Assembly (NCBI GenBank): GCA_023663205.1
Contig: JAMPHX010000002.1
Location: 1-61,405 of the forward strand
Length of the DNA stretch: 61,405 nt
Direction: 5' to 3'
Source: Corallococcus sp.
GTDB lineage: Bacteria > Bacillota > Clostridia > Christensenellales > CAG-314
Shown: positions 1-61,405 of the stretch, one piece after another
How the letters are laid out: each line of letters begins with the position of its first letter
How positions within the stretch are numbered: position 1 is the stretch's first letter
Notes under the pieces: model-generated
Databases searched by the model: none
What the model was told of the DNA's origin: nothing
The model's input: the letters and a program-made list of their open reading frames with translations, nothing else
Translations under genes and position numbers: made by a program

Positions 1-365
1 CTATTTACATCGATTGGGGCGCATTTATAAATGCCATTATCAACTTTTTACTTATTGCGCTTGTGCTGTTTACCATTGTAAAAGCAATCAACTCGTTTGC
101 AAACAGCGGAAAGAAACTTACAGAAAATTTAAAGAAAAACAGCATTTCCAAGGAAGACAAGGCGGAAATGAAACAACTTGGCATAAATTTGCGCGACAAG
201 CAAGCGGTAGAAGCATACTTTGCAGAAAAGGAAGCAAAAGCCAAAGCCGAAGAAGAAGAGAAACAACGCAAAGAAGCCGAAGCGACCGCAAACGCGCCTG
301 CACCCGTAACCACCGAATCCCTGCTTGCGGAAATCCGCGATTTGCTTGCAAAAGAAACCAAATAA
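1..365 (+). CDS. mscL: Large-conductance mechanosensitive channel MscL (5' end cut by window edge; frame 3)
   Basis: Translation from nt 3 gives IYIDWGAFINAIINFLLIALVLFTIVKAINSF (MscL TM2 region). The ORF ends ESLLAEIRDLLAKETK, the conserved MscL C-terminal helix. A ~60-aa Lys/Glu/Ala-rich linker lies between them. Confidence 0.85.
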   Translation, partial: IYIDWGAFINAIINFLLIALVLFTIVKAINSFANSGKKLTENLKKNSISKEDKAEMKQLGINLRDKQAVEAYFAEKEAKAKAEEEEKQRKEAEATANAPAPVTTESLLAEIRDLLAKETK

Positions 366-413
366 AATCATTTGCAAAAATAACATTAGTTTCAATCAAA
401 TATTTTGACGCAA

Positions 414-458
414 GTAACCCACTGTATCTTACCCACAAGACAGTGGGTTACTTGTTTT
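414..458 (+). terminator. Rho-independent terminator after mscL
   Basis: Perfect 12-bp stem GTAACCCACTGT (414-425) / ACAGTGGGTTAC (440-451) followed by TTGTTTT. Confidence 0.75.
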
Positions 459-788
459 AAAGACTACATTATTTGCAAAATGTATTGTAAAAATATTTAG
501 TTTACCCAAACAAACCGTTATCAAGTTTTGGTCTTAACCACAAACCGTGCCGACGGTTTGCAAGCACACTCTTGTCGCATTTCAACGGCACCTTATTACC
601 AAATTCTTAACACGCACAAATTGCACTACTGCCGTTAAACATCGCTTACACAAAGCGGCAACCTAACCAAATTCACAGTAGTCATTTTAAGTATTTATTG
701 TTTCACTCAAAAACCTTGACATAAGTAAACATATTGGAAAACACCCGTCGCGCTGATTGCAGTTTTTCGTCTTACGTCAAATCATAAC

Positions 789-827
789 CGAAAAACAATT
801 AAAAGCAACGAGTTTTTCTCGTTGCTT
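789..827 (-). terminator. Rho-independent terminator abutting the tRNA-like 3' end at 832
   Basis: Stem AAGCAACGAG (803-812) / CTCGTTGCTT (818-827). On the minus strand the hairpin is followed by TTTAATTGTTTTT. It lies 4 nt past the ...CGCAACCA end of the tRNA-like copy. Confidence 0.55.
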
Positions 828-831
828 CGAT

Positions 832-1023
832 TGGTTGCGGGAATGGGATTTGTAAGGAGCAAAGCGACGGAATAGGGATTTTTGCAAAAAAAATCCCGTC
901 ACCTCATTGTCTGTCACAATTCCTGCGAAATTGCTTGGGACATCACTACGTTCCTTGCACGGGTTATACTTCGCTTCGCTCGGCTGAGGAGCCTGATGAA
1001 CTACCGGACTAGGGGTTCCCGCG
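832..1023 (-). pseudogene. Degenerate tRNA-fMet-like copy with internal insertions
   Basis: The minus strand reads CGCGGGA-ACCCCTAGTCCGGTAGTTCATCAGGCTC-[21-nt insert CTCAGCCGAGCGAAGCGAAGT]-ATAACCCG...[~110 nt]...ACAAATCCCATTCCCGCAACCA. The 5' and 3' ends align to the tRNA-fMet at 5820-5897. D and T stems do not pair. The acceptor stem keeps pairing through a G7>A / C66>T double change. Confidence 0.4.
970..994. repeat. 25-bp motif TTCGCTTCGCTCGGCTGAGGAGCCT, copy 1 (identical copy at 5942-5966)
   Basis: Exact 25/25 identity between 970-994 and 5942-5966. In both places the motif follows a tRNA-fMet 5'-half-like sequence on the minus strand. Confidence 0.8.
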
Positions 1024-1107
1024 ACAACGATTTGCGCAGCAAATCTTGCAACCGCGGTTTTTGCGGTTATATAAAACAAAAAGTACCGAGGACTACTCGA
1101 TACTTTC

Positions 1108-1134
1108 AATGGTTGCGGGGATGGGATTTGAACC
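1108..1134. repeat. attL core (27-bp direct repeat AATGGTTGCGGGGATGGGATTTGAACC)
   Basis: Identical 27/27 to 5818-5844. It corresponds to the T-loop through CCA end of tRNA-fMet (reverse complement GGTTCAAATCCCATCCCCGCAACCA). Confidence 0.85.
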
Positions 1135-1216
1135 GTCTAAGATATAAAAAACCAACTCCGCTTACAGTCCAAATTACAGGCTTAAAACAACAAAAATACA
1201 TTTTAGGCAAAACTGC

Positions 1217-1238
1217 TGACACTCGTTTTGACACTCAC
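1217..1238 (+). promoter_or_regulatory. Putative integrase arm-type sites (2x TGACACTC), left arm
   Basis: TGACACTCGTTTTGACACTCAC lies ~85 bp inside attL. The same tandem TTTGACACTC pair occurs ~105 bp inside attR (5691-5714) in the same orientation. Confidence 0.4.
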
Positions 1239-1409
1239 TTTATTTAACTATATTTTTCCATATTTCCAGCGCCCGACATGTCGGGCGCATTTTATTAGAT
1301 CGAATTTACTTTACCTATGTATACGCAACGCACTTGCCGCAAATTGTCCGCGCGGCTTCGCTTCTTGCGCGGAAAATTTGTTTTTCGGCACTAGTGCGTT
1401 GCTTGCTAT

Positions 1410-1853
1410 CTATCGTCGTTGACGTTCGTCATACCATATAGGCGCATTTTCTTTTAGTCGGAAATCCTCGTAATCCTCGATACGTCCATATGCAACATAC
1501 TTGTCTGTTATCTCGGCTACAATGTTAAATTCGGGCGGGCGGATTGTGTCCCAAGCCTCATCGTAAAACGTCAAAATGTAATTGACATCAAAATATGCAT
1601 TTCGATTGCGAGCACGGGCTATTGCGTAGTTTTCAACAGCCAATTCACACATTTTAGCGAGTGCGTCTTGCCGTATGTTTTTTATTAACAAATATATGCT
1701 TATTATCTCTGCGCGCATTTCTTCCGAGGTTTGCTTTTTGTAAAATTGCGGCGTTATTGTGCGACAAATTAAGTAAATTGTTTTCGCTATACGGCTTTTA
1801 TCTTGCTCGGAAGTTATGCTATTTAAAGTTATAGTTAAATCGTTCATAGCCAC
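1410..1853 (-). CDS. Hypothetical island protein (147 aa)
   Basis: Intact ORF, 2 nt downstream of the replisome-organizer gene on the same strand. No recognisable motif. Confidence 0.6.
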   Translation of the reverse strand: MAMNDLTITLNSITSEQDKSRIAKTIYLICRTITPQFYKKQTSEEMRAEIISIYLLIKNIRQDALAKMCELAVENYAIARARNRNAYFDVNYILTFYDEAWDTIRPPEFNIVAEITDKYVAYGRIEDYEDFRLKENAPIWYDERQRR

Positions 1854-1855
1854 TC

Positions 1856-2575
1856 CTAAATCTTTGCAAGTTCGTCAATCCAACTCTCTGGCGGCTCGGT
1901 CTTCGTTTTACCTTTGCCCTGCTCATATGTACCCCAGTAACGCAAAAGCGATTTCCAATTTTTGACGCCTTGCCAGTTTTCCTTTTCGTAGTAGTAAAAA
2001 AATCTTGCAGGGTCTACGGCACTGTTTATTTCTTTGCAATAGTTTTCTACTTCTTCAAATGTCGGCGGAATAAAAGTATTTTGTGTGTTTTGTTTTAGCG
2101 GATTTTCCGCTATAAAACTCTCTCCTTGGCTAATCTTAACTGGATTAAACTCATCTAAACTATACTGTGGCGACAAATTTGCATTTTTGGCTGACAAATC
2201 CGCGTTTTTGTCGGCAAGGTTGTTGCCAACAAGAAAACTATACGGCTTGCCCTTTTCAATTAAAAGCAATCTTTTTTCGTTTGTATACAGTGTGTCTTTT
2301 CTACGTGACGGGCGTATCTGATTGCTTACCAACCAATCACGCACTACAACGGGATTACCTTTTCCGAAAGACAGTAAAAAGCCGTTTGTTATAAGTTCGT
2401 CAAGGTGCTTTTGTTCGCAACGCGTATTGCGAACAATGCTCCTATAATTGTTTATAAAACCGTCATCGTCGGCGTGTTGGCACAAATGCAAATACAACAT
2501 CTGCGCAGAATGAGACAGTTCAAGAAAGTCGTCGGTCTCTGTCACGTCTACCGAAAACATTCTCCTATTTGCCAT
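1856..2575 (-). CDS. Phage replisome organizer / replication initiation protein
   Basis: The N-terminus MANRRMFSVDVTETDDFLELSHSAQMLYLHLCQHADDDGF matches the Phage_rep_org_N pattern. The C-terminus FEEVENYCKEINSAVDPARFFYYYEKENWQGVKNWKSLLRYW resembles the conserved phage C-terminal module. Confidence 0.75.
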   Translation of the reverse strand: MANRRMFSVDVTETDDFLELSHSAQMLYLHLCQHADDDGFINNYRSIVRNTRCEQKHLDELITNGFLLSFGKGNPVVVRDWLVSNQIRPSRRKDTLYTNEKRLLLIEKGKPYSFLVGNNLADKNADLSAKNANLSPQYSLDEFNPVKISQGESFIAENPLKQNTQNTFIPPTFEEVENYCKEINSAVDPARFFYYYEKENWQGVKNWKSLLRYWGTYEQGKGKTKTEPPESWIDELAKI

Positions 2576-2933
2576 TTTTGTTTACCTCTTTTTTTAATTT
2601 TTCGTAGTGAGATTTTAAAATATTTGCTTTGTTGCGCCAACTTATTATTTCTTCTTGCAATTTGTCCAATTCGTCTTCATCCGATACGTTACCGCCTAAC
2701 TTCTTGCGCAGACGCGCATTTTGTACTTGCAAGTTAAGTATTTTGCGTCGCAATTTGGCAATAGTTGTGTCGCGCTCGGCAAGTTTGCCCGTATAATCTC
2801 CGATATCGGCGGCAAGCCCGAACAGGCACATTGAATAATGCTTTACCAATTCCGTCGTTTGCTCGGTCACCGAAAGCGTTAAATCTTCTTTAATTTCGTT
2901 TACGTTTTTGTATTTGGGTTTAAAGTCTTCCAT
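2565..2933 (-). CDS. Hypothetical coiled-coil protein (122 aa)
   Basis: Intact ORF overlapping the downstream gene start by 11 nt. It has heptad-like charged sequence (KLRRKILNLQVQNARLRKKL). Confidence 0.6.
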   Translation of the reverse strand: MEDFKPKYKNVNEIKEDLTLSVTEQTTELVKHYSMCLFGLAADIGDYTGKLAERDTTIAKLRRKILNLQVQNARLRKKLGGNVSDEDELDKLQEEIISWRNKANILKSHYEKLKKEVNKNGK

Positions 2934-2986
2934 TTGTTTTGCTCCTTTATGTTAGTAGTTATCTGTGAATTTTTAATTGAACGGTT

Positions 2987-3027
2987 GCTCCGACGTCGAG
3001 CAAATTTCACTGTATACAGTGATTTTG
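2987..3027. repeat. IR-L: 41-bp inverted repeat, partner at 4373-4413
   Basis: GCTCCGACGTCGAGCAAATTTCACTGTATACAGTGATTTTG matches the reverse complement of 4373-4413 at 38/41 positions. It contains the palindromes CGACGTCG and TCACTGTATACAGTGA. It is intergenic. Confidence 0.9.
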
Positions 3028-3115
3028 ACGCAACGTCATCGATACCGTGCGCGTTGTTTTTCACTGAATGTTTAGCGGCGTAGTTCATAGACGCCGCAAA
3101 TGTCAATGTGCTTTT

Positions 3116-3448
3116 TCATTCTCCGCCACGTAGCAATTTGTTGAATGTTTCTTCGTACCGTGTAGCAAGTTCGGCAAATCCCTGCTCAAATACAAGTTCG
3201 CAGTCTACTTTGATTTCGTCAAGTATTCCGTGCATTGCATTAAGCAAAGTTGCCTGTACGTTGACATTACGTTCTTTGGCAAGTATCTGCAACAGATTGC
3301 GCAAATCGGATATGCGCAACAACGTAAAGTCACCCATAAAGTTTGATGTCACGTCGACGTCGCGGCGCAGTTGCTCCAACTGCGCGCGCATTTCGTTAAC
3401 TTTTAATTGTAATTCTGTCTGAGGGCTTGTTTTAGTCATTATCCGCAA
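3116..3448 (-). CDS. Hypothetical island protein (110 aa)
   Basis: Intact ORF in the cro-side operon. It overlaps the upstream ORF by 17 nt. Confidence 0.6.
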   Translation of the reverse strand: MRIMTKTSPQTELQLKVNEMRAQLEQLRRDVDVTSNFMGDFTLLRISDLRNLLQILAKERNVNVQATLLNAMHGILDEIKVDCELVFEQGFAELATRYEETFNKLLRGGE

Positions 3449-3632
3449 TCTCCATAACCATATACAAATCCTGTATCTCTCCTTTTACTGTTGGTATTTG
3501 ACTGTCGACGTAATCCGTTAAAGAGTCAAATCTCTTTTTAAATTCCTCATCTTCCATAAGACAGGGGCAAAAGGTTAAGTTTTCAAGATACCTATAAGCG
3601 TACCAGTATACCTCATTTGTTTTCACTTGCAT
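3432..3632 (-). CDS. Hypothetical island protein (66 aa)
   Basis: Intact ORF 2 nt downstream of the cro-like gene. This is the position where an excisionase or regulator is often found, but no HTH is evident. Confidence 0.5.
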   Translation of the reverse strand: MQVKTNEVYWYAYRYLENLTFCPCLMEDEEFKKRFDSLTDYVDSQIPTVKGEIQDLYMVMEIADND

Positions 3633-3634
3633 AG

Positions 3635-3847
3635 TTAATTACCTCCGAAAAATATATTGTTAAGTTCGTCAAAGTCAATGCCGAATATCCTTGACATTTT
3701 AGCCATAGTAAACGGCGTAGGCTTGTAGCGGTTCATTACCCAACCGTTGACGGTAGAAGGCGTTACGCCGATAGCCTCGGCGAACTCCTTTTGCCTATAA
3801 CCTAACTTGCGGATTAACTTAACTAATTGTGCATTGTGTTGTTTCAT
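3635..3847 (-). CDS. XRE-family HTH regulator (Cro-like)
   Basis: LIRKLGYRQKEFAEAIGVTPSTVNGWVMNRYKP is a classic HTH_3 motif. It is 70 aa and divergent from the cI-like gene. Confidence 0.8.
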   Translation of the reverse strand: MKQHNAQLVKLIRKLGYRQKEFAEAIGVTPSTVNGWVMNRYKPTPFTMAKMSRIFGIDFDELNNIFFGGN

Positions 3848-3980
3848 TTTCTTTTACTCCTTATTTTGTATTTAACGCCCCAATATGGGTCGTTTGATAG
3901 AATATACAATATATTTTGGGTCACGTCAACCCATTTTGGGGCAAATATGGTAAAATATATAAAAAAAAGGAGTAGAAACA
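3848..3980. promoter_or_regulatory. Divergent promoter/operator region of the cI-like / cro-like switch
   Basis: CCCA-N3-TGGG half-site palindromes lie at 3879-3889 (CCCAATATGGG) and 3930-3940 (CCCATTTTGGG). TGGGT...ACCCA lies at 3917-3933. A TAAAAT -10-like box sits at 3951-3956 and a GGAG RBS precedes the ATG at 3981. Confidence 0.55.
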
Positions 3981-4328
3981 ATGTTTAAAGTGCTTTTAAA
4001 AAATCTTCGAGAAGAAAAAAAACTAACACAAGAGAATGTTTGCGAAAAACTTAACGTATCAAGAAACTGCTACGCCTCTTATGAGCAAGGGCGCACCGAA
4101 CCAAACATAGAAATGCTTGTAAAGTTAGCCAACTTGTTTGAGTGTTCCGTCGATTATCTGCTCGGCAGGGTGTCCGACATCGATACAATTGAAATACAAA
4201 CAGATTTGACGGAACAGCAAAAAGAGTTGCTAAGCAACTTCGACAGACTCAACACAGAGGGCAAAGCGCGTCTGCTCGGCTACCTGCTTGCCCTGCTCGG
4301 TATGCCTGCGTATTCGCGCAAGCAGTGA
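3981..4328 (+). CDS. XRE-family HTH repressor (CI-like)
   Basis: LREEKKLTQENVCEKLNVSRNCYASYEQGRTEPNIEMLVKLANLFECSVDYLLGR is an HTH_3 domain, followed by a C-terminal oligomerisation-like tail. Confidence 0.8.
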   Translation: MFKVLLKNLREEKKLTQENVCEKLNVSRNCYASYEQGRTEPNIEMLVKLANLFECSVDYLLGRVSDIDTIEIQTDLTEQQKELLSNFDRLNTEGKARLLGYLLALLGMPAYSRKQ

Positions 4329-4372
4329 ATTATACAGGCATTGGGCGCGCCCATCGGAATGGCAGCACAAAG

Positions 4373-4413
4373 CAAAATCACTGTATAGAGTGAAATTTGC
4401 GCGACGTCGGCGC
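4373..4413. repeat. IR-R: 41-bp inverted repeat, partner at 2987-3027
   Basis: CAAAATCACTGTATAGAGTGAAATTTGCGCGACGTCGGCGC lies in the intergenic region between the cI-like gene and int. Confidence 0.9.
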
Positions 4414-4700
4414 CGGATGAGATAATATATTTCACAGAAAGATAACAACGGCAAAAGCCGTGTTTAATAAAATAGCCCGTTGTCGGGCGTTTCAAGATTT
4501 GTCGGACAGAACGGGCAAAGGAGACAATATGAATATAAAAAAATCTTGAAACACTTGCAGCAAGGCTGAAAGAAGATTGCATTGTTTTAAATGCAATACT
4601 CGGCGCAATGGATTGTTACGAAGATTGCGCCGCCGAATACTCCGAACCCTCGGACATGTCAAAACGAATGCCAGCAGTTTTGCCGAAGGAAGGAGAAGAA

Positions 4701-5723
4701 GTGAAAAGATACAAGGGCAAAACAATCCGCCGCCGCTCCGACGGGCGTTGGTGGGTAAGGTTCAGGCAGAACGGCAAACAAGTAAGCGTATACGGCAGAA
4801 CGCAAGCGGAATGTTTGGACAATCTGAAAGAGGCATTGAAACAGCAAAACAAAGGCAATAAGCCGACAAGCAATTTGACGCTCGGAGAATGGCTCGACAA
4901 ATGGCTTAAACTGTACAAGATAGGCAAAGTTAAGCCGTCGACACTCGAACAAATGCAACGCTATTTAAAAGTTGTTGAGCCGATAGCAAACATCAAATTG
5001 AAAAAGTTAACTGCAATAGACGTACAAGAGTTTTTGAACTCGATAGACAAGCCGCGGAAGCGTGAAAAACTGCACTTGTTTTTAAAAGACGCTTTAACAA
5101 AGGCAGTCAAAAACAAGTTAATTACAAGCAATCTGTTTGACGGCGTAACATTGCCCAAGAGAACAAAAAAGCAGTCAATCGCATTAACTCACGAAGAAGA
5201 ACGTCTATTTGTTGCCGAATGTCGGGAACGTCCGCAGGGTGACTTATTTTTATTCTGTTTGTATCAAGGGTTACGGCTCGGCGAAGCGTTGGCATTAACT
5301 TACAGCGACATAGATTTCAATAAAAAGACAATTACGGTAAATAAATCGCTTGACGGTTTCGGAAACGTCACAACGCCCAAAACTGCGACATCGACACGCA
5401 CTTTGCCATTGTTCAACCGTGCGGCTAAACTGCTTAGCAAGACGGGACAAGGAAATATATTTGTATTTCGGCGTAAGACGTATCAAAATACGATGTTGAA
5501 AATATGCGAAAAGTTAAATTTACAAAATGTCAGCGTGCATACTTTACGGCATACATTTGCCACACGTTGCGCCGAAGCAGGCGTTGCCGTGAAAGTCGTT
5601 CAAAAGTGGTTAGGACACTCAACGCTTGAAATGACATTAAATACGTATACTCACGTCAATGCAGATTTCGAGGCGAAAGAAGCAATAAAATTTGACACTC
5701 AATTTGACACTCACGAAGAATAA
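4701..5723 (+). CDS. int: Tyrosine-type phage integrase (ORF open from 4608; probable GTG start at 4701 after a GGAGAAG RBS)
   Basis: The N-terminal arm-binding-like sequence is KRYKGKTIRRRSDGRWWVRFRQNGKQV. The catalytic region is GLRLGEALAL ... HTLRHTFATRCAEAGVAVKVVQKWLGHSTLEMTLNTYTHV (R..HxxR..Y). The gene is adjacent to a tRNA. Confidence 0.9.
   Translation: MKRYKGKTIRRRSDGRWWVRFRQNGKQVSVYGRTQAECLDNLKEALKQQNKGNKPTSNLTLGEWLDKWLKLYKIGKVKPSTLEQMQRYLKVVEPIANIKLKKLTAIDVQEFLNSIDKPRKREKLHLFLKDALTKAVKNKLITSNLFDGVTLPKRTKKQSIALTHEEERLFVAECRERPQGDLFLFCLYQGLRLGEALALTYSDIDFNKKTITVNKSLDGFGNVTTPKTATSTRTLPLFNRAAKLLSKTGQGNIFVFRRKTYQNTMLKICEKLNLQNVSVHTLRHTFATRCAEAGVAVKVVQKWLGHSTLEMTLNTYTHVNADFEAKEAIKFDTQFDTHEE
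5691..5714 (+). promoter_or_regulatory. Putative integrase arm-type sites (2x TTTGACACTC), right arm, inside the int 3' end
   Basis: TTTGACACTCAATTTGACACTCAC is the same tandem motif as at 1217-1238. Confidence 0.4.
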
Positions 5724-5817
5724 TTTTTTCCAAAACAAAAGAAAAACCGCCCATAATTAGGCGGTTAAACTGTGCAAAACTACGCAAATAGACGTTAAAA
5801 GCCGTAGTTTTGCCGCT

Positions 5818-5844
5818 AATGGTTGCGGGGATGGGATTTGAACC
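5818..5844. repeat. attR core (27-bp direct repeat)
   Basis: Identical to 1108-1134. It forms the 3' end of the tRNA-fMet gene. Confidence 0.85.
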
Positions 5845-5897
5845 TCATGACCTTCGGGTTATGAGCCCGATGAGCTACCAGACTGCTCTACCCCGCG
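5820..5897 (-). tRNA. Initiator tRNA-fMet (anticodon CAT)
   Basis: The minus strand reads CGCGGGGTAGAGCAGTCTGGTAGCTCATCGGGCTCATAACCCGAAGGTCATGAGGTTCAAATCCCATCCCCGCAACCA. It has the C1:A72 mismatch and three G:C pairs closing the anticodon stem, both initiator hallmarks. It is 78 nt, with one extra A in the 5' strand of the T stem. Confidence 0.85.
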
Positions 5898-5941
5898 ATA
5901 TAATATTGTTGCCCTGTTTTGTTACGCCATCGGGCTCGGCG

Positions 5942-5966
5942 TTCGCTTCGCTCGGCTGAGGAGCCT
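5942..5966. repeat. 25-bp motif TTCGCTTCGCTCGGCTGAGGAGCCT, copy 2
   Basis: Exact copy of 970-994. Confidence 0.8.
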
Positions 5967-5975
5967 CGATTCGCC

Positions 5976-6004
5976 ACCAGACTGCTCTACCCCGCGATAT
6001 AATA
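5976..6004 (-). repeat. Duplicate of the tRNA-fMet 5' end (first 21 nt) plus 8 nt of upstream TATTATAT box
   Basis: 29/29 identity between 5976-6004 and 5877-5905 (ACCAGACTGCTCTACCCCGCGATATAATA). Confidence 0.85.
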
Positions 6005-6240
6005 CATCTATTAGATGTAACGGTATAATAACATCATTATACGCATTTGTCAACTGTTTATGTAGATTTGGCACAAATACGACAAAAAATGTGATTTTTG
6101 AACAAACGCATAAACTCTGTATGCTCGCCGAGTACGCAAATTTTTTGTCACCCAAGCAAATAAGCCGCAATCACTCGCTATATTACATATTTTGGTATCA
6201 ACTACCGTTTCGGTAAAAGTATTGTCCGTCACCTATTTGT

Positions 6241-6798
6241 TTACATTATGTGCGACTTTGCCAACGCATTGCGCGTAAGATATATACAGCCGTTCATCAG
6301 CACATTGTACACGGGTACGGCAAGATTAACCGCAACGGGTATCAGCCAAAAGTATTTGTAGGCAAGAATATTTTCAAACACCACAGGCGTTACCAAATAC
6401 GTTGCGCCCGCCGTAATTGCAACGGCAACTTCGCACAAAACAAAAAACACAATCCACTTTGCCCAAACGGGAACTCTCGGCACCTCGTTGCCGTCCTTGA
6501 CCCTTTTGCTTTCTGCAAAGACCTTCCACATGGCAAACGGCATTGCGAACGTCACAATAGGGGCAACGTAAACAATATTGCCAAAGCCCAAAATTACGCC
6601 CAATATACTTGCCGCGATGTAGGTAAACACAGAATACAACCCGTATCGGGCGTCTATTACAAGCGGAACCGCTACTGCTACCGAAGCCACTACCGCAAGC
6701 ATAAGCGCAACCCACTTGACGTACGCCGCAAGCCACACGCACAAAACCGCAACCGCCGCGCATACGCCGGATAGGGCAATAAGTTTGGTTTTATTCAT
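6241..6798 (-). CDS. Integral membrane protein, ~5-6 TM (possibly ECF S-component/TrpP-like; unverified)
   Basis: 185 aa, almost entirely hydrophobic helices. It is the last gene of the trpS-led operon (3-nt gap to the upstream gene). Confidence 0.7.
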   Translation of the reverse strand: MNKTKLIALSGVCAAVAVLCVWLAAYVKWVALMLAVVASVAVAVPLVIDARYGLYSVFTYIAASILGVILGFGNIVYVAPIVTFAMPFAMWKVFAESKRVKDGNEVPRVPVWAKWIVFFVLCEVAVAITAGATYLVTPVVFENILAYKYFWLIPVAVNLAVPVYNVLMNGCIYLTRNALAKSHIM

Positions 6799-6801
6799 AT
6801 A

Positions 6802-7416
6802 TCAGCGTCCGCACATACAACTTGCGCAGTTGCAGCAAGCGTTGGCAAGCAGGCAGTCGCCGCAAGCGGTGCCCGTACAAGTGCCGTTACCGCTGCCTAC
6901 CGACGGTCCGCTGCTGACGGGGCGGGAAGTTGTACGCAGTTGGTCGGGACTAATCGAATTGGACGCCAGTATCTTTACAAGTTTGTCAAGACTGTCTTTG
7001 TAACGTTGATTATCCGGTTCTATTTGCAATGCAAATTCAAGTTGCTTTTTGCTTTCCAAAAACCAATTGCGCTTATAAAATATTACCGATTGCAAATAGT
7101 GCCACTCGGCATCGCGGCTGTCGGCGTTATCCAGCAAGTCCTGCGCTTCGTCGAGTTTGCCGTCTTTAATAAGACGCTGTATTTTACCGTAACCGTCGCC
7201 GAAATCTTGCGCGTCGGTTTTTGCAGACAAATTTGCCATAATATCTCTGTACGCAATTTCCAATTGCTGCAATTTTTCGGCGGCTTCTTCGCCATCTTCG
7301 CCTGTCAAAAATCTGTCGCGTTGATACTTTTGACGCAAGGTTTTGTATCTTTCGTCAACTTCTTCGCGTGTTGCGGAAGGCGTTAACCCAAGAAACTCGT
7401 ATGCGTTGTAATCCAT
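6802..7416 (-). CDS. J-domain (DnaJ-like) protein with TPR-like middle and Cys-rich C-terminal tail
   Basis: YEFLGLTPSATREEVDERYKTLRQKYQRDRF...LQQLEIAYRDI forms a J domain. The classic HPD is replaced by QRD at the corresponding position. The C-terminus is GNGTCTGTACGDCLLANACCNCASCMCGR. Confidence 0.75.
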   Translation of the reverse strand: MDYNAYEFLGLTPSATREEVDERYKTLRQKYQRDRFLTGEDGEEAAEKLQQLEIAYRDIMANLSAKTDAQDFGDGYGKIQRLIKDGKLDEAQDLLDNADSRDAEWHYLQSVIFYKRNWFLESKKQLEFALQIEPDNQRYKDSLDKLVKILASNSISPDQLRTTSRPVSSGPSVGSGNGTCTGTACGDCLLANACCNCASCMCGR

Positions 7417-7429
7417 ATAAACGTCTCCT

Positions 7430-8272
7430 TTAATATTTACCCAATACCTGTTTTGTTTTGTCGCGCAGCGACTCGTATATTACGTTGGACAATATGCAAG
7501 TGTATTTTGTCAAATTCAAATCGTTGTAGCATTGCGCAATGCGGTTGAGCGTTGCGTACATTACAAAACTGATTTCGTCCAAGTGATTGGTAACGTCCCT
7601 TTCGTTTGTAAGCGAAAAGCAACTTACAATTGCGTTGTACTGACCGCTTTTGATATCCTGCGCCACATCGTCCAACGCATCTATCAAGTATATCCATTTG
7701 CCAATGTTGTAACACAAATCGAAAATATAACCGTTACACTCATTTCCCAACATAACCTCTGCAAAATCCTTTGAAAGATTTGCAAACGGATGACATACCT
7801 TGTCAAGCGCACCGCAGCCTTCCTTTTCCAAGTTGCGCAACTGCTCGTAACGGTTTTGCAACTTGCCGTTCAGTACGGGCTCCAAATCTGTCGCTTTTAG
7901 GTAAGTTTTTTTCAAAGATTTGAGCGCGGCTTTCTTTTTGAATTTACCGCCGTCTACTACGTCGTCGTACAAGTTTAGATAAACAAGCAATATGTTAGCG
8001 GCGGCAAGTCTATCGCACAAAGATGTTTGTTTAAGTATGCTGCGCTTTTTGAAGGGATGTGCGATACAGCGCTCGCTAAGCAAATCGACATCTATATTCA
8101 AAAAACTGTGGAACAGCACATTGAAAAATGTTATGTCGTAGTTGACCGTCGCGCGCGGAGATTGTCCGAACAAACGCTTTGTGGACATACACAGCCCGCA
8201 CATAAATGTTTGATATAACCCTTGCTGGCCTTCTTCGAGTTTGTCCTTGGCTATATTTACATAACCGAACAT
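7430..8272 (-). CDS. Conserved hypothetical protein (MFGYV...CGLC N-terminus; resembles the DUF5685 family from memory)
   Basis: Intact ~280-aa ORF. Its ATG (8272-8270) overlaps the trpS TGA by 1 nt (TGATG). The family assignment is recollection only. Confidence 0.65.
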   Translation of the reverse strand: MFGYVNIAKDKLEEGQQGLYQTFMCGLCMSTKRLFGQSPRATVNYDITFFNVLFHSFLNIDVDLLSERCIAHPFKKRSILKQTSLCDRLAAANILLVYLNLYDDVVDGGKFKKKAALKSLKKTYLKATDLEPVLNGKLQNRYEQLRNLEKEGCGALDKVCHPFANLSKDFAEVMLGNECNGYIFDLCYNIGKWIYLIDALDDVAQDIKSGQYNAIVSCFSLTNERDVTNHLDEISFVMYATLNRIAQCYNDLNLTKYTCILSNVIYESLRDKTKQVLGKY

Positions 8273-9279
8273 CAACGGAACCTCGGTATAAAGCCTATTT
8301 TGCGATACACCTTGTCGAGCGTTTTTTGCGCAATGCAGCGCGCCTTTTCCGCGCCGTCTTTGAGTACCGATTCCAAATACGCCTTATCTGCAAGCAGACG
8401 TTGCTGCTCTGCCTGAATGGGAGCAAGCGTTTCCGTCACCGCTTCCGCAACCGCCTGTTTGAAATCGCCGTAGCCTTTACCCTCAAACCGCTGTTCCGTT
8501 TCCTCTACCGATACGCCGCTGCACAGCGAGTAGATTGTAATAAGATTGCTTATTGCAGGTTTATCCTCGGCAAAACGAACTTGGGTGTCGCTGTCTGTGA
8601 CGGCGCGGCGCAACTTGCGGTACACATCGTCTTTGCTGTCGGTAAGAGCAATGTAGGCGTTTTCGTTTTCGTCGGATTTGCTCATCTTTTTGGACGGGTC
8701 GGCAAGACTGCGTATGTTTGCCGCCGATTTGTTAATCAGCAAATCCGGCACGGCAAATGTCGGCGAATACTTGTTGTTAAACCGTATTGCAATGTCGCGC
8801 GCAAGTTCTACGTGCTGAATTTGGTCTTTGCCTACGGGCACCAAATCGGTTTGATACAGCAAAATGTCGCTTGCCATAAGCACGGGGTAGTTCATAAGCC
8901 CCATATTGATATTGTCGGCGTGTCTGCGCGATTTGTCTTTGAACTGCGTCATACGGCTAAGTTCGCCTATATATGCATTGCAATCCAATGCCCACGTAAG
9001 TTCGGCATGCGCGGGAACGTGCGACTGTATAAACAAAATGCTCTTTGCGGGGTCGATACCGCAAGCAATGTACAATGCAAGTAAATCCATTGTATTTTTG
9101 CGCAGCACGGCAGGCGTTTGGTTTACCGTAATGGAGTGCATATCCACAACGCAGTAAATACAATTGTAATCTTCTTGCAACGGTTTCCAGTTTTTGATTG
9201 CGCCCAAATAGTTGCCGAGGGTTATTCTGCCCGTCGGCTGTACGCCGCTAAAAACCGTCTTTTTTGTTATCTGCTCCAT
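8272..9279 (-). CDS. trpS: Tryptophan--tRNA ligase
   Basis: VFSGVQPTGRITLGNYLGAIKNW carries a HIGH-region variant and KMSKSD is the KMSKS motif. 335 aa is typical of bacterial TrpRS. Confidence 0.92.
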   Translation of the reverse strand: MEQITKKTVFSGVQPTGRITLGNYLGAIKNWKPLQEDYNCIYCVVDMHSITVNQTPAVLRKNTMDLLALYIACGIDPAKSILFIQSHVPAHAELTWALDCNAYIGELSRMTQFKDKSRRHADNINMGLMNYPVLMASDILLYQTDLVPVGKDQIQHVELARDIAIRFNNKYSPTFAVPDLLINKSAANIRSLADPSKKMSKSDENENAYIALTDSKDDVYRKLRRAVTDSDTQVRFAEDKPAISNLITIYSLCSGVSVEETEQRFEGKGYGDFKQAVAEAVTETLAPIQAEQQRLLADKAYLESVLKDGAEKARCIAQKTLDKVYRKIGFIPRFR

Positions 9280-9306
9280 AGAATGCCTCCGAAACGTATA
9301 TAGAGT

Positions 9307-9335
9307 ATTGTAACACTTACAAATTACAATGTCAA
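9307..9335 (-). promoter_or_regulatory. Sigma-70-type promoter of trpS
   Basis: The minus strand reads TTGACA-17 nt-TACAAT (TTGACATTGTAATTTGTAAGTGTTACAAT), ending ~28 nt upstream of the trpS ATG. Confidence 0.6.
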
Positions 9336-9374
9336 CAAGACTGTCGGATACGATGGTGTCAAGTTTTTGACGGA

Positions 9375-10745
9375 TGATTTTTCAACAATTTGATAAAATT
9401 TTCTTAATTATGCCTTGTGTTGGCGTTAATTTATCTTCTAAAATCGGAATACGGTACGTTCCGATGCCGACGTCGGATAGTATCTTGCGACGTTTCCGAG
9501 AAATTTTTTCTTGTGTTTTCCTATTTGTCCGAATTACCAAATTCAGAAAATTGCCGCCATTGTACATAAAACATCTCAATTGCGCGATGCGCTCTGCCCC
9601 GGCAATGCTCCACCCCATTGGACGACTTGACATACGTTTGGAAAGAACGTGCGAGACATGACCTTCCGCAGAACAAACAACTTCTTCGGAAAAATCGATC
9701 TCCGAGTAATTGTTGAACAGGTAAATCAAATTTTGTCGTATCGATGCGTCCGCGCCGTTGAATACCGCTTGCTGCATGATCGATTCCAATTCGTTCTCAG
9801 CCGAACAAGATTTCTCCTTTATAAGACTTCTCAGACGTATGTAATTTCTTTTATTCCCCGCGCTTGCAGCCGTTAGGCTTCGATACGCGTGGAATTTGTC
9901 TAAATGATATTTGGACGTTATCGAACCACTCCGTTCCCGCTTTAATCCAAGCAGCGCCGTCGCCGGACAGATGAACACACACTCGATTGCCGTATCGATT
10001 AAACACATATCGCGCCACTCTATCCCAAATGTCGTCTGCATCTGACAACGTCGAAAAATAACGCGCATTAATAAGCGCCGTTCGATTGCTCCCGGCATCA
10101 CGTCGCCCTTCATGAACATATACTAACTTTACTTCTGCATTTTTACCGTCGTTCAAATGAATATGATCCTCGTCCGCCTCGATATAAATCTGACGGTATT
10201 GCCTTTCGCAATTGTTGACAACTTCGCATTTTTCTTCGTCAATTTTATTTCGGTGCACTACGTTAAATGCGGTTTGACGCGAACAGCCGCTACGCCAAAA
10301 CTGCTCGATGCAGAATCGGATAAAATTTTCGCTTGCAAGCCGTTCTCTATGCGAGAATATCTGCGGATATTTAGCGCATCATCAACGGCAACAAAGTAAC
10401 AATCGTTTACTTTGTCGTAATACTGATTTCTGACAAGTTGAACGTTTCCCATTGACGTCAATAACCTTCTTGTCTGCTTGCTTTTTATCACAACGTTCGA
10501 AGGACGATTCCTTGAATAATCGTCCTCAATCAGTTTACACATTTGTTCGACAAAGTAACAACCGACACCGTTAACGCATTGTTGTGTCTGCTCCACTATA
10601 TCCTGTAAGTTCATTTTCTTTTGTGTTATCGAGTTCGCAATAAGCATTAACTCTTGTCGGGCCATTGCTAAAACAGCGTCCACAAGTTCCGTATTTTGCA
10701 TATTTTTTCTCCGTTTTTATCTAATTTTATCAAAATTCTGGCGAG
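9375..10745. mobile_element. IS remnant around the broken transposase (boundaries approximate)
   Basis: A candidate terminal inverted repeat is AATTTGATAAAATTT (about 9386-9400) versus AATTTTATCAAAATT (about 10723-10737). No target-site duplication was identified. Confidence 0.35.
9382..10701 (-). pseudogene. ISLre2/UPF0236-family transposase, split into three ORFs by frameshifts
   Basis: ORFs 10258-10701, 9851-10258 and 9382-10119 read consecutively as one transposase. Motifs are YIEADEDHIHL, SGDGAAWIK and HLDKFH. Two frame changes are needed to join them. Confidence 0.75.
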
Positions 10746-10952
10746 AACACAAGAAAAGAACGAATTAACGTCATAATTCGGGTAATTTATGCCAAATTTC
10801 GGTTTTTCAACCGTTTTCGACTACTTTTTTAATCATAAAGACGCTAAAACGACAAGAAGCACCGTTTAACGCCCTTAAAATTGTAAAATAAAAACTTTGC
10901 AACAAAAAAGCAAGCATTTTAAGTTCAAAATACCTGCTCAAATACCTAATTA

Positions 10953-11005
10953 TTGCTATCTTTGATAGCATAGATAGCAATGCTTGCTACGCTATCAATG
11001 CTATT
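10953..11005. repeat. Cluster of TGCTATC/GATAGCA heptads downstream of the VapD-like gene
   Basis: TTGCTATCTTTGATAGCATAGATAGCAATGCTTGCTACGCTATCAATGCTATT. It includes the palindrome GCTATCTTTGATAGC. The 15-mer TTGCTATCTTTGATA is repeated exactly at 12742-12756. Confidence 0.8.
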
Positions 11006-11009
11006 TATG

Positions 11010-11522
11010 TTATCTTACGTTGCCCTTACCATTACTGCGCGCTACGCCGTTACGCAAGTTTACTTGCTTCTTGCCGGACGCGACGTCTTTCTCAAACTGC
11101 CGAAGTCCAACAGATTTGTCATTCGGCGGTTCGTTAATATCTGCGGTTCTCTCCGGCGTCGATTTCTGCCTGCGCGCCGTCAAACTGTTACGCAGCGTAT
11201 TGACATCAGAACCGATAACGAATTGCGTTAAATCAAACGCTTGCTGATAATCCGTCAAATCGATTTTATTGGTACAAGACGGGAGCCACGGACAGTTTTG
11301 CATTAAACGTTCTATAATGTCAACAACTTCCTCTATGCGCATCTCTTTGTCAGATAAATAGCCCGAATACTGTCTATGCGCAAAACCGTGTTTCCGAAGA
11401 AACTTTTTTATGTCCGAATAACCGTGTTTATACACCTTTTGGGACTTCATCTTTTTGGTGTCTAAGTCAAAATTTATAGCGCGTCTAACAGGCGCTTCGC
11501 TTAACGAATTTTCCAATTCCAT
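11010..11522 (-). CDS. VapD-like (Cas2-superfamily) protein with basic C-terminal extension
   Basis: RRAINFDLDTKKMKSQKVYKHGYSDIKKFLRKHGFAHRQYSGYLSDKE...WLPSCTNKIDLTDYQQAFDLTQFV aligns motif for motif with Haemophilus VapD (AFDL...Y.DI...L.KFGF...QGS.Y...W...I...DFT.F). The ATG lies 4 nt after the upstream stop. The ORF is open from a TTG at 11549. Confidence 0.7.
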   Translation of the reverse strand: MELENSLSEAPVRRAINFDLDTKKMKSQKVYKHGYSDIKKFLRKHGFAHRQYSGYLSDKEMRIEEVVDIIERLMQNCPWLPSCTNKIDLTDYQQAFDLTQFVIGSDVNTLRNSLTARRQKSTPERTADINEPPNDKSVGLRQFEKDVASGKKQVNLRNGVARSNGKGNVR

Positions 11523-11526
11523 AATT

Positions 11527-11862
11527 CTATTGCGCGTACGCTTTCGCAAAATTAGGATAATTTTCTAAAGCATGGGATAGTGTGTCGGAATATCTCGTCG
11601 GTTCGTACCAAATCCATTTTTCTACAGATGCGGCAAACCATTCTTGATCACGCAAATAAACGTAACAAAACGCTATATCCGCCAACTGCTTCGGTTCCCG
11701 CTGCGGATTGCCGTAGTACATGCGCGAACTGTCTTCGAGTATTTCCTTACTGCAAAAGTGTTCCTCGAATATATCGTCTATCAAGTCCCACATTTTGTCT
11801 CTGTCCCACTTGCCGATACGCTCTATCTTGGCGTCGTCAAGTTTTATTAACATTTTTACCAT
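11527..11862 (-). CDS. Hypothetical protein (111 aa), candidate partner of the VapD-like protein
   Basis: Intact acidic, Trp-rich ORF tightly packed between the Bro-N gene and the VapD-like gene. Confidence 0.6.
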   Translation of the reverse strand: MVKMLIKLDDAKIERIGKWDRDKMWDLIDDIFEEHFCSKEILEDSSRMYYGNPQREPKQLADIAFCYVYLRDQEWFAASVEKWIWYEPTRYSDTLSHALENYPNFAKAYAQ

Positions 11863-11883
11863 TGCGCTGCTCCTTTGTTAAAA

Positions 11884-12729
11884 TTACTCGTCATTGTCGT
11901 CATCAGTCGGCGGAGTAATCTCCAATGCTTGTTTGTCAGTTGCGTTTAGCGGGGAAACAACTGACTGCCCCAATTGCTGTTCGATATCCGTGCGGGCATT
12001 TTTGGCAACGGTTCCGCCGCGCTTTGCAATTTGTTTGCTTTCCGTAAACGTTTCGGGCTGTTCTCTACGCGATATCGCCGTAGTAGTAACCTCGGCAAGC
12101 ATATTGAGGACGAGTTCGATATTCGTCATGTTGTCGCGTAAGTTTTCTTTGTGAAGTCCTTTTAACTGTTTGTATTCCGCTACAGTCATTCCGCTCCACG
12201 CTTTTGTCATCTCGTTTGTTAGTATAGCGTAATCTTTGTCGCGTTCGATTCCCCGCGATTTCCATTCGTCGGTAAGTTCCTTACGCATTTCGATTGTCTG
12301 CAAACGTTGATTTATCCAACCTTCGGTGTAGCCCTTTGCGCGATAGTAGTCCGCTCCGCGCAGTATCGCCTTTTCGGGGTCGGCAATCTCGTCCAAACGC
12401 TCGCTGCCTACTTGCGCTAACCACATTTTAAACGGTTCCGCCTTGGGGGACGGTATCGACTGCACAAGACGAAGAACGCCTGCGGTGTTGAGGCAGTCGG
12501 TCTTATAGTACTTACCGTCGGACGATTGTAATTTCAGTTGGTTACAATTTGTAACCAACTCACTACCCTCCTTTGCTAGACGGTTTTTTAATACCTTCCA
12601 ATAATTTCGCGGATTAGGACTGTCTGTTAATATGCCTACAACATCCACTACAGAAAAATACCAATCGTTTTCTTCGCCGTTCCATAAAGCGCGTATTTGC
12701 TTGTTCTCGAATACCTTTAACTTATCCAT
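11884..12729 (-). CDS. Bro-N domain protein, DinD-like
   Basis: The N-terminus VFENKQIRALWNGEENDWYFSVVDVVGILT...NYWKVLKNRL follows the Bro-N pattern. The length and the C-terminal KQLKGLHKENLRDNMTNIELVLNMLAE resemble E. coli DinD. Confidence 0.7.
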   Translation of the reverse strand: MDKLKVFENKQIRALWNGEENDWYFSVVDVVGILTDSPNPRNYWKVLKNRLAKEGSELVTNCNQLKLQSSDGKYYKTDCLNTAGVLRLVQSIPSPKAEPFKMWLAQVGSERLDEIADPEKAILRGADYYRAKGYTEGWINQRLQTIEMRKELTDEWKSRGIERDKDYAILTNEMTKAWSGMTVAEYKQLKGLHKENLRDNMTNIELVLNMLAEVTTTAISRREQPETFTESKQIAKRGGTVAKNARTDIEQQLGQSVVSPLNATDKQALEITPPTDDDNDE

Positions 12730-12742
12730 TTGTTTTAACCTT

Positions 12743-12803
12743 TGCTATCTTTGATATTTTTGCTATCAAAATTAACTGTGCTATCTTAGATATCTATGCT
12801 AAC
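12743..12803. repeat. Four TGCTA(T/A)C heptads at exact 18-bp spacing upstream of the Bro-N gene
   Basis: Heptads start at 12743, 12761, 12779 (TGCTATC) and 12797 (TGCTAAC). The array lies between the RHH-like ORF stop (12808) and the Bro-N start (12729). Confidence 0.8.
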
Positions 12804-12807
12804 AATG

Positions 12808-13459
12808 TTAGCCCATTAGGTCCTTAAACTTGTCTATTTTTTCTTTGTGCGCTTCTACTGTCTCTCGGAATAAATCGTTGACAACATTGTTTTGATTGCC
12901 GCCGCGCATCTGAACATATATGAGAAAGTCTTCCCAAATTTCGTCGTCAATTCTGAAAAAATGCGGCGAGCGCTGTACTTCTCTTGTTTTCGGCCCGGGC
13001 TTTTTGCGTTCCTTCGCCGGCGTTGATTTTTCTTCTGGCGACGAACCTGTATTGTACAGATCGTCAAGCGCGAATTGCTTTTTGGATATCTTTGTTTTCT
13101 CACATTAAATATAATATTTCGTCTGTAAGTAAACGATAATCTTCCGCAGCGCCGCTGTTTTTCTTGTAGTCCGAAACGGACATGTGTAGCGCTTGCGACG
13201 TAGGAATATCTACTGTAAATCTTATTGCCGTTTGAAATAGGCGGCTATTCAACTAATCCTTCGCTTGCCGTTCCAACACGGGCTCGAATGTTTTTGTCAA
13301 ACTTCTGCGCTTGTTATATTTTACAACCAACAATCCCATAATGTCAAGTGTCGGATTTATTTCGGGCGGCGTCAATATTTTGCGGACAAATTTTGTAAAA
13401 TACTTGAAATTTACTTTACAATTTCCTGCGCAGACGTTATTTTTCCGCCAATACGACAA
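12808..13459 (-). pseudogene. Decayed ORF(s) ending in a ribbon-helix-helix-like module
   Basis: The 68-aa ORF (13253-13459) is followed in-frame by TAG and then 50 more codons ending ...DEILYLM. A +1-shifted frame without a start codon continues to 12808 as ...RSPHFFRIDDEIWEDFLIYVQMRGGNQNNVVNDLFRETVEAHKEKIDKF, which is RHH-like. Confidence 0.35.
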
Positions 13460-13633
13460 TGCCGAGTCTTTGGCAAATACTTTTGTCAGTTAATGTTTTT
13501 GATAAATTGCATAACGGCAATCAATTTTCCGTTTAAAACAAACTTATGGTACTATTTGATGATTTTGACAAGTTTTAGACTAATACCGTATTTAATAAAA
13601 CAAGATTATTTAACAAACGGTTCAACAAATTTC

Positions 13634-13666
13634 ACAAAAAAATTAGCGGATACTCGAGTATCCGCT
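13634..13666 (-). terminator. Rho-independent terminator of rpmE
   Basis: Palindromic stem AGCGGATACTCGAGTATCCGCT (13645-13666, 9 bp each side of a 4-nt TCGA turn), followed on the minus strand by AATTTTTTTG. Confidence 0.75.
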
Positions 13667-13672
13667 TGATTT

Positions 13673-13876
13673 TTACATACCGTATCTTTTCTTGAACTTG
13701 TCCACTCTGCCGCCGGCGTCTACAATCTTTGCCTTGCCCGTAAAGTACGGATGGCATTTGTTGCAGATTTCTACCTTGATTACGTCGGTATTCTTGGTAG
13801 TACCCGTCGTGAACGTCGCGCCACAAGCACATACAACAGTCGCAGTGTGATAATTGGGATGTATACCTTGTTTCAT
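13673..13876 (-). CDS. rpmE: 50S ribosomal protein L31
   Basis: [27 protein letters not shown]...[29 protein letters not shown] is the canonical L31 sequence. Confidence 0.93.
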
Positions 13877-13929
13877 GTCGTCACCTTATATCTGATATAT
13901 TTTGTCCTTATGGACAAGTCAGCCTAACA

Positions 13930-13958
13930 ATTATATAACTTTTGTGTACTGCCGTCAA
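13930..13958 (-). promoter_or_regulatory. Sigma-70-type promoter of rpmE
   Basis: The minus strand reads TTGACG-17 nt-TATAAT. Confidence 0.55.
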
Positions 13959-13968
13959 GCAATTGACG

Positions 13969-14736
13969 TTATTTAAGTTGCGAACCGCGCAAAGCAAAGT
14001 AGCCGCCTGCGCCGAAACCTGCAATAAATATTACGTCCCACATAAGTATCTTGGCAACAAGTCCGCCTTCGGGTGCGGAAACAAATAGCATTGACGAATT
14101 GAAGAAGGGACACCACTCCAAAGCGCCGGCGTCTATTTTGCCCGCAGCCACGTACAATGCCAAAATCATCATTATCATTGCGCCGACAAACACAACCACA
14201 ACCAAACTGAGGATTATTGCCCAAGCCTTCTTGCGGGTGATTGTCAAAAAGAACAGCGACATTGCAGACACCGCAACGGCATTGAATATTGCAAGTCCCA
14301 TGGAGATAAATATACCCGAAACAACCGTCTGCGCGTCAAACCCGCCGTAGCCGAACGATACGCCTATGAGGAATATCTGCATCAAAAGTTCGGTAAATAC
14401 AATTGCCAACGACATAACGGCAGAAACGATTGCATAAGCAAAGTAAATTTCTCCGCGCGATTTATTGGCAAGCAATGCGTTGCGGATTGTTCCGTCGCTG
14501 TACTCCGAACCGATAAACAATGCAACGCCTATTACTGCAAGCACGCAGCCGTCTGACATAAGCGACGCCGCATTTTGCCCGATAGAATCTATATTCAACT
14601 GTGTCGACGCAATATCTCCCAAACCTGCGGACGACGCTACGCTTATTGCCACAAGACCTGCGGCTATACCCATCAATATCCACAGCAAAGAGGTTTTTCT
14701 GAGATGATAAAACAAACTTCTGACTAACTTAATCAC
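13969..14736 (-). CDS. ABC-2 type exporter permease
   Basis: 255 aa with 6 predicted TM helices. It overlaps the upstream ATPase gene by 4 nt. Confidence 0.75.
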   Translation of the reverse strand: MIKLVRSLFYHLRKTSLLWILMGIAAGLVAISVASSAGLGDIASTQLNIDSIGQNAASLMSDGCVLAVIGVALFIGSEYSDGTIRNALLANKSRGEIYFAYAIVSAVMSLAIVFTELLMQIFLIGVSFGYGGFDAQTVVSGIFISMGLAIFNAVAVSAMSLFFLTITRKKAWAIILSLVVVVFVGAMIMMILALYVAAGKIDAGALEWCPFFNSSMLFVSAPEGGLVAKILMWDVIFIAGFGAGGYFALRGSQLK

Positions 14737-15638
14737 AGATTTCCGCCTCCTTTTGTAAGATTGATAAAGTAATCTTCAAGGTCGCCGCCCACCGTGGTTA
14801 CGTCGGAAACCTCTATACCTTCCGCCGCCAAAACGGAAATGACGTTGGAAGCAACTACGTCCTCGCGCAGGATTTCGATTGCGTCGCCGTCGGCGCGCAC
14901 TTCTCCTATGCCTGCTCTTTTGAGTGCGGCAAGGGCGTTAAGCACCGAGTTGACCGTTACTTTGATATGCTTTTTGCATCGGTTTGCAAGTTCTTCCGCA
15001 GAAATTTGTTCGATAATTTTGCCCTTTTCCATAAAGCAATACGTCGTGGCAAACTTCCCGAGTTCCGACAAAATGTGGCTGGAAATAAGTATTGTCATTC
15101 CGTAATCTTTGTTGAGTTTTACAAACAACTCACGCATATCGTGTATACCCTGCGGGTCAAGTCCGTTAGTGGGCTCGTCCAAAATAAGCAGTTCCGGCTC
15201 GCCTATTATCGTCATGGCAATAGCCAAACGCTGACGCATACCCAAAGAATAGTTTTTTGCTTTCTTTTTGAGCGTAGAGGTAAGCCCCACAAGTTCAAGC
15301 GTCTTGTAGATTTTTTCCTTATCGGGAACTATTCCCAAAAGACGGCATTGCGCTTCCAAATTGTCGACACCCGTCATATCTGGATATATGGAAGGACGTT
15401 CCACTATTGCCGCAACGGTGGTATCCGTGCGTCCGCCGTCTGGACATATTGCAAAAGAACCTTCCGTTGGTTTTATCAAGTTTGTCAACAACCTTATCAG
15501 AGTGGTTTTGCCCGCTCCGTTTCTTCCCACCAAACCGCAAATTTCGCCTTTGTTTACCGTAAGCGAAACACTGTTTACAGCCTTGTAGGGAGGGTAGACT
15601 TTTGTAAGGTTGTAAGTCTGTATGATAGGTTGACTCAC
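14733..15638 (-). CDS. ABC transporter ATP-binding protein (ABC-2 exporter type)
   Basis: Walker A is GLVGRNGAGKTT, the signature is YSLGMRQRLAIA and Walker B is LLILDEPTNGLD. Confidence 0.88.
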   Translation of the reverse strand: MSQPIIQTYNLTKVYPPYKAVNSVSLTVNKGEICGLVGRNGAGKTTLIRLLTNLIKPTEGSFAICPDGGRTDTTVAAIVERPSIYPDMTGVDNLEAQCRLLGIVPDKEKIYKTLELVGLTSTLKKKAKNYSLGMRQRLAIAMTIIGEPELLILDEPTNGLDPQGIHDMRELFVKLNKDYGMTILISSHILSELGKFATTYCFMEKGKIIEQISAEELANRCKKHIKVTVNSVLNALAALKRAGIGEVRADGDAIEILREDVVASNVISVLAAEGIEVSDVTTVGGDLEDYFINLTKGGGNL

Positions 15639-16357
15639 TGTACTGCACCTCTTACGTTTATTTCGGCAAATGCCGATACGGCTACAAAAAGCCCGTATAA
15701 ACAGTATACACTACATTACTTCAAAATGCAACAGTTTTTGTTTTGGCGGCACATTGCCGAACATTATCTATATCAAATACCGTCTTGCAAAACGGTTTAC
15801 GACGGGACACTCCGCCTACGTTCAAAACAAATCCTATGTTACCGAAGTATTCGCGTATATATTCCATCGGGCATTTGAACAAATCGGAATATATTTTGCA
15901 TATATTCGCAAAAATTTACTTTGCTTTTCGCAAGTTGAACGTACAAATAAATTTACACAAACCGACTTGTTTTGCACAAAACGGTTGCTTAATGATTTAA
16001 TCAAGCAGTTTGCAAAATGGGCGTTGCGCTTTATCTTTGTGTCTGTGCAACCATTGCATCCGCTGCTTATATATTCCGTTGCTTATATATACGGCAGATT
16101 TGAAAATCTGCTCTTTGCAGTAAAAAATGCGTACCGCCGCAAAAGTCCAAATGCGACTTTGGGGCAAACGGTACACATCTAAAAAATTACTCTGTCTTAT
16201 TGACTTTTACAAATACCTTAGGTATTTTGCTTTTTGCGAGGGGGAGTGATAATACGATTTTTGCGGCACAGGGCTAAACGCAGTTAGCAATGGCGCATAC
16301 GCAGATTTTGTACGGTATTATGCGCTGTTTACTTTGTCCAACCGTTCTGCGATTAGA

Positions 16358-17443
16358 TTATCCTATTATCAGAAAATCTGCGTCTTTATCAACTTCTATG
16401 CTGCCGCAACTGTCAAAGATTCCCAACATCTTGGCAGGATTTTCCGTCATAAGTTTTATTGCTTTGGCAAGAGGAAGTTCGGTAAACTCTATTGCATTGG
16501 TGAAGCACTCGTCGGCAGTCAATGTGCTGCCTGCGCGCGTGCCTGTTTCTGCAATTGTAGCGTCGCCGTTTTTTACAACGACTTCTTGTCCGCCCAAGGT
16601 AAATCTGCCGTCGCCCATGCCCGTTGCCATCATACTGTCGGTTACGGCAATTACCCTGTCCGCGCCCTTTACCTTGGCAAGCAACTTGACGTTTGCGGGG
16701 TGAACGTGTTTGCCGTCGCAAATAACTTCGCAATAACAATCGGATGCAAGCGCGGCGCCCAAAATGTTGGGCAAATGCCTATCGATAGGTTTCATCGCGT
16801 TGAATGTATGAGTAAAACTTACCGCGCCTTCCTTTACGCAGCGCATAGTCTGCTCGTAGTCGGCGCCGCTGTGTCCCAAAGAAACCTTGATGTCGGATTT
16901 TGCCACTTCGCGTATAAACGCTTCCGAACCTTCCACTTCCGGCGCGATTGTTACCAATTTGATAAGTCCGCACGCGCTATCCTGCAAACGACGAAACATT
17001 TCCACATCGGCTTTGCGCAGATACTGTTTGGGCATTGCGCCGCAATACGCCTCGGACAAAAACGGACCTTCCAAGTGAATACCCTTTATTTCGTTGTACA
17101 ACGGTGCCAATTGCGCAATGCGGTACAACTGACGGCGCATATTCTGTTCGTCGTCCGTCATAACGGTGGGAAGCACGCCGCCCACTCCCTTGGAAACGTA
17201 AAACCTCATTATCTCATGCATTTGGTCGGTGGTTGCGGTGTTGAAATCGAATCCGTTTGCACCGTGAGTGTGAATATCGATAAGCGCAGGCAAAACAAAC
17301 TTGCCGTGCAAATCTTCTACGGTACAGTCGGGACCTGCCGAAATTCTGTCGTCTATCCGCAAAATTTTACCCTTATCGGTAAGTATTTGCGTTTGTTTGA
17401 GTTCCTCTCCGATTAGTACGTTGCCGTTTTTGTATAATCTCAT
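16358..17443 (-). CDS. nagA: N-acetylglucosamine-6-phosphate deacetylase
   Basis: PALIDIHTHGANGFDF, LGHSGADYEQ and THTFNAM are NagA metal-binding and active-site motifs. 361 aa. Confidence 0.88.
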   Translation of the reverse strand: MRLYKNGNVLIGEELKQTQILTDKGKILRIDDRISAGPDCTVEDLHGKFVLPALIDIHTHGANGFDFNTATTDQMHEIMRFYVSKGVGGVLPTVMTDDEQNMRRQLYRIAQLAPLYNEIKGIHLEGPFLSEAYCGAMPKQYLRKADVEMFRRLQDSACGLIKLVTIAPEVEGSEAFIREVAKSDIKVSLGHSGADYEQTMRCVKEGAVSFTHTFNAMKPIDRHLPNILGAALASDCYCEVICDGKHVHPANVKLLAKVKGADRVIAVTDSMMATGMGDGRFTLGGQEVVVKNGDATIAETGTRAGSTLTADECFTNAIEFTELPLAKAIKLMTENPAKMLGIFDSCGSIEVDKDADFLIIG

Positions 17444-18295
17444 ATTGTCTCCGATTGTGCCGCAGATTGTATTGTGCGCAAGTTGTTATGTCTTTATTGT
17501 AAGGGGTTTGCGCTTGGTTGTCAACGGATATTTGAAAAATGCAACCACATACCGACAAACAATTGCTGCATATATGTTTGCAAGCGATATGTGCAAATGC
17601 AAAAGAATTTGTCAAGGCAGTACCGTTACATCTATTTTCCAAACGCTTTTGCCGAAACAGCAATAATACGATAAATCCGAATATTTGCAGAACGCTTTTT
17701 ACAAGAAATTTATTTCAAATGCAGAGAAGGTTGTCAAGACAGATATACTTATATCCACAATACACTTCGCCTAAACATCGGCATACAAAAGACGGAACAA
17801 TTGCCGCGCGCTTTTGCAGACAATATACGCAAACGCAGAAGAGACTGCGGCAACCGTCCGCAGTCTCTTGCATTCGGAGAAAAAGTTTAATCTTAGGTAC
17901 ATAGTCGTTGGGGGGGAAAATATCTTTGGTACACTACATTGTACGACAAAAAGCAAAATTGTGTTCCAGCAACAACCGAAAAAAACATTTACTCCATTGC
18001 AATGACGAGATAAGAGGAAATTTGCAATAAGGAAATGCAGCGCTCTGCGCGATACCGTTTTTAGCAAAACGGGGAAAGAGCAAATTGCTTTCCGTGTTTG
18101 TAAATAACCGAATTATTTTAGATACAGCAATTCAGCCAAATTCCGTTTGCGCGAATAGTTTATTCTGCCGTCATTATGAGGAGAAAGACCGTTGCACTGT
18201 GCAAGCGTAAAAGAAAGGGTATAACCATTATGTCGTAGATTTATATAAACTTTCCTTTTTATTTACCTGTTACACTTAACAGTATAATTCATCAT

Positions 18296-18331
18296 AAAGA
18301 AAAATCCCCAAGTTGATTGACTTGGGGATTT
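18296..18331 (-). terminator. Rho-independent terminator of the nuclease/ABC operon
   Basis: Stem AAATCCCCAAGT / ACTTGGGGATTT, followed on the minus strand by TTTCTTTATG. It lies ~95 nt past the stop of the 965-aa gene. Confidence 0.7.
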
Positions 18332-18423
18332 GTATTGGTCGGCGGTTAAACCGACTCCTTCGAAACATTGTTTATTGTTTGCGGTCAATTGCCGCTAATT
18401 GAGTATTATAAGCAAATTTGCAA

Positions 18424-21321
18424 TTAGTCTGCAAACTCTACCGAACCGAGGTAAGCGGGGAATTGAGTTTTGCCGACTGTGCTTGCATTATCTCCGCTGA
18501 TACGGTATGTTTCGCTTGCGCTTATCGTATCAAACGTTCCGTATGTGCCGAGATACCATATCTTTGCGCTTTCTCCTTCACCGATTGTCCATGTGAATGT
18601 TTTGAGCGTAGCATCCCATGCCCATGCGCCTGTTGCCGCATCTGCCAATACTACTTTGTGCGCGCTATCCAATTCGAGGAACTTTCCGCCGATTGTCAGC
18701 GTGTAACCCTTTTCTACCTTAGCGTATGTTACGTCAACTGCATTTTTGAGATTATCAGTTGTTACCAAACGTCCGCTTTCTACTGTGCCGGTTGCAAACA
18801 ACGTCTTACCCAAGTTTGCTTGATACAAACCGAATTTGTGCGTTCCGCCCTTCTCGTCGTCGAGAGTCGTAAGTCCTGCTACTCTGAGGCTTGCAGGTGC
18901 TGCATTGCCGAGGTAAGCGGGGAATTGAGTTTTGCCGACTGTGCTTGCATTATCTCCGCTGATACGGTATGTTTCGCTTGCGCTTATCGTATCAAACGTT
19001 CCGTATGTGCCGAGATACCATATCTTTGCGCTTTCTCCTTCACCGATTGTCCATGTGAATGTTTTGAGCGTAGCATCCCATGCCCATGCGCCTGTTGCCG
19101 CATCTGCCAATACTACTTTGTGCGCGCTATCCAATTCGAGGAACTTTCCGCCGATTGTCAGCGTGTAACCCTTTTCTACCTTAGCGTATGTTACGTCAAC
19201 TGCATTTTTGAGATTATCAGTTGTTACCAAACGTCCGCTTTCTACTGTGCCGGTTGCAAACAACGTCTTACCCAAGTTTGCTTGATACAAACCGAATTTG
19301 TGCGTTCCGCCCTTCTCGTCGTCGAGAGTCGTAAGTCCTTCAACGATGTAACCCTGTCCGGAAAGCGCTGCCACCTTAACTTCAAACTCTACGGTATCCG
19401 TAGTTTCGCCGCTCTTAACGGTGGCTACAACGGTTACTGTTTCTTCCGCATCGCCTTGTGTAAATACAAGATACTTTTTGCCTTCCTTGTCTACAATCTT
19501 GGCTGTTGCGGGAGTAGTGCCTTCTTTGAACGCCCACTCGATTGTGACAGATTCGATATCCTTACCGATTGTGCTCAACTCGATTTCCGTATTTTCCGTA
19601 ATCTTGTTGGTCAAGGAAAGGTTTTCCTTTTCCTGCTTAATCATCTGCTCGTCGGAAAGATTTGCATAACTGATTGTAAAGAATTGGTGAGCCGTATATT
19701 GGTTTGTGACTGTACCTACCGTATAAGTGATTTGTACAGGTACGTTTTCCTGACGGGTAGGTTGAGAAATTGTAAACTTGCCGTTCTCCAACTTGATATC
19801 GTCGGGTTGGAACAACAGTTTGTATGCAATTGTAACGTCACCGGACGATGCAGGCAACGTAAATTCCTTAGCGGAAACAACCATTTTGTCTGCTTTTGCA
19901 GCGGCAAGCGCTTCGTTTACGGCATTGACTGCGGCGGCAACTTTTGCACCGTTGTATGTCGTGCCTGCGGGGTCAGCCGCGCCCTTGGTAATAGCATTCG
20001 CGCTGAGAGGAATAATTTGGTCTCCGTCCTTCTTGTCGGCGGCATATGTGTAGTGTCCCCAAATACCCGTTACGTTGACGTAATCGCCTACGTTGTAAGT
20101 TTCCTGAGTTGCAAGCAATCCTTTCCAAACGGCGTTATCTTCTTTGCAAGAGTATGCGCCTTCCATATATTTGCTGACGCCTACAAATACTTCGACGCCG
20201 TTCTTTTCCAAAGTGAACAATATGCCGGAATTACCTGCTGTGGGTTTCTTTTCGATGGCTTTGATTTGCCAGTTGGAAAGAGATACCATACGGGATTGAT
20301 TCCACAATACCGCGGGAGCATTTGCAAAGAGGTCTTCGTCCAATGCATAAATTTCCTTGGCAACGTCTTTTGCGGGAACATCCTTATCCACTTTGATTGT
20401 TCCTGTATTTTGTCCTACTTGGTGCAAACCGTTGTATACGTCGGTGACGCCGCCCGTAACCGTGATGTGCGCGCCCGGTTTGATAAGGTCAACTTCATTT
20501 GCAGCCGCCTTTGCTCTATAAATATAGTGACCGGCAGTTCCTTCGTCGTTAAGCATATACAATGAGATATTGCCATACTGAGAATCGTACGGAGTGCCGA
20601 TTTCCAATACATAGCCGGAAAGAGTAACAGAAACGCCTTTTCCGCCTTCGCCGTTGTACCAGTAGTCAACTTCCTGCAAAGGTTCTTTGGGGATGGTAAC
20701 GGTAAACGGATACTCTATCTTTGTTTCTACATCGTTATATTCGAAAGTACCTACAAGTATTACTTGGGGGTTCATGCTGGAAGGAGTAACCTTTACTTTG
20801 TTGTTACCTTCAACCGCTATGTAGTCGGAAGAACTGTTTCTGTCGGAAACAGACCAAGTAATTTGAGCGGTTTTTCCCTCATATGAGCAAGACGTATCGA
20901 GAGTGAAATCTTCATATATGCTCTTTCTCAAATTTTCAAAGGTGTATGCTTGTGAAATGTCGTAAACGTCAATGGGTCTGAGTCTGACGGTATAGTCACG
21001 ATGAGCCTCTCCCAAAGTTACAGTCAAAGTAACTTCTATTCTATCTGTATCCGGCTTTGTGACCTTAGCAAGATAATCCTCGTCTCTCTTTTCAAGTTTG
21101 ACGGCATTTTCGTCGCTCGACTTCCAAGTAACCGCATAATTTGCGATAGTCAACGGCAGAGTAAAATCATTATTAACTATCATGTCGTCATATTCGAATA
21201 TGTAGCCTTTAAGTATTTTTTCCGCTTTTGCCGCATCAAGAGGTTCTTGACAAGCGACCAAACCGACAATACTCAATGCCAGAATCGAAACGACCAACAA
21301 TGCAAGCAGTCTTTTTTTCAT
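18424..21321 (-). CDS. Large surface lipoprotein: Ig-like repeats, two OB-fold-like modules and a duplicated 154-aa C-terminal domain
   Basis: The lipobox is LSIVGLVAC. FTLP...VTWKSSDENAV follows the atrophied bacterial Ig pattern. VSVTLSGYVLEIGTPYDSQYGNISLYMLNDEGTAGHYIYRA...GAHITVTGGVTDVYNGLHQV follows the YhcR-like OB-fold pattern. Confidence 0.8.
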   Translation of the reverse strand: MKKRLLALLVVSILALSIVGLVACQEPLDAAKAEKILKGYIFEYDDMIVNNDFTLPLTIANYAVTWKSSDENAVKLEKRDEDYLAKVTKPDTDRIEVTLTVTLGEAHRDYTVRLRPIDVYDISQAYTFENLRKSIYEDFTLDTSCSYEGKTAQITWSVSDRNSSSDYIAVEGNNKVKVTPSSMNPQVILVGTFEYNDVETKIEYPFTVTIPKEPLQEVDYWYNGEGGKGVSVTLSGYVLEIGTPYDSQYGNISLYMLNDEGTAGHYIYRAKAAANEVDLIKPGAHITVTGGVTDVYNGLHQVGQNTGTIKVDKDVPAKDVAKEIYALDEDLFANAPAVLWNQSRMVSLSNWQIKAIEKKPTAGNSGILFTLEKNGVEVFVGVSKYMEGAYSCKEDNAVWKGLLATQETYNVGDYVNVTGIWGHYTYAADKKDGDQIIPLSANAITKGAADPAGTTYNGAKVAAAVNAVNEALAAAKADKMVVSAKEFTLPASSGDVTIAYKLLFQPDDIKLENGKFTISQPTRQENVPVQITYTVGTVTNQYTAHQFFTISYANLSDEQMIKQEKENLSLTNKITENTEIELSTIGKDIESVTIEWAFKEGTTPATAKIVDKEGKKYLVFTQGDAEETVTVVATVKSGETTDTVEFEVKVAALSGQGYIVEGLTTLDDEKGGTHKFGLYQANLGKTLFATGTVESGRLVTTDNLKNAVDVTYAKVEKGYTLTIGGKFLELDSAHKVVLADAATGAWAWDATLKTFTWTIGEGESAKIWYLGTYGTFDTISASETYRISGDNASTVGKTQFPAYLGNAAPASLRVAGLTTLDDEKGGTHKFGLYQANLGKTLFATGTVESGRLVTTDNLKNAVDVTYAKVEKGYTLTIGGKFLELDSAHKVVLADAATGAWAWDATLKTFTWTIGEGESAKIWYLGTYGTFDTISASETYRISGDNASTVGKTQFPAYLGSVEFAD
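18446..19339. repeat. Perfect tandem duplication inside the 965-aa gene (period 462 bp)
   Basis: 18446-18877 is identical to 18908-19339 (432 bp by eye). A 30-bp linker (18878-18907) encodes NAAPASLRVA. Confidence 0.9.
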
Positions 21322-21336
21322 TTCTGTTTATTCTCC

Positions 21337-22629
21337 TTATTTAATAATTGTGATATCCGAGTAATCAACCACGGATATGGTGCGCGAGTTGGTTTCAAAT
21401 TGGTATCCGCTGACGGAGAACTTTGTCCCCGCGGTAAACGGATTGGTTGCAAATGTTTGAGGAACCTCCGTAACAAATGTAAACGTAACGGCGTCTTGCC
21501 CTATACCGTTTTTGTTACGTTTATTCGCCGTACCTACAATAGTAAGCGTGCTGCCTTCTACCGAAGAAGAAACGACTGTAACGTCCGTATACAAGGTGGA
21601 AAAATACTGGTCTGCATATCCTACCGACGTACTGAACGTCAAGTAATAATTGTATTGCAGTATCTTGCTGAATCCCTTTTTGTCCGGATAGTAATCGTTT
21701 GGCGGAGTGACGTTAGTAATTTGATAACGGTCGTTGTGCCAAGCGACATTTCCTATCAGTTCGTACAAATGCCCGAGTTCCATATTTATTGCGCTGTTGC
21801 CGGTATAACCCGCAAAGATATCTATTGTATACTTTTCTCCCGTTACGGGGTCGTAATTGACGGCAGTAAACGTATAAGTTACGCCATTGTCTCCGTTGTA
21901 TGTGTAGATATCCGTCAAACAGGCTTCAAACTTGATTTTGTATCCGACGTCTACTTCTTTGTTGTAATAGTTTGTCGGATTTTGCCAAAACTCTTTGAGC
22001 GAAACGTCAACGGCATCTTTGAAATAAAACGGGTCGTCAAGTTCCGAGTACAAACGCAACTGCACCGATTGCGCAAAATCATTTGCCCTTTTGAAATATT
22101 CGTAATAGGGATGCGCGCTTGTATTAGAAGCGGTATACTGCGAAAACCCGTTCTCCACCATTTCGAGATTTAGGCACTTAAACTCGTTGTATTCCGCGGT
22201 TTTGTACCAAACATAACCGAGATATCGAGAGTTGTACGTATCTTTTTCCGCAGGGGTTTTGGTTGCTTCAAGCACTATTTCCGTTGCTTCCGAAAGCCTT
22301 TGCTTTACAAAATACGAAGCCGATTTGCCCCATTTTTCTATTTTGGAAGTTGCTTCCGGCGTATCGATTTCGTAATAACGGATATTTACTTCGCTGTTAT
22401 CCTTTTGCAAACGGAAACGCGTAGTGTCGCCGTCGGTGTAAGACGCAACGGAGGCATATCCGCCGCCCTGCGTCCAAAACGATTTGCCGGTAAAATCCTT
22501 ATTGAGTTTGAGCGTTTTGGTTATGGAATCGAAGTGTTCGGTATTATCCGCTACTCCGCCGCACGCGGCAAGCGTGCAGCAGAGCAACATAAATGCCAAA
22601 ATAATTCCTACAAGTTGTCTTTTTTTCAT
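21337..22629 (-). CDS. Lipoprotein thermonuclease (staphylococcal nuclease family) with C-terminal beta-rich domain
   Basis: The lipobox is TLAACGG. YTDGDTTRFRL...NIRYYEIDTPE...KWGKSASYFVKQRL...YNSRYLGYVWY...LNLEMVENGFSQ aligns with SNase and preserves the Asp21, Arg35, Asp40, Thr41, Glu43 and Arg87 equivalents. Confidence 0.8.
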   Translation of the reverse strand: MKKRQLVGIILAFMLLCCTLAACGGVADNTEHFDSITKTLKLNKDFTGKSFWTQGGGYASVASYTDGDTTRFRLQKDNSEVNIRYYEIDTPEATSKIEKWGKSASYFVKQRLSEATEIVLEATKTPAEKDTYNSRYLGYVWYKTAEYNEFKCLNLEMVENGFSQYTASNTSAHPYYEYFKRANDFAQSVQLRLYSELDDPFYFKDAVDVSLKEFWQNPTNYYNKEVDVGYKIKFEACLTDIYTYNGDNGVTYTFTAVNYDPVTGEKYTIDIFAGYTGNSAINMELGHLYELIGNVAWHNDRYQITNVTPPNDYYPDKKGFSKILQYNYYLTFSTSVGYADQYFSTLYTDVTVVSSSVEGSTLTIVGTANKRNKNGIGQDAVTFTFVTEVPQTFATNPFTAGTKFSVSGYQFETNSRTISVVDYSDITIIK

Positions 22630-22641
22630 TGCTATTTAATT

Positions 22642-24066
22642 CTATTTTCCGCCGCAATTGTAGTAAGCGTCTCTCAACGCTTCCGTACCGCTTTTACTTC
22701 CGCCGATAACAAGTTGCAACGCAGCGCCTACTTGGTCGCGCGCCAACGAGGAGTTTTTGAATGCAGGGGATGTAAAGAAGAATTCGGTAAGCGTAGACGA
22801 AACTTTTGCCGCTTCTGCCGTAATAGAACCGGAATTCATATGTTTGACATATGCGGGGATTGTGTTGGTGGAAATACGTACGGGGTTGTAACCGGATTCC
22901 TGCGAGAACGTCGCTTGGAATGTCGGGTCAAGTAATTCCTTCAAGAACAGGAATGTCATCTTGGCTTTGAGTTCCTGGTTTTCTTCCAACACGTTGTCGT
23001 TGTAGAACATACAAACGGAAGGACCTTGCGAAATTACGCTGTAATCTACGTATTCGCTTGTTTCGCCTTTGTTGCGGACGCTTCCCGGAATGGGAGCAAT
23101 ACCCCAATTGAATCCGCCCTTATCGGGGTCTGCCGGTTTTTGGTGAGATGCGCCGCCGGAAGAACCTATGCAGTAAATACATCCGCCGTTAACGCCCTTG
23201 GTGAAAAGCGAAGAAGTGTATCCGCCGTTAAGTTCTTGGGTGGTGATGGTACCCGCTGTATACAATGTTCTGAGACTGTCAAGCCAATCTATTTGGTCTT
23301 TGCCGTTAAAGAGGAAGTGGTTGTCGCTGTTGGCGGAAGTATATCCCCAACCGTTTTGTTCGCACATGGTGATAAACCAGTTTGCTTCGCTGTCGTAACC
23401 GAGAAGGGTTGCCGTCGGGAATTCTTCACTCAATTTTGCTTCCTGCGCCCACAATTCGTCCCAAGTCGTAGCGGGTTTGAGCCCTACTTTGGCAAGAGCG
23501 TCCTTGTTGTAATACATAAGTTCCGTGGACTTACTGAACGGAAGCGTAAGCATAGCGTCGTCCGCATAACCTGCCGTTTTGTAACCGCCGAAGTTGGTAG
23601 CAAAACCTTCTTCATAATAACCCGGAACAAAATCGGCGATTTCGGTTTCATTATATCCGAGAGTATACTTTGCTTCTTTGCCTTCGCTGTCCACACCGTC
23701 TATCGTTTCGGTAGACTTGATAAACTTGTGCATATCAACAACCTTTTCGCTGGGGATGTATCTTGCAACGTGGTCGGCATAGCAGTACGCAAGGTCGGGT
23801 TGCTGACCGTTTTGCAAGTCGCCGACGATTTTGTCTCTGACATCATCGTAACCGCCGGGTTGTTGGTGCAAAACCGTCCATCCGGGAAATTTTGCCTCAA
23901 AATTTGCGATAGCAATATTCGTTTGCTGCTGCAAAGCGTCGCTTTGCGTCGAATAGAATATAATCGTATGTTCGTAGTCAATCGGGTCTTGACAGCCGAC
24001 AAACAGCGTCAACGAACACGCAAGCAACATTACTACGGCAATTAAACTTGTAAGTAACTTTTTCAT
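22642..24066 (-). CDS. ABC transporter substrate-binding lipoprotein (family 1, sugar/glycerol-phosphate type)
   Basis: The lipobox is LTLFVGC. It is 474 aa with a typical cluster-D SBP sequence and is the first gene after the two permeases. Confidence 0.8.
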   Translation of the reverse strand: MKKLLTSLIAVVMLLACSLTLFVGCQDPIDYEHTIIFYSTQSDALQQQTNIAIANFEAKFPGWTVLHQQPGGYDDVRDKIVGDLQNGQQPDLAYCYADHVARYIPSEKVVDMHKFIKSTETIDGVDSEGKEAKYTLGYNETEIADFVPGYYEEGFATNFGGYKTAGYADDAMLTLPFSKSTELMYYNKDALAKVGLKPATTWDELWAQEAKLSEEFPTATLLGYDSEANWFITMCEQNGWGYTSANSDNHFLFNGKDQIDWLDSLRTLYTAGTITTQELNGGYTSSLFTKGVNGGCIYCIGSSGGASHQKPADPDKGGFNWGIAPIPGSVRNKGETSEYVDYSVISQGPSVCMFYNDNVLEENQELKAKMTFLFLKELLDPTFQATFSQESGYNPVRISTNTIPAYVKHMNSGSITAEAAKVSSTLTEFFFTSPAFKNSSLARDQVGAALQLVIGGSKSGTEALRDAYYNCGGK

Positions 24067-24201
24067 TTTTTTCTCCTTAAAATTATTTTAAACACCCGCC
24101 CCCCCCGATTAAAAGAGCAGCAAGTAATTTACATAGTGTTGCGCTTACTTTTGTTTTAAGTAAGCAACGCGCGCACGGAATATATCCGCGCGCAAAACGT
24201 C

Positions 24202-25287
24202 TCAGCCTTTGGTGCCGCTCTTGGATACGCCGTGCATGATGTACTTGCGGCAGAATATAAACAGTATAAACAGCGGCAATGCAACCATGCACGCGGCTGC
24301 CATTTTGAGAGTGGTAAGTCCTTCGCTGCTGCCGTACAAACCGCCGTATAGCAAACCTCCTCTGTCGGTGAATGTTCCCGTTACCCAGTTGGTAATCATT
24401 TGCCAATTGGTATCGTTGATAAGACGCGGCCAAATGTACGAGTTCCACGTGCCGATAAATTTGAGCAGCGTAATGGAAACAAGGGTAGGTGCGGTCAACG
24501 GCACCATCACCTTGACGAGATATCCCATATCGGATAGTCCGTCCACCTTTGCCGCCTGATACAGCGAATTGGGTATCTGCATAAAGTTGTTACGCAGCAA
24601 ATAGATGTAGTACACGCTGACAAGGAAGGGCAAGATAAGTACCGTATAGGAGTTTTTGAGTCCCATATTGGTTGCCGTGATATAATTGGTGATTGTGTAC
24701 AACTCTCCAGGAATCATCATTGTACCGAGCAATATGCTGAACAAGACGTTTTTTCCTTTGAAGTTCATACGCGCAAATGCGTAAGCGGTAAGTATGGTTA
24801 CTATTACGCCGATTACCGTTGAAAATACTCCTACTACCAACGTGTTTATTATCAGTTGTCCGAAACCGTCTTCCGACGTATCGGAAAGCACCGATTTGTA
24901 GTTTGCCCACTGAAACTTTTGCGGGAAAAACGTCGGCGTCGAAAGCCTGTATTCCTGCTCGGTTTTGAGGGAAGAAATTATCATCCAGTAGAACGGCAAA
25001 AACGCAAGCACCGCACAGAACGTCAAGAATATGTACAAAAAGATATTTTTTACTATGTTGAACGCCTTTTGCTTTTTGCGTTCGCGTTCTACGTTGAAAT
25101 CGGGCGAGGTTGACAAATCGTACTTGATTGTCAAATCGCTCGATGCGGGAACCACCGTAGGTACGCCGCCTTCCGCTATGACTTCCGCAACGGGACTTTC
25201 CACCGCGCTGACGGATTCCGTTTCTATCAAAGTTTCCGCAAGATTTTCCATTTTTTCGTTATTGGCGGTTTCAAAATCTTTTTTCAT
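24202..25287 (-). CDS. Sugar-type ABC permease (MalG-like) with ~75-aa N-terminal extension
   Basis: The EAA-loop region is AAKVDGLSDMGYLVKVMVPL, with 6 TM helices. Confidence 0.8.
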   Translation of the reverse strand: MKKDFETANNEKMENLAETLIETESVSAVESPVAEVIAEGGVPTVVPASSDLTIKYDLSTSPDFNVERERKKQKAFNIVKNIFLYIFLTFCAVLAFLPFYWMIISSLKTEQEYRLSTPTFFPQKFQWANYKSVLSDTSEDGFGQLIINTLVVGVFSTVIGVIVTILTAYAFARMNFKGKNVLFSILLGTMMIPGELYTITNYITATNMGLKNSYTVLILPFLVSVYYIYLLRNNFMQIPNSLYQAAKVDGLSDMGYLVKVMVPLTAPTLVSITLLKFIGTWNSYIWPRLINDTNWQMITNWVTGTFTDRGGLLYGGLYGSSEGLTTLKMAAACMVALPLFILFIFCRKYIMHGVSKSGTKG

Positions 25288-25297
25288 ATTTTTCCTC

Positions 25298-26494
25298 CTA
25301 ATAACTTACTTTCTTTTTGCTTACAAACATATTGACTGCCGTAAGCGCCATAATTATGATAAATAACAGCAGCGAACCGGCATATGCAAAGCCCATTTCG
25401 CCCGTAGTTACGTACTGGTAAATGTATCCTACCATGGTGCCCATATCGTAGTTAATACCCATATTTTGCCCGAACAAACCTACTATCGACGAATACTGCT
25501 TCATTCCGCCCATAATGCCCGTAATAAGCAGGTAAGAAATCATCGGGGAAATCATCGGAGCGGTTATCTTCCACAAAACGGTGGATTTGGATGCGCCGTC
25601 AATCTTTGCCGCGTCATAGTACTGTTTGTTTACGCTTTGAAGCGCGCTGAACAAAATCAAAATTTTGAAAGGCAGTCCCGACCAAATTTCGTAAACTATT
25701 ACAACAATATATTTTGCCCACGGTATTTGTATTTTGTCGGTAATCTTCCAAACGGGAGAAGTTACGCCAAGCCAATTTAACGGATTTTGTGGGTCTGCGC
25801 CGAACAGTTCCAAAAAGTTGTTAACAAGTCCGTTGCTTTCGGGGGCTTTTACCGTGCCTATTACATTGAAGAACGTCGCAAAAACCGCGCCCATTGCCAA
25901 TGCGTTGGTAAGATACGGCAAAAACAGTATTGTTTGGTACGCCTTTTGCAGAGCCTTTATCGAGTTGAGCGCAACGGAAATAAGCAATGCAAGAATTGTT
26001 GAAATGGGTACGGAAATAAACGTAAATATTATGGTGTTGAGCAAACACTGCACAAAATTTGCGCCGCCCGTACCTGTATCGCCTGCCAAAACACGCGCAA
26101 AGTTTTCAAACCCCCAACCGGTAAACGGTTCTCTTTTGTTTGTGGGATTGTAGTTTTCCTTAAATGCGTTGACAAACGCTGCCACTATCGGATAAAACGT
26201 AAATATCGCAAGCAATATAAGCGCAGGCAAAACAAACAGCCAACCCGATTGAGATTTGCAGAGCCGTTTGAACTTTTCCCATTTGGTAAGTTCATGCAAA
26301 ACCGGTTCTTCCTCAACCGCTGCCGCTGCGCCCACTTCCGGAACCAATACCGTCGAGGGTTGCAGCGCGCTTTCCGTTTTAGAAGCGCCGGCAAGTTGTT
26401 CGTCGGCCAAAATTTCGGTTTGGTCTTGCGCCGCTTCTGCGGTTTCGACTTTTGCCGTTTCGTCGATTTGAGCCTTTTTGTTCTTTTTAAACAT
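25298..26494 (-). CDS. Sugar-type ABC permease (MalF-like) with ~85-aa acidic N-terminal extension
   Basis: The EAA loop is AAKIDGASKSTVLWKITAPM. Its start overlaps the ATPase stop. Confidence 0.8.
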   Translation of the reverse strand: MFKKNKKAQIDETAKVETAEAAQDQTEILADEQLAGASKTESALQPSTVLVPEVGAAAAVEEEPVLHELTKWEKFKRLCKSQSGWLFVLPALILLAIFTFYPIVAAFVNAFKENYNPTNKREPFTGWGFENFARVLAGDTGTGGANFVQCLLNTIIFTFISVPISTILALLISVALNSIKALQKAYQTILFLPYLTNALAMGAVFATFFNVIGTVKAPESNGLVNNFLELFGADPQNPLNWLGVTSPVWKITDKIQIPWAKYIVVIVYEIWSGLPFKILILFSALQSVNKQYYDAAKIDGASKSTVLWKITAPMISPMISYLLITGIMGGMKQYSSIVGLFGQNMGINYDMGTMVGYIYQYVTTGEMGFAYAGSLLLFIIIMALTAVNMFVSKKKVSY

Positions 26495-27573
26495 TAGCGT
26501 ATCCTCTCTTCAGTTTCGGCATCGAACAGGAAAACTTTGTTGGGTTTGAGTTTGAAGGTATATTCGTTGGTGTTTGAGGGAAGTTTGACGTCTGCGTCGA
26601 TGATGGAACGCACCGTCGGTTTGGTAGAAGCCTCGTGGCGAGACACAATCGATTTGTCCCTGCCCATAACTTCCACGTGGTCTACTTGCAGCGTAAGTCT
26701 GCCCTTGGGGTCGTATATAAAGCCTTCGGGACGTACGCCGACAAATACTTCTCGGTCTTCGCAATTGGCTTTCATGACCGCTTCGTTGCCTATATACAGT
26801 TTGTTGCTTTCCACGCGTCCCTTAAAGATATTGATAGGCGGTGTGCCCAAGAAGTTTGCTACAAACAGGTTTTCGGGGTCGTCGTAAATGTTTTGAGGTT
26901 CGCCCACTTGCTGAACAACTCCCAGTTTCATAACTACCATGATATCGCATATGGACATTGCTTCTTCCTGGTCGTGCGTTACGAATACCGTAGTGATACC
27001 CGTTTCGCGCTGAATACGCTTGATTTCTTCACGCGTTTGCAGCCTTAGACGTGCATCGAGGTTGGAAAGCGGTTCGTCCAAAAGTAATACATTTGGCATC
27101 TTGACAAGCGCGCGGGCAATTGCAACACGCTGTTGCTGTCCGCCCGAAAGTTCGCTGGGTTTGCGCGCCATCAAATCCTCTATCTGAACCAAACGCGCCG
27201 CGTCGAGCGCCCTTTCCATAGCCTTTGCCTTGGGTACGCGCATATTGGTAAGCGGAAACATGATGTTTTGCGCAACCGTCATATGCGGATAAAGCGCGTA
27301 GTTTTGGAATACCAAGCCTACGCCTCTTCTTTCGGCGGCAAGGTCGGTGACGTCCTGCTCGTCAAAGTATATCTTACCTGAAGTCGGCATATCCAAACCG
27401 GACAACATAAACAAACTTGTGGACTTTCCGCAGCCGGACGGTCCCAAAAGTCCGACCAATTTGCCGGACGGTATTTCGATTGTCATATCGTTTACCGCAA
27501 CTACCGATTTGTCTTTTTCCTTTTTGTTTCTGCTTGGGAAAATTTTGGTTAAATGTTGAAGTGTGATTTTCAT
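26494..27573 (-). CDS. ABC importer ATP-binding protein (MalK/MsmX/UgpC-like)
   Basis: Motifs are GLLGPSGCGKST, LSGGQQQRVAIARAL and LLLDEPLSNLD, plus a C-terminal TOBE-like domain. Confidence 0.88.
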   Translation of the reverse strand: MKITLQHLTKIFPSRNKKEKDKSVVAVNDMTIEIPSGKLVGLLGPSGCGKSTSLFMLSGLDMPTSGKIYFDEQDVTDLAAERRGVGLVFQNYALYPHMTVAQNIMFPLTNMRVPKAKAMERALDAARLVQIEDLMARKPSELSGGQQQRVAIARALVKMPNVLLLDEPLSNLDARLRLQTREEIKRIQRETGITTVFVTHDQEEAMSICDIMVVMKLGVVQQVGEPQNIYDDPENLFVANFLGTPPINIFKGRVESNKLYIGNEAVMKANCEDREVFVGVRPEGFIYDPKGRLTLQVDHVEVMGRDKSIVSRHEASTKPTVRSIIDADVKLPSNTNEYTFKLKPNKVFLFDAETEERIR

Positions 27574-27578
27574 AAGCG

Positions 27579-28766
27579 TTAATCCTTTCGACTTATTATT
27601 TTTATTTTTATTTCCATCTTGTAACCTTCAACTACAAGATTATCCGGCAAATTAACGGGAGCGTACTCTCTGTTTAAATCTATCCACGGATTGGGATACA
27701 CGCCCGCTTTGATACGTTTGGTTTGGCTGTAACCGTTTTCTTTGAGTAAAGTAAACTGCGCTTCGCTTTCCGTGTCGGCATACCTCACTTGCACGCTCTG
27801 ATTAAAATCGGGCAGTTCGCTTAAATCAAGCGACATAGTTACCTGACTGTAATAGTCGTTTCCGAATATTTCTTTGTCGTCGGGTTTGGGCTTTTTGCTT
27901 TTTACCTTGAACACCTTGACAAACAGCCATTTGAAGAACCGTATGATATAATGACGTCCCACCAAGAAATCGGCTATGATGTATATACAGATAAAGTATA
28001 TTAGCACCACCGTTACCGCTTTGTTCATTGCGGCTTTGTGTATTATGTCGGTGACGCATATTGCGTAATTTTCGCTTTTGGCAAGAAATTTGTTTGAAAG
28101 GTCGTCCAACTTATCCGAATTGAAATCGCTGTTGTATTCCGCTTGGAAGTCCGACACGTCGGCAAATATACTTTCCTCAAAATCGAGTTTCAGGTCTATC
28201 TCTTTGAACACGGCGCCCGTTTTGTCGACAAACGTAAGTTTGCGCAGAGAGTCGAAGTTGTCTCTGTCAAAATCGAGATAGATAAAGTCGCTTGTAGTAA
28301 GCATAGAACTTATTGAATCGGGGTTTTTGTCGCCGTCTATATCGAGATTGAGTATCCGCATCCTTTTGGTTGCGGTTGCCGTTTCCACAAGCAATTCCGT
28401 TTTGTTGTCTTTGGGACTGTGTACTTCGTACCTATCCTTTACGCCGAAGATGTAACCCGAATAGGAACCGTGCATTTTGTCCATCCAATCGGGATGTTCG
28501 CTGTTGCCGTTGTACAGAGTTGTAGTTGCAAACAGCACTATTCCGCCGCCGTCGTCGAACTTTTGCACAAATACGGGGTTTTTGTCATAGAACGCCGCGG
28601 TTAGGTTTATTGCCTGAGCGTAATTGCCTGCAATCAAATATTCGTCCGCCAACTGAAACGGCATCTCGGATGCGTACGTATACGGCAAAACAATGGCAAG
28701 TATTACGCCGAGAACAAAGGTAAACAGATAATACACTACCTTGGCGAATATTTTTGTTTTTTTCAT
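27579..28766 (-). CDS. Hypothetical bitopic/2-TM membrane protein (395 aa)
   Basis: It has an N-terminal TM, a ~230-aa extracytoplasmic region, a second TM (AVTVVLIYFICIYIIADFLV) and a ~110-aa C-terminal domain. No recognisable motif. Confidence 0.65.
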   Translation of the reverse strand: MKKTKIFAKVVYYLFTFVLGVILAIVLPYTYASEMPFQLADEYLIAGNYAQAINLTAAFYDKNPVFVQKFDDGGGIVLFATTTLYNGNSEHPDWMDKMHGSYSGYIFGVKDRYEVHSPKDNKTELLVETATATKRMRILNLDIDGDKNPDSISSMLTTSDFIYLDFDRDNFDSLRKLTFVDKTGAVFKEIDLKLDFEESIFADVSDFQAEYNSDFNSDKLDDLSNKFLAKSENYAICVTDIIHKAAMNKAVTVVLIYFICIYIIADFLVGRHYIIRFFKWLFVKVFKVKSKKPKPDDKEIFGNDYYSQVTMSLDLSELPDFNQSVQVRYADTESEAQFTLLKENGYSQTKRIKAGVYPNPWIDLNREYAPVNLPDNLVVEGYKMEIKIKIISRKD

Positions 28767-28775
28767 AAACAGTAC

Positions 28776-29129
28776 TTATTCTTCTTTCGTTGCGGGAATA
28801 TCCGCGTCGTCGGCGGTTTGAATTGCTGCGTTCTCTTGCAAAACAGAAGGAGCGGTTTCTTGACCTTCAAGCGCCGCTTCTTGACTATCAGATGTGTCTT
28901 CTTGGTTTTCAAGCGGTGTTTCTTCGGTTGCTGTTTGCAATTCACTCTTGTTGGACTTTAACGCCTGTTCGCGTTTTTCCCAATTTTTGCGCTGTTCGCC
29001 GTATTGCTTTTTGTTTATTACGGGAATCAAAAAGTAAATGCCTACTATTGCCACTACAACTACGGCGCAAGCAATAAAAAATATAATATCGGCTGTTCCC
29101 AGTTTATTGATAAACAGTGCCAGTTGCAT
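28776..29129 (-). CDS. Small membrane protein with acidic tail (start moved to the ATG preceded by AGGAGG)
   Basis: MQLALFINKLGTADIIFFIACAVVVVAIVGIYFLIPV, followed by an acidic low-complexity tail. The RBS AAAGGAGG lies 8 nt upstream of 29129. Confidence 0.6.
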   Translation of the reverse strand: MQLALFINKLGTADIIFFIACAVVVVAIVGIYFLIPVINKKQYGEQRKNWEKREQALKSNKSELQTATEETPLENQEDTSDSQEAALEGQETAPSVLQENAAIQTADDADIPATKEE

Positions 29130-29183
29130 TGACACGCCTCCTTTTGCAAACGCACGCAAATATGCGCAGCGAAACTTGATTTA

Positions 29184-29224
29184 TAACAAAAAAGCACTAT
29201 GTAAACAGCAGTTTAATAGTGCTT
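29184..29224 (-). terminator. Rho-independent terminator downstream of the deacetylase gene
   Basis: Stem AAGCACTAT (29192-29200) / ATAGTGCTT (29216-29224), followed on the minus strand by TTTTTTG. Confidence 0.6.
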
Positions 29225-29490
29225 AAAAGACTTCTCCGAAAGGCACGCGCAAAGGGGCGTAAGATACGATATGTAACCAAAATAAAACGTGTTTTTAACT
29301 TGCAAAACTTTGGTCATATGCTACTCCTTCGTAGATATCCTACCCGACAGCCTCCGTACGGCTATTTTGAGTATAACACATACCGCAAAAAAAATCAATA
29401 TGTTTTTTGCATTTTATAAAAACAATTTGGCATTGCAAAAATTCGCAATTGGTTATGCTTTGCCCTGCCCAAAAGATATGGAATTACGTT

Positions 29491-30327
29491 TTATTTGCCC
29501 AAATTTACCGTTGCTCCCGATACTACCTTGCAGACCTTGCCGCGCTGCTCTACCCATACGTCCGTCGCCGACGGATTGTAAACAAGCGCTCCGTCTACCG
29601 AAAATACCAAGTCGTTATACGCTTTGACATAGCGGTATATTTCGCCGTTGGTGGCATACCATACGTCGTGCTTGCCGCAGACGCGCTCGGCAAATTGTTC
29701 GATAATTTCCCAATTGTCGTTTTCGTCAAATTCGTAACTGTGGCCCCACAGATAGAACAACCACGGTTCGCGGTGTTTGATTTCGCTGTCGGGGCTTTGC
29801 TCGATAAATTTGTCGGCAAGCGCCATAAGATTTTCATCGGTATGGTGACAAGTAGGGTTAAGTTGCAGCCAATCGCTCGGCACGTCAAAGATTCCCGTGG
29901 AAACCACGGTTCGCGCATAATCTATACCGCACATTTTGAGATAATCTTTTATCTCATCGTTCAACGCTCCGTACGCATACGCCATACCGTTTATTATTCT
30001 GCCGTACCGCTGTTCCAATGTTTTGCGGTCGGAAAGTATTTCGTCCAAGCCGCGCGGAACCGAAATTTTGGTCAAAAACAAATGTTTTGCGCCGTGTACC
30101 GCTATTTCCTGTCCGCAATCCTTGAACAATTCAAACGCTTCCTTTTGCGGCATACGGTTGTGCAGTCCGCTTTGGTCTATTGCGCTGTTGAGGTTGAACG
30201 TGCCTTTAAGATTATACTTGTTCATAATGCCGAGCAGACGTTTGTCCGCTACAACACCGTCATCGTAACTTAGCGTAAGCGCTTTGGGTTTGCCGCCCTG
30301 AAATCTCATAAAAGTTTCGTTTTCCAT
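29491..30327 (-). CDS. Polysaccharide deacetylase (CE4/NodB-like)
   Basis: KALTLSYDDGVVADKRL (TFDDG-like motif 1), IAVHGAKH and LWGHSYEF follow the His-motif pattern of CE4. Confidence 0.75.
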   Translation of the reverse strand: MENETFMRFQGGKPKALTLSYDDGVVADKRLLGIMNKYNLKGTFNLNSAIDQSGLHNRMPQKEAFELFKDCGQEIAVHGAKHLFLTKISVPRGLDEILSDRKTLEQRYGRIINGMAYAYGALNDEIKDYLKMCGIDYARTVVSTGIFDVPSDWLQLNPTCHHTDENLMALADKFIEQSPDSEIKHREPWLFYLWGHSYEFDENDNWEIIEQFAERVCGKHDVWYATNGEIYRYVKAYNDLVFSVDGALVYNPSATDVWVEQRGKVCKVVSGATVNLGK

Positions 30328-30759
30328 AATATACCTCGTAAATTACCGTTATTTGCCGCTTTGCCACAGCGACCCGCCGTCCGCAAAAGCAGTCGGATTA
30401 CTTGTCAATTGCGCAGTTACGCAAAATACGACACACAATTTCAAACTCTTTGCCGACAGCATCTAAACGTATTGTTACCGCGCAATTACCACATCGCTTT
30501 GCACCGCCCGCAAGAACTGCAAATGCGTTGTATGTTTAATAACCGACATTAAACTTTGCCGGAACGATTGCGGAGTTGTTTCTTACAGCCGTCACTGTTT
30601 CAATGCAAGACATCTGTTTTATTTAAATGTGATATCTGCATAGAGTATATAAACTATATAGAATATAACATCATTTCCGAAAAAAGTAAATTTATTTTTT
30701 TGATTTTGTATTTACAAACAATTTTTTTTATGGTAGTATTGAAAAAAGGAGTATTACAA

Positions 30760-31521
30760 ATGAACGACATTACTTACGTCGGCAAGCACTTACGCACATA
30801 CAGCGTGCTTAAGCACCGCCACGACAGTTGGGAAATCGTGTATTGTACAAGCGGTAACGGGAAATTTACTTTTTCCGACGACTCTTGTTTGGAGTACGAC
30901 GCAGGAGACATTGTTATAATACCCCAAGGAGAATTCCATAAAAACGAAAGCGCACGCGGATTTACCAATATTCACGTAAACATTTCCAACGCAACCTTTC
31001 CGTTTAAACAGGCTCTGCTAATTGCGGACGACAGCGAAAAGCACATTTTAAACGCCTTTGCAGACGCCTTCTACTACTACAACAACGAAATAAACAAAAA
31101 GCCGCTAATTATGTCGGCGCTGGGGAATCTTATCGTAAACTTTATTATCGCCTTCCAAAGCACCAAACCGCTGACTCGCGTCGTGGAGGAGATAAAAAGC
31201 GACATTGTCAAAAACTTCCCCGATTGCAATTACGAACTTGACAAATATCTCAAAAGTTTTCCGTTCAGTTACGATTACCTGCGCAAACTGTTCAAAAGCG
31301 AAATGGGCATTACTCCGCACAGTTATCTTACCGCAATGCGTATGCAAACGGCGGAAAAACTGCTGTGCGCAATGGACGGCGAGGAATACAATGTTACGAG
31401 AATAGCGCAAATGTGCGGATTTGACGAACCGCTGTACTTTTCGCGCGTGTTCAAAAAGCAATACGGTTGTTCCCCGTACAACTACGCCAAACACAAATTG
31501 CAAAACAAACCCGAACAATAA
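30760..31521 (+). CDS. AraC-family transcriptional regulator with N-terminal cupin (start at the ATG after AAGGAG; ORF open from 30556)
   Basis: The cupin is HRHDSWEIVYCTSGNGKFTF. The C-terminal dual HTH is YLTAMRMQTAEKLL...RIAQMCGFDEPLYFSRVFKKQYGCSPYNY. Confidence 0.85.
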   Translation: MNDITYVGKHLRTYSVLKHRHDSWEIVYCTSGNGKFTFSDDSCLEYDAGDIVIIPQGEFHKNESARGFTNIHVNISNATFPFKQALLIADDSEKHILNAFADAFYYYNNEINKKPLIMSALGNLIVNFIIAFQSTKPLTRVVEEIKSDIVKNFPDCNYELDKYLKSFPFSYDYLRKLFKSEMGITPHSYLTAMRMQTAEKLLCAMDGEEYNVTRIAQMCGFDEPLYFSRVFKKQYGCSPYNYAKHKLQNKPEQ

Positions 31522-31590
31522 TATCTGCCGTATATCCCGCAAATAGCAAACGCGGCAATACACACAACTAATTTGACTGCAACAAAATAC

Positions 31591-31632
31591 AAACGCATTT
31601 CCGTTATTTGCGGAAATGCGTTATTTGTTTGC
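31591..31632. terminator. Bidirectional rho-independent terminator between the araC-like and GH105 genes
   Basis: Stem AAACGCATTTCCG / CGGAAATGCGTT is flanked by T-runs on both strands. Confidence 0.7.
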
Positions 31633-31834
31633 TCTTTTGCAATACACTGACCGCATCTATTTGCAGTTTTGCTGCAATTCCAAGACCTCGGCTAATCGAT
31701 TGTTTGTTTATCGAAGTGACCGTTATGTCTGCTTGTTGCAAACGGCGCGGCTTGTTGCGCGCAAATTGTTTGAAAACAAAAAGGTACAACTTTTGCCGAT
31801 TTTATTTCCGTTGCTTACCGCGTCGAAAATATTG

Positions 31835-32971
31835 TCAAGCATTAGTTAAAAGCATACGGATTTCCGTGTAACACAAAACAAACGGAGCAACGCCCTTTGC
31901 ATCGTCGGAAACCACCGGTTCGGAGATGTAATATTCAAAAGTGCCGTCGCGGCGCGTGTTATCTTCCGGTCCGAGCCCCGCAACAAGACATATGCCGTCC
32001 AATTTGAGTTTGCCGTTGCCGTCCGACGTAAGATACCTTGAACAAATACCGTCAAATATTTCTTTGCCGAGCGCGGCGTACTTTGCATCGCAAAATCCCA
32101 AACGCGCGCCTTTGAGCATTGCGTAAGCCACCATACTGCTGCCGCTTGTTTCGAGATAGTTGCCCTCTTTGTCTGCTTTATCCACTACTTGATACAGCAT
32201 ATGCGTATCGCCGTCCACGTAGCGCGAAACGCCCTCTATTGCTTCGGCAAAAATTTTGCCGAGTTTTTCCTTGGAGCGTTTGTTTTGCATAAAATCCAAC
32301 ACATCGGCAAGCGCCACCAAAAACCAGCCTATTGACCTCAGCCAAAAACTGCGCGAAAGCCCCGTCTTTTTGTCCGCCCAAAACATCTGTTTGGAACAGT
32401 CAATACCGTGATAATACAAGCCTTTGTTTTCGTCAAACATCAACTTGCGGACGTTTTCAAACTGATTGACCACGTCGGTGTAATCGCAGTTATCAAATGC
32501 CGTTTGATACCTGCAACAAAATACCTGCGCCATATACAGTCCGTCCAGCCAAATTTGGTTGGGGTAGATTTTTTTGTGCCAAAAGTTTCCGCTTTCCGTG
32601 CGCGGCTGCCCTTGCAATTGCGATTTGAGACGGTTTATTGCCTTCAAATACTTTTCCTTGCCTGTCGCGCCGTACAAATCGAAAAGCACGCGTCCTTCGT
32701 TTACGTCGTCCAAGTTGTACTTGGACAAATCGTATCCGCGAATACTGCCGTCGTCAAACACATAGTAATCGACAAACGAGTCTACAAAATCGAAATACTT
32801 TTGTCTGCCTGTCTGAATGTACATATTCCACAACGCCGTCATCATGCAACCGTCAATGTAGTTCCAATGGGGCGGTTTGCCTTGACGTATGCTTTCCACA
32901 TTCCAATACGGTTTGTCGGGCGTAGAGTTGTCAATGATAAAATCTATATATTTTTCTATTGTGGCGTACAT
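31835..32971 (-). CDS. Unsaturated rhamnogalacturonyl hydrolase (GH105, YteR/YesR-like)
   Basis: 378 aa. PHWNYIDGCMMTALWNMY and the WLDGLYMAQVF motif are typical of GH88/GH105 enzymes. Confidence 0.8.
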   Translation of the reverse strand: MYATIEKYIDFIIDNSTPDKPYWNVESIRQGKPPHWNYIDGCMMTALWNMYIQTGRQKYFDFVDSFVDYYVFDDGSIRGYDLSKYNLDDVNEGRVLFDLYGATGKEKYLKAINRLKSQLQGQPRTESGNFWHKKIYPNQIWLDGLYMAQVFCCRYQTAFDNCDYTDVVNQFENVRKLMFDENKGLYYHGIDCSKQMFWADKKTGLSRSFWLRSIGWFLVALADVLDFMQNKRSKEKLGKIFAEAIEGVSRYVDGDTHMLYQVVDKADKEGNYLETSGSSMVAYAMLKGARLGFCDAKYAALGKEIFDGICSRYLTSDGNGKLKLDGICLVAGLGPEDNTRRDGTFEYYISEPVVSDDAKGVAPFVLCYTEIRMLLTNA

Positions 32972-32973
32972 GG

Positions 32974-34515
32974 TTACTTCCTCTCAACACTCCGTACATT
33001 ATTTACAATAAGTTCGTCGCCCGTTACTCCGTCAAACGATACGTTTGAAACCGTCAGTTTTTCCACATTGTCGAAATACGCCCCCGCCTTGCTCATATCG
33101 TGCATAAAACTACGCATAGCGGGTTTGCCGCAATGCGCGTTTTGCGCAAACGTAAACACGATGTTTTCCATTACGATTTCCTTTATCGGACGCTCGGGCA
33201 ATCCGTCGCAATACGCCGCCGCAACGTGACAGTCTTGGCAAGACATATTTTTGAAAACAAACTTCCCCAGATACGGAGTACGCGCGTCTACCGGCAAATG
33301 CTGCCGCGACCATACGTATTCGGAAAACCTATCGGGGTCGCAGCAGTTGTACCAAGCGTTTATTACAATGGGCGTAAGCACGTTGGTCATTACTATATTG
33401 GCAAACGTCACGCCGTCCACAACGGCGTTTTTGCCTCTGCCCCTGCGCGTTTTGATACGCAGTCCCCTATCGGTAGCATTGAATACGCATTGGGTTACGG
33501 TCAAATTTTTGACGCCGCCGGAAAGTTCGCTGCCCAGCGTTACCGCGCCGTGTCCGAACTGCATAAGACAGTTGCGCACCGTATGACGGTTTGCAGGACG
33601 CTTGTACTTTTGTCCCAGATAGATTTTGCCTGCCTTGATTGCAATGCAGTCGTCGCCCACGCTGAAACGGCAGCCTACAATATTGACGTTATCGCACGAT
33701 TCGGGGTCAAGACCGTCGGTGTTGGGACTGTTTTTCGGAGCGGAAACGGCAATATCGTAAAAATTTATATTTTTGCTGAAAAACGGGTGAAACTGCCACG
33801 AAGCGGCGTTTTGCGCGCTCACTCCGTGGAAAGTGATGTTTGAACAGTCGTTAAGAAACACCAAACGCGGACGGGGTACGGGACGGGTCTTGACGTTTTG
33901 CCACCAAGTGCCGTTTTGCGCGTTGCCGTCTATTACGCCGCGCCCGATTATATTGACGTTGGCTATATGCGCGCCGAACACAAGCGCCTGCGGCATAGGA
34001 GAGGCATTGCCTTCCCACGTTCCGCACAGAAGTTGTTTGCCCGATACAATGTCGTCGACTTCCCCCGGAAGCAGCGGATATCTGCTTTCGTCCGTAGACC
34101 CGAGAAGCGTCGCGCCCTCGGCAAACTCCAATGTTATGTCGCTTTTGAGCGTGATGGGAGCAACGTAATACCTTCCCTCGGGGAAGTACAGCCTGCCGCG
34201 TTTGGGCAGACAGTTTATTGCGTTTTGCACCGCTGCGCTGTCGTCTGTTGTTCCGTCGCCGACGGCGCCGAAACTTTTGACGCTTACGCAACAAGTTTCC
34301 TTGCGCGTAACAAATTGCACGCATTGCGCTTCCCCCTCGATACCTACGATATAAGCGGTATCGGGTTGGAGCCCGAACAGCGAAAACACGTTTACGTCAA
34401 ACTCTCCCGCGCTTTTGCCGTCAAGCAAGACTGTGTACCTATCGGTGTAATATGCGCTGTCGTTTTGCAACTCGCAGCAAACAGATGTGGAACTTACAAA
34501 TAAAATTTTCAGCAT
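32974..34515 (-). CDS. GH28 polygalacturonase / exo-poly-alpha-galacturonosidase
   Basis: VKSFGAVGDGTTDDSAAVQNAIN, NTDGLDPESC, GDDCIAIKAG, GHGAVTLGSE and RIKT are the four GH28 signature blocks. Confidence 0.88.
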   Translation of the reverse strand: MLKILFVSSTSVCCELQNDSAYYTDRYTVLLDGKSAGEFDVNVFSLFGLQPDTAYIVGIEGEAQCVQFVTRKETCCVSVKSFGAVGDGTTDDSAAVQNAINCLPKRGRLYFPEGRYYVAPITLKSDITLEFAEGATLLGSTDESRYPLLPGEVDDIVSGKQLLCGTWEGNASPMPQALVFGAHIANVNIIGRGVIDGNAQNGTWWQNVKTRPVPRPRLVFLNDCSNITFHGVSAQNAASWQFHPFFSKNINFYDIAVSAPKNSPNTDGLDPESCDNVNIVGCRFSVGDDCIAIKAGKIYLGQKYKRPANRHTVRNCLMQFGHGAVTLGSELSGGVKNLTVTQCVFNATDRGLRIKTRRGRGKNAVVDGVTFANIVMTNVLTPIVINAWYNCCDPDRFSEYVWSRQHLPVDARTPYLGKFVFKNMSCQDCHVAAAYCDGLPERPIKEIVMENIVFTFAQNAHCGKPAMRSFMHDMSKAGAYFDNVEKLTVSNVSFDGVTGDELIVNNVRSVERK

Positions 34516-34552
34516 AACTAATTATCTCTCTCCGACGCACATAGAGGTGCGT

Positions 34553-35230
34553 TTAGTCTAATATGTCGCTTTGATTTTCTTTGGTTTGGGCTGATTTTGT
34601 TTTGGCTCGTTTGACAAGCATTACAACGAGGTTTTTGAGCCAAATAAACGCCAAGTCGTACAGCAGATAAAACACCCCGAACAAAATAGGCTCGACGCCG
34701 AGGTACACTTGGTCGGACGCTCCGCCCTGCGCCGAATTGATAAGAATATTTATTCCTTCGTATGTAAACATTACCGCAATCATTACTGCCATTGCGTAAA
34801 TAATATTTGCAAAAAACGTCCAAAACTTTTTCATGGGGAGCAGCATCCACTTGTCGTACTCGCGCTCGTCGGAGTTCATAAACCTAAACAGGTTGTTTAC
34901 CATAACGTCCGTAACTATTCCCAAAGCAACGCCCGCAACAAGTATCATATCCCACAAATTCTTGATGTAGATACCCAATCCCCAAATAAAGAAAAAACAC
35001 ACTGCGCCGTTGAACCAAAACTTGATAAACAACGCTTTGAGCCAATCGGGAACGCGCGACAAAAATCCCGATTTGTAGGGGTCGTGCTTCGGTTCGGAAC
35101 CCACTTCCGCAGTAGCGTTTTGTTCGGAAGCGTTTACCAACCTGTTTACCGCATCGGTATTGAGTTTGTAATAGTCGACGATTTCTTCTTTGTTATTCTG
35201 TTTAGCATTTTTGTTGTTTTTCTTAGACAT
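34553..35230 (-). CDS. Hypothetical membrane protein (225 aa, ~4 TM)
   Basis: Intact ORF with a polar N-terminus followed by hydrophobic helices. No recognisable motif. Confidence 0.6.
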   Translation of the reverse strand: MSKKNNKNAKQNNKEEIVDYYKLNTDAVNRLVNASEQNATAEVGSEPKHDPYKSGFLSRVPDWLKALFIKFWFNGAVCFFFIWGLGIYIKNLWDMILVAGVALGIVTDVMVNNLFRFMNSDEREYDKWMLLPMKKFWTFFANIIYAMAVMIAVMFTYEGINILINSAQGGASDQVYLGVEPILFGVFYLLYDLAFIWLKNLVVMLVKRAKTKSAQTKENQSDILD

Positions 35231-35430
35231 AGTAATTTACCCTAATGCTATTGTACTGGCTAAACACCGCTTTGTCAAAGGCACGGCGGCGCTTGCAAAC
35301 AAAAAGCAACAAAACCATACGTTACCGATTTTGTTGCTTAATTTGGCAATACAGTGTTGCAACGCGTTGGCAAAGCGCCGTTTTGCGATAACTGCCGCAA
35401 ACACAACAGATTGCGCCTTGACGGCTTCGA

Positions 35431-36012
35431 TTATTCCTCGGTTTCCAATTCGATAGCGTCAAGTTTGCCGTTGTCTTCCGTTTGTACGGAAGTGTTAATC
35501 TTTTTGAGCAACTTACCGTATACGGGAAGCAGCGCAATAAGCAGCGACGCAATCCCCAGAAGAACTATCTGAGCAATAAGTATTGCTTGCGCGGTAAACC
35601 AATAAGGATATTTTTCCACAATGGATTCCATCGTATAGCCTTGGGCAAGTCTGTTTTGGACACCTTCATTTACCTTTATATAATACACAACGTCAAAGGC
35701 GATAATTGCCGCAATCATAACAAACATAATAACAAGCATTACAATCTTGGGCTTTTGACGTTTGGGAAACGCATTCAAAAAGCACACCATTGCAAGTATC
35801 GAAAACAGCATTATGCCGAATTGACACAGACCCATAGGTGTAATTCCTACTTCTGCGGTGGTATTGGAAAACTTTGTCAAATTGAGCGAGTATGTCAAAA
35901 ACGACGCAAGCAGCACGATAAGCGCGATGTTTTGCGGTCTGCGTTTAAGCCCCACCAATAATTTACGGAAAAACTCTTTTATTTTAAACCCGAAACTCTT
36001 CTTTTCTGTCAT
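35431..36012 (-). CDS. Hypothetical membrane protein (193 aa, 4 TM)
   Basis: Intact ORF 11 nt downstream of the ATPase gene. It has four hydrophobic segments and an acidic tail. Confidence 0.6.
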   Translation of the reverse strand: MTEKKSFGFKIKEFFRKLLVGLKRRPQNIALIVLLASFLTYSLNLTKFSNTTAEVGITPMGLCQFGIMLFSILAMVCFLNAFPKRQKPKIVMLVIMFVMIAAIIAFDVVYYIKVNEGVQNRLAQGYTMESIVEKYPYWFTAQAILIAQIVLLGIASLLIALLPVYGKLLKKINTSVQTEDNGKLDAIELETEE

Positions 36013-36023
36013 CTTGTCCTCCG

Positions 36024-37082
36024 TTACCTTATGGCGTTTTCCGTTTCTTTGTCAAAGAAGTGCATACGGTTAAACTTGATTTTTTCCGTATCTCCCTCCT
36101 TGTAATTGCACCAACTGCGAAACTTACAAACTATGCGAGCACTGCCCACGTGACCGTGTACAAGGGTGCTTTGTCCCAAGTTTTCGTTTATTGCCACTTT
36201 GAGTTCTATATCCCCGCCCGTATCGATATCTTCCGGACGGACGCCTAACACTATCTGTTTGCCTTCGTAATCTTTGAGCAGACGGCTTTGCTCCGCGCTT
36301 AGCGCAACGGTCATATAGTCGGATTTCAACTTGCCGCTCTCCACCGTCATATCGAAGAAGTTCATGGGCGGAAGCCCTATAAAACTTGCTACAAACAAAT
36401 TGGCAGGGGTATCGTACAGTTCCAACGGCGTGCCTATCTGCTGAACGTGTCCCATTGACATACACACTATTCTGTCGGCAAGCGTCAACGCTTCGGTTTG
36501 GTCGTGGGTTACGTACAGTATGGTTGCTTTGAGACGTTTGTGCAAAAGCAATATTTCGCGGCGCATTGCTCCGCGCAACTTTGCGTCCAAGTTGGAAAGA
36601 GGTTCGTCAAACAAAAACACCTTGGGATTACGCACTATTGCGCGTCCCATTGCAACACGCTGACGCTGACCTCCCGAAAGTTGTTTGGGCTTTTTGTTAA
36701 GTTGACTTGTAAGACCGAGTATCTCGGCAGCCGCCATAACCTTTTGGTGGATTACGTTTTTGTTTTCCTTGCGCAAAACAAGCGAAAACGCCAAATTGTC
36801 GTATACCGTCATGTGACCGTACAAAGCGTAATTTTGAAATACCATTGCAATGTCGCGGTCCTTGGGCGGCATACGGGTAACGTCTTTGCCGTCTATTATC
36901 AAATTGCCTGCGGAAATATCTTCCAAACCGGCGACCATACGCAGCGTTGTGGATTTTCCGCAGCCTGACGGTCCTACCAACACGATAAATTCGCCGTCCT
37001 TTACGTCGAGATTGAAGTCAAAAACCGCCTGTACCTTGTTGTCGTAAATTTTGTCAAGATGTTGTAAAGATAATTGTGCCAT
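36024..37082 (-). CDS. ABC importer ATP-binding protein (MsmX/MalK-like)
   Basis: Motifs are VLVGPSGCGKSTTLRM, LSGGQRQRVAMGRAI and FLFDEPLSNLD, plus a TOBE-like C-terminus. Confidence 0.88.
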   Translation of the reverse strand: MAQLSLQHLDKIYDNKVQAVFDFNLDVKDGEFIVLVGPSGCGKSTTLRMVAGLEDISAGNLIIDGKDVTRMPPKDRDIAMVFQNYALYGHMTVYDNLAFSLVLRKENKNVIHQKVMAAAEILGLTSQLNKKPKQLSGGQRQRVAMGRAIVRNPKVFLFDEPLSNLDAKLRGAMRREILLLHKRLKATILYVTHDQTEALTLADRIVCMSMGHVQQIGTPLELYDTPANLFVASFIGLPPMNFFDMTVESGKLKSDYMTVALSAEQSRLLKDYEGKQIVLGVRPEDIDTGGDIELKVAINENLGQSTLVHGHVGSARIVCKFRSWCNYKEGDTEKIKFNRMHFFDKETENAIR

Positions 37083-37094
37083 AGTAATCTCCCG

Positions 37095-37625
37095 TTACGC
37101 CGGTTGTTCCTCACCGATTTCGCGTTTGTAGTTTTCAAGAATCTTGGAACGGATAATGCCGATAACGCCCGAGGCGATAAGCAGCGCAGCCGAACTTATC
37201 AGATAAATGAGCGTGCGCGTAAACTGCCAATCGGACATTACCCTTACCGTCTCCCCGTTGACAATAACTTCCGCATTGTGCGCTCCCATAGGCAGCGAAA
37301 ATATGCGTACTATCTGGAACGCGCCTATTACAATAAGCGCAATTGCAAAACCCTGCTTGTAGTTTTTGACTCCTTCTGACGAAAGGAACACCGCCAACAT
37401 AAATATCAAATTAAACAATACCGAGAGTCCTATGTTGAGGTTGTAGTAATAGGTTGATACGTCCGACTTATATATACATACAAAATACAAAACATTGATA
37501 AACAACCCGCAAAGAGCCAATACGGAGGACAGTTTGTTGGTTTTGAAGCGCATTCTGTCCTTTTTGATAACGGCGACTTGTTCTTCGCTTATTGCGGTTT
37601 CCGCATTGTTGACTTTGTTTGTCAT
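37095..37625 (-). CDS. Hypothetical membrane protein (176 aa, 4 TM)
   Basis: Intact ORF overlapping the upstream ORF by 4 nt. No recognisable motif. Confidence 0.6.
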   Translation of the reverse strand: MTNKVNNAETAISEEQVAVIKKDRMRFKTNKLSSVLALCGLFINVLYFVCIYKSDVSTYYYNLNIGLSVLFNLIFMLAVFLSSEGVKNYKQGFAIALIVIGAFQIVRIFSLPMGAHNAEVIVNGETVRVMSDWQFTRTLIYLISSAALLIASGVIGIIRSKILENYKREIGEEQPA

Positions 37626-38278
37626 GCTTCTGTCGCCTCCTTGATAATATTTCCTGCAAGTAGTTGTTTTTCACGTTTCATAAGTATTACTTTCCAAATT
37701 AGATTTCCTACGCAAGCAAGCGCGCCTGCAATAAGCAGCGCATATATTACGTAGCCGATATCGAACCAAAAAGTCGACTCGGTATAATAACTTCCCCACT
37801 TCTCGTTGTACTCTTTGAGAGCGACAAAATCTATTTTTAAAAACATTGCGCGGAAAATGCTTGTTTGAATCATTCCCCAAATAGCCATTGCAATGTTTGC
37901 CGTCGCAACCAAGCCCGTTGCAACGTAATTACCGACGTGGTAAAGTCTGCGCTTGTGGCTGTTTGTTGCAAACAACGAAAGCGCAATTACGATAAGCACA
38001 ATAGACAGCGACGTCAACAACTTGTTGTACGGCTGCATTTCAACGTATAGTATTGCTCCGCTTACCCTTTCGATATATTCATCGTCAATTTTTCTCAATG
38101 CGTTGTACAGCATATCGTACAGGTCGGTCATAAGTCCCAACGAATAAACAAATACCAACGCCGCCAAGATAAGCAAAACGTAAGACATTATCTTTTGAAA
38201 TTTCAGTTGTGTTTTCAGCATAATAGCCTCCGAATACCGTTGCCCGCCGACGGGGAACAATCCCCGCCAGTCAAACAA
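37622..38278 (-). CDS. Hypothetical membrane protein (218 aa, 4 TM)
   Basis: Intact ORF immediately downstream of the binding-protein gene. No recognisable motif. Confidence 0.6.
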   Translation of the reverse strand: MFDWRGLFPVGGQRYSEAIMLKTQLKFQKIMSYVLLILAALVFVYSLGLMTDLYDMLYNALRKIDDEYIERVSGAILYVEMQPYNKLLTSLSIVLIVIALSLFATNSHKRRLYHVGNYVATGLVATANIAMAIWGMIQTSIFRAMFLKIDFVALKEYNEKWGSYYTESTFWFDIGYVIYALLIAGALACVGNLIWKVILMKREKQLLAGNIIKEATEA

Positions 38279-38303
38279 CGATTAAGTGAGTTTTTGTTGT
38301 TAC

Positions 38304-40637
38304 TTATTTGTTGATTTCGTTGTAGTACATAAGCAATCTGTCAAAGGCGTCTTGTTTGATTTGAAGATACAAAGAACCTTTCCATTGACCTTCGCCCTTA
38401 CCGCTTACTTTTTCCACAATTGCGTCTATGCTGGTTACTCCGAACGTAGCATCCAAACCGTCCTTGATTGACGTTACCAAAACATTGGCGTTGCCGGTCT
38501 TGGACTGGTTGAACTGTCCGCTCGAAGTGAGTTCCGTATACGAGTTAAGCATAGTGTTGTCTTCGTCCGTAGTGGGAAGTACGGTAGGTACGGACATATA
38601 CCACTTGTTGGCAGCAACTGCAAGTTCGGGATGTTTGATAGTTCCCTTGCCGATAGCCGCCGAAAGTTTGGCTGCGCCTTCTCTGCCTACTTCGTGAGTG
38701 CATTGATATTCGAAGGATTGCGACTTGAGGAATGACAGCGTAGAACCCAAATACTGACGTGCATAGTTGGTATAGTTGCCGCTTGCTTTTTCCCACAATT
38801 CCGCATAAGTAGCGTCGGAAATTTCCGGCCACTGCTCTCCGTTGAAATCGAAGGTTACGTATTTGTCGCCGTCCATTTTGATGAAGGAATCGGGACCGTA
38901 GGACATAAGAATTTGTCCTTCTTTGCTGTACGCGTAATCGATAAGTTTGAGAGCGGCGTTGAGTTTGTTTGTATCGTTGCCGATACCCGCCTTGGAAAGA
39001 GCCCAACCGTCGGTCTTGACCGAACGCCAAGATTCGGTAAATCTCATATACGTACCTTGGTCTACTTCGCTTACCACATTGGTACCGTCAAACCACTTGG
39101 CAACGGGAACCATAACAGCCATGTACTTTTCGCCTTCCTGCAACTTTGTTTCATTATAAATAGTTTGAGTTTGACTGTAATCGTAAGATACAAGTCCTGC
39201 GTCTTTTTCGAGATAAGTTCCGCTTGTTGCGGCGCCGCTATCTATCGTAATCAAACCGTCTTTGAACATTTGGTTCATTTTCTCGATGGCTTGATAAGTA
39301 TCCGCCTGTTGACGGGCGTCTACAAGTTCTCCTTTGCCGTTGATGTACAGGTAATCCTGACGGGATTCCAAACCGCGTACGCCAAACAGCGTGCCTGCAA
39401 ACCTGAACAAGTCTACTTGGCGTTGGTTGTTTCCTTCACGCGGGAACATTCCCGTAATGGGGTTGCCGTCGGAGTCGTTGAGACTTGCAACCGCGCAGCG
39501 CATAAGAGCAACTAATTCGTCGGCATCCCATGCAGCATCGTAGCCGAGGAACAAATCCGAACGCTTTGCGTATGTATCGCCGTAAGTTTGGTCGATATAT
39601 TCGCGGAACATAGCAACGGCTTTGTCGCCGGTAAGGTCTGTTTCCGCGTTCATTTTTTCAATGATGTTGCCGTATTTGGTGTAATCCTTGGTGATTGTTT
39701 GCGTTGCCGTGCCGTCAACTGTCAACGAAGTTACGGCAACCGTTCCCGTTGTGGGCATATACGGAGTATAATTGTTCTGGACTGCTCTGTTTGCTCCGGT
39801 ATACGTTTCCGTGCCGTCCAAAAGAGCCATTACCATATCCGCACGCATAAGGGGCATACGTTCGATGTCGTTTACTCCGTCAAAGTAAGGCGAGAAGTAA
39901 ATTGCACCCTTGTTCTTGCCCTCTGTAGCGCCTGTGATGGACAGACGTACGATGGGGTTAGCATCCAAATATGCCTTGAAGTTGGGCATTTTGTCAAGAT
40001 ATTGGGCAATATTTATTACTTGACCCGCAGCGCCCGCTTCGTTAAGTTTAGAGGCTGTTCCGCTGACCATGTCGACTTTATCGAGTTGTTCTTTCCAGTA
40101 ATCCCATTCGTTGGTTGCGTTTTTACCTTGGTATTTATCTTCAAATACCATTCCGAATCTGTTTTGCACTTCTACCCAAGTAGGTTTGAGGTCTCCGGTG
40201 TTATAAGTTTTGCCGTCGGCAAGTTTTATACCGCTTCCGGCTATTTTGGCACTGAATGTTATGCCCGTCTCTGCACTGTTGTAGCCGGTTGCCATACGCA
40301 AAACCGTGCCTTTGTCAAAAGCCAGCGGGTCGGTAGGCTCTGTGGGATGCGTGCCGTCGTATTGGCATTTGTCCGCGCAGGCGGGGTCTGTACAGTCAGA
40401 CGTACATTTGCCGCAAGTGGGGCATTTGTGCGTACAGGTGTGCGTCGACGAACTGCCGTGATTGCCGTTGGATTCGCACTTTGATTCGCAAGCGGGGTCT
40501 GTGCAGTCCGAAGTGCATTTTCCGCAGGTTGCACATTTGTGCGCGCATTCGTGAGTTGGATTACATGCCGTAAGCGCAAATGTAAATATCATCATAAACG
40601 CTATAAGCAATGCAACCAATGTTCTTGTCTTTTTCAT
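38304..40637 (-). CDS. Large extracellular solute-binding lipoprotein (LplA/YtcQ-like) with N-terminal tandem Cys-rich module
   Basis: The lipobox is FALTAC. Residues 28-91 carry two 26-aa repeats, H.C.HKC.TCGKCTSDCTDPAC..KC. The remaining ~670 aa resemble the oversized SBPs of LplABC-type oligosaccharide transporters. Confidence 0.8.
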   Translation of the reverse strand: MKKTRTLVALLIAFMMIFTFALTACNPTHECAHKCATCGKCTSDCTDPACESKCESNGNHGSSSTHTCTHKCPTCGKCTSDCTDPACADKCQYDGTHPTEPTDPLAFDKGTVLRMATGYNSAETGITFSAKIAGSGIKLADGKTYNTGDLKPTWVEVQNRFGMVFEDKYQGKNATNEWDYWKEQLDKVDMVSGTASKLNEAGAAGQVINIAQYLDKMPNFKAYLDANPIVRLSITGATEGKNKGAIYFSPYFDGVNDIERMPLMRADMVMALLDGTETYTGANRAVQNNYTPYMPTTGTVAVTSLTVDGTATQTITKDYTKYGNIIEKMNAETDLTGDKAVAMFREYIDQTYGDTYAKRSDLFLGYDAAWDADELVALMRCAVASLNDSDGNPITGMFPREGNNQRQVDLFRFAGTLFGVRGLESRQDYLYINGKGELVDARQQADTYQAIEKMNQMFKDGLITIDSGAATSGTYLEKDAGLVSYDYSQTQTIYNETKLQEGEKYMAVMVPVAKWFDGTNVVSEVDQGTYMRFTESWRSVKTDGWALSKAGIGNDTNKLNAALKLIDYAYSKEGQILMSYGPDSFIKMDGDKYVTFDFNGEQWPEISDATYAELWEKASGNYTNYARQYLGSTLSFLKSQSFEYQCTHEVGREGAAKLSAAIGKGTIKHPELAVAANKWYMSVPTVLPTTDEDNTMLNSYTELTSSGQFNQSKTGNANVLVTSIKDGLDATFGVTSIDAIVEKVSGKGEGQWKGSLYLQIKQDAFDRLLMYYNEINK

Positions 40638-40714
40638 AGTTTCCTCCTAAAAAATTTAGTTTGTATAGTCGCCGTCCAAAGACGGATTCTATCTTAATTT
40701 GCTTTGGCGGTTTA

Positions 40715-41605
40715 TTATTCCTTTACGCCGCCCATATTTACGCCCTTGGCAAAATACTTTTGGATGAAGGGGTAAATGATAAGTATCGGGATTATTGCAC
40801 ACACAATAAGCGCGTATATTACCGACGTCGAGGAAAAGTCATTGTTCCACGCTGCCAAGAATTCCGAATCGGTATATTTTTCCAACATATCGCGAATGAA
40901 TACTTGCAGCGGCCATTCGTTATGATTGGACGTCATCTGACGCGCCCAGTAGTAGCCGTTCCAACGCGATATTGCAAAGAACAGCGCTACCGTTGCAATT
41001 GTGGACTTGCTCATAGGTATGTACACTTTGCCAAGTATCTGCATTTCCGTTGCGCCGTCTATGCGCGCCGCTTCCTCTATCTCTGCGGGAACCCCCTCAA
41101 AGGAGTTGCGCAGCAGGATTATGTTCATTGCAGCCATACCCATTGCAATGACGATAAGCCACTTGTCGTCGGTAATGCCAATACTTTCAAATACGTCCTG
41201 CGTTGCCAAATAATTGAGGTATTGCGGAACCATACCCGCGCTGAACCACATTGTAAACACCAAGAAGAAGTTGAAACCTTTGCGGAACAGCAGGCGCTTT
41301 TTGGAAAGGGCATAGCCGCCCAGTATCGCAACGCCCAATGCCCACACCGTGCCGAACGCCGTCAAAAACAACGTGTTTGCGTAGGAATTCCAAAACATAT
41401 TGTCGTTGAAAACAAGGGCAAATGCGTCGAACTGCACGTCTTTGGGGAAGAGCACCACTTCGTTGTAGTCAACTGCGTGCCCGCCGCTGATAGACGCGGA
41501 TATTGCATACACAAAGGGGTACAAGCAGCAAATGGCAAATATGGTAAGGAAGGTGTAACTGATTACTTTGAATATTATTTCGGATGCAGCCAATTTTCTT
41601 TTCAT
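40715..41605 (-). CDS. Carbohydrate ABC permease (LplC-like)
   Basis: The EAA loop is EEAARIDGATEMQILGKVYIPM. 296 aa with 6 TM helices. Confidence 0.82.
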   Translation of the reverse strand: MKRKLAASEIIFKVISYTFLTIFAICCLYPFVYAISASISGGHAVDYNEVVLFPKDVQFDAFALVFNDNMFWNSYANTLFLTAFGTVWALGVAILGGYALSKKRLLFRKGFNFFLVFTMWFSAGMVPQYLNYLATQDVFESIGITDDKWLIVIAMGMAAMNIILLRNSFEGVPAEIEEAARIDGATEMQILGKVYIPMSKSTIATVALFFAISRWNGYYWARQMTSNHNEWPLQVFIRDMLEKYTDSEFLAAWNNDFSSTSVIYALIVCAIIPILIIYPFIQKYFAKGVNMGGVKE

Positions 41606-41617
41606 GCGTTATACCTC

Positions 41618-42691
41618 CTAATACAACGATACGTCGGACGCTTTGCGCGCTATTGCGTTTGCGCCTATTACAAGTATCATACCTATCAAGTTGTTTATCA
41701 TTTCCGCTGCGGACGCCAAGCCTTTGAGCGAACCCTCTACGCCGTTGCGCTGCGCAAAGGTGGAAACGACGTCGGCGGTGACGTAGGTTGTGGGGTCGTA
41801 CAAAAGCAAGACCTTTTCGTATCCTACGCTAAGCAGCGAGCCGATACGGGTTATTAGCATTATTACCACGGTGGACAGTATGCTGGGCAGCACAACGTAC
41901 CGCATTTGCGCCATCTTGCCCGCGCCGTCTATCTGCGCAGCCTCGTAACTTGTCGGGCTTATTGCAATGATAGCCGCAAAGAACACTATGCTGTCGTAGC
42001 CTGCGCCCTCCCAAATGCCGCTTATCTGGTAGATGGCTCGGAAAAACTGCGGCTGATACAGCAAGCCTGCGTTTGCGACGCTTTCCGGAACGACACCTAT
42101 CGCCACCAATATGCGAGAAAGAACGCCCATACCGGAAACGATGTCGCTTTGTTTAAGCATCATTGTAAGTATCGATGTAATGACGACCGTTGACATAAAC
42201 TTGGGCAGATACGTACATACTTGGTAGATACTGCGCGCTATGTTGGACTTAATCTCGTTGAAAAACAACGCCAAAATTATCGGCATAGGGAATCCGAAAC
42301 ACAATCCGTAGAAACTGAGCAGAAACGTGTTGCGGAATGCCCTCCAAAAGTCGGTTGATATAGACGTCGACCCGAACATAAGCGTCTTGAAGTTGGAGAA
42401 CCCCAAGTAGAACTGGTCCCTTACCGGTATAGACGAATTTGACGACTGTTTAAATGCGCCGAGCAGTTCGTACATAGGCATATACCGCCAAAAGAAAAAC
42501 ACCAAAATCATCGGCACAAGCATTAGGTAAAGACGCCAATCTTTGAGAATGCTTTTTCCGACGTTTTTCCAATGATGTTTTTCTACGTCGTCGCGTACCG
42601 CCTGTTCCGCATCCAACGAATACGAACCGGTTTCCTCGTCGTAAACAACGTAGTTGTCCATTGTTTTTTCTTTCATCGAAAATTCCTCCAA
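41618..42691 (-). CDS. Carbohydrate ABC permease (LplB-like)
   Basis: The EAA loop is YEAAQIDGAGKMAQMRYVVLPS. It has an N-terminal cytoplasmic extension. Confidence 0.82.
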   Translation of the reverse strand: MEEFSMKEKTMDNYVVYDEETGSYSLDAEQAVRDDVEKHHWKNVGKSILKDWRLYLMLVPMILVFFFWRYMPMYELLGAFKQSSNSSIPVRDQFYLGFSNFKTLMFGSTSISTDFWRAFRNTFLLSFYGLCFGFPMPIILALFFNEIKSNIARSIYQVCTYLPKFMSTVVITSILTMMLKQSDIVSGMGVLSRILVAIGVVPESVANAGLLYQPQFFRAIYQISGIWEGAGYDSIVFFAAIIAISPTSYEAAQIDGAGKMAQMRYVVLPSILSTVVIMLITRIGSLLSVGYEKVLLLYDPTTYVTADVVSTFAQRNGVEGSLKGLASAAEMINNLIGMILVIGANAIARKASDVSLY

Positions 42692-43199
42692 TCAGAATTT
42701 TTGTATGTTACAAACCGAAAACTTCGGTTAAATTGACAGTAGATATATTTTTCTGCGGTTTTGCCACCGTTTGTTTTATAACAAATAATGTTTAATCAAC
42801 GCTTTTCCGTTGAAATGTGTTGTATAACCTACAATACAACCGTTCGATGACAAACCGTTTATTTAACTTTCTCAATCCGTCCGCCCTTTACTTTTCCAAA
42901 CAGAACTTACTGCAAATCCTGTCGATAAGGTTTTTGTTTGCGGTTGACCTTTGAATAGGGTATGTCCGACTTTTGCGATTTACCGTTGTATGAACGTACA
43001 CCCGACTATCGGCAGCATACTAATAATTTTCAAACTTTGTTTCTCTCATTTTTATTTTGAATGCACGCTTTGTTTCCGCACGCGGCTTGTACCTTGTGCA
43101 CTTTGCCAATCTTTGTAGATACACGCGGCTTATGATTGCAATCTTACCTATTTATTAAACCGTTTGCCGATTTCCGTTACAAGTCGCCTTGCGCGTCAT

Positions 43200-44009
43200 C
43201 TATTCCTTGTCGCTGCCTAACGGTTGCTCGCCGACGTCGGGTTGACTTTCCTCATCTGCCGTGCCGCCAAGCAAAACCTCGCCATCCGTGCCGAGCGCCG
43301 ATTGTTCCGCGCACATATCTTCTTCACTGCCGTCAGTGCCGTTCAGTTGCGGTTGCTCTGCCGCTTGTGCAATGTTTGCGTTGCCGTAAAACGAACTTCC
43401 GAAGGTATCTTCATCGACTTGGCTTTGCCTAAGTTCCTTCATACGCTCTTTTTCCGTACGCAGCAAAAACTGCTTTTGATTCTCGTACAAACCGTTTTGT
43501 CTGCGGGCGATAAGCACTATCACAAGAGTTATTGCCAGCGACAGCGCATCGGTTGTTACAAACATTACAAACACATCTACAAAGGAATTGCCGTATATTG
43601 CCGCAACCGTCGCGCGCCCGAGTATTATCGAAAGGTAAACAATTGCAACGTGCAGTATTGTCAAAATCACCTTGGAACGGATTTTTTCTCTGCCTACAAA
43701 GTGCGTATACAGTATTGAAAGTGCGCAAAATGCGTTGCCTGCCGCGTATATTACGTATTGACTTACCGACGCGCCGCTTGCAACGGCAAGGGTAAGTCCT
43801 CCCAATACCGCGTGCATTACGCCCCAAGCGCCCCAACGCATTGTTACAAGCGCTACAATCGTATATACCAGCGTTACCACAAACGGCTGCTCGGGAAACC
43901 ATTTTTTTGCAGCGACGGTTATTATCGCTTCCAATGCGCACAGTATAACGGCAAATATAAGCAAATCCGCCGCGCGGTACTGTTTATAAGATAATGATTT
44001 TTGAGCCAT
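43200..44009 (-). CDS. Multi-TM membrane protein with acidic C-terminal tail (ECF S-component-like; unverified)
   Basis: The probable start MAQKSLSYKQYRAADLLIF follows AAAGGA. It has ~6 TM helices and then the ~90-aa polar tail ...EKERMKELRQSQVDEDTF. The ORF is open from 44051. Confidence 0.65.
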   Translation of the reverse strand: MAQKSLSYKQYRAADLLIFAVILCALEAIITVAAKKWFPEQPFVVTLVYTIVALVTMRWGAWGVMHAVLGGLTLAVASGASVSQYVIYAAGNAFCALSILYTHFVGREKIRSKVILTILHVAIVYLSIILGRATVAAIYGNSFVDVFVMFVTTDALSLAITLVIVLIARRQNGLYENQKQFLLRTEKERMKELRQSQVDEDTFGSSFYGNANIAQAAEQPQLNGTDGSEEDMCAEQSALGTDGEVLLGGTADEESQPDVGEQPLGSDKE

Positions 44010-44308
44010 ACAAATCCTTTGTTTGCGGTTATCCACAATTGTGGAGTACAATCGCCATGCTTGCTTTTTTACAAATCCGACAGGGCGTCGTGTTTGCGAT
44101 TAGCGTAGCCAACCGCAAACTGCCCATGGGCAGTTTAGTTATTTTTGTTTTTAAGTTGTACACATTTGCCATCTCTCGGCAGTTGCTTGTCTGCTCTTTG
44201 CGACAATTTTGCCGTGCGTGTTTCAAACGCTTTGTAAAAACTTTTGTTTGGTGTATAATTACTTCAAAATATTATTGATGTACAATACACATTTTGAGAG
44301 GAAACTAT

Positions 44309-45229
44309 ATGTCCGTAATTTACGCTCAAAAGGGCGACAACTTGCAACGCATTATCGACAGCCTCAAACCGTTTGACAAACTTGTAATCGGCAAGGGAGT
44401 TTTTAGACAAAAATTGAAAATCCGCGTGCCTGACGTTACAATTTGCGGAGAGTCCGCAGACCAAACCGTTATCGTTTACGGCGATTACGCCAAAATGACC
44501 GATTGCGACGGATTGGAACTTACCACCTTCAAGACTGCTTCTGTTGCGGTTTGCGCCGACGGCGTCACTATTGAAAACCTTTCCGTTATTAACGACGCAG
44601 GAAATCCCGAAACAAAAGGACAAGAGGTTGCGCTGTATGTATCTTCCGACCGCTTTTTTGCGCGTGACTGCACTATTGTTTCCACGCAGGATACGCTTTT
44701 TTGCGCGCCGCTTCCCGATGATTTGGTACTTAGATACGACGGGTTTTTGAAGGACGAATTGCGTTACAAAGAGGGCTGCTGCCGTCAAGTGTTTACCCGT
44801 TGCCGTATTTGCGGTACGGTCGATTTTATTTTCGGTACTGGCGATGCGCTGTTTGACGGCTGCACCGTTGTTTCCGCTTACGATGTGCGCAAGACAGGTT
44901 ACGTTGCGGCGCCCGCTCACAGCCTCAAACAAACGGTAGGGTTTGTTTTTGACAAATGCGCGTTTGTCTGCGATGACGGCGTTTTGCCGCAAAGCGTTTA
45001 CCTTGCGCGTCCTTGGCGCGACTTCGGCAAAGCAACCTTTGTTTGCTGTACCTATGCCGACCACATTGCACCATGCGGATTTGACAAGTGGAACGATACC
45101 GACCGCGACAGAACTGCGCGTTTTTACGAGTATCCTCTTGCGTCCGACCGCGTTGCTTGGGCAAAGCCTCTTGACGAAAAATCCGCCGCCCGACTTGCCG
45201 AGTTTTGCAAAAAGTATTTTGCCTTTTAG
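44309..45229 (+). CDS. Pectinesterase (CE8)
   Basis: Motifs are STQDTLFC, CGTVDFIFGTGDALF and YLARPWRDFG. The RBS GAGAGG precedes the ATG at 44309 (ORF open from 44294). Confidence 0.88.
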   Translation: MSVIYAQKGDNLQRIIDSLKPFDKLVIGKGVFRQKLKIRVPDVTICGESADQTVIVYGDYAKMTDCDGLELTTFKTASVAVCADGVTIENLSVINDAGNPETKGQEVALYVSSDRFFARDCTIVSTQDTLFCAPLPDDLVLRYDGFLKDELRYKEGCCRQVFTRCRICGTVDFIFGTGDALFDGCTVVSAYDVRKTGYVAAPAHSLKQTVGFVFDKCAFVCDDGVLPQSVYLARPWRDFGKATFVCCTYADHIAPCGFDKWNDTDRDRTARFYEYPLASDRVAWAKPLDEKSAARLAEFCKKYFAF

Positions 45230-45288
45230 ATGCTGCGTTTGCCGTATTTACGTCAAATGCCGTTTACATATTTTCGGGTGTTTACCGA

Positions 45289-45317
45289 CGCTTGCGCTTG
45301 TGCGCAGGCGTTTTTTA
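45289..45317 (+). terminator. Rho-independent terminator of the pectinesterase gene
   Basis: Stem CGCTTGCGC / GCGCAGGCG (one G:U pair), loop TTGT, followed by TTTTTTATT. Confidence 0.7.
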
Positions 45318-45503
45318 TTAGTTTAAACGACGTTTACGCACTGCATTGCAGATTATTTTGTTGCAATTTGTCGGTTGTTTGACTTTTTTGCAACAATTTG
45401 TCGACATTGCGCTTTGTTTGACAAACATTGTCGAATTTTGTAAATATCGGCAAAACTTTATGTTCGCGTCACTTATTGCACAAAATTGTTATGTTAAAAG
45501 CCT

Positions 45504-46898
45504 TTATTTTTCAAAATACTTTGCCGCGTTGTTGTAACAGATATCCTGCACAATTTTGCCTACAAACTCTATGTTGTCGGGATATTCGCCGTTTTCTATC
45601 AAATTGCCCAACTTGTTGCACAGTATTCTGCGGAAGTATTCGTGACGCGTGTAGGACAGGAAACTTCTGCTATCGGTAAGCATTCCCACAAACTTGCTTA
45701 TCAGTCCAACCTGCGACAATGCTTCCATTTGGCGTTCCATACCGTCCTTTTGGTCGTTGAACCACCATGCCGAGCCGTATTGCATCTTGCCGACTACGCC
45801 GCCCTGCTGGAAACAGTTGATGATTGTTGCAAGCGTTTCGTTATCGCGCGGGTTCAGACAATACAGTATTGTTTTGGGCAACTCGTCGGTGGCGTCCAAT
45901 GCGTCCAAAAGCGATGCGAGTTTCTTGGCAAAAGGCTGGTCTTCCATAGAATCGAAACCGGTATCCGCGCCCAATGTCTTCATATATCTTGACGAATTGT
46001 TGCGCAGCGCGCCTATGTGATATTGCTGCACCCATTTGTGCGCGCGGTACTGTCTGCCGAGAAATATGAGCAGATACCCTTTGTATTTTTCGACTTCGCT
46101 ATTTGTAAGCGGTTTGTTTGCAAGCGCCTTTTTGACAATTGCGTCTACTTCGCTTTGCGTAGCGGTTTCGTACATTACTACGTCCAATGCGTGGTCGGAA
46201 CACACACAGCCCGCTTTGTCGAAGTAATCTATGCGGCTTGCAAGCGCATCGAGCAAGGACTGTATGCCGTCAATGCGTATTTTTGCAACTTGGCTCAGTT
46301 TTTCGATGTAAGGCACAAATGTCGCAAGTTCGATATTTATCGCCTTGTCGGGACGGAAAGCCGGTTTGACTTCCACTGCAAATGTTTTGTCCTCGGCAAG
46401 AGCCTTGTGCCATTTGAGGTCGTCTATCGGGTCATCGGTGGTAAACAGTTTTTTTACGTTGGACGACTCTATCATTTTGCGCGCCGTGAGAGTTTTCAAT
46501 TTGGCGTTGGCTTCTTTGTATATTTCGTCCGCCGTTTCCATAGACAAAACTTTGTCTATTCCGAAAAACTTTTTAAGTTCCAAATGCGTCCAGTGGTACA
46601 AGGGATTGCCTATTGCATACGGTATGACTTCCGCATACTTCAAAAACTTGTCGTAATCGCTTTTGTCGCCCGTGATGTACGATTCGTCAATGCCCAGTTC
46701 TCGCAGCAGACGCCATTTGTAATGGTCGCCGCCCAGCCACGCTTCCGTAATGGAGCGGAACTGCTTGTCTTTGTAGATTTCCTCGCAAGAAAGGTGGCAG
46801 TGAAAATCGAATATCGGCATTTTTTCCGCATATCCGTGATACAGTTTCTTTGCCGTTTCCGTTTCCAAAAGGAAATCTTTATCCATAAATTTCTTCAT
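45504..46898 (-). CDS. uxaC: Glucuronate isomerase
   Basis: DFLLETETAKKLYHGYAEKMPIFDFHCHL...GDHYKWRLLRELGI...GNPLYHWTHLELKKFFGI is near-collinear with E. coli UxaC. Confidence 0.92.
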   Translation of the reverse strand: MKKFMDKDFLLETETAKKLYHGYAEKMPIFDFHCHLSCEEIYKDKQFRSITEAWLGGDHYKWRLLRELGIDESYITGDKSDYDKFLKYAEVIPYAIGNPLYHWTHLELKKFFGIDKVLSMETADEIYKEANAKLKTLTARKMIESSNVKKLFTTDDPIDDLKWHKALAEDKTFAVEVKPAFRPDKAINIELATFVPYIEKLSQVAKIRIDGIQSLLDALASRIDYFDKAGCVCSDHALDVVMYETATQSEVDAIVKKALANKPLTNSEVEKYKGYLLIFLGRQYRAHKWVQQYHIGALRNNSSRYMKTLGADTGFDSMEDQPFAKKLASLLDALDATDELPKTILYCLNPRDNETLATIINCFQQGGVVGKMQYGSAWWFNDQKDGMERQMEALSQVGLISKFVGMLTDSRSFLSYTRHEYFRRILCNKLGNLIENGEYPDNIEFVGKIVQDICYNNAAKYFEK

Positions 46899-46909
46899 TA
46901 TTTACCTCT

Positions 46910-48391
46910 TTACAGCGTAACGCCCGTTTTGAACAACGCTATATCGCGCGAGCCGTTTACTTCGTTGCGCGTTTGTTTGCCGTTTGCCGTTTCCGTAACC
47001 AAACTTAGCAACTGCATCAACTTTGTTTCAAAAGTATCGCCGTCGATTATCGAGCCTGCGTTGAAATCTATCCAGTTTTTCTTTTTTTCCGCAAGTTGGC
47101 TGTTGGTAGAAATCTTGACGGTGGGTACAAATCCTCCGAACGGCGTGCCTCTGCCCGTTGTAAACAGTACCATATGACAGCCGGCGGCTCCCAAGTTTGT
47201 TACCGCAACCATATCGTTTCCGGGACCGTTCAACAGGTTCAGTCCGTTTGCGCAAAGTTCGTCGCCGTCAAACAGCACGTCCTGCACTGCCGATGACCCG
47301 GACTTTTGCGTGCAACCCAGCGACTTGTCCTCCAAAGTGGTTATTCCGCCCGCCTTGTTGCCGGGAGAAGGGTTTTCGTACACCGGTTGATTGTTGCTCT
47401 GATAGTAATTTTTGAACCCGTTTACAAGGTTGACTATTTTGCCGAAGGTTGCCTCGTCCTTGGCGCGCGCCATAAGCAATTGTTCCGCGCCGAACATTTC
47501 GGGTACTTCCGTCAGCACGGTAGTGCCGCCGCACGCCGCAATGTAATCGGAAAATTTGCCAAGCAGCGGGTTTGCCGTTATTCCCGACAGTCCGTCGGAA
47601 CCGCCGCATTTTAGCCCTATCTTCAAACAGGATATATCGCACAAACTGCGGACGTCGTTTTTGGCAACGCTGTACAGTTCTGCCAAAATTTTGGTGCCTT
47701 CTTCTATTTCGTCCTCTACGTCCTGCGCTACGAGAAACCGTATGCGGCTGCCGTCGTACTGTCCGAGCGTTTCCTTGAACGCGCTTATTTGATTGTTTTC
47801 GCAACCCAAACCCAATACAAGCACTCCTCCTGCGTTGGGATGTTTGACTATGCGCTGCAACAGCCTTTTGGTACGCTCGTGGTCGTCGCCGGTTTGCGAA
47901 CAGCCGTACGGATGAGTATACGCATATACGCCGTCCACTCCGTCCAGTTGCGCCGCTTTGCCGACAAAACGCTTGACTATCGCCTGTGCCTGTGAGTTTA
48001 CGCAGCCTACCGTAGGTATTACCCACAATTCGTTGCGTATGCCTACTTCGCCGTTTGCGCGGCGGTAGACGTTTACTTTTAAGCCGTCGGCAATTTTTGT
48101 GTTTGTTTCACAGCGCTTGGGCAAATATTCGTATTGCAGTTGTCCGTCCAACTTTGTTTTGAGGTTGTGCGTATGAACGTGACTGCCTGCCGCGATATGT
48201 TGTGTGGCAACGCCTATTACTTCACCGTACTTTACAACGTCCTGTCCGCAATCGATATTGCGCAAACTGAACTTGTGCCCCTTTACTATATCTTCCGCAA
48301 GGGTAACCCCCTCGACCGTTTGTCCGCAGTTTAAGTTGCAAAGCGCAACCGCTACGTTGTCAAGCGGGTTTATTTTGATTGAATTTTTCAT
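46910..48391 (-). CDS. uxaA: Altronate dehydratase (start at MKNSIKINPLDNV; ORF open from 48574)
   Basis: IKINPLDNVAVAL...KGHKFSLRNI...VKYGEVIGVATQHIAAGSHVHTHNLKT matches the UxaA N-terminal SAF domain. Its ATG overlaps the uxaB TGA (ATGA). Confidence 0.9.
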   Translation of the reverse strand: MKNSIKINPLDNVAVALCNLNCGQTVEGVTLAEDIVKGHKFSLRNIDCGQDVVKYGEVIGVATQHIAAGSHVHTHNLKTKLDGQLQYEYLPKRCETNTKIADGLKVNVYRRANGEVGIRNELWVIPTVGCVNSQAQAIVKRFVGKAAQLDGVDGVYAYTHPYGCSQTGDDHERTKRLLQRIVKHPNAGGVLVLGLGCENNQISAFKETLGQYDGSRIRFLVAQDVEDEIEEGTKILAELYSVAKNDVRSLCDISCLKIGLKCGGSDGLSGITANPLLGKFSDYIAACGGTTVLTEVPEMFGAEQLLMARAKDEATFGKIVNLVNGFKNYYQSNNQPVYENPSPGNKAGGITTLEDKSLGCTQKSGSSAVQDVLFDGDELCANGLNLLNGPGNDMVAVTNLGAAGCHMVLFTTGRGTPFGGFVPTVKISTNSQLAEKKKNWIDFNAGSIIDGDTFETKLMQLLSLVTETANGKQTRNEVNGSRDIALFKTGVTL

Positions 48392-49848
48392 AACCTGCCG
48401 TTCAAAAACTCTTTGAGCGCACAGCGCATACCCGTTTTGTCCATTGCTTCCAAGCAGCGCGATACAAACCGTACGTTTTGCTCCGAAGCAAGGTTTTGTT
48501 CCCAAATGTTTTCCGCGGATAATGCAGCGCGCGCTATTTCCGTGTAACTGCCGTTTGCCCAAACGCCTTTCCAAAATGCAAGATTTTCTGCGCTATCTTG
48601 CAAGTTTATCGTCTGTCCGTTTCTGTCGCCCTTGAAGAAGGTGCACAATGCGGCAAACGCAAACATAATGTGTTTGGGCATTGCGTTGAATTTTGCAACG
48701 TAATCGTTGTACGTAGGAAGCAATCTTGTCCTGAATTTAACTGTGGAATTCAACGCGATGGACATAAGTTCGTGACGTATAAACGGATTTTCAAACCGTT
48801 CCGCCACGCTTGCGGCAAAGGCGTCGGTTTCCTCTTTGGGAAGGTTTATCGTAGGCTTTATCTCGTCGCCCACAAGTTGTTTGACAAACTTGCCGACATC
48901 TGCGTCGGTTATGCTTTCACGGACGGTATCGAGGTTGCACAAATACGCAACCGGTACCATTGCCGTATGCGCGCCGTTCAAAATTTTGACTTTTCTTTCC
49001 TTGTAAGGTTTGACGCTGTCGGCAAATACTACGTTTAGTCCCGTGCCTTGTACCGGCAATACCCGTTCCGCTGCGGGGTTGTGTTTGAGCACCCACAAAT
49101 GGAATATTTCCGCTTTTACTACGCTTGTATCGCTGTATCCCGTTTGCTTGTATATTTCTTCAACCGTATCACGCGGAAAACCTGGAACAATGCGGTCCAC
49201 AAGCGTATCGGTAAAACTGTTGGAGTTTACAAGCCAATCTACAAATTGCGGAGATTCGCCTCTTATTTGCGCAAGTTCCGTAAGAACGCTTTTGAGAGTT
49301 TCACCGTTGTTGTCGATAAGTTCGCACGGAATTATTACCAAACCTTTGTCTTTATCGCCTTGGAAGTAATTGTATCTTTCCTTCAACAGCGCCAGCAACT
49401 TTCCCGGAAAACTGTTTGGACACTTTGCAAAATCGGTATCGCTTGCGTCAAGCGCAATGCCCGCTTCGGTTGTGTTGGAAACTATCGCTTGCAAATCTTC
49501 GCTATGCGCATACGACAAATATTTGTCGTACTGCGTGTACGGATTTACAAAGTCGCCGAGCACGTCTATTATTTGTCTGTCGCTTACGGTTTTGCCTCCG
49601 TCTACTCCTTCCAAGCAAAGAGTATACAAGCCGTCTTGCTTTTGCAAGTCGGCAACTCTGCCCACAGGTACGGGCTGGACTACAACTACGCCTGCGTCCG
49701 TTTTGCCGCTGTCGTTGAGTTTTTGCAAAATCCAATCGACAAAAGCACGCAAAAAGTTGCCTTCGCCGAATTGCATTATCTTTATTTTTCTGTTTTGGGC
49801 AGAATAGTTTGTTCTGTTTAATTCTTTCATATATACAACTTCTTTCAA
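48388..49848 (-). CDS. uxaB: Tagaturonate reductase (altronate oxidoreductase)
   Basis: IMQFGEGNFLRAFVDW, SNTTEAGI, IIPCELIDNNG, STLVDRIVPGFPRD and KPYKERKVKILNGAHTAMVPVA are collinear with E. coli UxaB. Confidence 0.9.
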   Translation of the reverse strand: MKEVVYMKELNRTNYSAQNRKIKIMQFGEGNFLRAFVDWILQKLNDSGKTDAGVVVVQPVPVGRVADLQKQDGLYTLCLEGVDGGKTVSDRQIIDVLGDFVNPYTQYDKYLSYAHSEDLQAIVSNTTEAGIALDASDTDFAKCPNSFPGKLLALLKERYNYFQGDKDKGLVIIPCELIDNNGETLKSVLTELAQIRGESPQFVDWLVNSNSFTDTLVDRIVPGFPRDTVEEIYKQTGYSDTSVVKAEIFHLWVLKHNPAAERVLPVQGTGLNVVFADSVKPYKERKVKILNGAHTAMVPVAYLCNLDTVRESITDADVGKFVKQLVGDEIKPTINLPKEETDAFAASVAERFENPFIRHELMSIALNSTVKFRTRLLPTYNDYVAKFNAMPKHIMFAFAALCTFFKGDRNGQTINLQDSAENLAFWKGVWANGSYTEIARAALSAENIWEQNLASEQNVRFVSRCLEAMDKTGMRCALKEFLNGRL

Positions 49849-49850
49849 TA

Positions 49851-50933
49851 TTACTTTATTACGTTTTCCGTTTCCTTATCGAACAGATAAATGCTTTCGT
49901 AAGGTACGTAGAATCTCCATTCTTCATCGATTTGCGGCGTATAGTGCGGGTCTATCTTCAAGATGGCTTTGGTTTGTTCTATATCCGCATACACATTGGT
50001 GTTGTCGCCGAGAAGTTCCGTCAGTTCCACCTTGCAATCGAACGGTACGGCTTTGCCGTTGTCGTCCAAGATGACGGACTCGGGACGGAATCCCAATACT
50101 ATTTGTTTGCCTTCGTAGTCGGCAAGCGTTTGTTTGGAAGCAATGGGCTTCATATCGATATCGATTTGTCCGCAAATAAACCTGCCGTTCTTCAACTCGC
50201 CTTCCGCAAAGTTCATGGGCGGTTCGCCGATAAACCCTGCTACAAACATATTGACGGGGTTGAAATACAGTTCGTACGGCGTACCTACCTGCTGAACGTA
50301 ACCGTCTTTCATTACAACTATCCTGTCTGCCATTGTCATTGCTTCGGTTTGGTCGTGAGTTACGTACACGGTAGTCGCTTTGGTTTCGCGGTGAATCTGA
50401 ATGATTTCCGAACGCATGGTAACACGCTGTTTGGCGTCCAAGTTGGAAAGCGGTTCGTCCATAAGGAATACGCCGACTTTACGTATTATTGCGCGTCCGA
50501 CGGCAACTCTTTGACGTTGACCGCCCGACAGTGCGCGCGGTTTTCTGTCAAGATACTCCGTCAAACCCAATATCTTTGCCGTTGCGTTTACCTTTTGCTC
50601 GATTACGTCCTCGTCGACGCCTTCCAAACTGAGCCCGAATGCAAGATTGTCGTAAACCGTCATATGCGGGTACAGCGCGTAACTTTGAAACACCATGGCA
50701 ATTTGACGAGCACGCGGTCCCCAGTCATTGGCTTTTTTTCCGTCAATCAAAAAATCACCTTTGCTGATATTTTCAAGACCGGCTATCATACGCAAAGTTG
50801 TGGATTTGCCGCAGCCGGAAGGTCCTACAAATACGATAAACTCGCCCCTTTCGATTTCGAGATTGAAATCGTGCACTGCGTGAAAACCGTTGGGATAAAT
50901 TTTGTTGATGTCTTTCAATACTAAATATGCCAT
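49851..50933 (-). CDS. ABC importer ATP-binding protein (MsmX-like), no adjacent permease genes
   Basis: Motifs are VFVGPSGCGKSTTLRM, LSGGQRQRVAVGRAI and FLMDEPLSNLD. Confidence 0.88.
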   Translation of the reverse strand: MAYLVLKDINKIYPNGFHAVHDFNLEIERGEFIVFVGPSGCGKSTTLRMIAGLENISKGDFLIDGKKANDWGPRARQIAMVFQSYALYPHMTVYDNLAFGLSLEGVDEDVIEQKVNATAKILGLTEYLDRKPRALSGGQRQRVAVGRAIIRKVGVFLMDEPLSNLDAKQRVTMRSEIIQIHRETKATTVYVTHDQTEAMTMADRIVVMKDGYVQQVGTPYELYFNPVNMFVAGFIGEPPMNFAEGELKNGRFICGQIDIDMKPIASKQTLADYEGKQIVLGFRPESVILDDNGKAVPFDCKVELTELLGDNTNVYADIEQTKAILKIDPHYTPQIDEEWRFYVPYESIYLFDKETENVIK

Positions 50934-50977
50934 AGTTTTTCCCTTTTTGCCGTTTGGGCAAAGACGTAAATTTGTGT

Positions 50978-51814
50978 TTATTTCAACTCGGAATTATTTA
51001 TTCCGTCCATATCGGTAAAGGTTTGGTTTTCGCCGCACATACCCCAAATAAACGTATAGTTGTGCGTGCCTACTCCGCTGTGTATCGACCAACTGGGAGA
51101 TATTACCGCCTGTTCGTTGTGCATCATTATGTGACGGGTTTCTTCCTTTTGTCCCATAAGATGAACTACGAAATCTTCTTCTTTAAGTCCGAAGTACAAA
51201 TACACTTCCATTCTTCTTTCGTGAGTGTGACAAGGCATTGTGTTCCAGCAACTTGTTGCGTCCAACTCCGTCATACCCATTACCAACTGACAGGATTTGC
51301 ATACTGCCGGATGTACGTATTGGTTTATTACGCGTTTGTTGAGGTTTTCCGCATCGCCGCACGCAACGTGATTTGCCTTTTCCTTGGTGATAACAACCGT
51401 TTCGTACGCATGGTGTGCAGGTGCGGAATTGATATAGAACTTGGCGGGGTTTTTTGCGTCGGATGACTCGAATACCACCTCTTTGACGCCCATTCCCACA
51501 TACAATCCGTCGCTGTAATTTATTTCGTAGCGTTTGCCGTCAAGAATTACGGCGCCTTTTCCGCCGATGTTGATAACGCCCATTTCGCGGCGCTGCAAAA
51601 AATAGTCCGATGCAAGTTCCTTGGCTGTTCCCAAAGACAGTTTTTCCTTTACGGGCATTGCTCCGCCCGCTATTATTCTGTCTTGGTGCGAATATGTAAG
51701 CAAAATCTCGTCCGCCGCAAAAACCTTTTCAATCAAATAATGTCTGCGCAACTCCGCAGTATCGTACTTTTTGCTGTCATCGGGATGATTGCTGTATCTG
51801 ATATCTAATTTCAA
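50978..51814 (-). CDS. kduI: 5-dehydro-4-deoxy-D-glucuronate isomerase
   Basis: [18 protein letters not shown]...[35 protein letters not shown] is nearly identical in pattern to E. coli KduI. Confidence 0.92.
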
Positions 51815-51825
51815 TTTTACTTCTC

Positions 51826-52656
51826 CTATAATCTTTGTCTAATATATTTTACCGCCGACTCTATGTCGGCTCCGACCGTGCCTTCCAACACCAAATTTGC
51901 TTGCGGATTGTATTTTGCAATCATAGGCAATATTACGTCGTAATCGAACAATCCTTTGCCTACTCCCACCTGTTTGAGATTGCCGTCTTGCACAACGCAG
52001 TCTTTGAGATGAAACGCGCATATTTTGTTTCCGAATGTTTCCAATCCGTATTGCAAAATTTTGTATCTGTCGTCAAAGTTTTCCGCAGAAAGATAGTTGT
52101 ACAAATCGAACACAACCTTGACGTTGTCGCGGTTTATCTTGCTTATTGCAAGGTTCAATCTATCCACATCGTAACATACGTGTCCGAACGCACCCTCTAC
52201 CGCAATAAAAGCGTTATTATCTCGGGCGTAATCGGCAAGTTCCGAAAACACGCCTACTACTCTTTCCAAGGCATCGTCTGTACGGTTCAGCGGATTGTAC
52301 GTCCACTTGTCGTCGTTGTACGAACCGGTTTCGGAAGCAACGATATTGCAGCCCAATGTGTTGCTTTCCCTAAGATAGTTGCGGAACACATCTATTCCCC
52401 GTGCCACCTTTTGCGTGTCCGAATGTACGGGATTGAAGTACGCTCCTACAAGAACTATACGCTTGTCCGCATTTGCAAATTCCGCCGAAACTTCTTCGGC
52501 ACGCTTATGAGTAAACGCATTTGCCGCATATTCCACATCCGGCAAAACCTTGTAAGATACCAACTGCGCGCCGTCAAAGCCGTATCTGCACAACTCGTCT
52601 ACAACCTCTTTGCAGCCTTTTACTCCAAAGTCGTGAGCGCGTATCGAAAGTTTCAT
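51826..52656 (-). CDS. Sugar-phosphate isomerase/epimerase (xylose-isomerase-like TIM barrel)
   Basis: 276 aa. The pattern IRAHDFG...[10 protein letters not shown]...FHLKD...LEG matches the AP_endonuc_2 TIM-barrel fold. Substrate unknown. Confidence 0.65.
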
Positions 52657-53684
52657 TATCTTTGAACTCTGCCCGAAGCGTCGCCGTTCATAAGAGTTTC
52701 TACTTCCTCTTCGCTTACCAAGTTGAAGTCGCCCGGTATTGTGTGTTTAAGCGCGCTTGCCGCAACGGCAAATTCCAAAGCCTTTTTGTAATCGCCGAAT
52801 TTCAACAATCCGTGAATAAATCCGCCGGAAAAACTGTCTCCGCCGCCTACGCGGTCCACAATGCGGATTTCGTACTTCTTGGAGCGGTAAAACTCCTTTC
52901 CGTCGTACGCCAATGCGCTCCAACCGTTGTCGCTTGCGGAGTGAGATTCTCTCAAACTTGTGGCGATATATTTAAATCCGAATTTATCTTTCATCTTGGT
53001 AAAAATGTCTTTGTAACCTTCCAGTTCCAAATCGCCGCTTGTCACGTCGGTTTTGCCGGGTTTGAAGCCGAGACACTTTTCCGCGTCTTCTTCGTTGCCT
53101 ATGCACACGTCTACATACTTCATAAGTTTTGTCATGCACTCTTGCGCTTCGGCGCTGCTCCACAACTTTTTGCGGAAGTTGAGGTCGACCGAAACGGTAA
53201 CGCCGTGCTTCTTAGCGCAAATAAGCGCAGCCTCGACGACTTCGCGCGCCTTTTTGCCGAGCGCGGGAGTAATGCCCGTCCAATGGAACCAATCCGCGCC
53301 CTCGAAGATGGCGTCAAAATCGAAATCTTCCACGCTTGCTTCGGAAATAGAACTGTGCGCTCTGTCGTAAATTACCTTGGACGGCCGCATAGACGCGCCC
53401 GTTTCCAAAAAGTAAATGCCCACACGTTCCCCGCCGCGAGCGATATATGAAGTATTTACGCCCAATTGACGCAAACTGTTTACGGCGCACTGACCAATTT
53501 CGTGTTTTGGCAATTTGGTAACGAAATACGTATCGTGTCCGTAATTGGCAAGCGATACCGCGACGTTTGCTTCGCCGCCCCCGTATACTACGTCAAAATT
53601 GTTGCTTTGCACAAAACGGCTGTTTCCGTTTGTGGAAAGACGAAGCATAATTTCCCCCATTGTTACTACTTTTGACATTTTCAA
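52656..53684 (-). CDS. kdgK: 2-dehydro-3-deoxygluconokinase (PfkB family)
   Basis: MGEIMLRL..., GGEANVAVSLA, DLNFRKKLW and the C-terminal VDRVGGGDSFSGGFIHG (PfkB signature 2), in an operon with eda. Confidence 0.85.
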   Translation of the reverse strand: MKMSKVVTMGEIMLRLSTNGNSRFVQSNNFDVVYGGGEANVAVSLANYGHDTYFVTKLPKHEIGQCAVNSLRQLGVNTSYIARGGERVGIYFLETGASMRPSKVIYDRAHSSISEASVEDFDFDAIFEGADWFHWTGITPALGKKAREVVEAALICAKKHGVTVSVDLNFRKKLWSSAEAQECMTKLMKYVDVCIGNEEDAEKCLGFKPGKTDVTSGDLELEGYKDIFTKMKDKFGFKYIATSLRESHSASDNGWSALAYDGKEFYRSKKYEIRIVDRVGGGDSFSGGFIHGLLKFGDYKKALEFAVAASALKHTIPGDFNLVSEEEVETLMNGDASGRVQR

Positions 53685-53691
53685 TCTCCTT

Positions 53692-54663
53692 TTATTTGCG
53701 CTCTACCAAATGTATGGCAAAACCTTCAATTTCCTTTTTAAGATAAACTACCGTCATATTGCCGTTTGCATCGTACTTGGCGGTTGTCATATCGGCTTCG
53801 ATACCCTTGTTGGCAAGTTGATACACTGCGCGTTCGACCGAATTGGTTGCTACCGCAATGTGCCCGTGCGCGCCTTTGAAAGGCGATTTCATACACTCAA
53901 CAAAACTTCCCGCAAATACGCTGCTGTTGCCTGTCTTCTTATCCCAACCGAACGCCTTTTCAAAGTAATCGGCGCAGTTTTCCGCACTCTTTTCGTCGGC
54001 GCAGTTGAAGCCGACGTGCGCTACCGAATAATCCAGCATTTTGTTGACTGCCTTTTCGCACAGAGAAGTGATTGCTTCCCAATTGCCTGCCTTGACATCT
54101 TTGTCGGGAACAATCCAACTTCCGCCGCAGCAGACTATTTTGCCGTTGGAAAGATATGTGTTGAGGTTGTTTTCGTTTATTCCTCCCGTAGGCATAAATC
54201 TCATCATAGAATACGGCGCGGAAACAGCCTTTATGTAAGGCAGACCGCCCGCTTGTTCGGCAGGAAAAAACTTAACGAAATCGAGTCCCAACTCCAAAGC
54301 CTGCTCAATTTGGCTACCATTGGCTACACCGGGGACAAACGGCACGCCCTTGTCCAAACAGTGCTTTACTACCGAAGGATTAAGCCCCGGCGCTACGCAG
54401 AATTTTGCGCCCGCCGCAATTGCCTTGTCGACCTGTTCGCACGTAAGCACCGTGCCGGCACCTACAAGCATATCGGGGAACGCCTTTGTCATTGCAGAAA
54501 TTACTTTGTCTGCTCCCGCGGCACGGAAAGTTACTTCCGCACAGCGTATGCCTCCCTTATACAACGCTTGGGCGAGTTTTACCGCGTCGTCGGTGTTTTC
54601 CAATTTTATTACGGGAACAATACCCGTCAACTTCAACTGTTTTACAAATTGTTCGTTGTTCAT
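53692..54663 (-). CDS. eda: KDPG/KHG aldolase fused to a C-terminal VOC/glyoxalase-like domain
   Basis: Residues 1-~210 are GIVPVIKLE...GGIRCAEVTFR...GAGTVL...FVKFFPAE...FMPTGGI, which is Eda. Residues ~215-323 are VAHVGFNCADEKSAE...GHIAVATNSVERAVYQL...IHLVERK, which looks like a beta-alpha-beta-beta-beta VOC module. Confidence 0.8.
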   Translation of the reverse strand: MNNEQFVKQLKLTGIVPVIKLENTDDAVKLAQALYKGGIRCAEVTFRAAGADKVISAMTKAFPDMLVGAGTVLTCEQVDKAIAAGAKFCVAPGLNPSVVKHCLDKGVPFVPGVANGSQIEQALELGLDFVKFFPAEQAGGLPYIKAVSAPYSMMRFMPTGGINENNLNTYLSNGKIVCCGGSWIVPDKDVKAGNWEAITSLCEKAVNKMLDYSVAHVGFNCADEKSAENCADYFEKAFGWDKKTGNSSVFAGSFVECMKSPFKGAHGHIAVATNSVERAVYQLANKGIEADMTTAKYDANGNMTVVYLKKEIEGFAIHLVERK

Positions 54664-54679
54664 TTAACGCCTCTGTTTA

Positions 54680-55432
54680 TTATTTTTCCTGTACTACTTT
54701 GTTAGTAAGCGTCGAAACGCCTTGTATGCAAACTTTTACCTTATCTCCGTCTTTAATGGGAGATACTCCCGACGGAGTACCCGTCAATATAACGTCGCCC
54801 TCGTTGAGAGTCATAACCTTGCTGATAAATGAAACCGTTTCGTAAACGCCGTTTATCATTTGACCGATATTGCCGCGCTGTTTGACCTGTCCGTTTACCG
54901 TTACGGTTATTTCCGCATCGTCGGGTTCAAACTGCGTTTCGATTTCGCTGCCGATGGGACAAAAAGTATCGAACCCTTTTGCGCGCGTCCACTGTCCGTC
55001 GCTTTTTTGAATATCTCTGTCGCTTACGTCGTTTGCGCAAGTGTAACCGAGGATATACTCCTTTGCTTTGTTCGCGCAGACGTTTTTGCAGCGCCTACCC
55101 ATAACTACGGCAAGTTCGCCTTCGTGTTCCACACGTCCGCAACCCTGCGGAAGAATTATGTTTTCTCCGTCGCCTATAACCGCGCTTGTCGGTTTCAAAA
55201 ATATCAGCGGCTGAGGTTTTGCTTCCTGTCCGAATTCCTCTGCGTGTTTTCGGTAGTTGAGCCCCAGCGCAACTATTTTGCTCGGTGTAACGGGAACAAC
55301 AAGATTGCCGAACACTTCCCTGTCCGTAGAACAAAAATCGCCGAATACGCTGCCCGATATATCAAAATATCTGTCACCGCGTTTTTCGGCGTAAACTGTG
55401 CCGGAAGCGGTTTGCAATCTGACCAATTTCAT
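54680..55432 (-). CDS. Fumarylacetoacetate hydrolase (FAH) family protein
   Basis: Motifs are ALGLNYRKHAEEFG, EGELAVVMG, ANDVSDRDIQ and TGTPSGV. Confidence 0.8.
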   Translation of the reverse strand: MKLVRLQTASGTVYAEKRGDRYFDISGSVFGDFCSTDREVFGNLVVPVTPSKIVALGLNYRKHAEEFGQEAKPQPLIFLKPTSAVIGDGENIILPQGCGRVEHEGELAVVMGRRCKNVCANKAKEYILGYTCANDVSDRDIQKSDGQWTRAKGFDTFCPIGSEIETQFEPDDAEITVTVNGQVKQRGNIGQMINGVYETVSFISKVMTLNEGDVILTGTPSGVSPIKDGDKVKVCIQGVSTLTNKVVQEK

Positions 55433-55456
55433 TTTGATTATATTAAGTTTACAAAA

Positions 55457-56212
55457 TTATCTGCCCAACCAGCCGCCGTCTACGGCAATGGTAAAGCCGT
55501 TGACGTAATCGCTTGCGGACGACGCAAGAAACACCGCCGCGCCCATGATGTCATCGGGAGTGCCCCAACGTCCGGCAGGTATGCGGTCGAGTATTGCTTC
55601 GCTCCTGTTTGCGTCCGAGCGCAATGCCTGAGTATTGTTTGTAGCCATATATCCGGGGGCTATTGCGTTGACGTTTATTCCGTATTGCGCCCACTCGTTT
55701 GCCATGGACATCGTAATGCCTTTGACAGCCGATTTGCTTGCAGTGTAACTGGGAACGCGTATTCCGCCTTGGTAGGACAGCATACTTGCAACGGAAATTA
55801 TTTTGCCGCCGCTGTTTTGTTTGATAAACTGTTTGGCAACCGCTTGCGAGAAGAAAAATACCGTCTTGGCGTTGACAGCCATTACGCTATCCCAATTAGC
55901 CTCGGAAAAATCTATGCAGTCCTCTCGCTTTATAATGCCTGCATTGTTTACCAAAATATCTATTCTGCCGTAAGTTTCAATCGTTTTATCTATAATACGC
56001 GCGATAGGTTCGTTTGTGGAAAGGTTTTCCACCATAAATGAAAAATTGTCTTTGCCGAGCATTTCCTGCGTTGCGGTACTGGGTACAACAGATACGCCCA
56101 TAACCTTTGCGCCCGCTTCGACAAATGCCTTGCAGAATCCCTGTCCGAGACCCGTATCGCTGCCTGTTACTATCGCTACTTTACCTTTTAAACTGAATTT
56201 ATCCAAAATCAT
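55457..56212 (-). CDS. kduD: 2-dehydro-3-deoxy-D-gluconate 5-dehydrogenase (SDR)
   Basis: FSLKGKVAIVTGSDTGLGQG...ILVNNAGII...SYTASKSAVKGITMSMANEWAQYGINVNAIAPGYMATNNT...YVNGFTIAVDGGWL is collinear with E. coli KduD. Confidence 0.92.
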   Translation of the reverse strand: MILDKFSLKGKVAIVTGSDTGLGQGFCKAFVEAGAKVMGVSVVPSTATQEMLGKDNFSFMVENLSTNEPIARIIDKTIETYGRIDILVNNAGIIKREDCIDFSEANWDSVMAVNAKTVFFFSQAVAKQFIKQNSGGKIISVASMLSYQGGIRVPSYTASKSAVKGITMSMANEWAQYGINVNAIAPGYMATNNTQALRSDANRSEAILDRIPAGRWGTPDDIMGAAVFLASSASDYVNGFTIAVDGGWLGR

Positions 56213-56301
56213 AAAAAAAGCCTCCGTCTCGTATCATAATACAATAAGGAGGAACAAATTTCCATTGCAAAATCAAACTGCTTTATGCACAAAACGGATT
56301 T

Positions 56302-57288
56302 TTAAAAAATACCGAGCGTACGTAAAATCAAAATTTCCGCAAAAACGGTAACAATAGAGGACAGCGTAGTCCACACTACAAGTTGACCCGCAAGTTCATA
56401 ATCTCCGTTCATTTCCCGAGCAAGAACACTGCTCATTACGGCTACGGGCGTGCCGAACAACGCAATGAATGCGGCATAATACTGTCCGCTTTCATACGGA
56501 AATATCGCCGTTGCTATAAGTAGCATTACGGCAGGCACGACAACGGTTCGCAGCACAGTGCCGAAAACTATCGGTTTCCACTGTTTCTTTACCGCGGAAA
56601 ATTGAAATTGTCCGCCCAACACTATCAAAGCAAACGGCGTTGCCACCGCTGCCAAACTTTTGATTGCCGAAAACAAAAACTCGATATCGGTAAGCCTGAA
56701 AGTTACGTTACCCGTTACAAACAACTCGCGCACTCCCACAACCGCCAAACCGGCAACCACGCCAATTATCAACGGGTTTTTTACTATACCGAGCAGTATT
56801 TTGCCGATATTTACTTTTGTTTTTTCTTCGTTGTTCCATATAGACAGCGTAATTACCGCAAGAATATTGAATGCGGGTATAGCAAAAGCCGACATCAAAC
56901 TTGCGGCGGCTGCTCCTTCCTCACCGAAAATTGCAGTTGCAAGCGGTATGCCTATTATTGCGTAATTGGAGCGGTACATTGCCTGTATAAGCACCCCGCG
57001 CTTGCCGTTTTCCTTGGTGAACAGACAGCAAACAAGTACGCCTACGGCGAAAATTCCTATTATTCCCAATACGCCGAACAGCACAAACTTCCAATCGATT
57101 GCATCAAAATTTTTTATGTTGTAGATATTGTAAAACAACAGCACGGGTAAAAACACCCTGTACACCAATTTGTTGGCAACTGCAAGAAAATCGTCGTTGA
57201 CGGCTTTTATTTTTTTGAGAATATACCCCAGCGCGGTTATAAGAACAATGGGAAGCACGGCGTTTGCGGTAAACAGAAAATCGTTCAT
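56302..57288 (-). CDS. AEC-family (auxin efflux carrier) permease
   Basis: 328 aa with ~10 TM helices. The N-terminus ANAVLPIVLITALGYILKK is typical of the family. It overlaps the GH4 stop by 4 nt. Confidence 0.75.
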   Translation of the reverse strand: MNDFLFTANAVLPIVLITALGYILKKIKAVNDDFLAVANKLVYRVFLPVLLFYNIYNIKNFDAIDWKFVLFGVLGIIGIFAVGVLVCCLFTKENGKRGVLIQAMYRSNYAIIGIPLATAIFGEEGAAAASLMSAFAIPAFNILAVITLSIWNNEEKTKVNIGKILLGIVKNPLIIGVVAGLAVVGVRELFVTGNVTFRLTDIEFLFSAIKSLAAVATPFALIVLGGQFQFSAVKKQWKPIVFGTVLRTVVVPAVMLLIATAIFPYESGQYYAAFIALFGTPVAVMSSVLAREMNGDYELAGQLVVWTTLSSIVTVFAEILILRTLGIF

Positions 57289-58688
57289 TGCGCTTTTACC
57301 TCGGATAAATCGTAAAAATCCTGCAAATACGGCTTTGTTGCAATAATCATTTCGTCAAACAGTTTTTTTGCGTCGTCCAACGTCAATGCGGAGCACAGCG
57401 GCTGATTGACAAACGCGGCAAAAATTTCTTCTAAATTTCTGTGTTTTATTCCGCTGTAACAATCGGAAATATTAAGACTGTTGCGCAGTACCAAACCGCG
57501 CACGGAAAGCGGGAGCGGTTTTGCGCAAACGGGTTTGACGCTATCGCTATCGAATACGCAGTTGGTTTCCACCACCGCGCCCAAAGGCATATCGGGCATT
57601 TGTCCGCAGTTGGGAATATTTACATTGGACACCACCTTTTTCAAGCCCAAAACGGCTTGCATAAGTTGACACGCCTCTTCGTCCGAGCGCACTATCTCAA
57701 CAGGTTTTTTGCCCTCTGCCATAGCAACGGATTCTTCGATTTTTATTTGTTGCTCCTTTTTGCGGTAAGATACGGGAGTCAAATGGTAAAGCCAATTTTC
57801 CGCATCCTCGGGACTTTTGAGATACCATTTGTTATTCAAAAACTCCACCAAGTGTCTGTCTCCTGCCGCCGCCAGCACGCCATACCTACGGAACAAATCC
57901 ATTTTTACCTTGTTGCCGTACAAAAACGGGTCAGTTCTGAAATCCGACGGGTCGCGGTCTTTGCGCTCGCAATAGCCTGTTCGGTAATATTTATCGATAA
58001 AATCGGGGAGTAATCCCAGCAAATCCACACCCTTGTAGTTGGCTTCCGTAATCCACGTAAAGTGGTTGATACCCGACGCGTCCGTATATATTTCGTGCCT
58101 GTCGGGGCGCGGAATACCCAGTTGCTCGGCGGCGACCGCACACAAAAATTCCTGCGCGTGAAAAACTTCGTGACAGCAGCCGAACGCCTTTATCTTAGGG
58201 AACACGTCGTAAAGAGTTTGCGTGCAAATTGTCATGGGATTGGTAAAGTTGATTACCCAAGCGTCGGGACAATATTCCGCAATTGCAGCGGCAAAACCTT
58301 CGTACAGCGGAACGGTACGCATTGCGCGCAGCACCCCGCCGGGTCCTACCGTATCGCCTACCGATTGGTAAATTCCGTATTTTTCCGGAAGATGTACGTC
58401 GGCTTCCATTTCGTCGAAAGTTGCCGGCAATATGGAACATACTACCACGTCCGCACCTACAAGCGCGTCTTTTAGGCTGTGCGATACCTCATATTTCCAT
58501 TTGGAAACGGTTTGCGGTAGCAGATTTATTCTGTCGCCTATTTTTTTGTTGCGTTCCGCCGCCTGTACGTCAATATCATACAGCGCTATTTCGCCGCACA
58601 GATTATCCGTCAAAGACAAATCTCCCATAAATACTCTTGCCCACTGTTTGGAACCGCCGCCTATGTATGCCAATTTTATATTTTTCAT
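57285..58688 (-). CDS. GH4 glycosidase (LplD-like alpha-galacturonidase candidate)
   Basis: The N-terminal NAD fold is KLAYIGGGSKQW. INFTNPM and GCCHEV are the GH4 Cys-His metal site. 467 aa. Confidence 0.82.
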   Translation of the reverse strand: MKNIKLAYIGGGSKQWARVFMGDLSLTDNLCGEIALYDIDVQAAERNKKIGDRINLLPQTVSKWKYEVSHSLKDALVGADVVVCSILPATFDEMEADVHLPEKYGIYQSVGDTVGPGGVLRAMRTVPLYEGFAAAIAEYCPDAWVINFTNPMTICTQTLYDVFPKIKAFGCCHEVFHAQEFLCAVAAEQLGIPRPDRHEIYTDASGINHFTWITEANYKGVDLLGLLPDFIDKYYRTGYCERKDRDPSDFRTDPFLYGNKVKMDLFRRYGVLAAAGDRHLVEFLNNKWYLKSPEDAENWLYHLTPVSYRKKEQQIKIEESVAMAEGKKPVEIVRSDEEACQLMQAVLGLKKVVSNVNIPNCGQMPDMPLGAVVETNCVFDSDSVKPVCAKPLPLSVRGLVLRNSLNISDCYSGIKHRNLEEIFAAFVNQPLCSALTLDDAKKLFDEMIIATKPYLQDFYDLSEVKAQ

Positions 58689-59037
58689 ATTTCACCTTTG
58701 CAAATAAAATTCCGACGCCGCACCGCAAAAACATACGCCGTCTGTTCGCCGACGGCAATGATACGCGCCCTTTCCTTACGCCGTCATTATACACTATTGT
58801 TCGCGTGTGTCAAACGATAACCGCAAATTTCTTTTAATATTGTTTTTGTTGCAAATAAAATCGTTAAATTTTCGATTGTATATTGACAACGGAATGTGTT
58901 TATATTAAAATTTTTTTTATTTACATTATCTTACGGAATTTGCAAAGTTGCCTCGACGCCGACAATTTGCCGTGCTGCAAAAGCGCAAACCGCAAAGCAG
59001 CGCGATAGCAGCATTTAACCATGAACGGAGGACATTT

Positions 59038-61206
59038 ATGACAAACGGATATTTGTTTGAATACGTTATCAAATACATAAACCGAAAAGAAGATACAGAC
59101 GCTGTCGGCACGGACGAGCGCTATCTGAACGCGGCGCGCGAAATGCTGAAATTTATGGACGAAATTCCGGGCGGCTTCCTTATATACCGCGCGCAAAACG
59201 ACGAGGAAATAATATATGCAAACCAAGCCTTGATAAACATTTTCGGTTGCAAGGATTTGAAGGAATTTAGAGAACATACAGGCAATTCTTTCCGCGGATT
59301 AGTGTACGACTCCGACCTCGAAGCGGTAGAAAACGCGATAAGCGAACAAATTGCGCACAATGCGGACAAACTGGACTATGTAGAATACCGCATACGCCGC
59401 AAGGACGGCGCACTGCGTTGGGTGGAAGACTACGGGCACTTTATTCACAGCGAAGCGGTAGGAGATATCTACTACGTATTTATTTCCGACGTTACTGAAC
59501 AAAAACAGCGCCGACTTGCCGAAACTGCCGCCATAGTTAACGAAAAAGAACAAAAAATCAAAAATTTGACCGAGGCCTACAACAAAGAACTCAAACTTAT
59601 CAATCAAGAGCACTTGCGCCGACTTGAAGTAATAGAAGGATTAAGCGTAAACTACGAAAGTATTTTGTACGTCGACTTAACGGAAAACAAACTTTTGCCG
59701 TACCGCGCAAGCGTCAGAATGAAAGATAACCTTGACGGAATATACCAACCGCGCGATTACCGCAAATACATTGAAAGATACGTCGATACTTGGGTATTCC
59801 CCGAGGACAGAAACTCCGTAAGAGAAAGTATCGGGGTAAAAGGTTTGACCGAAAAACTCAAAAACAACAATACATTCTTTTTGAATTACAGAGTTTTGGG
59901 CGAAAACTCCGTAACCCATATGCAACTGCGCGTAGTAAACGTGGGCGCGGGAAGCGGCGTTTCGCAAATAGTAATAGGCGCAAGAAACATCGAAGAAGAA
60001 ATTGTGCGCGACCGCAAACAAATGCAAATGTTGGAAGATGCTCTTAACGCATCCAAACGTGCAAACGTGGCCAAAAACACCTTTCTCTCCAATATGTCGC
60101 ACGATATGCGCACTCCTTTAAACGCAATTTTCGGTTACACCGCCCTTGCCAAAAACTGTGTCGACGAAGCTGCGCGCGTGTATTTGGACAAAATAGATTC
60201 TTCCGGCAAACAACTGTTGGAACTTATCGACAAAGTGCTGCAAATCGCTCAATTGGAATCGGGAGAGTTTACCATTGCCGAAACAGAATGCAGTCTTAGC
60301 CAAATTTGTCAAAACGTCAAACACTCTGTTTGGCAGGCGGCTGCCGACAAAAACGTAGATGTAATAACCGATACGGGCAATGTGCATCACGACCGTGTCA
60401 TTTGCGACGGCGACAAATTGGAACAGGTTCTTATACATATTGCCGACAATGCGGTGACTTACTCCGAATACGGCGGAAAAGTGCAAATTGCCGTCAACGA
60501 AACACAGGATTTGCACAACGGTTACTCGGTATACCGAATAGACGTTACCGATAACGGCATAGGTATCGACGGCAAATATACAGAGCACATTTTTGAACCG
60601 TTTGAACGCATAAAAAACACCACTCACAGCGGAGTGCACGGCACGGGATTGGGTCTTACCATTTCAAAACGCTTCGTCGAAGCAATGGGCGGCAAAATTT
60701 CCGTCAAAAGCCGCCTTGGCAAGGGCAGCACTTTTTCCGTGACGCTCACTTTGCCTGCGGCAAAAGTAGAAATGGATTTGACTGAAACAACGGAAAGTTT
60801 GCTAAATAAAATACGCGGCAAAAAAATTCTTGTTGTTGACGACAACGAAATAAACATGGAAATCGAAACGGAAATACTTTTGGATTTGGGATTTGACGTA
60901 GACACCGCAAACGACGGAGATATTGCGGTTGAAAAAATGCAATCCGCCGCAGCAAAAGACTATGCCGTCATTATTATGGACATACAAATGCCCCGCATGG
61001 ACGGGCGTACAGCCACACGCATGATACGCAGTTTGACGGACAAATCGGCGGCGTCCGTTCCGATAATAGCGCTTTCGGCAAATGCGTTTGAGAGCGACAA
61101 AAAACTTTCTAAGGAAAGCGGCGTAGACGAACACCTCTCAAAACCCGTTGACGTATCGCTTCTTCTCAAAACAATGTTTAACATACTGCGTTTAAAAAAC
61201 AGGTAA
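59038..61206 (+). CDS. Hybrid sensor histidine kinase/response regulator with PAS domains (start at the ATG after GGAGG; ORF open from 58948)
   Basis: The PAS region is YRIRRKDGALRWVEDYG. The H-box is FLSNMSHDMRTPLNAI. N and G boxes are DNAVTYS and DNGIGI...GTGLGLTISKRF. The receiver is ILVVDDNEINMEI...IIMDIQMPRMDG...ALSANA...KP. Confidence 0.9.
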   Translation: MTNGYLFEYVIKYINRKEDTDAVGTDERYLNAAREMLKFMDEIPGGFLIYRAQNDEEIIYANQALINIFGCKDLKEFREHTGNSFRGLVYDSDLEAVENAISEQIAHNADKLDYVEYRIRRKDGALRWVEDYGHFIHSEAVGDIYYVFISDVTEQKQRRLAETAAIVNEKEQKIKNLTEAYNKELKLINQEHLRRLEVIEGLSVNYESILYVDLTENKLLPYRASVRMKDNLDGIYQPRDYRKYIERYVDTWVFPEDRNSVRESIGVKGLTEKLKNNNTFFLNYRVLGENSVTHMQLRVVNVGAGSGVSQIVIGARNIEEEIVRDRKQMQMLEDALNASKRANVAKNTFLSNMSHDMRTPLNAIFGYTALAKNCVDEAARVYLDKIDSSGKQLLELIDKVLQIAQLESGEFTIAETECSLSQICQNVKHSVWQAAADKNVDVITDTGNVHHDRVICDGDKLEQVLIHIADNAVTYSEYGGKVQIAVNETQDLHNGYSVYRIDVTDNGIGIDGKYTEHIFEPFERIKNTTHSGVHGTGLGLTISKRFVEAMGGKISVKSRLGKGSTFSVTLTLPAAKVEMDLTETTESLLNKIRGKKILVVDDNEINMEIETEILLDLGFDVDTANDGDIAVEKMQSAAAKDYAVIIMDIQMPRMDGRTATRMIRSLTDKSAASVPIIALSANAFESDKKLSKESGVDEHLSKPVDVSLLLKTMFNILRLKNR

Positions 61207-61405
61207 ACAAATAAAAGCATATTTGCAGTATTCTGTTGCAATTTGTTTTTCGGTTGAGTGTTGTCAAACGACGCTCCGCCGAATATTAAATATATTTTTT
61301 GGTTTCCTATTCGTTCCATAGGGATAAAATCTTGTGTTTTTCAGAGATATATGGCGTAGCGCAGTCGGCTACGCCACTTTCTCTATGGGTTTTACTCGCT
61401 GTATG

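What the first reader, a model, noticed from the sequence alone, without database searches (positions are those of the whole stretch)
1108..5844. Minimalist 4.7-kb int/cI/cro/replisome-organizer island with intact att sites at tRNA-fMet: candidate phage satellite rather than prophage
Seen in sequence:
- Perfect 27-bp direct repeats (1108-1134 and 5818-5844) equal the T-loop-to-CCA end of tRNA-fMet.
- Tandem TTTGACACTC repeats sit ~85-105 bp inside both ends in the same orientation, as expected for integrase arm sites of an attP.
- All nine ORFs are intact: int, a cI-like/cro-like divergent pair, four small unknowns, a replisome organizer and a 147-aa unknown.
- There is no capsid, portal, terminase, tail, holin or lysin gene.

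Inference: 4.7 kb is far too small for a phage. The int-repressor / cro-...-replication layout mirrors the left half of PICI-type satellites, and minimalist satellites of about 5-6 kb have been described in vibrios. A Firmicutes-type island this small with a DnaD-like organizer would be an undescribed satellite or mobilisable class, unless it is a freshly truncated prophage.
Basis: partly seen in the sequence, partly recalled or inferred. Interest (0 to 1): 0.72.

Follow-up and report, generated by a model that had tools for sequence, protein, structure and literature searches.

The report
Five-kilobase phage-derived integrative mini-replicon family
The 4.7-kb block at the initiator tRNA gene is an intact member of a recurring family of very small mobile elements that carry only an integrase, a phage-type on/off switch and a replication module, so they must borrow another element's machinery (perhaps a phage's) to spread, though no helper has been shown.

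Summary
Perfect 27-bp direct repeats (1108-1134, 5818-5844) match the 3' end of tRNA-fMet, and paired TTTGACACTC arm sites lie inside both ends. Eight credible intact genes are present; none is structural, lytic, packaging or conjugative.

It is not a freshly truncated prophage. The same int / cI / cro / small ORFs / initiator / 147-aa layout recurs in at least five other divergent elements of 4.7-7 kb. They are bounded by perfect repeats at different tRNA genes, use three different recombinases, and always end just after the 147-aa gene.

The "DnaD-like organizer" has the plasmid RepA_N layout. It has a winged-helix N-terminal domain and a disordered linker, and the DNA encoding that linker carries iteron-like repeats. 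The 147-aa protein is a rare, confidently modelled protein with no detectable fold match. In real phages it always follows such an initiator.

Best reading: a cargo-free, self-integrating, self-replicating mini-element that needs outside help to transfer. Phage-satellite status is plausible (about 0.4) but untested: I found no circular junction, no virome hit and no pac/cos or terS signal. It fails the PICI and PICMI definitions. I rate it a new variant of a known kind, of moderate interest.

The parts
1108..1134 (.). attL core: partial copy of the tRNA-fMet 3' end (27 bp)
   Evidence: Perfect direct repeat of 5818-5844 (D1)
1135..1256 (-). P' arm of attP, including two arm-type sites (TGACACTC) at 1217-1238
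   Evidence: D10. The block is 77-81% identical in nucleotides to the same position in L002, L004 and L008. The motif is also present at the end of L050.
1269..1288 (.). GC-rich hairpin, terminator-like on the + strand
   Evidence: 8 pairs, 7 of them GC, followed by ATTTTATT
1327..1400 (-). Long imperfect hairpin that starts 10 nt after the stop codon of the 147-aa gene. Role unknown; candidates are terminator, single-strand initiation site, oriT-like site or pac-like site.
   Evidence: -25.8 kcal/mol, z = -4.6. Every family member has a long hairpin at this position (z -2.9 to -9.9), without sequence conservation in the window.
1410..1847 (-). p147: conserved partner of the initiator and last gene of the element; no detectable fold match
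   Evidence: 49-61% identical to the last gene of L001, L002, L004, L008 and L050. In phages it always follows a 234-295-aa initiator-type gene. AlphaFold2 pLDDT 93.7. No match in PDB or BFVD. Only 49 clusters among 1.84 billion representatives.
1856..2575 (-). Replication initiator (DnaD-like / RepA_N-like replisome organizer), 239 aa
   Evidence: phrog_8489 at 4.6e-39 and phrog_5708 at 1.1e-36, 'DnaD-like helicase loader'. Model: N-terminal domain 5-118 confident, linker 119-166 disordered, helical C-terminal domain. Top Foldseek hits are the staphylococcal plasmid RepA N-terminal domains 5kbj, 4pt7, 4pql and 4pta (E 0.08-0.2, probability 0.7-0.9). Weak profile hit to the DnaD C-terminal domain 2zc2.
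2168..2216 (.). Candidate origin: two 18-nt direct repeats 21 nt apart, framed by a 10-nt inverted repeat, in the DNA that encodes the disordered linker
   Evidence: Equivalent repeat clusters lie at the same relative place in the initiator genes of L002, L004, L008 and L050. This matches the pSK41-type 'ori within rep' layout (PMC5703833).
2565..2933 (-). p122: coiled-coil protein specific to the family; overlaps the initiator start by 11 nt
   Evidence: 32-46% identical to the 147-173-aa called gene just upstream of the initiator in L001, L002, L004, L008 and L050, and found in none of the phage loci. Only coiled-coil noise in Pfam.
2987..3027 (-). Copy A of a repeated regulatory cassette (palindrome TCACTGTATACAGTGA at 3007-3022), upstream of the p122-initiator-p147 operon
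   Evidence: I1: 41 nt, 93% complementary to 4373-4413. The palindrome occurs only at these two places in 61 kb (0.09 expected).
3116..3439 (-). p110 (107 aa from ATG 3439): helical protein specific to the family
   Evidence: 25-40% identical to genes at the same position in L001, L004, L008 and L050. No family hit.
3432..3632 (-). p66: small acidic ORF, unique to this member
   Evidence: No homologue in related elements and no family hit.
3635..3847 (-). cro-like HTH regulator (70 aa), first gene of the leftward operon
   Evidence: PF01381 HTH_3 at 6.5e-14. 63% identical to the L008 counterpart.
3877..3942 (.). Switch region: inverted 14-nt operator candidates GCCCCAAWATGGGT (3877-3890 on +, 3929-3942 on -) and a leftward promoter-like site (3929 to 3901)
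3981..4328 (+). cI-like repressor (115 aa): HTH plus a short C-terminal tail, with no S24 peptidase domain
   Evidence: HTH_3 at 1.5e-15. RstR-family hit at 2.4e-18, below the curated cut-off. 52-67% identical to the L004, L008 and L050 counterparts.
4373..4413 (+). Copy B of the repeated regulatory cassette (palindrome at 4378-4393), upstream of int
   Evidence: I1
4657..4687 (-). Inverted copy of the P' arm block, just upstream of the int start codon; candidate Int autoregulation site
   Evidence: I2: 31 nt, 90% complementary to 1203-1233. The same arrangement is conserved in L004, L008 and L050.
4701..5723 (+). Tyrosine integrase (340 aa from GTG 4701; alternative ATG at 4608)
   Evidence: PF00589 at 2.6e-25, PF14659 at 1.9e-10, phrog_1 at 7.9e-79. 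70% identical to the integrases of L004 and L008.
5693..5714 (+). P arm: two arm-type sites (TTTGACACTC twice) inside the last codons of int
   Evidence: D10. Same position in L004 (686-706) and L008 (5776-5797).
5818..5844 (.). attR core, inside the intact tRNA-fMet gene (5820-5897, - strand)

Best explanation
The 4,710 bp from 1108 to 5817 (one 27-bp core repeat plus 4,683 bp between the repeats) is a complete, probably active member of a family of phage-derived mini integrative replicons.

Shown:
1. It has a lambda-style attP of about 256 bp. This comprises the 27-bp core (the tRNA-fMet 3' end), two arm-type sites on each side, and a tyrosine integrase whose last codons contain the P-arm sites. 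Integration regenerates the tRNA.
2. It has a divergent cI-like / cro-like HTH pair with inverted operator candidates.
3. It has a replication cassette. The initiator has the RepA_N/DnaD layout, with iteron-like repeats in the DNA encoding its disordered linker. It is followed by p147, a conserved partner protein.
4. It has no cargo and no transfer, packaging, structural or lysis genes.
5. The same architecture and the same end point recur in divergent relatives at other tRNA genes, with modules exchanged between them.

Inferred:
- In the integrated state the cI-like protein keeps the leftward operon off. It lacks a LexA-type cleavage domain, so release probably needs an anti-repressor or another external signal.
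- On derepression, cro-p66-p110 and then p122-initiator-p147 are expressed.
- In this member a duplicated cassette with the same palindrome sits in front of both int and the replication operon. This suggests the two are co-regulated.
- Int excises the circle. No excisionase was recognised.
- The initiator binds the repeats inside its own gene and, with p147, recruits the host helicase and primase.
- The amplified DNA then leaves the cell by machinery it does not encode. The most likely route is headful packaging of multimers by a co-resident or infecting phage, as for PICMIs and marine VEIMEs.
- It re-integrates at the tRNA in the new host.

Confidence by step: about 0.8 that it is a discrete, mobile integrative replicon family; about 0.4 that the vehicle is a phage capsid.
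For: Intact ends and attP anatomy.

Recurrence of the unit:
- L001: 5,344 bp between perfect 29-nt repeats.
- L004 and L006: 5,866 bp between perfect 25-nt repeats at tRNA-Leu(CAA), with host mur/ddl genes beyond.
- L008, L002 and L050: same order and same P' arm, followed by different tRNA-type 3' ends.
- L062: about 7 kb, with a serine recombinase.
- Sources.

Shared core genes by BLAST: int, cI, cro, p110, p122, initiator and p147.

Modular mosaicism:
- Int and arms are about 70% identical to L004 and L008, while the initiator is only 34% identical.
- The initiator is 62-73% identical to L001 and L002, while the L001 integrase is only 22% identical.

Phage origin of the cassette: homologues of p147 at 36-49% identity lie directly after an initiator-type gene in contigs that carry terminase, SSB, Erf and similar genes.

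Initiator architecture and iterons: read against PMC5703833.

Precedents for satellites without packaging genes or with RepA_N initiators: PMC10803314, PMC9618062, PMC7145576.

No cargo or defence genes.
Against: - I obtained no direct sign of excision, replication or transfer. No contig carries the circular junction and no contig has terminal overlap.
- IMG/VR has no match to the arm block and no close integrase.
- The JGI metagenome scan found only phage-type p147 homologues, none from a mini-element.
- No excisionase, terS, or pac/cos similarity to any fetched phage locus. Nucleotide matches are confined to the p147 coding region.
- Known family members are few, about 6-10 distinct, and all come from uncultured samples.
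- In L008 the junction next to int does not show the expected tRNA.
- The structural link to RepA_N is weak (Foldseek E 0.08-0.2), and Pfam RepA_N does not match.
Confidence: 0.55

Rival explanations
1. Integrative plasmid-like or mobilisable element whose transfer does not involve phage particles. It excises and replicates as a RepA_N-type episome. It then moves by conjugative mobilisation in trans (an oriT-like hairpin recognised by another element's relaxase), by natural transformation after host lysis, or in vesicles.
For: - The initiator has the plasmid RepA_N layout, and its best fold hits are plasmid RepA proteins.
- Every member has a long hairpin after p147, of the kind seen at oriT or single-strand origins.
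- Streptococcus thermophilus islands with a similar gene set transfer by natural competence (PMC13376191).
- Chromosomal recombinase + RepA_N pairs were first read as conjugative-transposon-like (discussed in PMC7145576).
- The element is absent from IMG/VR.
Against: - No relaxase, coupling protein or recognisable oriT.
- The regulatory and replication genes are of phage type. p147 homologues outside the family were found only in phage contexts.
- The hairpins are not conserved in sequence across the whole family.
Confidence: 0.25
2. Immobile relic: a lineage of decayed prophage left arms that persists mainly by vertical descent. It may be kept because the repressor gives immunity or because removal is neutral.
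For: - All recognisable functions are phage early functions.
- No excisionase was found.
- Few members are known.
- Nearly identical copies of the L004 element in four samples show small internal deletions.
Against: - Six divergent members end at the same place, right after p147, at 49-61% p147 identity. Independent deletions would not do that.
- In the window, L001 and L004 the att repeats are perfect.
- The window, L001, L002, L004 and L008 end in five different tRNA-type 3' sequences (tRNA-fMet and tRNA-Leu(CAA) identified). Across the family three recombinase types are used. Modules are shuffled between members.
- All eight genes are open in the window.
Confidence: 0.12
3. Host-serving genetic switch of the SpyCI type. 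The element excises and re-integrates with growth state to modulate expression of the adjacent gene, here tRNA-fMet, rather than mainly to spread.
For: SpyCIM1 has a comparable phage-like set without structural genes. It cycles between integrated and episomal states (PMC4689407, PMC3430984).
Against: - Integration here regenerates an intact tRNA, so excision would not change the gene product.
- Relatives sit at different tRNAs.
Confidence: 0.05

Closest known systems
PICMI (phage-inducible chromosomal minimalist islands of Vibrionaceae; PMC10803314)
   Same: - Very small integrative element.
- Only excision, regulation and replication functions.
- No terS, capsid-remodelling or structural genes.
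- It offers a concrete transfer mechanism: rolling-circle concatemers packaged by the headful.
   Different: - PICMI core is Int + AlpA + primase-type replication protein, with integration next to fis in Vibrio.
- This element has a cI/cro pair, a RepA_N/DnaD-like initiator + p147, tRNA targets and a Bacillota-type host (inferred).
- PICMIs usually carry accessory or defence genes; this element carries none.
- No gene is shown to be homologous.
PLE of Vibrio cholerae (PMC7145576)
   Same: - A proven satellite whose replication initiator is a RepA_N-family protein binding iterons.
- That paper explicitly speculates that chromosomal recombinase + RepA_N pairs in Firmicutes are cryptic satellites.
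- The relative L062 also uses a large serine recombinase.
   Different: - PLEs are about 18 kb with many genes, a non-coding origin and dependence on ICP1.
- No sequence similarity.
- The window element uses a tyrosine integrase, and its candidate origin lies inside the initiator gene.
PICI / SaPI and the Streptococcus thermophilus islands StCI (PMC10085698, PMC13376191)
   Same: - Integrase next to a divergent repressor pair, followed by a replication module.
- Flanked by att repeats.
- No phage structural genes.
   Different: - No primase-replicase, terS or capsid-morphogenesis gene.
- Half the median PICI size of 9.5 kb.
- StCIs are 7-20 kb and often carry defence genes.
RepA_N theta plasmids of Firmicutes (pSK41 type; PMC5703833)
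   Same: - Initiator with a winged-helix N-terminal domain, a dispensable linker whose DNA holds the Rep boxes, and a helical C-terminal domain.
- Best fold hits are pSK41/pTZ2162 RepA.
   Different: - Pfam RepA_N does not match.
- The element is integrative, has a phage-type switch and carries the extra partner p147.
- No partition or copy-control RNA was identified.
SPP1-type phage replication module (G38P organizer, G39P loader, G40P helicase; PMC3561973)
   Same: - An origin-binding organizer is followed by a small partner protein.
- The origin lies within the organizer gene (my recollection for SPP1).
- p147 sits where a loader would sit.
   Different: - No helicase gene in the element.
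- p147 matched nothing in sequence or fold searches of solved structures, so I found no resemblance to any solved protein, G39P included.
- The loader role is inference only.
VEIMEs (virion-encapsidated integrative mobile elements of marine bacteria; PMC9618062)
   Same: Small integrase-bearing elements without capsid genes, with plasmid-like replication, and some with no known hijacking genes.
   Different: - VEIMEs are defined by being found as concatemers inside virions. That was not observed here.
- Different hosts and gene families.

Membership tests
PICI (five SatelliteFinder core components; PMC10085698) | Integrase | tested here: met
   PF00589 at 2.6e-25 and phrog_1 at 7.9e-79
PICI | Regulation module homologous to alpA, merR or stl | tested here: inconclusive
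   A divergent pair of XRE-type HTH_3 proteins is present. Homology to Stl, AlpA or MerR profiles was not tested with SatelliteFinder's own models.
PICI | Primase-replicase module | tested here: not met
   No primase or helicase domain in any ORF. The replication protein is DnaD/RepA_N-like instead.
PICI | Small terminase subunit | tested here: not met
   No terminase family above threshold in Pfam, PHROGs or NCBIfam. The only trace is a Terminase_5 hit at E 0.012 on the HTH of the cro-like protein, which is noise.
PICI | Capsid-morphogenesis gene | tested here: not met
   No hit
PICMI (PMC10803314) | Integration next to fis; core of Int + AlpA + primase-type replication protein | tested here: not met
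   Integration is at tRNA-fMet. No AlpA or primase hits.
PICMI / VEIME | DNA found in virions as concatemers; transfer depends on a helper phage | not testable with these tools
   The only indirect check was negative: no match in IMG/VR to the arm block or to a close integrase.
PLE | RepA_N-family initiator binding iterons | tested here: inconclusive
   Top fold hits are RepA N-terminal domains, but weak (E 0.08-0.2). Iteron-like repeats are present. Pfam RepA_N does not match.
PLE | Large serine recombinase, about 18 kb, Vibrio cholerae / ICP1 system | tested here: not met
   Tyrosine integrase, 4.7 kb
Functional temperate prophage | Terminase, portal, capsid, tail and lysis genes between the att sites | tested here: not met
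   None among the eight genes between the repeats
RepA_N-type replicon (pSK41 type; PMC5703833) | Winged-helix N-terminal domain of about 120 aa, a linker encoded by origin DNA with Rep boxes inside the rep gene, and a helical C-terminal domain | tested here: inconclusive
   The domain layout matches. Repeats lie in the DNA encoding the linker here and in four relatives. Fold similarity is weak, there is no sequence-family match, and binding is untested.
Integrative mobilisable or conjugative element | Relaxase and/or a cognate oriT; coupling protein or type IV secretion genes | tested here: not met
   No such protein family. An oriT mimic cannot be excluded; long hairpins are present.
Lambda-type tyrosine-integrase attP | Core identical to attB, flanked by arm-type sites bound by an N-terminal arm-binding domain | tested here: met
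   The 27-bp core and arm doublets on both sides are conserved in relatives that have different cores. The arm-binding role of the Int N-terminus is inferred, not tested.

The most novel reading that the evidence does not exclude
These elements would be the smallest class of phage satellites in Gram-positive bacteria. They are cargo-free, about 5 kb, and hold only a recombinase, a cI/cro switch and a RepA_N-like initiator with its partner p147. A helper phage of gut Clostridia, possibly one carrying the related initiator/p147 cassette, would derepress them. They would then be packaged as multimers by the headful without any satellite-encoded packaging protein. This would confirm the 2019 speculation that chromosomal recombinase + RepA_N pairs in Firmicutes are cryptic satellites. 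p147 would be a new type of replisome-recruiting protein.
Probability: 0.3. Interest if true: 0.7.

Novelty: new variant of a known kind. Interest (0 to 1): 0.55.

Why it matters
- If these elements are mobile, they mark a lower bound on what an integrative hitch-hiking element needs: recombinase, switch and replicon. They would extend the 'minimalist satellite' idea from marine Vibrio to uncultured gut Bacillota.
- They would escape current satellite finders, because the element holds at most two of the five PICI core components.
- They give a testable case for the proposal that recombinase + RepA_N pairs in Firmicutes chromosomes are cryptic satellites.
- The 147-aa protein is rare and confidently modelled, has no detectable fold match, and is always coupled to a phage or plasmid-type initiator. 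That makes it a well-defined target for replication biochemistry.
- If the elements turn out to be immobile, the finding reduces to a tidy family of prophage-derived relics.

Tried and rejected
1. Nucleotide search of the whole element against GenBank phages and PLSDB plasmids (blastn, distant mode): no match.
2. Exact-protein look-up of the initiator: not on record. The first genome-contig scan with the single protein found nothing.
3. Fold search of p147 against PDB and BFVD, and profile search against PDB sequences: only noise. I therefore dropped the idea that p147 is a known helicase loader, an ArpU-like regulator or a terS.
4. Rfam on the flanks, for the odd tRNA-like sequences: nothing except the real tRNA.
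5. PADLOC and NCBIfam on the unknown proteins: no defence or cargo function.
6. Search for pac/cos-like DNA shared with the fetched phage loci: matches lie only inside the p147 coding region.
7. Search for circular or concatemeric contigs: no terminal overlaps. L050 simply breaks at the 29-31-nt inverted arm repeat.
8. IMG/VR scans for the arm block and for close integrases: none. The JGI metagenome scan returned only phage-type p147 homologues.
9. I considered whether the 41-nt inverted repeat (2987-3027 / 4373-4413) bounds an invertible segment or a nested transposon. I rejected this in favour of a duplicated promoter/operator cassette. Both copies point the same way relative to their downstream genes, the similarity extends to about 75 nt with gaps, and relatives lack it.
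10. I considered whether the third, 81% copy of the core at 830-856 is an old att scar. I rejected this: it is the 3' end of a diverged tRNA-fMet-like sequence with its own terminator.
11. Homology search with p122 found only one relative through the word index, so I did not attempt a structure.
12. Host identification failed. Housekeeping proteins of the window are singletons at 90% identity and carry no names.

Full report
**1. The observation**

The window carries one tRNA gene, tRNA-Met(CAT), at 5820-5897 on the minus strand (ARAGORN; Rfam tRNA, 61 bits). Its sequence begins CGCGGGG and ends CCCCGCAACCA, which gives the C1·A72 mismatch typical of initiator tRNA. The last 25 nt of the gene plus 2 nt downstream (5818-5844) are repeated perfectly at 1108-1134 (D1).

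Inside each end lies a doublet of TGACACTC in the same orientation: 1217-1238 and 5693-5714 (D10). Exact TTTGACACTC occurs only at these ends in the 61 kb.

Between the repeats lie eight credible genes:
- int, 4701-5723 (+), with an alternative ATG at 4608
- a cI-like HTH protein, 3981-4328 (+)
- on the minus strand, cro-like 3635-3847, p66 3432-3632 and p110 3116-3439
- after a 182-bp gap, p122 2565-2933, the initiator 1856-2575 and p147 1410-1847

It has no homologue and lies over a regulatory repeat, so I do not count it. Four profile libraries give no structural, packaging, lysis, conjugation or defence hits.

**2. The unit recurs**

The closest homologues of the initiator and of p147 were traced to their contigs.

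- L001: initiator 62% identical. Layout is int - HTH - HTH - 141 - 125 - 152 - 242 - 147 aa, between perfect 29-nt repeats (49-77 and 5393-5421) that look like a tRNA 3' end. The unit is 5,344 bp.
- L004 and L006: int (70% identical to the window's) - 48 - HTH - HTH - five small ORFs - 249 - 146 aa, between perfect 25-nt repeats at the 3' end of tRNA-Leu(CAA). The unit is 5,866 bp, with murein ligase and Ddl genes beyond.
- L008, L002 and L050: same order and same end.
- L062: a variant of about 7 kb that starts with a large serine recombinase and ends with a 234-aa initiator and a 156-aa p147 homologue, followed by host-like genes.

BLAST shows that int, cI, cro, p110, p122, initiator and p147 are shared in the same order. 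Homologues of p110 and p122 occur only in these small elements.

In every member p147 is the last gene. It is followed by hairpins, the P' arm and the att core. The P' arm block (GAGTGTCAAAACRAGTGTCAGCAGTTTTGCC...) is conserved in the window, L002, L004, L008 and L050. The core that follows differs: tRNA-fMet, tRNA-Leu(CAA), and two other tRNA-type 3' ends.

Modules are shuffled:
- The window shares its integrase and arms with L004 and L008 (about 70%) but its initiator with L001 and L002 (62-73%).
- Its initiator is only 34% identical to that of L004.
- The L001 integrase is only 22% identical to the window's.

This is the pattern of a recombining population of mobile elements. It is not the pattern of independent prophage truncations.

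**3. Relation to real phages**

More distant p147 homologues (36-49% identity) sit in contigs with terminase, SSB, Erf, methylase and similar genes. These were found in Logan contigs (L009, L011, L015, L051), IMG/VR, JGI metagenomes and Clostridia MAGs.

In the loci whose genes were listed (L009, L011, L015, L051), p147 always directly follows a 238-295-aa gene of the replisome-organizer type (DUF6291, Lin1244_N or unannotated). More early genes follow it.

The initiator/p147 pair is therefore a phage replication cassette, and the small elements end exactly after it. I found no full-length prophage with this integrase. The best IMG/VR integrase match is 31% identical.

**4. The replication module**

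- The 239-aa protein matches PHROG 'DnaD-like helicase loader' families at 1e-36 to 5e-39.
- Its AlphaFold2 model has a confident N-terminal domain (residues 5-118), a disordered linker (119-166) and a helical C-terminal domain.
- The best Foldseek hits are the N-terminal domains of the staphylococcal plasmid RepA_N initiators 5kbj, 4pt7, 4pql and 4pta. The scores are weak (E 0.08-0.2, probability 0.7-0.9).
- A profile search weakly touches a DnaD C-terminal domain, 2zc2.
- The DNA that encodes the linker holds two 18-nt direct repeats 21 nt apart, inside a 10-nt inverted repeat (2168-2216).
- Repeat clusters occupy the same place in the initiator genes of L002, L004, L008 and L050, with different sequences.

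In pSK41-type RepA_N plasmids the Rep boxes lie centrally within rep, and the encoded linker is dispensable (PMC5703833). I therefore infer an origin inside the initiator gene, with specificity co-varying between members.

p147 is more conserved than the initiator (61% against 34% with L004). This fits a partner that contacts a conserved host protein, but that is inference. Its model is very confident (pLDDT 93.7), yet it matches nothing in PDB or BFVD. The whole superfamily is only 49 clusters among 1.84 billion representatives, all stand-alone proteins of about 60-200 aa except one marginal 557-aa match.

**5. Integration and regulation**

In the circular form attP would span about 256 bp: 1135-1238, the core, and 5693-5817. 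The P-arm sites lie in the last codons of int here, in L004 and in L008.

A 29-31-nt inverted copy of the P' arm block lies just upstream of the int start (4657-4687). It is conserved in L004, L008 and L050. This suggests autoregulation by Int, which is inference.

The cI/cro intergenic region has inverted GCCCCAAWATGGGT boxes and a leftward promoter-like site. The cI-like protein has no S24 peptidase domain, so induction by LexA-type self-cleavage is unlikely.

One feature is specific to the window. A cassette that contains the palindrome TCACTGTATACAGTGA occurs twice, at 2987-3027 upstream of the p122 operon and at 4373-4413 upstream of int. Each copy points towards its downstream gene. I read this as a duplicated promoter/operator that couples int to the replication operon. 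No excisionase was recognised.

**6. How it probably works**

Shown: an integrase/attP module, a switch, a replicon, no transfer genes, and a recurring family.

Inferred: derepression, then excision, then episomal replication from the internal origin using the host replisome, then exit by borrowed machinery, then re-integration at a tRNA gene.

The route of exit is the open point.
- Precedents exist for satellites without packaging genes: PICMI, packaged by the headful as concatemers (PMC10803314), and marine VEIMEs (PMC9618062).
- A satellite with a RepA_N initiator is known: PLE (PMC7145576).
- Phage-like islands that spread by competence are known: StCI (PMC13376191).
- I found no junction contig, no virome hit and no pac/cos-like similarity.

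I put the phage-capsid route at about 0.4, non-phage hitch-hiking at about 0.25 and an immobile relic at about 0.12.

**7. Comparison and novelty**

The element fails three of the five PICI core components (PMC10085698) and fails the PICMI definition. It works like a minimal satellite or an integrative plasmid, but it is not a member of any named family that I could test.

Barth et al. 2019 already speculated that Firmicutes chromosomal recombinase + RepA_N pairs are cryptic satellites. I found no paper describing this family.

I classify it as a new variant of a known kind.

**8. Context**

The flanks are ordinary chromosome: TrpS, sugar-acid and glycosidase genes, and an IS fragment. The host is an uncharacterised lineage, because its proteins are singletons at 90% identity. 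Relatives of the cassette come from Clostridia/Bacillota MAGs of animal guts. The 'Firmicutes-type' assignment is therefore inference.

Noticed in passing
window 826-1040 (- strand), with its own terminator hairpin at 801-829: A roughly 200-nt tRNA-fMet-like sequence. It has the 5' acceptor/D-arm part and the 3' T-arm/acceptor/CCA part of the neighbouring tRNA, separated by about 125 nt of insert. The acceptor stem keeps pairing through a change on both sides (G7-C66 to A-T). Its 3' end is the 81% third copy of the att core (830-856). There is no Rfam or ARAGORN hit, and the fold z-score is -2.7. It could be a pseudogene, an interrupted tRNA or an unknown RNA.
   Followed up: partly
window 5868-5905 vs 5967-6004, and 970-994 vs 5942-5966: The promoter-proximal 38 nt of tRNA-fMet (upstream TATTATAT plus the first 30 nt or so of the gene) is duplicated 99 bp upstream at 92% identity. 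The copy is followed by the same 25-mer (TTCGCTTCGCTCGGCTGAGGAGCCT) that forms the start of the insert in the tRNA-like sequence at 826-1040. This suggests an old rearrangement linking the two tRNA-like loci across the integration site.
   Followed up: partly
window 9382-10119 (-): A 245-aa ORF matches only the C-terminal half of ISLre2-family transposases (3.5e-20). It is probably an IS fragment about 3.5 kb from the element.
   Followed up: no
L001 5476-5506 and 5555-5585: Just outside the att repeat of the L001 element there are two 31-nt repeats containing TGACACT doublets. This is the arm-type motif of the window-type integrase, although the L001 integrase is unrelated (22% identity). It may be a scar of a second, window-type element once integrated in tandem.
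   Followed up: no
L008 5553-5767: The int-proximal junction of the L008 element shows the conserved P arm but no tRNA. It abuts a 503-aa serine recombinase gene. Only CCGCCAA is shared with the tRNA-type core at the other end. This may be a secondary-site insertion, a rearrangement or a chimeric assembly.
   Followed up: partly
L004 vs L005 / L006 / L007: The same 5.9-kb element occurs at 99.4-100% identity in four different samples. L005 and L007 have internal deletions of about 250 bp and 160 bp among the small ORFs between cro and the initiator. So that region is dispensable or decaying.
   Followed up: partly
L002 1950-2010, L004 6075-6150, L050 4015-4125: Three members share a long inverted repeat built on GAACAG / CTGCTG units (for example AGAACAGACGAACAGCAGAACAGC ... 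GCTGCTGCTGCGGCTGCT) downstream of p147. The window has a different long hairpin at the same place. This may be a conserved cis-acting site of unknown role.
   Followed up: partly
L062 4593-6407: The serine-recombinase variant of the family carries a 604-aa protein with no Pfam match between the regulators and the initiator. This is possible cargo or an extra replication function.
   Followed up: partly
L004 3857-4162: A 101-aa ORF has weak IrrE/ImmA-type metallopeptidase hits (Peptidase_M78, E 0.0015). If real, some members may carry an ImmA-like anti-repressor protease, which the window element lacks.
   Followed up: no

What the first reader, a model, noticed from the sequence alone, without database searches (positions are those of the whole stretch)
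2987..4413. 41-bp inverted repeats bracket the entire cI/cro switch module next to a tyrosine recombinase: candidate invertible or looped genetic switch
Seen in sequence: 2987-3027 and the reverse complement of 4373-4413 match at 38/41 positions. Both copies are intergenic. They enclose exactly the cI-like gene, its divergent promoter/operator region, the cro-like gene and two small ORFs (1,345 bp). Each copy carries two palindromes, an outer CGACGTCG and an inner 16-bp TCACTGTATACAGTGA, so each looks like a composite binding site for dimeric proteins.

Inference: in the present orientation the cro promoter reads into the replication genes and the cI promoter reads toward int. Inversion would swap these outputs. 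An alternative is a pair of remote operators for repressor-mediated looping, as in lambda OL/OR or TP901-1 OD. However, 41 bp of homology is longer than a simple operator. I saw no flanking target-site duplication, which argues against a nested transposon.
Basis: partly seen in the sequence, partly recalled or inferred. Interest (0 to 1): 0.66.

Follow-up and report, generated by a model that had tools for sequence, protein, structure and literature searches.

The report
Paired palindromic sites bracketing island switch
Two matching, internally palindromic ~106-116 bp DNA sites flank the repressor/cro control module of a tiny 4.7-kb island inserted in a tRNA-Met gene; they look like protein docking (operator-type) sites that gate the island's replication and integrase genes, not like the ends of a flip-flop DNA switch.

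Summary
2987-3027 and the reverse complement of 4373-4413 match at 38/41, against at most 29/41 in 30 shuffles. They bracket orf110, orf66, a cro-like gene and a cI-like gene inside a ~4.7-kb island bounded by 27-nt att repeats at tRNA-Met.

The 41-bp repeat is only the best-kept part of a larger design. Each site is itself a dyad centred on the 16-bp palindrome. A 53-nt unit (TA[C/G]AGTGA, ACGTC, TTCAC[A/T]GA) occurs three times in exact register. A fourth half has its distal TTCACTG shifted by 11 bp. Two of the three arm mismatches are symmetric partners.

The cI-type operators are a different motif (CCCA-N3-TGGG). That motif is also present in the one related island I could fetch, which lacks the bracket sites.

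The only recombinase detected in 61 kb is the island integrase. Its att core and candidate arm sites are unrelated to the repeat.

I read the sites as operator-type protein-binding arrays that gate or bridge the outward genes (replication genes, int). The binder is unknown; the basic Cro-like protein is the best island-encoded candidate. Inversion has no support but is not excluded. No reads or close relatives could be obtained.

The parts
2962..3067 (.). Left bracket site: ~106-bp dyad centred at 3014/3015. It is two 53-nt units head to head (outer unit 2962-3014 on the minus strand, inner unit 3015-3067 on the plus strand).
   Evidence: As single-stranded DNA the whole dyad folds back on itself (z -2.3).
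4323..4438 (.). Right bracket site, centred at 4385/4386. The outer unit 4386-4438 (+) is canonical. The inner half keeps TACAGTGA, lacks the ACGTC block, and has its TTCACTG (4323-4329, minus strand, overlapping the cI stop codon) 11 bp further out.
2987..3027 (.). Left arm of the 41-bp inverted repeat. It holds the GC-rich palindrome GCTCCGACGTCGAGC (2987-3001) and the 16-bp palindrome (3007-3022).
4373..4413 (.). Right arm of the 41-bp inverted repeat. It holds the 16-bp palindrome with one mismatch (4378-4393) and GCGCGACGTCGGCGC (4399-4413).
3879..3940 (.). Central divergent control region with two CCCA-N3-TGGG dyads (3879-3889, 3930-3940). These are the inferred operators of the cI-like repressor. 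A promoter-like site faces the cro side (TTGACG-17-TATATT, 3929-3901, minus strand).
   Evidence: The same motif occurs three times in L034 at 6312-6380. The DNA is 80% identical between 3925-3970 and L034 6362-6406.
3981..4328 (+). cI-like / ImmR-like HTH_3 repressor, 115 aa.
   Evidence: Pfam HTH_3 1.5e-15. Best PDB match is the ICEBs1 Xre-family regulator 7t8i. RstR-family 66 bits, below its 80-bit cut-off.
3635..3847 (-). Cro-like HTH_3 protein, 70 aa, pI 10. It is the best island-encoded candidate binder of the bracket sites (inference).
3432..3632 (-). orf66: acidic, no family match.
3116..3448 (-). orf110: helical, acidic, no significant family match.
2565..2933 (-). 122-aa basic coiled-coil protein. 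It is the first gene outside the left site; its ATG is 29 nt beyond the outer TTCACAGA block.
1856..2575 (-). DnaD-like helicase loader / replisome-organiser type replication protein, 239 aa. It contains a 21-bp x2.1 tandem repeat at 2168-2210.
   Evidence: phrog_8489 4.6e-39; HTH_36; tandem repeat.
1410..1853 (-). orf147: unknown function, last gene of the leftward operon.
4608..5723 (+). Tyrosine integrase. The true start is uncertain: the public gene call is 340 aa (start 4701), and homology to L034 begins about 4657.
   Evidence: PF00589 3.3e-25 and PF14659. Scores below all NCBIfam cut-offs, including the Fim-type invertase models (31-32 bits against 221-222).
1108..1134 (.). attL: a 27-nt copy of the tRNA-Met 3' end.
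   Evidence: repeat family D1 (100% identical to 5818-5844).
5818..5844 (.). attR, inside tRNA-Met (5820-5897, minus strand).

Best explanation
**What it is.** The two repeats are a pair of operator-type nucleoprotein sites at the two borders of the immunity (cI/cro) module of a minimal, satellite-like integrative island. Each site has a central 16-bp dyad for a dimer. It also has a GACGTC-containing block about two helical turns out and a TTCAC[A/T]G half-site about 4.6 turns out on each side. An oligomeric DNA-binding protein would occupy roughly 106-116 bp at each site.

**What it most likely does.** One site sits between the cro-side operon and the replication genes. The other sits between cI and int. 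I therefore think they gate transcription leaving the module in both directions, so that replication and integrase expression are controlled together. The gating could work through a weak regulated promoter, a roadblock, or both. The two sites may also be bridged into a 1.37-kb loop.

**Who binds.** The cI-like repressor is not the binder, because its operators are a different motif. The basic 70-aa Cro-like HTH protein is the best island-encoded candidate. A helper-phage or host regulator is equally possible.

**Shown:** the anatomy, its statistics, the distinct cI operator motif, and the gene layout.

**Inferred:** protein binding, the identity of the binder, and gating or looping.
For: - **The repeat is far beyond chance.** 38/41 matches against at most 29/41 in shuffles. 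The palindrome occurs only twice in 61 kb.
- **Three 53-nt units in exact register.** The blocks are TA[C/G]AGTGA at positions 1-8, ACGTC at 19-23 and TTCAC[A/T]GA at 46-53. The units lie at 2962-3014(-), 3015-3067(+) and 4386-4438(+) (0 expected; the pattern was derived from these same sequences).
- **Independent count of the half-site.** TTCACWG occurs 10 times in the whole window, and 5 of these fall in the two ~110-bp zones.
- **The fourth half keeps helical phase.** Its distal half-site is displaced by exactly 11 bp. This fits contacts on one face of the DNA.
- **The inner left unit argues for DNA-level recognition.** It faces into orf110 on the antisense side, so it cannot serve as a promoter or mRNA leader for a gene, yet it keeps all three blocks.
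- **Compensatory change.** Two of the three arm differences (outward positions 29 and 39: T..A on the left, G..C on the right) are partners in the palindrome GC[T/G]C-N7-G[A/C]GC. By my estimate the chance of this is about 2-3%.
- **The cI operators are a different motif.** CCCA-N3-TGGG occurs only at 3879-3889 and 3930-3940 in the window. It occurs three times in the divergent region of L034. The L034 cI is 50% identical, with a nearly identical recognition helix.
- **L034 differs on the cro side and lacks the sites.** L034 has an unrelated cro-side operon and no bracket sites.
- **Position fits gating.** The outer TTCACAGA block ends 29 nt before the ATG of the first gene outside the left site. 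On the right, TTGCGC-18-GATAAT (8/12) would start transcription at the same block (read).
- **Published parallel.** In TP901-1 a central CI dyad is flanked by sites for the small Cro-like MOR protein, and CI also binds a remote operator OD (PMC7250872).
- **Same palindrome used elsewhere.** In one IMG/VR prophage the same 16-mer and a second similar copy sit in the promoter region of an XRE-type gene beside an integrase (L195). This is analogy only.
Against: - No binding data exist, and no relatives carry the sites, so there is no conservation or co-variation test.
- The consensus promoter scan found no sigma-70-type promoter in either arm at its 9/12 threshold. The left outer unit has only a poor -10.
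- The right site is followed by two hairpins (4448-4488) before int.
- The related island L034 works without such sites, so they are not essential to this type of element.
- The register pattern was written from the three units themselves.
- Dyad symmetry and the compensatory pair would also fit hairpins in RNA or single-stranded DNA.
Confidence: 0.5

Rival explanations
1. Invertible (or excisable) switch cassette. A site-specific recombinase recombines the two sites and flips the whole cI/cro module, swapping which promoter reads into int and which into the replication genes.
For: - A highly significant inverted repeat brackets a discrete functional module.
- The central AAAATCACT-GTATAC-AGTGAAATT layout superficially resembles a recombinase core site, with two binding arms around a short spacer (read).
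- A tyrosine recombinase gene lies 200-300 bp away.
- Recombinases acting in trans from elsewhere in a genome are known, for example C. difficile RecV (PMC5386303, listed; otherwise my own knowledge).
Against: - The neighbouring recombinase is the island integrase. It has clear 27-nt att repeats at tRNA-Met and its own candidate arm-type repeats TTTGACAC. Neither resembles the bracket sites.
- It scores 31-32 bits against cut-offs of 221-222 for the tyrosine invertase families.
- No other tyrosine recombinase and no Hin-like serine recombinase ORF was detected in the 61-kb window.
- The sites are palindromic, so they carry little polarity. The left and right central bases differ (GTATAC against GTATAG), which tyrosine recombinases tolerate poorly (my knowledge).
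- The distal phased half-sites and the full dyad on the left are not needed for an inversion site.
- The inverted state would put replication genes under the lysogenic promoter.
- The related island lacks the repeats.
Confidence: 0.07
2. Replication-origin-type sites. The dyads are binding and assembly sites for the island's DnaD-like / replisome-organiser protein, with the AT-rich stretch of the outer units as the unwinding element. This would be comparable to the two G38P-bound regions oriL and oriR of phage SPP1 (my knowledge).
For: - The left site lies just upstream of the replication operon.
- The outer units contain AT-rich 17-nt spacers.
- Dyad-symmetric multi-block sites suit symmetric loading complexes.
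- The Rep protein has an N-terminal HTH.
Against: - A more conventional origin candidate exists inside the rep gene: a 21-bp x2.1 tandem repeat at 2168-2210.
- The two sites are 1.37 kb apart on either side of the regulatory module, which is unusual for an origin.
- Loci with Rep relatives (30-43% identity: L013, L059, L067, L121, L168, L169, L187) show no TTCACWG clusters.
Confidence: 0.1
3. RNA-level elements. In the outward transcripts the arms fold into hairpins that act as processing, stability or antitermination signals at both exits of the module. This would be analogous in placement to lambda nutL/nutR or HK022 putL/putR (my knowledge).
For: - Both arms lie downstream of the two divergent promoters, in the same orientation relative to transcription.
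- The extended hairpin GCAAAAUCACUG-UAUA-CAGUGAAAUUUGC forms in both. The left 66-nt region folds better than shuffles (z -3.3).
- The compensatory T-A / G-C pair preserves a stem.
Against: - The right arm does not fold significantly (z -0.8).
- The predicted structures differ between the two sides beyond the first hairpin.
- There is no U-tract, so the arms are not terminators.
- No terminator follows the left site before the next gene, so an antitermination role would not be symmetric.
- The conserved distal TTCACWG blocks, the inner left unit and the 11-bp shift are not explained by hairpins.
- No Rfam family matched.
Confidence: 0.1
4. Evolutionary leftover. An inverted duplication arose by template switching or a past rearrangement at a palindrome, and it has no present function.
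For: - The sites are absent from the one related island.
- No promoter was found at the scan threshold.
- Similarity falls off sharply outside the 41 bp.
Against: - There is a sharp contrast between the 93% identical core and the diverged spacers.
- Short blocks are nevertheless kept in exact register in three units, and shifted by one helical turn in the fourth.
- The paired compensatory change also points to selection.
Confidence: 0.08

Closest known systems
Phage lambda immunity region: OL/PL and OR/PR (and nutL/nutR) flanking cI-rex, with CI-mediated OL-OR looping
   Same: Homologous control sequences in opposite orientation sit on either side of the repressor gene. They face outward toward int on one side and the replication genes on the other. 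Paired sites about 1-2 kb apart could be bridged by an oligomer. (This is established knowledge, not tested here.)
   Different: - In lambda the flanking operators are the repressor's own operators, and OR is itself the divergent switch.
- Here a separate central cI/cro operator region with a different motif (CCCA-N3-TGGG) lies inside the bracket.
- Here cro also lies inside the bracket.
- Clear outward promoters are not evident.
Lactococcal phage TP901-1 switch: CI operators OR, OL, OD and the composite OM1-OM2-OR-OM3 operator bound by CI and MOR
   Same: A central dyad is flanked by extra sites for a second small HTH protein encoded divergently from cI. A remote operator takes part in repression by an oligomeric repressor (PMC7250872).
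   Different: - The TP901-1 sites lie within a region of less than 1 kb at the divergent promoters, and CI binds them.
- Here the composite sites are at the outer borders of the module, about 48 bp arm to arm, and they do not carry the cI motif.
- There is no sequence relationship: the best PDB match of the cI-like protein is ICEBs1 ImmR, not TP901-1 CI.
ICEBs1-type immR-int arrangement and Gram-positive PICI/SaPI-type satellites
   Same: - Integrase downstream of an XRE-type repressor on the same strand.
- A divergent operon leading to replication genes.
- tRNA/att-bounded small island.
- The closest annotated integrases, at about 31% identity, include Streptococcus satellite phages.
   Different: - Only 4.7 kb.
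- No ImmA-type protease.
- No recognisable excisionase, primase/helicase or packaging-redirection gene.
- Bracket sites of this kind are not a described feature of those elements, to my knowledge.
Invertons (fim switch, Bacteroides and C. difficile invertible promoters)
   Same: An inverted repeat of tens of bp flanks a regulatory segment, with a tyrosine recombinase gene nearby.
   Different: - The segment here is 1.35 kb with four genes.
- The recombinase is an att-specific integrase that scores below the invertase family cut-offs.
- The sites are large dyads with phased auxiliary half-sites.
- No orientation variants are known.

Membership tests
Invertible DNA switch (inverton) | Inverted repeats flanking the segment | tested here: met
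   38/41 inverted repeat with 1345 nt between the arms; far above shuffles.
Invertible DNA switch (inverton) | An invertase-type site-specific recombinase able to act on the repeats | tested here: not met
   The only recombinase detected in 61 kb (phmmer with two queries) is the island integrase. It scores 31-32 bits against cut-offs of 221-222 for the tyrosine invertase models. It has its own att repeats and candidate arm sites unrelated to the repeat. A recombinase acting in trans from outside the window cannot be excluded.
Invertible DNA switch (inverton) | Identical, polar crossover core in both repeats | tested here: inconclusive
   The central bases are palindromic on the left (GTATAC) and differ by one base on the right (GTATAG). 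The true crossover positions are unknown.
Invertible DNA switch (inverton) | Both orientations observed in reads or among homologues | not testable with these tools
   No reads were available. The only related island (L034) lacks the repeats.
Remote operators of the maintenance repressor (lambda OL/OR, TP901-1 OD type) | Remote sites carry the same operator motif as the switch operators | tested here: not met
   Central operators are CCCA-N3-TGGG, present only at 3879-3889 and 3930-3940. The same motif is conserved in L034 together with a conserved cI recognition helix. The bracket sites carry TCACTGTATACAGTGA / TTCACWG instead.
Remote operators of the maintenance repressor (lambda OL/OR, TP901-1 OD type) | Dyad-symmetric sites suited to dimers, with phased auxiliary sites | tested here: met
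   Symmetric compensatory substitution pair.
Remote operators of the maintenance repressor (lambda OL/OR, TP901-1 OD type) | Sites overlap outward promoters | tested here: inconclusive
   No promoter at the scan threshold. By eye the right site has TTGCGC-18-GATAAT (8/12); the left has only a poor -10.
Remote operators of the maintenance repressor (lambda OL/OR, TP901-1 OD type) | Protein-mediated looping between the sites | not testable with these tools
   Needs 3C, tethered-particle motion or reporter assays.
PICI-type phage satellite | Site-specific integration with an integrase and att repeats | tested here: met
   27-nt direct repeats at 1108-1134 and 5818-5844 at the tRNA-Met 3' end; tyrosine integrase.
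PICI-type phage satellite | Divergent repressor / cro-type control module and a replication module | tested here: met
   Two HTH_3 genes arranged divergently; DnaD-like helicase loader.
PICI-type phage satellite | Genes for hijacking helper packaging (terS, capsid-size redirection, etc.) | tested here: not met
   No such family was found in any of the eight ORFs with Pfam, PHROGs or NCBIfam, or in the seven non-integrase ORFs with PADLOC. Four ORFs remain unassigned.
PICI-type phage satellite | Induction and transfer by a helper phage | not testable with these tools
   No prophage was recognised in the part of the window that was annotated (9.4-42.7 kb). This needs experiment.

The most novel reading that the evidence does not exclude
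The two palindromic sites are recombination sites for a recombinase acting in trans (or for Int in an unorthodox mode). The entire cI/cro bistable switch of the island would then be flipped, or looped out, as a cassette. This would be a phase-variable immunity module that re-wires which promoter drives int and which drives replication.
Probability: 0.06. Interest if true: 0.8.

Novelty: new variant of a known kind. Interest (0 to 1): 0.35.

Why it matters
If the sites are real protein-docking arrays, this 4.7-kb island shows a compact regulatory layout. A classical cI/cro switch sits inside a second, symmetric layer of control that gates both exits of the module (integrase on one side, replication on the other) through one shared recognition sequence.

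That would give a simple way for a minimal satellite-like element to fire excision and replication together. If the binder comes from a helper phage or the host, it would also let the island listen to an outside signal.

It is a tidy, testable case for how small integrative elements in uncultured gut-type Firmicutes are controlled. It is not, on present evidence, a new kind of mechanism. It also warns that inverted repeats made of palindromes should not be read as inversion sites without further evidence.

Tried and rejected
**Getting relatives**
- The search for related loci with int in genome contigs gave 24 loci. The best was a truncated int fragment; the rest were below 36% identity.
- The search for related loci in viral contigs gave nothing close.
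- The int alignment in metagenome contigs was saturated by generic integrase patterns. Only L034 (56% int identity) was useful.
The window's own int is not on record.

**DNA pattern scans of viral contigs**
- The 16-mer gave 12 single hits and its variant gave 4. The 12 hits are about what I estimate by chance from an assumed IMG/VR size of ~5e10 bp.
- The three-block unit gave no hit.

**Other DNA and literature searches**
- blastn of the island against GenBank phages gave no match.
- tblastn of int against phages and plasmids gave at most 33% identity.
- A full-text search for the palindrome found 0 papers.
- A concatenated query of the spurious ORFs that read through the arms, meant to find relatives or chimeric junctions in the protein database, gave no hit at E<=10.

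**Ideas considered and rejected**
- Rfam: only the tRNA matched.
- Intrinsic terminator: no U-tract.
- Nested transposon: no transposase and no target duplication.
- Int arm-type or core-type sites: different motifs.
- Genome-wide repeat such as REP or MITE: only two copies in 61 kb.
- By eye and from memory I also compared the palindrome with LexA, CRP/FNR, Rex, CIRCE, parS and dif consensus sites. None fits in half-site orientation or spacing. These were not tool tests.
- A survey of 285 fetched loci for comparable inverted repeats found only a handful. One of them (L030) also brackets a cI/cro pair next to int, but it is only marginally above chance.
Full report
**1.

The window contains a 41-nt inverted repeat: 2987-3027 against 4373-4413, 38 of 41 positions complementary, 1345 nt between the arms. 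It is the longest inverted repeat in the first 9 kb. In 30 shuffles of the island the best 41-nt inverted window reached 24-29 matches, against 38 observed.

The 16-bp palindrome TCACTGTATACAGTGA is perfect at 3007-3022. It has one mismatch at 4378-4393. These are the only two matches in 61 kb even with three mismatches allowed (0.09 expected). CGACGTCG is in both arms, with a third copy at 3355-3362. It occurs 7 times in the window against 1.3 expected.

**2. Setting**

The repeat lies in a ~4.7-kb island. The island is bounded by exact 27-nt direct repeats (1108-1134 and 5818-5844). These repeats are the 3' end of a tRNA-Met gene (5820-5897, minus strand).

Gene order, left to right:

| Coordinates | Strand | Feature |
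|---|---|---|
| 1410-1853 | - | orf147 |
| 1856-2575 | - | DnaD-like helicase loader / replisome-organiser type protein (phrog_8489, 4.6e-39) |
| 2565-2933 | - | basic 122-aa coiled-coil protein |
| 2962-3067 | . | left bracket site |
| 3116-3448 | - | orf110 |
| 3432-3632 | - | orf66 |
| 3635-3847 | - | 70-aa HTH_3 Cro-like protein (pI 10) |
| ~3848-3980 | . | divergent control region |
| 3981-4328 | + | 115-aa HTH_3 cI/ImmR-like repressor |
| 4323-4438 | . | right bracket site |
| 4608/4701-5723 | + | tyrosine integrase |

No packaging, excisionase or defence family was detected.

The part of the window I annotated (9.4-42.7 kb) is ordinary chromosome: ABC transporters, GH28/GH88 glycosidases and the like. 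No second tyrosine recombinase and no Hin-like serine recombinase ORF was found anywhere in the 61 kb (phmmer; sensitivity is limited).

**3. The repeat is part of a larger, dyad-symmetric design**

I aligned ±70 nt around the two palindrome centres (3014/3015 and 4385/4386). Each site is itself palindromic, and three half-sites share a 53-nt unit in exact register.

| Block | Sequence | Positions from the centre |
|---|---|---|
| A | TA[C/G]AGTGA | 1-8 |
| B | ACGTC | 19-23 |
| C | TTCAC[A/T]GA | 46-53 |

- The three units are left-outer 2962-3014(-), left-inner 3015-3067(+) and right-outer 4386-4438(+).
- The pattern was written from these sequences, so the 0 chance expectation is partly circular.
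- An independent count is not circular. The heptamer TTCACWG occurs only 10 times in the whole window on both strands, which is the chance level overall. Five of the ten lie inside these two ~110-bp zones.
- The fourth half (right-inner) keeps block A, lacks block B, and carries TTCACTG 11 bp further out. That copy is at 4323-4329 on the minus strand and overlaps the cI stop codon. The shift is one helical turn.
- Two of the three differences between the arms fall on partner positions of the GC-rich palindrome: GC-T-C...G-A-GC on the left and GC-G-C...G-C-GC on the right. Symmetry is therefore preserved. I estimate the chance of this at about 2-3%.
- Because the sites are palindromes, the two sites also align in direct orientation (D2). 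"Inverted" describes only the better-conserved outer halves.

**4. What this anatomy implies**

Blocks kept in register across spacers that have otherwise diverged point to recognition of double-stranded DNA by an oligomeric protein. So does a one-turn shift, and so does a conserved inner unit that faces antisense into a coding region.

These features are not what a terminator would show: there is no U-tract. They are not what a simple mRNA leader would show either. No Rfam family matched.

RNA folding is significant only for the left site (z -3.3) and not for the right (z -0.8). The predicted structures also differ between the two sides.

**5. Who binds**

The cI-like repressor has its own operators. 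CCCA-N3-TGGG occurs exactly twice in the window, and both copies are in the divergent region (3879-3889 and 3930-3940).

The only related island I could retrieve is L034, a metagenome contig with 56% int identity and 50% cI identity, integrated at a tRNA-Pro.
- It has three dyads of the CCCA-N3-TGGG type in its divergent region; two match the motif exactly and one has CGGG for TGGG.
- Its cI recognition helix is almost identical (VS[R/K]NCYASYEQG).
- Its DNA is 80% identical to the window across the operator region.
- Its cro-side operon is unrelated.
- It has no bracket sites.

So the bracket palindrome is not the cI operator. It travels with the cro-side gene set, or it was acquired separately.

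The only other DNA-binding proteins of the island are the basic Cro-like protein, the Rep protein's N-terminal HTH, and Int. Int has its own candidate arm-type repeats. AATTTGACACTC occurs twice in tandem at 5689-5713. TGACACTCGTTTTGACACTCAC lies at 1217-1238. An inverted copy lies at 4657-4687. Int also has an att core unrelated to the palindrome. A binder from outside the island (helper phage or host) cannot be excluded.

**6. Function**

The left site lies between the end of the cro-orf66-orf110 block and the replication genes. Its outer block C ends 29 nt before the ATG at 2933. The right site lies between cI and int.

The consensus scan finds no promoter in the arms. By eye the right outer unit has TTGCGC-18-GATAAT (8/12), which would place the transcription start at block C. 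The left has only a poor -10.

I therefore commit to a gate model. One shared recognition sequence controls what leaves the module in both directions. The mechanism could be activator-dependent weak promoters, a roadblock on read-through from the central promoters, or both. The two sites may also be bridged into a 1.37-kb loop.

This is the layout of lambda OL/OR in spirit (my knowledge). In composite-operator logic it resembles TP901-1 (PMC7250872). It differs from both because a separate central switch lies inside the bracket and the maintenance repressor is not the likely binder.

**7. Inversion**

Nothing supports inversion beyond the existence of the repeat.
- The adjacent recombinase is an att-specific integrase. 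It scores 31-32 bits against cut-offs of 221-222 for the invertase families.
- The central bases are palindromic on the left and differ by one base on the right.
- The inverted state would place replication genes under the lysogenic promoter.
- L034 lacks the repeats.

Still, trans-acting recombinases exist, and I could not examine reads or site-bearing relatives. I leave inversion at about 6-7%.

**8. Limits**

The viral collection holds no member of this integrase family and no copy of the unit.

The window's proteins are singletons at 90% identity in the protein collection. Relatives at 60-76% identity do exist there, for example P0122 on 67 contigs, but their DNA could not be fetched. That is the obvious next step.

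**9. Verdict**

This is a real, non-random and rather elegant pair of dyad-symmetric sites. It is most likely a second regulatory layer around the cI/cro switch of a minimal satellite-like island.

It is a new variant of a known kind (remote or composite operators flanking an immunity region), not a demonstrated invertible switch. Interest is moderate to low until binding or orientation data exist.

Noticed in passing
window 5689-5713, 1217-1238, 4657-4687 (with 1203-1233): These are candidate integrase arm-type sites. AATTTGACACTC occurs twice in tandem inside the 3' end of int, where it encodes the family-conserved FDTxFDT C-terminus. A similar double copy lies near attL. A 31-nt, 90% inverted copy of the attL-side sequence lies at the 5' end of int, which could allow autoregulation.
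   Followed up: partly
window 4430-4615: The int leader is strongly structured as RNA (z -3.5). It has two hairpins (4448-4461, 4475-4488) that read as terminators mainly on the minus strand. A long stem (4490-4500 / 4541-4551) encloses a 6-codon mini-ORF with a good ribosome-binding site (4529-4549, MNIKKS). Another hairpin lies just before the ATG at 4608. This could be an attenuator or translational control of int.
   Followed up: partly
window 2168-2210: A 21-bp tandem repeat (2.1 copies, TGGCGACAAATCCGCATTTT) lies inside the DnaD-like / replisome-organiser gene, in the linker between its domains. It is a candidate for internal origin iterons, as in replisome-organiser phages.
   Followed up: no
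window 801-856, 970-994, 5942-6004: There are traces of earlier integration or rearrangement at the same tRNA locus. A degenerate copy of the tRNA 3' end / att lies at 830-856 (81%), with a similar upstream hairpin. An exact 25-nt repeat links 970-994 and 5942-5966. A second copy of the tRNA-Met 5' part lies at 5967-6004 (92%) and is not called as a tRNA.
   Followed up: partly
window 2991, 3355, 4402, 9468, 40823, 41767, 43232: CGACGTCG occurs 7 times against 1.3 expected. Three of the copies lie within 1.4 kb in and around the switch module. The enrichment is unexplained.
   Followed up: no
window 3483-3506: Two direct copies of TTT[T/G]ACTGT lie 14 nt apart inside orf66. Each is one mismatch from the bracket half-site TTTCACTGT. 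They could be weak extra sites or chance.
   Followed up: no
alignment A2 (cI-like family): The cI-like family is mosaic. The C-terminal ~50 residues are nearly identical across members, while the HTH region falls into at least two recognition-helix types. This suggests immunity-specificity swapping by recombination inside the gene.
   Followed up: no
L030 5430-5458 and 6884-6912: In an unrelated AT-rich IMG/VR element, a 29-nt inverted repeat (26/29) also brackets a cro-like/cI-like pair plus one gene immediately upstream of int. It is only slightly above shuffles (22-25), so it may be chance.
   Followed up: partly
L195 5155-5201: An IMG/VR prophage carries the identical 16-mer TCACTGTATACAGTGA and a second similar copy (TCACTGTTCAGAGTGA) 31 nt downstream. 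Both sit in the promoter region of an XRE-type gene next to an integrase. This shows the palindrome type used as an operator elsewhere. The HTH proteins there are unrelated to the island's.
   Followed up: partly
window 11884-12729 (-) and 9382-10119 (-): A Bro-N domain protein (phage antirepressor-type N-terminal domain) and a UPF0236 fragment lie a few kb from the island. They may be remnants of other mobile elements.
   Followed up: no
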